Origin: a virus
Taxonomy: Duplodnaviria > Caudoviricetes
Length of the DNA: 25,279 bases
Reading direction: 5' to 3' (one strand)
IMG/VR virus record: IMGVR_UViG_3300020441_000019
Location: 1-25,279 of that record
This document shows, piece by piece, positions 1 through 25,279 of this stretch. The notes beneath the pieces are model-generated. The model made no database searches and was not told where the DNA came from. It saw nothing but the letters and a program-made list of their open reading frames with translations. The first letter of the stretch is position 1. Each line of letters starts with the position of its first letter. A program made the position numbers and the translations under genes.

Positions 1-1577
1 GCACCGCCTCCACCACCACAACCACCCATGTAGTGGCTGCCATAGCTACCAGCACCGCCGCCACCGCCGATAGCAGTGATACGGACTTTCTCCACACCGT
101 CAGGAACGGTGAACTCTTCATAGTTATTGGTGTTGCCACGCCATACACGGCGTTGTTTTGCACCTACAGCAGTACCGTCAACTTTGACTTTGGAGCCAGG
201 GTCACGAGTATCAGCAGGCAGGATCACACCATGGTTAACATCAGAGGGGGTACCGCTTGTCTGGTCAGCAGTGTCACCGCCGTACCAGTCTTGCCAATAA
301 ACAAATTCACGAGCATCCCTAGCGCCGGGAGCAGCAGCAGCTGCATCAGCTTCACCCCAAGAGGGAACGTAGATAGCATCGTGAATGTTGATAGTCAAAC
401 GAGCGTCACTACCTGCAGCGTCAGTCAGATAGACAGTATTAGGAGTAGTTTCGTTAGGACTAAAAGTTACTTCTACATCAGAACCGGTATAAGTTGTACC
501 ACCAACAGTACCGTTACCTTGACCTTCAGTTACTTGATCAGCGGTAATAACAGTGTGAGTAGTGTCAGTTGTGAAAAGGTTGTAACCAACATCATTAGTC
601 AGACCAGTGAGAGTAATCGTGTACTCTTCGCCACGTGTGCAATCGATAGATGCGTTTTCAGAGCTTGAGCCCTGCGTGTTAGTAGGGTCATTGACAACAA
701 TCTCACCAACCATTGCAGAATGGTTTTCGCACTGGTAGAAGTAAGTGCCAGCTGCCATCCCAGTGGTATTCCAGACCACTTCATCATCACCTTCACCGGT
801 ATAAGAACCACCAGTGCCAGCAGTAATGCTGTCGCCACCATTGCTTACACGAATATGTAAGGGGTGACTAGAACCAGCAGCAGTAGTGTCGAAAGTAAGA
901 GTGTCGCCAATATTGACGTTAAGAGAATACTCTTCCTCGTTAGTGAAGTTACCGTTACGGTCGGAACCAGTAAGGATGTAACTATCAGACATACGGTTTT
1001 TAACCGTGATGCTGTAGGAAGCAGCAGGGATACTGCCAGACTTATTCGCAGTAACAGCGTTATCGTTATCTTCAGTGTAAGTGAAGGAACGGCTGGAATA
1101 GGTTTCAGTCTTATGCTTCTGAACAGTCAGACCTTTATCAACTGTTTTGGTGATGGGAATGCGGATGCTATTACCACCACGACGGGTAATCATGTCACCG
1201 TCAGTTGTCAGGACGTTACCTTCAGGAGCAGGAGTGAAGATAGAAAAGTCGTTAGTGAGAGTCGAAGGATCTTCACCAGTATCTGCAGTAACAGTGTCAG
1301 AAGTGACAATGTAGACAGCACTATTGAACTTAACTAGGTCGTTAAGGTAGTAAGCCGTGCTAGTGGCAAAGTCTGCAGATTGGAAATCAATACCAGTAGC
1401 CATTCGCGAGAAATTGCTATTAGCTTCTGGATCTGTGGTGTTAGTGGCTGCTACATCAGTAGTGCAGATCCACGTACCATTTTTATGGAGTACAACGTCA
1501 TCGACTTCATACGCTGTACTATCGGCGTAAGCTCCACGCCAATTAAATTTTAGTTTGCCTAAATCAAAAGTTGCCAT
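1..1577 (-). CDS. Second tail fibre / receptor-binding protein, partial (runs off the left edge, >=525 aa)
   Basis: Not in the ORF track. Hand-read frame open from ATG at 1577 (TAATG overlap with the upstream stop) to the window edge: MATFDLGKLKFNWRGAYADSTAYEVDDVVLHKNGTWICT... It has two aromatic N-terminal repeats, a cupredoxin-like segment, and ends in a Gly-rich domain (EEFTVPDGVEKVRITAIGGGGGAG). It lies directly after the fibre-anchor gene. Confidence 0.85.
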   Translation of the reverse strand, partial: MATFDLGKLKFNWRGAYADSTAYEVDDVVLHKNGTWICTTDVAATNTTDPEANSNFSRMATGIDFQSADFATSTAYYLNDLVKFNSAVYIVTSDTVTADTGEDPSTLTNDFSIFTPAPEGNVLTTDGDMITRRGGNSIRIPITKTVDKGLTVQKHKTETYSSRSFTYTEDNDNAVTANKSGSIPAASYSITVKNRMSDSYILTGSDRNGNFTNEEEYSLNVNIGDTLTFDTTAAGSSHPLHIRVSNGGDSITAGTGGSYTGEGDDEVVWNTTGMAAGTYFYQCENHSAMVGEIVVNDPTNTQGSSSENASIDCTRGEEYTITLTGLTNDVGYNLFTTDTTHTVITADQVTEGQGNGTVGGTTYTGSDVEVTFSPNETTPNTVYLTDAAGSDARLTINIHDAIYVPSWGEADAAAAAPGARDAREFVYWQDWYGGDTADQTSGTPSDVNHGVILPADTRDPGSKVKVDGTAVGAKQRRVWRGNTNNYEEFTVPDGVEKVRITAIGGGGGAGSYGSHYMGGCGGGGG

Positions 1578-2494
1578 TAGATATCGTAGTTAAGGTGACC
1601 ATTGCTAAATGAAAGACGAGGTTCATTTGTACCCTGGTCAATAGAACCAGCAGGCATGAACGCCCAGATCTCTACCCCCTTATGGAGATAGTCAGATGCT
1701 GTATATGTATTACTGCCATCGTCACCAGTTTCTTTGTCGATACTGTTAACAGTCGTAGCAGGGGTGTAATCAACTAAAAGGTTTCCAGCAGCAGTGCGAC
1801 GGAATCCCCAGAACACAGTGTCCCTAAGGGTACCGTTGTCATTGTCTTCAACCCAGTCACGCTGACTCTTAGCTTCTTCAGCGTAGGACTTAGCACTCTT
1901 CAGGTCACCTTCTACATTTGTAGATTTAGTAGCCCAGTCTTGTGCAAGATCAGCAGAAGCTTCAGCGTTAGTAGCCGCAGTTTCAGCGTCTGCAGCCACA
2001 CCGTCAAGCTGTGACTTGTTAACGGCATCATTGTTGTTGGTACCGTTAGCCAGGTTAATGATCTTATTGTTATCAGCATCTAGGTTCTGCTGCAGAAGCG
2101 CGTTACTAGCGTTGATATAAGTAGAGTTAATCTCTTGAGAAATATCAAAGACTAACTGGAAGTTTTCATTTAGTTGTTCTGCTGACAGAGCACTACCAGC
2201 AGTAAATGTAATAGGAAGACTTTCTAGGGCGGTTTGTCGATAGATACGAACAGTCTCATCACCAGCAGGGGTTAGAGTGCCAGTGAAAGAAACAGTTTTT
2301 GTAGAAGTATCGATTTCCCAAGGGTATTCCGCATCGCCGGTCTCCCAGCCGTCGATACGCCCAGTTGTAGGCAGTTCAGTAAATACATCGTTTACCTTTA
2401 AGTCGATCTTTACATAATCGTTAGAGATCGTGGTAAACGTATAAGTATAATTTTCTGACCCGCCATCTTTTAGTTCTTCAGCGTAAGCGGCCAT
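1577..2494 (-). CDS. Tail fibre protein with T7 gp17-like N-terminal anchor (short, 305 aa; probable adaptor)
   Basis: gp17 N-terminal-type motif VRIYRQT...FTAGSALSAEQLNENFQL, then LDADNNKIINLANGTNNNDAVNKSQLD and an Ala-rich coil; follows the gp16-like gene. Confidence 0.85.
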   Translation of the reverse strand: MAAYAEELKDGGSENYTYTFTTISNDYVKIDLKVNDVFTELPTTGRIDGWETGDAEYPWEIDTSTKTVSFTGTLTPAGDETVRIYRQTALESLPITFTAGSALSAEQLNENFQLVFDISQEINSTYINASNALLQQNLDADNNKIINLANGTNNNDAVNKSQLDGVAADAETAATNAEASADLAQDWATKSTNVEGDLKSAKSYAEEAKSQRDWVEDNDNGTLRDTVFWGFRRTAAGNLLVDYTPATTVNSIDKETGDDGSNTYTASDYLHKGVEIWAFMPAGSIDQGTNEPRLSFSNGHLNYDI

Positions 2495-2496
2495 AG

Positions 2497-5400
2497 TTAA
2501 AAGTACGTGAGGTTATTTCGTTTGGAGTCATCCTCCATACGGTTGAAGTTATCCATATTCAACCGGATCTCATCGTAGTTAGATAGACTCTCGATAGCAC
2601 GATCTTTAGCAGCTTCAAGCGCAGCCTTCAGGTGGAAGTGCAGCATTTGGAATTTCTTCTTATCTACGAACTTATTGTCAGACCTAAACAAGGAAGCTCC
2701 AGGCTCTGACGGGATGTTTTGGTTTCGGAATTTAGATAGTTGTTCAGTAAAGCCAAAATCCTTAGCATCAGCCATTGCACGTTTAACAGCAGCTTGCCAT
2801 TGTTTGTCTTCTGCAATTAGCGTGTAAAGCTCTTCCTGTTCAGAGTTGGTGAATTTGTGACCATTATCAGCCTTATTCATAATAGGCCGGTGTTCAAATT
2901 CAATATCAATAAGGAACTGTTCCCGTTCATCGAGACCATCATATTTTTTGATGGGGCTGAATGTGTTCACAATCCGAGTCCAGAAGTCCTTAGGCTCACC
3001 AACTTTCTCACCAGTAATCCAGTTCTTACGGAATGGGAGGGCTCGCTCAGGATCAATAAAGTCTAAGAAACCGTTACGGTTGCGGAGCAGTTCACCTAGC
3101 TCATCGTCTACTTCACGTAGACCAGGATACATAAGCTGGCTCAGCTCACGACGGGCTCCAGACATAGGAAGTGCACCACTAATTGCAGTAGCACCGAATC
3201 GATTTAAAGCCGCAGGGTTTTGCTGTAGTACATCCATCATCGGCTCCAGAGAAGCCATGTAGGATTTATTAGTAAGGTTGGCGCCAAGAATAAATGCCAT
3301 CTTGCCAAACAGTTGCTCACCGCGAGCAGTGTCTAGACCTGTAAACAGGTTGTCACCAATATCAGCAGTGAGAGCAAGGAAGTCGGAAATAAAGCCCATG
3401 CCGTCATAGCTGTACCAGTTACCATCCCATCCCTTGTAGGTACGGGGTTGCCAGTCAGCTTCACGTCGTGTCTTTTGAACTTCTTTTTTGTGATAACCGT
3501 TGCCACGCAGAGAATCATTCATGAACAGCGCAGTAGCGCCCATCATGGTCATCATGCCGATAGCCTTTCTTCCACGGATCTCAGCACGTAATGTTGAAAA
3601 CTTTTTAAGAATATCGCCGTCAGTGGGGATGCCACGTTTCGTCAAGTGCTCAAGTATTTCGTCCTTACCCATCTTTTCCATGGGCTTATAGGCAATATCG
3701 TTAAAGTCACGAGCAAAGACTGAAAGCGGACTTGCACTGTCGAACAATGCAATAGCGTTCATCTGAGTACGTGGGAACAAGATGAAAGGCTTAAGGATAG
3801 GAGCACGTTGAATGATCTTATTCAGGTCATCAACACCTTTGTTGTCAAGGCTAAGTGCCATCTCACGGGCGGTGTAATCAACTTGCTCGTCTACAATCAT
3901 CCCTGTTTTAGAATCAAACATTCGGGAGTATTCCCCTTCAGTCAGAGTCTTGAGGTTTTCAGGAGTGATCTCTTTACCAGCTTTCTTGAGCTTGTCAAAA
4001 GCACGAATGCGAGCTTCAGATGAAGCAACCATAGCCCTAGTAAATCCGTCAAACGCCGTCATAGCGTTTGCACCAAATCGCAGGAATGGATTGTTTGCTA
4101 CATCGTCTAGCTCATTAACAAAGTTAACAATGGCTTGTGGGCCATCATTACCCAGCTCAGCCTGTGCATCAGCATAAGCGTTAAGCAGAGTCATGTTATC
4201 TTTGTTCACTCTCACAATGTCTTCGCGCATGATGTAACCTACGCTAGATGGATCTTTAGAAGCCATCTTAAAGACAGTATTCATATGCTCAAAACCACGC
4301 CGCATGGATTCAGAGAATCCGCTGTATTGCATCCAACCACGTTGCAACGTCTCTTTATCCAAGATACCGCCAATAGCCAAAGACAAAGGCTTAGTAACCA
4401 TATTAACTAGGTTACCAAAGCCAGCTTTTGCTGGAGTACCAATACTGGTAAGAATGTTGTTGTAGTAATTAGCGTAAAGAGCGTTTATTAGCTGCGAGGG
4501 GATGTGAGGGTTTTTATCGAAGAAAGCTTTAGACAAACCACCAAGGTTGTTAGCAACAATCTCGTTTAGCTTGGCTACAGTGTCGATCTTACCGTTGCTC
4601 ATTTCATAGGCAAGCATCATCGGACCCAGCATTTCAGGGCGCTCACGGTGGATATCCCGTAGGATGTCAACAGTCCGCTGAGCATCTCCATACTTCTGCT
4701 TGATCAGCTCACCCATCTCGATTTCACCGTTCTGTACACCAGCCAAGACTTGCTCAGAGGTTTTCAGACGTTTCCACCGTTTCTTCATGTTCAGGCTTCT
4801 ACCGGCGATATAGGAGGCAACCCCCTTCTCAGCCATAAGAATCTGAATGCGGTCAAAGATTTCACTTTGGACCCTACGAACAGCAGCAGTACCTTCAGTA
4901 AGTCGAGCAGCTTCTGCCAAGTCAGAGACTTGACCAGCCATCGATGTGTTGATGTAGGCAGCAGCTTTTAGCTCATCCATATCAAGGTACTCATCGAAGT
5001 AGCCTCGCAGTGCTTTCAAAGCAGCGTCATAACCACCATCGCTTAGATACTTAACACCGTCATAAAGGTTAGTCTTATAATCATCAAGCGCTGTCCGTAG
5101 ATCTTTAGCACTCATATTGGGGTCAAGCCACTTAGCAGCGAGCTCATCACCTTGTGCACTAATTTCTTTGGAAGTATAAAGATGGTCACCAGCCTTATAA
5201 GCAACATCTCTTGCTGCTTTAAGCGTTTCCTTAGCTTTTTTAAATAGACTCCTAGAAGCAGGGTTGTCTACCATTAAGGAGAACTTAAGCGCAGCACTGG
5301 AGTACACACTACCAAGCCTACCAACACCTTCACGCATAACTTGAGCTTGATCCTTTGCAGCACCAACAACGCCCATATTGTCAGCAGTTCTAGAACCTAA

Positions 5401-6723
5401 CTCACGGTGCTCGAACATGTCGTGAACACCTTCAATAGGATCATCAGAATCAGGGTTAGCACGTTGCTTAATAATGCCTTCTTCTTCTAGATCAACTTTA
5501 CCTTTAACTTCTTGTCTAACGATATAATCTTGAGCAAACTCAATTGGATCATCGCTGACGTTAGCAATAGCACCATTATCTTCCAGCAGTTTGACCCATT
5601 TATCTTGCTCTTCAGTAGAAAGATCATCAAAAGTCCTAGCTTGATCAGGATTGATATCCTTAGCTAGCATCTTTTGTTGTTGATTCTGATTGTACCAAGT
5701 AGCAGCTTGCTCTTGCAAAGTAGGAGCTGGAGCGTCAATTACATTTTCAGCTCCATTTTTAGCTTGCTCTTTAAGCCATGAATCAGAACGTTCTGTTTCT
5801 GAAATCCAGCCAGTAGCCTGCTTAAGTCCCTTACGCTTTGCAGCGTATTTGATAAAACCTTCAAAGACACTTAGACTAGCTCCAAGGAAAGCACCTTGAT
5901 CCCTATTACGGATCTGCTTACATCTAGGGCTATCACAATCTAATGAAGTCCAATCACGTGGGATAAAACCCCAGGTCTTAGGCCAAGTTTTAACCAGCAT
6001 CGTCAGAGGATCATCGTCTGTCTCGTTGATCGATGCAATATCGTCAACAGCCAAACCAGATCCAATGCCAGTACCAGCGTTAGCAAACCATTTAAATAGT
6101 GGGTTGTTACCTAGACCCCAACCAAGTCGAGCATGAAGTGCTGTACCGCCAGCAGTAGTCACACCACCAAGCATCATTGTAGGGAGAACAACAGAGCTAA
6201 GCTCCCTCACCCCTTGCAGCACATCATTTTCAAGAGGTGAAATTTTAGGGATGTTGGTACCAGTTACTCTATTAACAAGGTCAACACCAAAGTCCATAAC
6301 GCCTAGACCAGGCGCACCCATTGTTTCGGGAAGACTGTGGGAGTACAGACCCATCTGTCCGCTAGGGTGATTGTTACCACCGCTAGTGAACAGAGGGGTG
6401 CCAAAGTAAGATAACTCTTGACCACCAAAGCCAGTAATGTTACCAGTCTCAGATACACCAACACCACCTAAAAACCCCTTATCCTTGTTTGAATCACGAG
6501 GATCTGGAGCTGATGAGGTGGTTTCTGTAGGTGTAGGTGTAGGTGTTTCAGTTTTAGTTTCTGTGGGTTGCTCCGGCGCCTTAGCTTCCGTAGGTTTATC
6601 CACAGGTTCTTCTATCTCTGCTGCCTTAGCAGCGTCTTCTGCCACCTTCTCGTTATCTAACTCTTCCCTAGATTCATTAAGGAGTCGTTGATACTCTTCC
6701 GGTGACATATCTTCTTGTGTCAT
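2497..6723 (-). CDS. Internal virion (ejection) protein, T7 gp16 position, 1408 aa
   Basis: Large, helix-like ORF and last of the core-protein genes before the tail fibre. Assigned mainly by T7-type synteny and size. Confidence 0.75.
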   Translation of the reverse strand: MTQEDMSPEEYQRLLNESREELDNEKVAEDAAKAAEIEEPVDKPTEAKAPEQPTETKTETPTPTPTETTSSAPDPRDSNKDKGFLGGVGVSETGNITGFGGQELSYFGTPLFTSGGNNHPSGQMGLYSHSLPETMGAPGLGVMDFGVDLVNRVTGTNIPKISPLENDVLQGVRELSSVVLPTMMLGGVTTAGGTALHARLGWGLGNNPLFKWFANAGTGIGSGLAVDDIASINETDDDPLTMLVKTWPKTWGFIPRDWTSLDCDSPRCKQIRNRDQGAFLGASLSVFEGFIKYAAKRKGLKQATGWISETERSDSWLKEQAKNGAENVIDAPAPTLQEQAATWYNQNQQQKMLAKDINPDQARTFDDLSTEEQDKWVKLLEDNGAIANVSDDPIEFAQDYIVRQEVKGKVDLEEEGIIKQRANPDSDDPIEGVHDMFEHRELGSRTADNMGVVGAAKDQAQVMREGVGRLGSVYSSAALKFSLMVDNPASRSLFKKAKETLKAARDVAYKAGDHLYTSKEISAQGDELAAKWLDPNMSAKDLRTALDDYKTNLYDGVKYLSDGGYDAALKALRGYFDEYLDMDELKAAAYINTSMAGQVSDLAEAARLTEGTAAVRRVQSEIFDRIQILMAEKGVASYIAGRSLNMKKRWKRLKTSEQVLAGVQNGEIEMGELIKQKYGDAQRTVDILRDIHRERPEMLGPMMLAYEMSNGKIDTVAKLNEIVANNLGGLSKAFFDKNPHIPSQLINALYANYYNNILTSIGTPAKAGFGNLVNMVTKPLSLAIGGILDKETLQRGWMQYSGFSESMRRGFEHMNTVFKMASKDPSSVGYIMREDIVRVNKDNMTLLNAYADAQAELGNDGPQAIVNFVNELDDVANNPFLRFGANAMTAFDGFTRAMVASSEARIRAFDKLKKAGKEITPENLKTLTEGEYSRMFDSKTGMIVDEQVDYTAREMALSLDNKGVDDLNKIIQRAPILKPFILFPRTQMNAIALFDSASPLSVFARDFNDIAYKPMEKMGKDEILEHLTKRGIPTDGDILKKFSTLRAEIRGRKAIGMMTMMGATALFMNDSLRGNGYHKKEVQKTRREADWQPRTYKGWDGNWYSYDGMGFISDFLALTADIGDNLFTGLDTARGEQLFGKMAFILGANLTNKSYMASLEPMMDVLQQNPAALNRFGATAISGALPMSGARRELSQLMYPGLREVDDELGELLRNRNGFLDFIDPERALPFRKNWITGEKVGEPKDFWTRIVNTFSPIKKYDGLDEREQFLIDIEFEHRPIMNKADNGHKFTNSEQEELYTLIAEDKQWQAAVKRAMADAKDFGFTEQLSKFRNQNIPSEPGASLFRSDNKFVDKKKFQMLHFHLKAALEAAKDRAIESLSNYDEIRLNMDNFNRMEDDSKRNNLTYF

Positions 6724-6732
6724 AAGTCACGT

Positions 6733-9700
6733 TTACTCATAAATACCACGTTTAGTAACACCAACCCAAGGGCTCATTTTACGTTCGTCGTAAAGTTGCA
6801 GTGCCATAGCATCTTGTAAGCGATGGTCAAATTTTGCGTCAGGGGGAATACCCATACGTTTCACTAGATCAGCAAATGTGTCACGAGTGAATTGGTAGCG
6901 GCCGATAGCATGTAGCCTGCCTTGCTTAATCCACTCAGCGTTACTCATTCCCGGTCGCCTAGCTTGTAGTTCCATAAGTTCCCTTACAGTCATTTCTGTA
7001 AGAAACTTACCTTTATACTGGGCCATTTTACCAAATGGACCTGAGTACCCTTCCACATCATGACCACCTTTAGTGCCTACCTGATTGACAGCATTATAAC
7101 CGCCAACACTATCTGATTCGTATTTGCCAATAGTATTAAGCTTTTGAATCTGTTTGGCGGTCACCGGCTTTGGGTAGTAAGCAAGTTGATCTCCTGCCTT
7201 AGCGCCTAAAGATTGTGAAACCTGGGTATCAGAAACAGTTGGCCCAAGATTGCGCCGTTGTTCAAATTTAGTTAGATTAAGGAATCGCTTATCACCAGTT
7301 GCTCTATAAGAGAAACGACCATAAGTGGATAAGTTTTCTGATAATTTATCAGCAATATCGCCTATGTTACCTGGGTTAGTACCAGACATAAGCATTACTG
7401 CTGCAAACAAACTTGCTGGGTCCATGTCTCCATAACTTTCTAATTTATTTTTCAGTTCTGGATGTTGCTTTATTAGCTCAGGATAACCTTCTCTGAGCTC
7501 GTTGCGTACATCTAACATCTGATTAACAGTTCGGCTACCAGTATGTAGCTGACCGTTTGTTTGAGCAGAGAACTGCATTGCACTAACTAAGCCACCAACG
7601 TAAGGCTGATCTGCTTCATCAGGTACTTTAGATTGGATAGCTTCTGCATGTTGACCCTGCTTCCACAATGCTTGACCTGTTGCATTACATGCCTTACCGA
7701 TAAGCCTAGCACTAGTCTCAGTAGCGCAGTTGTACTTATTGTCAATACGGTCAATCTGTGATTGCGGAACAGCAGTCCAGAGTGCATTATCTTTTAAAGG
7801 ATCCGGCACACCAGGGTGTCCAACGAGAGGTGCTAACTCATTAAGAAGTTCAGGGAATCTCTTATTGTTTAAAACACCTAGTCTTTGAAAGAAGAATGTA
7901 GGTTGGTAAGAGCTAGGAGCTTTACTGTAATCATTAAGCATCTTGGTAATAAATGCCTTACCTTCTGTTGTTGTCGATCCGTAGAAGTTTGCAGACTTCC
8001 AAGAATTAACATTTCCACCTTTGTTAGGATCTAACTTATCTAGTCGGCGTTGATCTCTGTTACGAGCTTGCTCACCAGTTGTATAGCCACCGAAGTATTT
8101 GTGGATATTGGGAGCACCGCCTTCAGAGCTATAGAAGAAAGGTGACTCTGCATCACGTGTTTCTTCATTACCACCGTTGACGCCTTTAATCATCTCCATT
8201 ACTTGATCAGCTGCTTGCCGATAGCGTTCCTCAGCAGGGATACTCTTACTTAAGCTGCCAGCAACTCGATGGATTTCAAGATCAATAGCACGTTGCAACA
8301 TCCTGGCTCGGTGATCAAAATCAGCAGCCTGCTTTTCATCAGCATACTTAAATGCTTTTCTAGTTCCGTTGATACTTGTTTGCTGCGCTCCACTAGAAAT
8401 GAAAGGATCTAGTTTGTCCTTTTGATAATTAGTCCAAAGACCGCTTTGTTCAATCTTAAGTTGCACACGAGGCGGTAACCGATCTAAATCACTCTTAGTG
8501 AACGAGCCATTAGCCATGGACTGCTCAGCATTTTCAAATAGTCGATCAATAGCCTCTTGCTGTAAGGAGTCAGCTTGAAGTGTCCTGTCTAGTTCTACAC
8601 GGATTTCAGGATATTCAAGAACCAGTTCACGGTAGGTTTTAGATTTTTTAGCAGTTCGGAGATCAACATAACCATTCTCATCCCTAACGGAAGTGAGGAA
8701 AGCTTGCTTTTTCTTTTCCATCTCCGCTTCACGTTCTGCTTGTGTTTTAGCTCTGTTACGGCTATCAATAGTATCTAATTCTTGAGCCAAAAGAGCGACT
8801 TGATTTTCATTGTAATCAAGGAAGGAAGAACCTTTATTAGAAAGGAAGTAACCTTTAGCACCGTAAGCAGCCATAATTTGATGACGCTTAACTTTGTCTA
8901 GAGCATAAAGTGCTGCAATAGATTCCCGTCTGAATTCTTGAATTTCTTTACCACTCATTCCAAGCCCAGTTCGGCCTTGCTCTTTACTTGCTAGACCAGC
9001 GGCTTGTTGATCAAAACGGTTGAGAGCTGTCATATCTCCACCGAGAAGCGCAGCTTCCAACTCATCAACCATCTGGACTTTCTTAGCTTCAGAGCGTTGC
9101 TCGTAAGCATCTTGAGATTTAGATTTAAGTAAAGCAGCGTTATTCTTAGCTGTGGCGTCAAACCAGCCAGCTAGTTCTAACTGAGCAACAGTATGACCAC
9201 CACCACTTACACCAAGCATTGAAGTTGCGTTGCGGTGAGCAACACTTAAGGCATACCGGGCGGCTGCCATGTTGTCTCCTAGCCACGCTTCAGCAAACGT
9301 AGTTTCAATTTTTGAACCCGTTTTAGGGTCAACAATAACTAGCTTTTCGTTGCTGCGCAAAATCTCTTGCACAGCTTGGGGGTGCATAGAAGCAGCTTCT
9401 CTAAGGAAGTTCTGCCTACCCATTTCAAGGCTACGGTGAGAGACATAACTAATGAGTTTACCTGCTGCCGCTGTATGGCCTTTCTCCGCCTCTTCACGGG
9501 CCGCGGCTCCAACAGCAGCATCAGTACCATCTTCGCTGTCCATTGCGGTTTGTAGCTGCTTAGCTTCATCACTCAGACCACCCCTACGGAAGTAGTCAGT
9601 AGCAGCTTGCATTTCATCAAAGCTACCTGACTCTGCCTCAACCTTTTTAGCTTGAGCTGCAGCAAGTTTCCCAAGAGTTGGAGAGAATTGAGCTAGGTGA

Positions 9701-9957
9701 TCCCACATGCCACCGGCATCGTCGATAACCGATTCATGCCATTGCTCTAGGTCTTTCTGGCGTTGAGCAAGATCCAATTGCATACGCTTAGAATCTTCTG
9801 CCAGATATTTATTATTCTGTTGTAAGGCATTTAACTGCCTTTGTTCATCAGCTCTTTGGTAGTTATCCTCCGCACGCATAGATGCCGTAACATCAGCAGC
9901 TACAAGAGGTGACCCACCAGTATTAATAGTAGAGCTCTTAAATTGTCTCTTTGCCAT
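6733..9957 (-). CDS. Internal virion protein, T7 gp15 position, with C-terminal lysozyme-like domain
   Basis: Synteny; C-terminus LNTIGKYES..GGYNAVN...MTVRELMELQ...AIGRYQFTRDTF...FDHRLQDAMA resembles lambda-type lysozyme/transglycosylase motifs. Confidence 0.8.
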   Translation of the reverse strand: MAKRQFKSSTINTGGSPLVAADVTASMRAEDNYQRADEQRQLNALQQNNKYLAEDSKRMQLDLAQRQKDLEQWHESVIDDAGGMWDHLAQFSPTLGKLAAAQAKKVEAESGSFDEMQAATDYFRRGGLSDEAKQLQTAMDSEDGTDAAVGAAAREEAEKGHTAAAGKLISYVSHRSLEMGRQNFLREAASMHPQAVQEILRSNEKLVIVDPKTGSKIETTFAEAWLGDNMAAARYALSVAHRNATSMLGVSGGGHTVAQLELAGWFDATAKNNAALLKSKSQDAYEQRSEAKKVQMVDELEAALLGGDMTALNRFDQQAAGLASKEQGRTGLGMSGKEIQEFRRESIAALYALDKVKRHQIMAAYGAKGYFLSNKGSSFLDYNENQVALLAQELDTIDSRNRAKTQAEREAEMEKKKQAFLTSVRDENGYVDLRTAKKSKTYRELVLEYPEIRVELDRTLQADSLQQEAIDRLFENAEQSMANGSFTKSDLDRLPPRVQLKIEQSGLWTNYQKDKLDPFISSGAQQTSINGTRKAFKYADEKQAADFDHRARMLQRAIDLEIHRVAGSLSKSIPAEERYRQAADQVMEMIKGVNGGNEETRDAESPFFYSSEGGAPNIHKYFGGYTTGEQARNRDQRRLDKLDPNKGGNVNSWKSANFYGSTTTEGKAFITKMLNDYSKAPSSYQPTFFFQRLGVLNNKRFPELLNELAPLVGHPGVPDPLKDNALWTAVPQSQIDRIDNKYNCATETSARLIGKACNATGQALWKQGQHAEAIQSKVPDEADQPYVGGLVSAMQFSAQTNGQLHTGSRTVNQMLDVRNELREGYPELIKQHPELKNKLESYGDMDPASLFAAVMLMSGTNPGNIGDIADKLSENLSTYGRFSYRATGDKRFLNLTKFEQRRNLGPTVSDTQVSQSLGAKAGDQLAYYPKPVTAKQIQKLNTIGKYESDSVGGYNAVNQVGTKGGHDVEGYSGPFGKMAQYKGKFLTEMTVRELMELQARRPGMSNAEWIKQGRLHAIGRYQFTRDTFADLVKRMGIPPDAKFDHRLQDAMALQLYDERKMSPWVGVTKRGIYE

Positions 9958-10766
9958 TAGACCTTTTGCATGAAATTACTTGGTGAGCCGTAGAAGCCTG
10001 CGACAGTCGATGCAGTGTTAATACCAATCTTGAGAGCATCACCCCAGCCAAAGCCCTGTTGTTGTGGAGCTTGCATTGGTGAAGTCCAAGGTCCACCAGA
10101 CATAGGAGGTGGTGGTAGTAATGTAGGTTGTGAAGGAGGAATGCCTAATCGAGCTCTTACATTTGCTTGTTGGTTGGAAGCTGTGATCTGACGTGTCATG
10201 TTTGCAGCCTCATAATTTTCAACAAGCTGACGCATTTGACGCTTGTTACCAGCATCTTTATAGAGAAATTCATTTTCTGCCATCATCTCATTACGAGCAG
10301 CAGATACACCAGTTTGCTCGTTGTTGACTGTACCTTGCTTAGCAATAAACTCTTTGAGCTCTTCAAAATTGTTGAGCTCCATATCGCCGTACAAACGGCG
10401 TAGGTTGACATTCTCGTAGAAGTAATCTTGATCCAGTTTATTCTGGATATTAGCGATATTAGTATCGTAGGTCTCTTTGCCAAGTTCCCAGATATCTACA
10501 CGCCGGTTGTAGCCAGCAATTAGATTGTTATTCTGGAGCTCCCAAGATTGTAAACGATACTGATTAGTTCTAGCCGTCTCAGCATTCTTAGCATGCCAAA
10601 TAGCTAAGTCATTTTTATGCTTAGCTTTGTTATAAGCGTTCTGTGCACGAGCAGTGGCATTTTTACTAAATGCTCCAGCAATATCACCGACCAGTCCTAG
10701 ACCGCCAGATATTGCATTCCACGTACCAGAACCAGATATACGGCTATAGTCAGTTTCATTTGCCAT
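9957..10766 (-). CDS. Internal virion protein, T7 gp14 position
   Basis: Synteny; Gly/Ala-rich hydrophobic ends flanking a Gln/Asn-rich helical middle; TAATG coupling to the next gene at 9957. Confidence 0.7.
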   Translation of the reverse strand: MANETDYSRISGSGTWNAISGGLGLVGDIAGAFSKNATARAQNAYNKAKHKNDLAIWHAKNAETARTNQYRLQSWELQNNNLIAGYNRRVDIWELGKETYDTNIANIQNKLDQDYFYENVNLRRLYGDMELNNFEELKEFIAKQGTVNNEQTGVSAARNEMMAENEFLYKDAGNKRQMRQLVENYEAANMTRQITASNQQANVRARLGIPPSQPTLLPPPPMSGGPWTSPMQAPQQQGFGWGDALKIGINTASTVAGFYGSPSNFMQKV

Positions 10767-11196
10767 TTATTTTACAGAATTCGATAAAGGTTGTTTTGTT
10801 AGGACCATATTCAAACTGCTGTAAGAATGTGAATCCAAGAAACTTAAGTAGTTTCAAGTGTGTTTTATTCCGTTTATCGACTATGTTCCACAGCAACGGC
10901 TCTGGTCTTCCATCGACAAATCTTTTAGCTTCTCTGGCGAATGTAAGTGGATACTCCAAGATGGCTGGTGTACATAACATCCAGATCATGTCTCCATCAG
11001 AGACTCCGGCCATTCCGGCAGTCTTGCCGTTAGGCACTGTGAAGTAGACCGTTTCAGGCTCCCAGACACAATCAGTGAGTAGTTCGTGAGGATCACATCC
11101 GTGACCCTCTTCGATCTCTCTACGATCATCTGGAAGCAGATTGGAGGCCACCTCAGCGGCAACCTCCATCGTTGCTTTGTGAATATAGTTAGGCAC
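10756..11196 (-). CDS. T7 gp13-like internal virion protein A (acetyltransferase-like fold, DUF2833-type)
   Basis: NLLPDDRREIEEGHG...IWMLCT...LWNIVDKRNKTHLKLLKFLGF pattern; immediately after tail tubular B. Confidence 0.75.
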   Translation of the reverse strand: MPNYIHKATMEVAAEVASNLLPDDRREIEEGHGCDPHELLTDCVWEPETVYFTVPNGKTAGMAGVSDGDMIWMLCTPAILEYPLTFAREAKRFVDGRPEPLLWNIVDKRNKTHLKLLKFLGFTFLQQFEYGPNKTTFIEFCKINGK

Positions 11197-13855
11197 GTTG
11201 GTAGAAACGAGTTGAGTAATCTCCCTCCCAAGACATTCCGTATAGGGTTGCTGGGGATGGGTGTTCAGAGATAATCTCTACAGTTGCACTAGTGTTCCTG
11301 TCATAGATAGGAATGTTCTCTTGCTTTCCTTTTGAGATCTGTACAGAACCAAGGGTGTACTCACCCAGGTTGTTTGTGTCAAAGGTTTTGGTGTAATCAT
11401 CTCTACCTTTACGGCGGAGTGTTGTTTTATAAACACCAACTGCACCAAAGTCAAGACGCATACGGTGGACAATCAAGGATGCCTGAACGTCAGCACGATA
11501 TGAATCGTCTCGTTGGGTTTGAAAATAGACTTTAGGCAATGAGATATTCATTGAGTATCTAATACCAACAGTTACATCAGTATCTGTCCAATCACCGTCA
11601 ACAATGAGATTGTCACCGTCAACAGTTGGTTCAGCTGCGTTACCTTTATTCCTACCAGCTTCGAGTGTATAGACAACACGTGTACCGTAAGCTGGAATAG
11701 GTGCTACGAAAGAGGACTTTTTAGTGCTAGTGTTATAGGTAATATCTTCCTTCTGAACTATCACGCGATGGTCAAGGAAGATGCGGATATCTTCATCAGT
11801 ATCTTCAATTTCGACAGTGTTATCACGTTCTTCAAGATTCAGCCGGTGCAACGAATAATTATAAGTTGCTGGATCTGAACCAGGAGTTTGGTTTTTGATA
11901 GTAAAGAAGATATTGTCTCTTAGAATGCACATATGAAGTACATCGCCGCTCATAGTCCAACGGAACCAAGCAGACTGAATCCTTCTATCACCACGATTGA
12001 AATACTTATAACCCCACAAATTAGGACTCTTTACTTTCTCTCCAAACAAAATCAAGCTGTTTTCACGGCTATCAGCAATTGATTGAAGTCCAGTAGGGAA
12101 CTGACCAGCAATGATCTTACTTTGTTCCAGAATCTCTGGCTGACCTTCCCGCTGAATGCGGGTCATTTCAAATAGGCGGCTGTGAGTACCCGAGTCATTA
12201 AGGAATGCAATGGAGGTACCAACAGAAACGGGTCTAGTATTTTCAAGGAAGTTGTAAGTGCTAAGTAGTGTAATCTTAGCGGTTGAGGATGTAAGTGTGT
12301 CTGCATCAGTAACCAACATAAATTGCTGTGTCCTACTAAAGAGGACTAGACCAGTATTAACTTCGATACCGTCATAAAGAACAGCAGGTGTAGTAGAGGA
12401 ACAGGACAGGTCAATAGGGTCCACACCACTGACAGTAAATGCAGACTTGCTCCAGAAGTCAAAGAACGAGCCGGGCCGCGATAGGATAATGTTTTCATCG
12501 CTAAGGATCGCTAGTCGATTTCTAAAGAACAGTAGTTTGTTAATCTTCCTACCAGCTGTCTCTGTACCGTCAGCGTTATATTGAGGGAGGAAGGATGGTC
12601 TGGGACAGGTACCTTCATCGCCAATCAAACGATTAGCCCAGGTAACTGGTGAGACCTTAAATGTGTTATCTGCCTGGCGGACTAACTGCCAAGGCATAGT
12701 GTTGTTATCAATGGTGGTTTTAAGCCCAGGTTTAACTGTCTCTTCCCACACACCTTCACCGTCTGTTTCGTTATTACCTACAAACTTCACATAGTAGTCA
12801 TCCTGATCAACACCACTGTTCAGAATCTTACACACATAGCCGTGCTTACACTGGTAAGGGAGACGAGTGATGTTCTCTACTTCAGTAGTAAAGATGTTGA
12901 TCAGCTGAGCTTCAGGAGTGTCTACACTAAATGCGGAAGCATGAGTAATATAAAGACCGTTACCAGCAATAGTAGAGCTAAAGTTTGTTCCGTTGTAGGA
13001 AGTTCCGTCAACTGCAGTCTTAAGCTCTGAAAGAATAACAGACGCTTTAACTTCTGCAGAGGTACCGGCAGAAGTCTTGTTACTATCGATAGTAGCAATC
13101 ACACCTCCTGAATCATTGAGCAGGCGGAATGAATAGGTTTTGTTGTATGCAATCTGCAGCAGGTCTAAGAACGCCTCATTAGGACGTGTAGCAGCAGTAG
13201 CAGAAGTCATCGCAGTAGCTACACCGCGATTAGCAATAAACGTATAGTCGTTAACAGTAAGTGTTTGGATATTATCTGGGTCAGTATGCGAGAGATAGCT
13301 GACAGGAGCACCACCCTCGTAAGTAACTTCTACTTCTTCACCAGCTACGTTGTTCTGTGTAACGACAAAACGAGCTGGAGAAAAGCCATCAATAGTAATA
13401 GAGTTATTCTTTTTGTAACCACTACCATTAGTGTTAATGGTGAGGTTAGTGACAGAACCACCGCTGACAGTAAAGTCAACAGTCATACCTTCCCCGTCAC
13501 CACCCGAAGTAGCAACATCGGTGTAGGTACCGTTAGTAAGGGTTGAGCCAGCATTACTAACACTAATGAAGTAGCGAGTAGAGAACTCAACAAGTCTCCA
13601 TACCTTAACTCTACCTTCTTCAGTAACTTGGCACATATACTGCTCAAAGTTATCGCGATAGATATCAAACCACTTACCCCCAGCATCAGCAGAGATGTCT
13701 CCTAAAAGCTTGGTGCCAGGTCTTTTAACTAAACCTGATGTAACGTCAGGGTATGCATTGTTTAAGTCACGCACTTGGCCTGGCAGCTTGAGCTGATCAG
13801 GCTGTTCTGAGATACCAAGAATATAGTTAGGAATTGTCTGCTGGATACTAGGCAT
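11189..13855 (-). CDS. Tail tubular protein B (nozzle, T7 gp12-like)
   Basis: N-terminal QTIPNYILGISEQPD...GLVKRPG, GVWEETVKPG, MPWQLVR, FFRNRLAILSDENIILSRPG, QSAWFRW, C-terminal SWEGDY. Confidence 0.95.
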   Translation of the reverse strand: MPSIQQTIPNYILGISEQPDQLKLPGQVRDLNNAYPDVTSGLVKRPGTKLLGDISADAGGKWFDIYRDNFEQYMCQVTEEGRVKVWRLVEFSTRYFISVSNAGSTLTNGTYTDVATSGGDGEGMTVDFTVSGGSVTNLTINTNGSGYKKNNSITIDGFSPARFVVTQNNVAGEEVEVTYEGGAPVSYLSHTDPDNIQTLTVNDYTFIANRGVATAMTSATAATRPNEAFLDLLQIAYNKTYSFRLLNDSGGVIATIDSNKTSAGTSAEVKASVILSELKTAVDGTSYNGTNFSSTIAGNGLYITHASAFSVDTPEAQLINIFTTEVENITRLPYQCKHGYVCKILNSGVDQDDYYVKFVGNNETDGEGVWEETVKPGLKTTIDNNTMPWQLVRQADNTFKVSPVTWANRLIGDEGTCPRPSFLPQYNADGTETAGRKINKLLFFRNRLAILSDENIILSRPGSFFDFWSKSAFTVSGVDPIDLSCSSTTPAVLYDGIEVNTGLVLFSRTQQFMLVTDADTLTSSTAKITLLSTYNFLENTRPVSVGTSIAFLNDSGTHSRLFEMTRIQREGQPEILEQSKIIAGQFPTGLQSIADSRENSLILFGEKVKSPNLWGYKYFNRGDRRIQSAWFRWTMSGDVLHMCILRDNIFFTIKNQTPGSDPATYNYSLHRLNLEERDNTVEIEDTDEDIRIFLDHRVIVQKEDITYNTSTKKSSFVAPIPAYGTRVVYTLEAGRNKGNAAEPTVDGDNLIVDGDWTDTDVTVGIRYSMNISLPKVYFQTQRDDSYRADVQASLIVHRMRLDFGAVGVYKTTLRRKGRDDYTKTFDTNNLGEYTLGSVQISKGKQENIPIYDRNTSATVEIISEHPSPATLYGMSWEGDYSTRFYQRA

Positions 13856-14468
13856 GTCGTCTTAGTCCTTGATAAGGTTGATAGGCTGTGTATGAGGTTT
13901 CTTCAGGCCAACCCATAAAGGAATAGTCACCCTGATTACATTCGTATTCAACACAGGCAGCTCGGGCATTAGCTTCCTGAATAGATAGGAGTTGATGTAG
14001 ATCTGGACTAGACACCAGCTGCGCTGCAGCTCTAGCTGATGAACGGAGAATGATGTACCTCTGGAAAACAGAAGGTAAATCAGTCAGTTCAAACAGCCAA
14101 ACAATATCTAGATACTGATCCGAAGTAAATTTATAAGTATGATTTACTTTGTCATAGAGCTTACCGCCTCTCTTAATTACGTTAGTAAGGCGGCTTTTCT
14201 GACCATCGCTAACGTCCATCCTCAGCATGTTAGATGGGATTTTGATCTCATCCTTAGCATCTGGTGCTAGCTTGTAATGATGTTCTGTATTAAAAATCCA
14301 ACCTTCATCCTGCACATCTCTATTTACATCTTTCAGGATGCCGTAGATATATGAAATTTCAGGGTTGGAGAAGTCAAGCTTGTTAATAGGGGCTTGACCG
14401 ATAGCTCCCAGAATTGAATTAACTGCGGAGAGTTCGGTCACGTCGTCGATTGTACTGGGAGTAGTCAT
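13848..14468 (-). CDS. Tail tubular protein A (gatekeeper/adaptor, T7 gp11-like)
   Basis: TELSAVNSILGAIGQAP, VQDEGWIFNTE, GKLYDKVNHTY, LPSVFQRYI motifs; directly after the capsid terminator. Confidence 0.95.
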   Translation of the reverse strand: MTTPSTIDDVTELSAVNSILGAIGQAPINKLDFSNPEISYIYGILKDVNRDVQDEGWIFNTEHHYKLAPDAKDEIKIPSNMLRMDVSDGQKSRLTNVIKRGGKLYDKVNHTYKFTSDQYLDIVWLFELTDLPSVFQRYIILRSSARAAAQLVSSPDLHQLLSIQEANARAACVEYECNQGDYSFMGWPEETSYTAYQPYQGLRRHA

Positions 14469-14478
14469 ATCAAATAAT

Positions 14479-14505
14479 AAAAAAAGGGGGACTCGAAAGC
14501 CCCCC
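14479..14505 (-). terminator. Intrinsic terminator after the major capsid gene (T-phi position)
   Basis: Minus strand GGGGGGCT-TTCG-AGTCCCCC-TTTTTTT: 8-bp stem with one G-U pair, UUCG loop and U7 tail, about 20 nt after the capsid stop. Confidence 0.92.
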
Positions 14506-14526
14506 AGTTATAGATTGAAATTTCAA

Positions 14527-15699
14527 TCAGAATGCATCAGTGCCAGCGTCGCTGTCAGCAGCATCAGCGCCAGCAATCAGTTCCACGCAAGCAGCGGGGT
14601 TCAGATAGTCAGCACCAAGAGCCATACGGCCCAGGATCACATCGCCCTGGTAGACCACGGAGACATCACCACTGGTGACTTGCACCTGAGGTGCCATTGC
14701 TTCGACACAAGCAGCAGCTTCACGCTGGAAGATCAGACCGCAGCTGTGCTCGAATTTAGCGGCAGCACCGTAATCGTTACGGGAGCCGTAGTTAGTACCG
14801 GAGACAGCAGCGTCATCAGCCATGTCAGGACCCACGCTACCCATGTTCTGGGGCGAGGTGACACCAGGATTGTTATCACCGGCAGCTCCGAACTTAGTAC
14901 CGAAAGACTGGAAGAACGGAATGTTCATAGACTTGAAGATCTGGATGCCAGCAATCTCAACGATGCCTTGGCCAGACTGCAGAGCACTACCCTGAACGTC
15001 GCGGTTCACAAGACCGCCATCTCCAACTTTCTGGATAAGTGCGTAGTATTGACGGGGGTTGAGTACAGCCACACGGCCGTCCATGCTCACACCCTTTTCG
15101 TCAAGAGCAGCTGCAGCGTCATAGAACGCAGTGATCAGCTTGTCAGCGTCATAAGCATTAGAACCTTGATCGGAAGTACCGACACGGATCTGAGTACCGC
15201 CGGGCTCTACATAACCGCTCTTAGAGATCGGGTGTGCAGCACGAGCACCTTTGGTGATAGCGCGGAAGATCTTACGGTCATAAGTCTCTGCCAGAGCGTA
15301 ACCAATCTTGCGAGAGATTTCGCTACGCAGGTCGTAATGAGCCAGAACTTCATCGAGTTCATAGACGAATGCACTGGAGATGAGCAGGTCATCAACGGTG
15401 ATCGTCTTTTCTGCCACCGGGGGTGCGTTCTCGTCGTTACCGAGAATGCTTTGTCCGGGGGTATGGTATTCAGCTTTGGTACGGCCAGTGTAAATGAACT
15501 GAGCCGACTTAGCGTTTTGAAGGGTACGCTTCATAACCAGATCGCGAGCGATCGTGTTGTGTTGGAAACCCTTGAACATCTCACCGCTAAAGATCTGCAA
15601 GTAGAGATCGCGGTTGTTAGATGCGTTATAAGAGCCAGTATCACCCTTACGTCCAATAAACGTAGGGTTGCTATTGGCATTACTATTTTGTTGAGCCAT
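14527..15699 (-). CDS. Major capsid protein (T7 gp10-like)
   Basis: LYLQIFSGEMFKGF, RTLQNAKSAQFIYTGR, EKTITVDDLLISSAFVYELDE, YDLRSEISRKIGYALA, GADYLNPAACVEL. Confidence 0.97.
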   Translation of the reverse strand: MAQQNSNANSNPTFIGRKGDTGSYNASNNRDLYLQIFSGEMFKGFQHNTIARDLVMKRTLQNAKSAQFIYTGRTKAEYHTPGQSILGNDENAPPVAEKTITVDDLLISSAFVYELDEVLAHYDLRSEISRKIGYALAETYDRKIFRAITKGARAAHPISKSGYVEPGGTQIRVGTSDQGSNAYDADKLITAFYDAAAALDEKGVSMDGRVAVLNPRQYYALIQKVGDGGLVNRDVQGSALQSGQGIVEIAGIQIFKSMNIPFFQSFGTKFGAAGDNNPGVTSPQNMGSVGPDMADDAAVSGTNYGSRNDYGAAAKFEHSCGLIFQREAAACVEAMAPQVQVTSGDVSVVYQGDVILGRMALGADYLNPAACVELIAGADAADSDAGTDAF

Positions 15700-15723
15700 T
15701 GTTAGAGAATAAGAATACTATCC

Positions 15724-15811
15724 TCTGATCGATCAGAAATTTTTTTAACCAAATTTTGTGGTCTATCCCACCGTCTAGACGGCAAAGGGTATCCGCGTAC
15801 GGGCCAATGCC
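15724..15811 (-). promoter_or_regulatory. Structured 5' leader of the capsid gene (nested stems and two perfect palindromes)
   Basis: Minus strand GGCA-TTGGC-CCG-TACG-CGG-ATACCCTT-TGCC nested stem; palindromes CCGTCTAGACGG (15771-15782) and TCTGATCGATCAGA (15724-15737). Function is inferred from position only. Confidence 0.5.
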
Positions 15812-15814
15812 AAT

Positions 15815-15861
15815 TGGTAAGGGAGGCATCGCACCTCCCATGGCCGCGTTAACGGACTACC
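15815..15861 (-). ncRNA. Putative tRNA-like mini-structure (three-way junction with T-loop-like arm ending in ACCA)
   Basis: GGTAG-T-CCG(TTAACG)CGG-CCAT-GGGAGG(TGCGATG)CCTCCC-TTACC-A. It is not a complete tRNA. Confidence 0.4.
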
Positions 15862-15998
15862 TTTTTAGCTTTCGCTTTTCTTTGAGTTTTAGGTTTTTCT
15901 TCTACAACAGGTTCAGGTTCAGGTGCAGGTTGTACCGCTTGTGGCGTATAGCCAACGGGAAACGCAATACCGAATCCCTGATTCGTTTGTTGTGCCAT
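15849..15998 (-). CDS. Small hypothetical protein (49 aa), Pro/Glu linker and Lys-rich tail
   Basis: Hand-translated: MAQQTNQGFGIAFPVGYTPQAVQPAPEPEPVVEEKPKTQRKAKAKKVVR; starts 3 nt after the DUF4278-like stop. Confidence 0.65.
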   Translation of the reverse strand: MAQQTNQGFGIAFPVGYTPQAVQPAPEPEPVVEEKPKTQRKAKAKKVVR

Positions 15999-16001
15999 AA
16001 A

Positions 16002-16106
16002 CTAGTGATTAGATTTAAGATAAGCAACGCCGCGATACTTCAGCTTAGCCGCTTTGTTTGCAGCGACTTGCTCTTTAATGCGAGCTTGCAGTTCAACATT
16101 AGGCAT
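16002..16106 (-). CDS. DUF4278-like 'downstream peptide' (34 aa)
   Basis: Hand-translated: MPNVELQARIKEQVAANKAAKLKYRGVAYLKSNH; LKYRGVAY motif; GGAG RBS at 16117-16114; directly 3' of the riboswitch-like hairpin. Confidence 0.85.
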   Translation of the reverse strand: MPNVELQARIKEQVAANKAAKLKYRGVAYLKSNH

Positions 16107-16123
16107 GATGAATCTCCGAAGTA

Positions 16124-16342
16124 CCTAACCCCCGTTCCATGGTTAGGCGTCATGCGTCCGACTGGAATGTTTCCTCTAGCACCAACTTACAGAACTCAGT
16201 GCGTAGCACATCTAACATTTGTTGTTCAAACGGATCTCCACCTGGCCATTGGTCAAGATGGAAACATATTGATTTGTAGATCTGTTTGAGTGCTACTCCA
16301 TTGAGATCTATTTGGTAGCGAGTTTCTTCCATAGGATGAACG
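16124..16342 (-). ncRNA. Glutamine-II (Downstream-peptide) riboswitch-like aptamer, split by a nested ORF
   Basis: 5' half CGTTCATCC (16342-16334). 3' half GGACGCATGACG-CCTAACC-ATGGAACGGG-GGTTAGG (16159-16124). CGTTC is complementary to loop GAACG (pseudoknot). A DUF4278-like ORF follows, the usual context of this motif. Confidence 0.8.
16150..16332 (-). CDS. Hypothetical protein (60 aa, WPGGDP motif) nested inside the riboswitch-like element
   Basis: ORF track: MEETRYQIDLNG...LDQWPGGDPFEQQMLDVLRTEFCKLVLEETFQSDA. Looks like helix-WPGG turn-helix and fills the gap between the two aptamer halves exactly; no clear SD sequence. Confidence 0.7.
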   Translation of the reverse strand: MEETRYQIDLNGVALKQIYKSICFHLDQWPGGDPFEQQMLDVLRTEFCKLVLEETFQSDA

Positions 16343-16350
16343 TACGTTAC

Positions 16351-16533
16351 TTACACGTAGCGTGCGTATTTCTTACCGCCGCTTACATTGCCGCCAGTAG
16401 CTCCTTTTGCATAGCCCCCTGATTTAGGGCCGACATTAGCTTTCTTCGCAGCGGCTTTCTTCTTTGGCTTTTTGATGTTGGCGTGTGGCTGTGGTTTGTT
16501 CACTTTCTTTTTATCAGAGGACTTTTTAGACAT
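16351..16533 (-). CDS. Small Lys-rich hypothetical protein (60 aa)
   Basis: ORF track; TAATG coupling with the upstream gene at 16533; highly basic. Confidence 0.7.
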   Translation of the reverse strand: MSKKSSDKKKVNKPQPHANIKKPKKKAAAKKANVGPKSGGYAKGATGGNVSGGKKYARYV

Positions 16534-16904
16534 TAGAACTTATACTTAAAGCCGGTCTTTGCACCAACACCCAGACCTTCCAGTTCGAGACCTTCAGGAG
16601 TGATGGCGGACAGCTCGCCGTAGACGTTGAGCTTCTTAGTCACATCGACACCGATGCCGACTTTGCCAGAGGCAGCGCCGACTTGCTCAGCATCATCAGG
16701 GAAAGACACAGCAGGACCACCTTGGATGTACCAGCTAGCGCTGTCACCCAAAGCATTTTCATAGCCCACGTGAGTCTCTAGCAGAGCACCTTGGTAGTCC
16801 TCACCGGACCAGCCTTGGTTAGCTTCGACATTCACATACACACCTGCAGCAGCAGGCAGTGCGAAAGCAGACAGCGCGAGGGTAGAAAGAGCGATGTTTT
16901 TCAT
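16533..16904 (-). CDS. Small outer-membrane beta-barrel-like protein with signal peptide
   Basis: Sec-type signal MKNIALSTLALSAFALPAAA; alternating beta-strands (VYVNVEAN, THVGYE, WYIQGGP, GKVGIGVDV, LNVYGELS); C-terminal GFKYKF with terminal Phe (BAM beta-signal-like). Confidence 0.8.
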   Translation of the reverse strand: MKNIALSTLALSAFALPAAAGVYVNVEANQGWSGEDYQGALLETHVGYENALGDSASWYIQGGPAVSFPDDAEQVGAASGKVGIGVDVTKKLNVYGELSAITPEGLELEGLGVGAKTGFKYKF

Positions 16905-16910
16905 AATAAA

Positions 16911-17063
16911 TTAAGAGATTTTTAGTTTAGATTTCTTGTTCTTTTTACTGTTAGGAAAACCTTTCTTCATATCAGAATAAGATTTAGCACTAATAGTGGA
17001 TTTCTTTTTAGAGCGTGAAGTACCAGCCTTCTTACGCTTGTTAATGTTCTCGTAGAGGGACAT
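16911..17063 (-). CDS. Small basic hypothetical protein (50 aa)
   Basis: Hand-translated: MSLYENINKRKKAGTSRSKKKSTISAKSYSDMKKGFPNSKKNKKSKLKIS; TAATG overlap with the hli stop. Confidence 0.75.
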   Translation of the reverse strand: MSLYENINKRKKAGTSRSKKKSTISAKSYSDMKKGFPNSKKNKKSKLKIS

Positions 17064-17233
17064 TACCAAATACCAGGAATGAGTTGTCCAGTGACTGCAT
17101 ACGATCCGATTGCAGCAATCACGCCGAGCATGGCAAGCCTGCCATTGAGTCGCTCAGCTTTCTCGTTATGAGGCAGAGAGTTTTCGTCGATATACATACG
17201 TGGTTCGGTGGGCCAAATTTGGGTGTCGTTCAT
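17063..17233 (-). CDS. hli: High-light inducible protein (56 aa)
   Basis: Hand-translated: [56 protein letters not shown]; AERLNGRLAMLG chlorophyll-binding motif and TGQxIPG end; TAATG overlap with the psbA stop. Confidence 0.96.
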   Translation of the reverse strand: MNDTQIWPTEPRMYIDENSLPHNEKAERLNGRLAMLGVIAAIGSYAVTGQLIPGIW

Positions 17234-18312
17234 TAACCGATAGCGGGTGAAGTAAGTGCAATAGGTTTAGACTCAGCCGCGGCCAAGTCAAGTGGGAAGT
17301 TGTGAGCATTACGTTCATGCATAACTTCCATACCAAGACCTTGACGGTTCAGAATGTCAGCCCAAGTAGGAATGACACGATTGCTACTGTCAAGGATAGA
17401 TTGGTTAAAGTTGAATCCATTCAGGTTGAACGCCATAGTTGAGACACCAAGAGCGGTAAACCAAATGCCAACAACAGGCCAAGCGGCCAGAAAGAAGTGG
17501 AGACTCCTACTGTTGTTAAAACTAGCATACTGGAAAATAAGGCGACCAAAATAGCCGTGCGCTGCAACGATGTTGTACGTTTCTTCTTCCTGTCCAAATT
17601 TATATCCTTTGTTGTGTGATTCTATTTCTGTTGTCTCTCGTACCAACGATGAGGTAACAAGAGATCCATGCATTGCGCTGAATAGTGAGCCACCAAATAC
17701 ACCAGCAACCCCCAACATGTGAAAAGGATGCATGAGAATATTGTGTTCTGCTTGGAACACAAGCATGTAGTTGAAGGTACCTGAAATACCAAGTGGCATA
17801 CCGTCACTGAACGATCCCTGACCGAAGGGGTATACCAAAAATACGGCGGTAGCAGCCGCGACCGGTGCGGAGTATGCGACACAAATCCAAGGCCTCATTC
17901 CTAGTCGATAACTAAGTTCCCATTCGCGTCCCATGTAAGCGAAGACACCAATAAGGAAGTGGAATACAACGAGTTGGTAGGGTCCTCCGTTATAAAGCCA
18001 TTCGTCAAGTGACAATGCCTCCCACACAGGGTACAAATGAAGACCGATCGCGTTACTTGACGGCACGACCGCGCCAGAAATGATGTTGTTTCCAAAAAGC
18101 AGGGAGCCTGCAACTGGTTCTCTGATGCCATCAATATCAACAGGTGGTGCTGCAATAAATGCAATAATAAAACAAGTGGTTGCTGCCAGTAGACAAGGCA
18201 CCATGAGGACACCGAAGTGTCCCACATAGAGCCGGTTCTCAGTGCTGCTAACCCACTCTAGATAGCGGTCCCAAAGATTTTTGGGCTGCTTAAGTGCGAT
18301 AGTAGCTGCCAT
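17233..18312 (-). CDS. psbA: Photosystem II reaction centre protein D1
   Basis: Unmistakable D1 sequence ([52 protein letters not shown]); uninterrupted, no intron. Confidence 0.99.
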
Positions 18313-18318
18313 TAATAA

Positions 18319-19155
18319 TTAAAATTCTACGTTTGAACGCTCAAGCTTATCAACCACATCCTGCCGGTAAGCAGGGTCAGTATCATAACGTGGGTCAGCC
18401 ATTGCGGCAACCAACTCAGCTTGAGATCGGAAGACTGCGCCACCTTGAGTAGGTGCTTTACCTTGTAACATGGTGCCTTCCTTACCCATGTTATCTTCAA
18501 AGAGTTGTTGGAGTCCAGCAACAGCCATCTGAATTGCAGGGCCATTACCAGATTCAACTAGATTATCAAAACCTTGAATGTATTCGTCTGAAAGATTGTT
18601 AGCCGCCCAAGAAATCATTTCCTGGTAGGTCTCTTCACCACCAACAGACTCTTTAATGGTATTGACTTGATCTTGTGAAAGATCGACAGCTTCAGTTTGC
18701 TGCCCAAGGAACTGGTCAACTACTTCACGATTAAAACCAGCTTGCTCTAGTTTTGCATAGTGCTCATCTGCGAGTCCACCGTTCTCATCGTAAAAGTTAC
18801 CCATTTCGTATGGGTCAATACCATTGTCTTGGAAGATGGAGGAAAGGTTTTCCCCGTAATCTTCCGCAACAGTTCCATAGTCTACTGACCCGTCATCTAG
18901 ATAACCAGAAGTTTCATCATCATCATTAGCTTCCTCTTGTTGAGGTGCTTCCTCCACTTCAGGTTGACCTTCACCCATCTTCTTTTGAAGTTCGATGTAG
19001 GCTTTTTCTAATTCTTGTGCGTCTTTATATTTACCAGCAAGCATTTGATCTTGCTGTTGTTGTAGCTCTTGACCTACAGCGAGAGAGTCTTGCTCTTCCG
19101 CAGTAAGCGGCCCAGCATCTGCCGGGGTCTCATTCATGGTGAATTGTTCAGGCAT
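18319..19155 (-). CDS. Capsid scaffolding/assembly protein (T7 gp9-like)
   Basis: Acidic; LAGKYKDAQELEKAYIELQKKMG, SVGGEETYQEMISWA, C-terminal FRSQAELVAAMADPRYDTDPAYRQDV. Confidence 0.93.
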   Translation of the reverse strand: MPEQFTMNETPADAGPLTAEEQDSLAVGQELQQQQDQMLAGKYKDAQELEKAYIELQKKMGEGQPEVEEAPQQEEANDDDETSGYLDDGSVDYGTVAEDYGENLSSIFQDNGIDPYEMGNFYDENGGLADEHYAKLEQAGFNREVVDQFLGQQTEAVDLSQDQVNTIKESVGGEETYQEMISWAANNLSDEYIQGFDNLVESGNGPAIQMAVAGLQQLFEDNMGKEGTMLQGKAPTQGGAVFRSQAELVAAMADPRYDTDPAYRQDVVDKLERSNVEF

Positions 19156-20716
19156 CGGGTGTATCTGTCTGGTCTAATAGTTGAGTGTTCTTAGATGGAT
19201 CCATCAAAGGTGAAGATGCAAGTTGACCAGCCTGTTGAGTAAGAGCCATTTGCTCTTGATCTTCAATAGCTGCTTGATCTTCTTCTTCTACTTGCTCAGG
19301 TGTCTTAACCAAGTTCAAGTAGTCAATACCTTGTGCGGCAGCAAGACGCTTGATGGCTTCTGATGAGTCAACATATTTTATGAGAGCTTCAGGACCCAGC
19401 GTTTGTGCAATCGTTGTAATGAATGCAGTGAGGCTTTCACGGTCCTGACCACGGCCAAGTGCATTAACACCAGCGACGATCTGTGGACGTACAAGGCTTT
19501 TGTCAATTTTGGGTAGTTCGTTTCTCCGTTGTAACACCAACATCACACGGTTTAGATATGGAACCAGGAATTCTACAGTAAGCAGACTGAATAGTCCACC
19601 GAGCTGCTGCTCCAGTTCCATCTGAGTCATACGAACTTCCTCAGCGGTAGTTCTTTCTGACTGACGGATGTTGAGCACAAGGAATGCATCAGAGATACGG
19701 CGCTCAAGTGTAGCAGCCATCTCTTGTGCAGTACGGAAGTCGCCGGTCTTACCGCCAGTGGTAACAACAGCAACATCATCAGGGCGACCTTGAATGATCG
19801 CACCGGTCCCGGCGTTCGCCAGGGAGGAAGGTTTAGTAGTGGATGATGGACTAACTAGGAAAACAACTTTTGCCATAGCTGCAGAGCCTTCTACCATTGC
19901 CTGAGACAATGATTCTAGAGACTTTAGATCTCCAAAGAATTCCTCTACTCTACCACGGCCGTAGTCTTCCCCATCAACAGTATTGAATCGAAGGACTAAC
20001 CATGGACTAGCACTCTTAGGTGCTGAACTTTGGGACTTAGGAATAACTTGATCGTATGCTTCCTGATGCCACTGCCAGCGACCGGACTTGCTATCCAAGT
20101 AAACGTAGGTGTACACCTCAACGTCGTCCGTCTGCATATCATCTCCCGAATAGTCACTCGGGATGTTTGGTAGATCAAAGTCCACCAGCTTTTTGTTAAC
20201 TAGTTCCTTAGTAACAATCTCACAGACGTTACCATTACCGTCACGGCTAACTACGAAACGGTTGAGAGGATAGTTTTTGAGACCATCCTTACCCATAAAA
20301 ATCAAAGCATTACCACCAACAATCAAATGCTTGAGTGCTTGGTGAACAACTACACGATCACTGGATGCATTGATGTAGTCCATGATCATCCTCTCCATCT
20401 TAGAGAAAGAGAGATCAAGTTCACTACGAATTTCTACCGGTACATCAGTACCGATTTTGTCATCACGGATCTGTAGTTTAAAGAACGTGGTTTGGGGCGG
20501 TAGCAAAGCCAACATAAGTTTGGCTGCCAATGTCACTACCGCTTTAGAACCAACGGATTGCCAAGGGGTGAACAAAGTCTTAGGACCCTTGGCACTATCG
20601 TCATGCTTGATTAAGTACGGCAAGGTGAGCTCAGAACACCGCACTGCTGTCATTAGATACTGAGATCTATCACCAGACAGGCGTTCGTAACGCATCTTTG
20701 CCGTAGGTTTAGCCAA
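19148..20716 (-). CDS. Portal / head-to-tail connector (T7 gp8-like)
   Basis: ELTLPYL, PWQSVGSKAVVTLAAKLMLALLPP, GEDYGRGRVEE, ERTTAEEVR, ELEQQLGGLFSLL, ALGRGQD. Confidence 0.97.
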   Translation of the reverse strand: MAKPTAKMRYERLSGDRSQYLMTAVRCSELTLPYLIKHDDSAKGPKTLFTPWQSVGSKAVVTLAAKLMLALLPPQTTFFKLQIRDDKIGTDVPVEIRSELDLSFSKMERMIMDYINASSDRVVVHQALKHLIVGGNALIFMGKDGLKNYPLNRFVVSRDGNGNVCEIVTKELVNKKLVDFDLPNIPSDYSGDDMQTDDVEVYTYVYLDSKSGRWQWHQEAYDQVIPKSQSSAPKSASPWLVLRFNTVDGEDYGRGRVEEFFGDLKSLESLSQAMVEGSAAMAKVVFLVSPSSTTKPSSLANAGTGAIIQGRPDDVAVVTTGGKTGDFRTAQEMAATLERRISDAFLVLNIRQSERTTAEEVRMTQMELEQQLGGLFSLLTVEFLVPYLNRVMLVLQRRNELPKIDKSLVRPQIVAGVNALGRGQDRESLTAFITTIAQTLGPEALIKYVDSSEAIKRLAAAQGIDYLNLVKTPEQVEEEDQAAIEDQEQMALTQQAGQLASSPLMDPSKNTQLLDQTDTPDA

Positions 20717-21062
20717 GGTTCAGACCACCCCCACGGCTAGAAGATGGTACATTCACTGCAATACGCAGAGAACCGGTACCACGGCGACGATAGTTCGCAG
20801 CAGTACGCTTAGCAGAACGGCGCTGACGCACACGTCCGCTGGTTTGACCCTGAGGACCCACGAGAGGTTCGGGTGCGCTAACGGGTTCAGGTGCTTTAGC
20901 AACAGGTGCTGGTGCTGGTCGCATTGCGGGGCGACTAGACATCGCTGCACGCAGGGTTGCATTGTATTCATTTTGTAGGCGTTGGCGCTCTGCGGCTGCA
21001 CGTTGAGCAGCACGGCGAGCTTCGCGGCGAGCCCTACGGGCCTGGCCTCCTCCTCCACACAT
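20709..21062 (-). CDS. Small virion/tail assembly protein (T7 gp7.3 position)
   Basis: MCGGGG start, Arg/Ala/Pro-rich body, GTGSLRI...GGGLN end; GGAG upstream; immediately before portal. Confidence 0.65.
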   Translation of the reverse strand: MCGGGGQARRARREARRAAQRAAAERQRLQNEYNATLRAAMSSRPAMRPAPAPVAKAPEPVSAPEPLVGPQGQTSGRVRQRRSAKRTAANYRRRGTGSLRIAVNVPSSSRGGGLNLG

Positions 21063-21064
21063 AG

Positions 21065-21244
21065 TTAAGTCTCCTGTTCGAGTCTATTAATTAAGTAAGA
21101 AATGATTGACTGTTGACCAGCATCAAACATAATGTTTGTCATGTCTGTGCCAGGTTCAATAGTCAGAGGTGGAAATGTCTCCTGCAATTCTTGAATAAGT
21201 TTTTGATTAAAGGGTGGGCCAAAAAGGCTCTCTAACTCACGCAT
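21065..21244 (-). CDS. Small hypothetical protein (59 aa)
   Basis: Hand-translated: MRELESLFGPPFNQKLIQELQETFPPLTIEPGTDMTNIMFDAGQQSIISYLINRLEQET; fills the gap between RNR beta and the gp7.3-like gene. Confidence 0.75.
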   Translation of the reverse strand: MRELESLFGPPFNQKLIQELQETFPPLTIEPGTDMTNIMFDAGQQSIISYLINRLEQET

Positions 21245-21959
21245 ATTGTGGGAGGTTTACATTATTGTGTTCAAAGAACGCTGGCATCCGTGCAGAACGT
21301 GTCTGAGAAAGTTCGGGTGCCTTGCCTTCATACATAAGTCGATCGCTAGAATCGAGCCAAAATTTTTTGTCTAAAAACTTATCGGTTGATTTGCCGAGAG
21401 GTTCTAGAACCCAATTAATAGTGGCTTTGCGCAGCTTATCTAGTGAAGGTGATGCCGTAAGGTTTAACTCACGGCACACCAAACTGTTTACCGCTACGTG
21501 TACTTGCTCATCTCTGCTGATATCAGCGCTGACAGTTCTCATACCGGCGTCACCGTTAAAGCGCATGAAGGGTAGTAGTACGAAAAAGATCGCACGTTCA
21601 GCGACCATGGCTTTAAGTACAGTGTGATCTGGGTGTGCAACCCAGGCATCGCGTAGCCTTTTGGCTTCCGCTTCAGCTTTCGCATCAACACCCCAAGCAT
21701 CGGTGATGAAACCGAGAGCACGATCGTGTTTGATCTCGTCTTGAACATTCGAGGTGAGAACCTCACGCGCTGCAGGCGGAACTTCACTATTGAGGGCATC
21801 GGATATAAAATCTCCCACTGGTAGTTCCATGTGCCGGATAGCAAGAGCGCGGTAAATTGTCTCTTCCGCGCCAGTTCTTACTGATCCCTTTGTAGTAGCT
21901 ACGGGGGTCCAGGTACGCTTTCGTTCTAGGAGTGTTTGATAAGGATTTGTTGTTTTCAT
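21237..21959 (-). CDS. nrdB: Class I ribonucleotide reductase beta subunit-like ferritin-fold protein (240 aa)
   Basis: Dimetal ligand pattern HMELP, QDEIKH, VAERA, RDEQVH; C-terminal PQYA tyrosine; ATGA overlap with the alpha gene. Confidence 0.8.
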   Translation of the reverse strand: MKTTNPYQTLLERKRTWTPVATTKGSVRTGAEETIYRALAIRHMELPVGDFISDALNSEVPPAAREVLTSNVQDEIKHDRALGFITDAWGVDAKAEAEAKRLRDAWVAHPDHTVLKAMVAERAIFFVLLPFMRFNGDAGMRTVSADISRDEQVHVAVNSLVCRELNLTASPSLDKLRKATINWVLEPLGKSTDKFLDKKFWLDSSDRLMYEGKAPELSQTRSARMPAFFEHNNVNLPQYA

Positions 21960-23326
21960 TCTTGGCAGTCGCAGGTAACATCATTTAGAAGTTCCTCCAG
22001 GTAAGTGTCCACATCTGCGTCATCAAGTGCTGCATATACATTTGATTTGTCTTGAGTGTTCCCCATAACCTGTAAGGAGTAATACAGTGAAGTCTGGGGC
22101 GAGCTCAGCCACTCTGCAACGAATTCCTCATCGTAGGTTATAACGTCACTCCAAGAGTTAAACGAATAGCCGTGCAGAAGTCCAGTCCTATCTAGCATTG
22201 TCATAAGTTCGTCGGCTACCTTTTTATAGGCATCCCAACCAACTTCAGAGGCAATCTCTACCTCTCCATATTCATAAGTTTCAACACCGAAAGTACCGCT
22301 GTCACGGTCTACGGTGCGGCCGACAGGTGGAGCAATCTCTGGTGCGCAGGTGAACCCGTCAAGGTCCAAACTGCGGTAACTGCAAGATGCAGTCGGAGCA
22401 ATAGCAAAGGCACGATCCATTTTGTGCGCTCGTGCAACCATTGCAGCTTGTTCAATACCCAGGTAAACCTGAGTAGCGCAATAGAAAGCGTGGCTATCAC
22501 CAACGCCTCCTTTGTTTAGTTTTTCTAGTGCTTCACCAAACTGTTTGTAGGTGATCTTTTCACGTCGCAGGAAGTTTGCAAGGCCAAGCATGCCAAGGCC
22601 AACCTGACGATCTACTTCAGGCGAGAGGTATTCCCCACTACTTTCGACTCCAGTGGTCGCATGCAACGCACACAATTCATACATTCCATCGTTGAAAGCT
22701 TTTGGAAGATCGTTTGGTTTGCAGGCACCGAGATTAACGTGTTGTAGTAAGCAGGTCCCTCGGCTTGGCAGGAACACTTCAAGACATACATTGCCACGAA
22801 CCCTTCTGTTGTTGTGGTCATACTTAACTTTTACGAGCCAGATGTCTCCTTGGCGGATGCCTTGGAGTAGTGAAGTCTTTGTGGATGGGGATGATTCATC
22901 CCACCACTCTTGGGTAATATTGACACACCGTTTAACCCAAGGGAGCTCATTACGTGGAGCTTCAATGAATTCTTGAATATCTGGGTGATTGAGATCAAGA
23001 TGTAGTACACATGCACCATTTTTATAATGGCCACCCCGTCGAATAACTTCATTTAAGGTGCTATAGATCTTGCCAAAGGAAACAGGACCACTAGCGGTCA
23101 ATCCTTTGCCGTTTTCACTACCTTTTGCTCGAAGGTTGGAGAGGTGAACAGCAACACCTGCGCCATAACGCAAGGCATGCGATACAAACTTCCAGCTAGC
23201 TTCGATGCCATCAGGACCGCTCATACTGTCCTCTACGAGGAAGACAGTGCAGCTGACAGGCAATCGTGCTTCAGGATTATCGATCCAGGACTGAACACGT
23301 CCTGTACGAGAAATAAAATTAGACAT
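21956..23326 (-). CDS. nrdA: Ribonucleotide reductase alpha subunit, minimal class I type (456 aa)
   Basis: PVSCTVF, GNVCLEV (NxCxE), IAPTASCS, SLYYSL (YY dyad), C-terminal CDCQE. Confidence 0.92.
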   Translation of the reverse strand: MSNFISRTGRVQSWIDNPEARLPVSCTVFLVEDSMSGPDGIEASWKFVSHALRYGAGVAVHLSNLRAKGSENGKGLTASGPVSFGKIYSTLNEVIRRGGHYKNGACVLHLDLNHPDIQEFIEAPRNELPWVKRCVNITQEWWDESSPSTKTSLLQGIRQGDIWLVKVKYDHNNRRVRGNVCLEVFLPSRGTCLLQHVNLGACKPNDLPKAFNDGMYELCALHATTGVESSGEYLSPEVDRQVGLGMLGLANFLRREKITYKQFGEALEKLNKGGVGDSHAFYCATQVYLGIEQAAMVARAHKMDRAFAIAPTASCSYRSLDLDGFTCAPEIAPPVGRTVDRDSGTFGVETYEYGEVEIASEVGWDAYKKVADELMTMLDRTGLLHGYSFNSWSDVITYDEEFVAEWLSSPQTSLYYSLQVMGNTQDKSNVYAALDDADVDTYLEELLNDVTCDCQE

Positions 23327-23694
23327 TATACGAGATCAGACAAATCAGGTGGTTGATAATTAGGTCCTTTGAGGACTTTTCCGTCCTCGCGCTTAATTGG
23401 TTTGCCGTCTTCTCCCAGCTTGGACAAATTGGATTTGTGTACGCGGCGTAGCGCTTGCTCAATATCCCAGTTCATGTTCTCAGCGTACTGAGCACAAACG
23501 TAGATAAGATCAGCAAGTTCTTTTAGAGTTGCTTCCCTATCTTTAGGGTGCATAAGCACCATCTCTTGATCAGCTTGAAGGAACTCCTTGAATTCTTCAA
23601 CGATCAAATTGGTCTGCCTCTGGCGACCACTCAAAGAGTTGTGAATGCCGTAAGCATTCCGAAACTCGATCGCTTGATTGCTCAGTAAGGACAT
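23326..23694 (-). CDS. mazG: MazG-like nucleotide pyrophosphohydrolase
   Basis: LIVEEFKEF...LKELADLIYV...VHKSNLSK...REDGKVLKGPNY. Confidence 0.88.
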   Translation of the reverse strand: MSLLSNQAIEFRNAYGIHNSLSGRQRQTNLIVEEFKEFLQADQEMVLMHPKDREATLKELADLIYVCAQYAENMNWDIEQALRRVHKSNLSKLGEDGKPIKREDGKVLKGPNYQPPDLSDLV

Positions 23695-23878
23695 GATGGT
23701 TAAGTTCGTTTTCTAAATAATGGATTGCTTTCTTGAGATCAGTCTCCTTGCAGTCTTTATGACCAGCACGGCAGATATATTTGATTGCGCAGCCAAGGTG
23801 ATAGTTTAGGTGTTGATCTCTAATGAAATCCCAAACTTCTATTTTACCTCGGGTGTAGTAGGTGGGTGATTCGGCCAC
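23597..23878 (-). CDS. DUF3310 family protein (T7 gp1.7-like nucleotide kinase domain)
   Basis: PTYYTRGKIEVWDFI...LGCAIKYICRAGHK...DLKKAIHYL. Confidence 0.88.
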   Translation of the reverse strand: MAESPTYYTRGKIEVWDFIRDQHLNYHLGCAIKYICRAGHKDCKETDLKKAIHYLENELNHHVLTEQSSDRVSECLRHSQLFEWSPEADQFDR

Positions 23879-24075
23879 TGCTTTAAAAGGTTTGAGAGTG
23901 AATTTGACAGCGCAAAGTTTTGTCGCTGCAGTGCCATAAATAGGGTGATGATATCTTTCTTATCGGCATCAGGTAGCAAGTCTTCAAGCCGGCGTAGCTT
24001 GAAACTCTGCTCCATCGTCAATTCTAAAACTGGGGGAGGGGGTCCAAAGTCTCGGCGCTCCGGCGTTGAAGTCAT
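23839..24075 (-). CDS. nblA: NblA-like phycobilisome degradation adaptor
   Basis: LELTMEQSFKLRRLEDLL...KKDIITLFMALQRQNFALSNSLSNLLKQW matches the NblA pattern (ELSLEQxFxxR...LLKxxW) in motif and spacing. Confidence 0.78.
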   Translation of the reverse strand: MTSTPERRDFGPPPPVLELTMEQSFKLRRLEDLLPDADKKDIITLFMALQRQNFALSNSLSNLLKQWPNHPPTTPEVK

Positions 24076-24751
24076 AATCGTCTACTGTAAGGATCTTAGC
24101 AAGTCGCGCATTAACCAGTGCGGTCTCTTCATCGAGATCCTTAGCAGCAAATGCATCAACACATGTTTTCCAAGAGTAACCATGTTCTTCAAACAAAGCT
24201 ACTGCTCTCTTAACTCCAATGCCAGGCACACCGCCGTAACCATCTGTCTGGTCACCGGCTAGTGTCTGTACCAAGTGCCACTTAGCACCTTCTACAGGTG
24301 TAATGGTTTGGACTTCATCCAGGTTGTAGAGCTTGCCTGGTATCTGGCGCATATCTTTGTCGGGCGAGACGATGACATTGCCAGGATGTTGAGTCGCATA
24401 GATACCCATGGCATCGTCAGCTTCCAAGGTAGGCATGAGGATCACCTCAAACTTATCCTTTAGTGCGTTGATGACACGTTTGTAGCCACACGGCTTCTTT
24501 CTATTTCGATGCCCTTTATACTCGGGCAAAATTTTCTTCCTAAAATTTACTGAGTCACTGAAGAAAAGAATGACTTTCGGTACATCCCAAAGGAATGCGT
24601 TGGTTATTTTTACTAGTTCACGTGCTACGGCTTCATAGGCTTCAGAGAACTTGGAAGTAACGAGAATAACGTCATCTCCCCAATCGATCTCTGTTTCGGC
24701 CGCGGCACAGCACTTATAGACTATGTAGTCTGCATCAATTAAAAGTTTCAT
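23984..24751 (-). CDS. 5'-3' exonuclease (T7 gp6-like)
   Basis: LLIDADYIVY, NFRKKILPEYKGHR, LEADDAMGI, SPDKDMRQIPG, LAGDQTDGYGGVPGIG. Confidence 0.96.
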   Translation of the reverse strand: MKLLIDADYIVYKCCAAAETEIDWGDDVILVTSKFSEAYEAVARELVKITNAFLWDVPKVILFFSDSVNFRKKILPEYKGHRNRKKPCGYKRVINALKDKFEVILMPTLEADDAMGIYATQHPGNVIVSPDKDMRQIPGKLYNLDEVQTITPVEGAKWHLVQTLAGDQTDGYGGVPGIGVKRAVALFEEHGYSWKTCVDAFAAKDLDEETALVNARLAKILTVDDYDFNAGAPRLWTPSPSFRIDDGAEFQATPA

Positions 24752-25259
24752 ATGTTGCTACGATGACGATCCGCCCACCTCTGTCTGGGGGATACATATA
24801 ATGTTTCTCCCCACCGAAAGTGATCACATCGTCTTCATTAGGTGAGTAGTGCTCACCATTAACAACAGTATCTCCGCCAGTGTCGTTTAAGTAAATCAAG
24901 ATATTTTCATGAGGAAAGTCATGATCTACGTGTGGGATGGAAGGTAAGAGGGGTGCAGTTGGGAAGGTTAAGTTAGCGTTAATACGATACAGCCCTTTGA
25001 TTTTGACATCATTGAACTCAAGTATCTCCTTCAAAGCAAAGCAAACCATATTAAAATACGGTGATGCTTTAGTTGGGTAGCCAATGTGTTCCGGTCTAAT
25101 CAGAACATTATGGCTCATAAAAGGCATTCTTTGATGCCCTTCAGGTGGTTGCTCAAACTGCAAATCCTGCGAATAAGACCAGCTAAGGTTAGGGCCAGTA
25201 AACAGCTCCTTCATCTGCTGGTATGAGTAGAATCTAGGATTCTTTAGTTTGTTAATCAT
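24735..25259 (-). CDS. 2OG-Fe(II) oxygenase-like protein
   Basis: RINANL...PHVD (HxD)...ILIYLNDTGGDT...FGGEKH...GRIVI: facial triad plus 2OG-binding Arg pattern. Confidence 0.75.
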   Translation of the reverse strand: MINKLKNPRFYSYQQMKELFTGPNLSWSYSQDLQFEQPPEGHQRMPFMSHNVLIRPEHIGYPTKASPYFNMVCFALKEILEFNDVKIKGLYRINANLTFPTAPLLPSIPHVDHDFPHENILIYLNDTGGDTVVNGEHYSPNEDDVITFGGEKHYMYPPDRGGRIVIVATYETFN

Positions 25260-25279
25260 TAGTGTGTCTCCGCCCAGTT
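25259..25279 (-). CDS. Extreme C-terminus of family A DNA polymerase (T7 gp5-like), partial
   Basis: AAC TGG GCG GAG ACA CAC TAA = NWAETH*, the typical end of T7-like polymerases, in the expected position upstream of the exonuclease; only 6 codons visible. Confidence 0.75.
   Translation of the reverse strand, partial: NWAETH

What the first reader, a model, noticed from the sequence alone, without database searches (positions are those of the whole stretch)
16124..16342. A whole protein-coding gene nested inside the loop of a glutamine-II riboswitch-like aptamer
Seen on the minus strand: CGTTCA-TCC (16342-16334), one T, then the ATG of a 60-codon ORF whose last codons TCG-GAC-GCA-TGA supply the aptamer's GGA-CGCATGA. 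Then follow CCTAACC-ATGGAACGGG-GGTTAGG and the DUF4278-like peptide. As I recall the motif consensus, TCC/GGA normally closes a short hairpin; here it closes about 174 nt holding nearly the entire ORF. The long-range stem is reinforced by TGGAA (16331-16327, overlapping the start codon) pairing with TTCCA (16167-16163), and the pseudoknot CGTTC/GAACG remains complementary across about 200 nt. Inference: the aptamer can fold only by joining the start and stop regions of the nested gene. Glutamine binding could occlude the nested start, while a ribosome on the nested ORF would unzip the aptamer, giving a reciprocal two-gene switch. Covariance-model scans would probably miss or truncate it. I do not know of a description of this architecture but cannot check the literature here.
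Basis: partly seen in the sequence, partly recalled or inferred. Interest (0 to 1): 0.9.

Follow-up and report, generated by a model that had tools for sequence, protein, structure and literature searches.

The report
Gene nested inside phage glutamine riboswitch
In this marine cyanobacterial virus and over 200 related viral sequences, a complete small protein gene sits inside one loop of a glutamine-sensor-type RNA whose two halves stay complementary across the gene through matched base changes, so glutamine binding would likely shut off translation of that gene.

Summary
Confirmed. In a T7-like cyanopodovirus, a 60-codon phrog_628 gene fills the P1 loop (174 nt) of a glutamine-II-type aptamer, ahead of a DUF4278-like peptide. 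The layout recurs in 213 viral contigs and in the cultured phage S-SBP1. The long-range P1 covaries: with the 5' partner left free, 102 of 104 loci with a non-G 3' base have the Watson-Crick partner, repeatedly on the tree. The ORF is under purifying selection (dN/dS 0.09-0.13). Rfam scores the window 30.3 bits, under the cut-off of 33; a natural compact allele with the same halves scores 56.3. Likely mechanism: the glutamine-bound fold hides the nested AUG, and a ribosome on the ORF unzips the aptamer. Binding and regulation are untested. Folding models support nested-gene repression but show no switch at the downstream ribosome site, so 'reciprocal' rests on analogy. The TGGAA/TTCCA stem is lineage-specific, and myovirus copies of the gene lack the aptamer. 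Ten literature searches found no description. This scan noted similar, mostly tandem, nested glutamine riboswitches earlier on other cyanophage DNA.

The parts
16337..16342 (-). 5' pseudoknot strand of the aptamer (C1-G2-U3-U4-C5, A6 in the numbering of PMC6698751)
   Evidence: sequence; identical to the 5' end of the compact allele L249
16334..16336 (-). P1 5' strand (TCC)
   Evidence: third base covaries with the 3' strand across relatives
16150..16332 (-). nested 60-codon ORF, phrog_628 (T4-like GC 876), predicted helical hairpin, function unknown; no Shine-Dalgarno sequence
   Evidence: E 2e-18; pLDDT 94.7; dN/dS 0.09-0.13
16327..16331 (-). 5' arm of the P1 extension, overlapping the start codon
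   Evidence: pair probability 0.7-0.97 with 16163-16167; arm duplex -15.8 kcal/mol against -8.8 for synonymous recodings
16163..16167 (-). 3' arm of the P1 extension, in the last codons of the ORF
16153..16159 (-). P1 3' strand (GGA) and linking strand (CGCA; C17-G18-C19), also the last codons Ser-Asp-Ala
   Evidence: kept outside the reading frame in 38 of 206 unique elements whose stop ends at -1 to +1 of this site
16124..16147 (-). P2 hairpin with the pseudoknot loop (GAACG at 16137-16133)
   Evidence: Rfam RF01704 30.3 bits; P2 of 5 or more pairs in 206 of 206 unique elements
16114..16117 (-). Shine-Dalgarno-like GGAG of the downstream gene
   Evidence: sequence; 164 of 205 relatives have a match of 3 or more bases
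16002..16106 (-). 34-codon DUF4278-like (IF17-like) peptide gene
   Evidence: Pfam PF14105 E 0.0048, 17.7 bits, under the cut-off 25.3; [YF]RG motif in 194 of 205 downstream peptides of relatives
16351..16533 (-). upstream 60-codon basic ORF whose stop ends 8 nt before the aptamer (context; possible translational coupling)
   Evidence: the gap from an upstream stop is 8-10 nt in 158 of 206 elements

Best explanation
This is a glutamine-II-type aptamer split by a conserved small gene that fills its P1 loop, and it likely works as a translational OFF switch on that nested gene: glutamine binding would lock the pseudoknot and the extended P1 over the nested start codon, and a ribosome on the ORF would pull the aptamer apart. 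Shown: the anatomy, the coding constraint on the ORF, the long-range covariation and the movement of the whole cassette between genomic sites. Predicted by folding models: burial of the AUG. Inferred from the compact family: glutamine binding, and switching ON of the downstream DUF4278-like peptide. In use, the phage would make the nested protein when host glutamine is low and the IF17-like peptide when it is high.
For: Every ligand-contact position named in PMC6698751 (C1, G2, G18, C19, C39, G40, G41) is present in the window, and a natural compact allele with the same two halves scores 56.3 bits. With the 5' partner free and the 3' base not G: 100 TCT/AGA, 2 TCG/CGA, 2 TCC/AGA among 104 nested loci. 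With both free, in metagenomes: 69 of 70 nested loci pair. Tree: 8 independent pairs on starred branches, on average 7 in the same direction and 0 opposite, median p 0.016. Named-structure counts: covariation score reached by 0 of 500 shuffles in one lineage and 8 of 500 in another. Arm duplexes are at least as stable as the mean synonymous recoding in 32 of 32 representatives (median -15.4 against -10.5 kcal/mol; p<0.05 in 16 of 32). With the P1 core left out, the cognate arm ranks first in 8 of 19 lineages under 60% identity and never below tenth. The AUG lies 0-9 nt behind P1 in 206 of 206 elements and none has a Shine-Dalgarno sequence. Opening the AUG region costs a median 6.2 kcal/mol free and 9.4 in the bound-like fold. 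A glutamine-II aptamer cut into two strands still binds glutamine (PMC6698751; that cut is in the linker, not in P1).
Against: No binding or expression data. The start is partly buried even without ligand (4.7-6.1 kcal/mol in the window), and in-line probing cited in PMC6698751 has P1 formed without glutamine, so the dynamic range could be small. No computed switch at the downstream ribosome site. RNAalifold did not recover the extended P1 from codon-based alignments, because its register shifts between lineages. No variant at the C5:G36 pseudoknot pair was found (0 loci), so the pseudoknot is conserved but not shown to covary. The aptamer is complete only after about 215 nt are transcribed, which gives ribosomes a head start. 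40 of 80 homologous genes work without any aptamer.
Confidence: 0.55

Rival explanations
1. Passenger in a tolerant loop: the aptamer binds glutamine and controls only the downstream DUF4278-like gene, as compact copies do. The small gene landed in the variable P1 loop, the extended stem evolved only to close the loop, and the nested gene is damped constitutively, not regulated.
For: Compact alleles with the same flanks occupy the same site in related podoviruses (L249, L106, L154, L622). P1 is the variable part of the family (6-24 nt loop in PMC2864571). The AUG is partly buried without ligand. The compact MED4 aptamer is an ON switch for a DUF4278 gene (PMC6212724).
Against: The ORF fills the loop exactly, with the AUG 0-9 nt from P1, the stop within -1 to +17 of the 3' strand and no ribosome site of its own, in 206 of 206 elements. 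A ribosome initiating there must open both P1 and the pseudoknot strand, so the two cannot be independent. The computed ON tendency of compact aptamers is not seen in nested ones.
Confidence: 0.25
2. Ribosome-gated sensor: the nested ORF acts mainly like a leader peptide. Its translation keeps the aptamer unfolded, so the downstream peptide is made only when glutamine is high and traffic on the nested ORF is low.
For: The stop codon lies in or beside the linking strand (ending at +10 in 156 of 206), so a terminating ribosome would cover P1, the linking strand and the start of P2. The cassette travels as a unit, also to a site before the endonuclease gene.
Against: The protein sequence itself is conserved (dN/dS about 0.1, invariant W, G, G, Q) and the gene exists free in myoviruses, so it is more than a leader. 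Glutamine codons are not clearly enriched (6.2% against 5.0%, p 0.052). A ribosome at the stop does not change computed access to the downstream site.
Confidence: 0.1
3. The fold controls mRNA processing or stability inside a long phage transcript, not initiation: the closed P1 and the folded ORF shield or expose a nuclease site.
For: The element lies 8-10 nt behind an upstream stop, with no sigma-70-type promoter in 15500-17300. The window's ORF folds into one long rod (z -2.7).
Against: The rod is not general (median z -1.6 against synonymous recodings). No joints or common ends were seen in four RNA-library assemblies, though contigs cannot show ends.
Confidence: 0.07
4. Relic or chance: the insertion killed the aptamer, or the real aptamer is the short local hairpin that Rfam aligns, and the distal 5' half is incidental.
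For: The native Rfam score is under the cut-off and uses the local hairpin.
Against: Repeated compensatory changes in the long-range P1. The local partner triplet is present in 27 of 206 elements only, lacks G2, and has pairing probability about 0.002.
Confidence: 0.03

Closest known systems
Glutamine-II riboswitch (Downstream-peptide motif, Rfam RF01704; PMC2864571 passages and supplement passages, PMC6212724 passages, PMC6698751 parts 1-4 of 5)
   Same: Same 5' pseudoknot strand, P1, linking strand, P2 and loop, all ligand-contact bases, and a DUF4278-like gene with a GGAG site behind it.
   Different: The P1 loop is 154-182 nt and holds a whole conserved gene, against 6-24 nt in the published diagram and about 84 alignment columns in the deposited alignment. 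It lies between genes of a phage operon, buries a second start codon, and scores under or near the Rfam cut-off.
Compact glutamine-II aptamers of cyanophages (103 of 120 sampled viral 3' halves; uvMED S28-C3)
   Same: Same genomic neighbourhood (psbA island before the capsid gene) and, in L249, the same flanks.
   Different: Short P1 loop with no ORF.
Fungal TPP riboswitch with long-distance pairing (PMC3597705, abstract only)
   Same: A riboswitch that relies on base pairing over hundreds of bases.
   Different: There a compact aptamer pairs with a distant splice-site element in the ligand-free state; here the aptamer itself is discontinuous and encloses a gene.
Group I introns and other structured RNAs that carry ORFs in peripheral loops (recalled, no call)
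   Same: A coding sequence looped out of a conserved RNA core.
   Different: No intron model matched, no joint was seen in RNA assemblies, and the ORF has no nuclease match.
Free-standing phrog_628 / T4-like GC 876 genes of cyanomyoviruses (S-MbCM6, Syn33, S-SSM7, S-SKS1)
   Same: Same protein family and predicted helical hairpin.
   Different: They follow gp53, uvsY or other genes and have no aptamer halves.

Membership tests
Glutamine-II riboswitch (RF01704) | 5' CGUUC strand complementary to GAACG in the P2 loop (pseudoknot) | tested here: met
   conserved, but no covarying variant found
Glutamine-II riboswitch (RF01704) | P1 helix after A6, followed by the C17-G18-C19 linking strand | tested here: met
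   long-range covariation
Glutamine-II riboswitch (RF01704) | P2 helix closing the loop with C39, G40, G41 and the A33:G42 pair | tested here: met
   P2 of 5 or more pairs in 206 of 206 elements (the loop bases were part of the search pattern, the stem was not)
Glutamine-II riboswitch (RF01704) | Short P1 loop (6-24 nt in the published consensus) | tested here: not met
   174 nt here, 154-182 nt in relatives
Glutamine-II riboswitch (RF01704) | Rfam gathering score of 33 bits | tested here: not met
   30.3 bits; natural compact allele with the same halves 56.3
Glutamine-II riboswitch (RF01704) | Lies directly before a DUF4278 (IF17-like) gene | tested here: inconclusive
   PF14105 E 0.0048 but under its cut-off; [YF]RG motif in 194 of 205 relatives
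Glutamine-II riboswitch (RF01704) | Binds L-glutamine selectively | not testable with these tools
   needs probing or calorimetry
Glutamine-II riboswitch (RF01704) | Switches the downstream gene ON | tested here: inconclusive
   folding models only: no shift in nested elements, a small shift in compact ones
Glutamine-I riboswitch (RF01739) | Three-way junction with E-loop, no pseudoknot | tested here: not met
   no RF01739 match up to E 5; the element has the pseudoknot layout
Self-splicing intron with internal ORF | Intron core and excision from RNA | tested here: not met
   no intron model; RNA-library contigs run through the element without a joint (contigs drop rare forms)
phrog_628 (T4-like GC 876) protein family | Profile match over the whole length with the W-x-G-G...E-Q motif | tested here: met

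The most novel reading that the evidence does not exclude
A natural riboswitch whose aptamer is discontinuous and encloses the gene it controls: one glutamine-binding event turns the enclosed gene off and the next gene on, while translation of the enclosed gene destroys the sensor. This gives T7-like cyanophages a reciprocal, self-latching nitrogen switch, with a large share of phage copies invisible to covariance-model scans.
Probability: 0.4. Interest if true: 0.9.

Novelty: new variant of a known kind. Interest (0 to 1): 0.78.

Why it matters
It shows that a metabolite-binding aptamer can be kept under selection while split by a whole gene, an architecture absent from the papers I could search. 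It implies that riboswitch counts from covariance models are too low: 13 of 118 real viral 3' halves in an unbiased sample were nested, a figure that leaves out the equally common A-U class. It ties an unnamed, widespread cyanophage protein to host nitrogen status, and it can be tested at once in a cultured system (S-SBP1 on Synechococcus WH7803), where the aptamer and the downstream peptide are unannotated.

Tried and rejected
Stop-codon readthrough into the DUF4278 peptide: database proteins of about 107 aa show such fusions with Trp at the stop, but the two ORFs share a frame in only 84 of 199 elements and not in the window; rejected as a general mechanism and read as a gene-caller artefact. 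Glutamine-codon attenuation: not supported. Consensus folding with RNAalifold gave the pseudoknot or an alternative long-range helix, not the extended P1. Covariation at the C5:G36 pseudoknot pair: 0 loci. Inserts of 191-221 nt: none; other sizes were covered only by the 120-locus sample (one 60-nt hairpin). Cellular copies: 2 of 52 pattern hits in GTDB genomes were real and both also appear as viral contigs of the same length in IMG/VR (L372, L389); none was cyanobacterial; a protein-based scan of that collection was not obtained. Function of the nested protein: no Pfam family under E 0.02 for any of 56 members, no PDB sequence match, no PDB fold match at E 0.001 or better, only unnamed viral clusters. 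NblA was considered; the paper places T7-like nblA behind the exonuclease gene and no NblA profile matched. The wide structural search and a homodimer prediction were not obtained, so a remote fold match stays open. The Rfam score of an artificially shortened sequence was not computed; a natural compact allele served in its place.

Full report
Context. The window is a fragment of a T7-like cyanopodovirus: ribonucleotide reductase, portal, scaffold, psbA, hli, an outer-membrane-like protein, capsid and tail tube lie on the minus strand (virus record). The finding sits in the small-gene island between psbA and the capsid gene.

Observation. The 5' half of a glutamine-II aptamer (16342-16334) is followed after one base by the ATG of a 60-codon ORF, whose last codons supply the P1 3' strand and the linking strand; P2 and the pseudoknot loop follow, then GGAG and a 34-codon peptide with a weak DUF4278 match (E 0.0048, under the Pfam cut-off). 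Rfam finds only the 3' half, at 30.3 bits against a cut-off of 33, and fills the 5' side with a local look-alike that lacks G2. That local hairpin has a computed probability near 0.002, against 0.3-0.55 for the long-range P1 and 0.7-0.97 for the helix over the start codon. A natural compact allele, L249, has the same two halves over the model's span around a 6-base loop and scores 56.3 bits, which stands in for the loop-deletion test.

Distribution. Pattern scans of IMG/VR gave the same gene family inside the loop in 67 of 68 loci (gap 160-190), 42 of 46 (gap 130-159) and 104 of 109 loci of a disjoint class with a non-G 3' base: 213 contigs. A gap of 191-221 gave 0 of 20. In metagenomes 70 of 116 sampled loci were nested, 5 compact and 41 unexplained, mostly chance matches. 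In a sample of 120 viral 3' halves taken without regard to the 5' side, 103 were compact, 12 had the 5' half 164-185 nt away, 1 had a 60-nt hairpin and 4 had no exact 5' half (2 chance matches, 1 truncated contig, 1 nested variant). Pooling all scans, 345 partly redundant loci reduce to 206 unique elements and 165 proteins; an earlier subset already spanned identities down to 19%. The carriers are podoviruses: 115 of 131 elements with enough flank have a T7-like capsid gene downstream, and some lie before the endonuclease gene, so aptamer, ORF and peptide move together. The cultured phage S-SBP1 has the layout around gp32, with an 11-pair stem over the AUG, no Rfam hit and an unannotated downstream peptide. 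Among the 80 best of 559 viral homologs of the protein, 40 have the split aptamer and 40 do not; the latter follow gp53-, uvsY- or methylase-like genes by my reading of the translations, as in four annotated myoviruses (the fourth was checked for a 3' half only). In GTDB genomes only 2 of 52 pattern hits were real, both apparently phage contigs in bins.

The ORF is a gene. It matches phrog_628 (E 2e-18). dN/dS is 0.09-0.13 in five length classes, and synonymous change is lower in the first nine codons in 5 of 5 classes and in the last nine in 4 of 5. AlphaFold gives a confident helical hairpin with no informative match. RNA-library contigs from two studies run across the ORF and both P1 strands without a joint (X2 16127-16649, X4 16137-16395); such contigs do not prove transcription or strand.

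The long-range helix is under selection. The first two viral scans required the canonical pair, so they are no test. The tests are the scans that left the 5' partner free: when the 3' base is A or C, 102 of 104 nested loci carry the Watson-Crick partner (100 U-A, 2 G-C, 2 mismatches), and in the metagenome scan 69 of 70 keep all three pairs, 10 of them through a G-U. The same U-A class first appeared in 11 loci found through the protein alone. On the protein tree (65 nested, 23 free rows, 60 columns, many forks open) the 3' base changes at least 16 times; 8 independent pairs on starred branches go the same way about 7 times and never the other way (median p 0.016). Within two gap-free lineages the named helix is kept in 95.5% and 85.7% of cells and beats every slid control on cells paired and on covariation score; that score was reached by 8 and 0 of 500 shuffles, a control that ignores relatedness. 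In 38 of 206 elements the ORF stops at or before the P1 3' strand, so that strand is not just Asp-Ala codons. Beyond the core, each lineage has its own extension: arm duplexes beat the mean synonymous recoding or equal it in 32 of 32 representatives, 16 at p<0.05, and median P1 probability is 0.59 against 0.07; cognate arms rank first in 8 of 19 distant lineages. Against this, RNAalifold did not recover the extension from codon-based alignments, and no covarying pseudoknot variant was found.

Mechanism. The crystal structure puts glutamine in the pseudoknot groove, on C1:G40, G18, C19 and C39, with P1 stacked outside, and a two-piece aptamer still binds (PMC6698751). A long P1 loop therefore need not disturb the pocket (inference). 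In all 206 elements the AUG lies 0-9 nt behind P1, with no Shine-Dalgarno sequence, so the bases that a ribosome would load on are the pseudoknot strand and P1 themselves. In the bound-like fold 36 of 39 representatives have the AUG mostly paired and the median cost of opening it rises from 6.2 to 9.4 kcal/mol (window 4.7-6.1 to 7.5); these models leave out the pseudoknot's own energy. Binding and initiation on the nested gene are thus predicted to exclude each other, and an elongating or terminating ribosome would cross P1 and the linking strand. The downstream ON switch is known for the compact MED4 aptamer (PMC6212724) and is suggested by my models for compact phage copies (54 of 82 easier, small shift) but not for nested ones (12 easier, 14 harder of 39). 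I put a glutamine-dependent OFF switch on the nested gene at 0.55, the full reciprocal switch at 0.4, a passenger gene at 0.25. The direction of origin is open: nested and free genes fall on two sides of one branch (support 89), the root is unknown and the free sample is biased towards the window's protein.

Comparison and novelty. It works like a glutamine-II riboswitch but fails two tested family features (loop length, gathering score), so I file it as a variant, not as a regular member of RF01704. Ten full-text searches found no description of a gene inside a riboswitch aptamer. What I saw: PMC6698751 parts 1-4 of 5; passages of PMC2864571 (and three supplement passages), PMC6212724, PMC7885011, PMC9004378, PMC12379486, PMC9964418 and PMC12695635; the abstract of PMC3597705. 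Ames and Breaker 2011 was not held, the supplements of PMC7885011 could not be read, those of PMC6212724 were not opened, and subscription papers are not covered. Phage glutamine riboswitches as such are in print (PMC9004378, PMC9964418). This scan's earlier notes, seen after my reading was written down, describe genes nested in tandem or interlocked glutamine riboswitches of other cyanophages; a look-up with this protein found no look-alike among them, and I did not test their claims.

Verdict. Real, widespread and well supported as a structure; regulation untested. New variant of a known kind; interest 0.78.

Noticed in passing
window 15750-15839 (minus strand): A GC hairpin followed by a conserved structured stretch just before the capsid gene; an 18-base part of it recurs exactly in 74 of 131 nested elements with long downstream flank and in S-SBP1 and uvMED S28-C3. 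No Rfam match; folding z -1.9. A phage polymerase promoter or capsid leader is my guess from recall.
   Followed up: partly
L098, L233, L417 downstream of the aptamer: The whole cassette (split aptamer, nested gene, DUF4278-like peptide) sits before endonuclease- and primase-like genes, not before the capsid gene (labels by my reading of the translations).
   Followed up: partly
L620:2711-2817 (S-SBP1, MT424636): An unannotated 35-codon DUF4278-like ORF follows gp32.
   Followed up: no
L249:625-679 and L045:253-302: The short loop of the compact allele L249 resembles the last bases of the nested ORF in the window's lineage, as if one form arose from the other by recombination between short repeats.
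   Followed up: no
proteins P0094, P0099, P0119, P0141, P0146: Database proteins of about 107 aa join the nested ORF to the DUF4278 peptide with Trp at the stop codon; probably gene-caller artefacts.
   Followed up: yes
window 16340-16367: An imperfect inverted repeat at the end of the upstream ORF overlaps the first bases of the aptamer and lowers the computed P1 probability from about 0.55 to 0.3; conservation not checked.
   Followed up: partly
PMC7885011, table of host genes: A host DUF4278 gene (SYNWH7803_RS10040) is induced early in S-SBP1 infection.
   Followed up: no
L459: Both aptamer halves with a U-A P1 pair 189 nt apart, but my script found no intact ORF between them.
   Followed up: no
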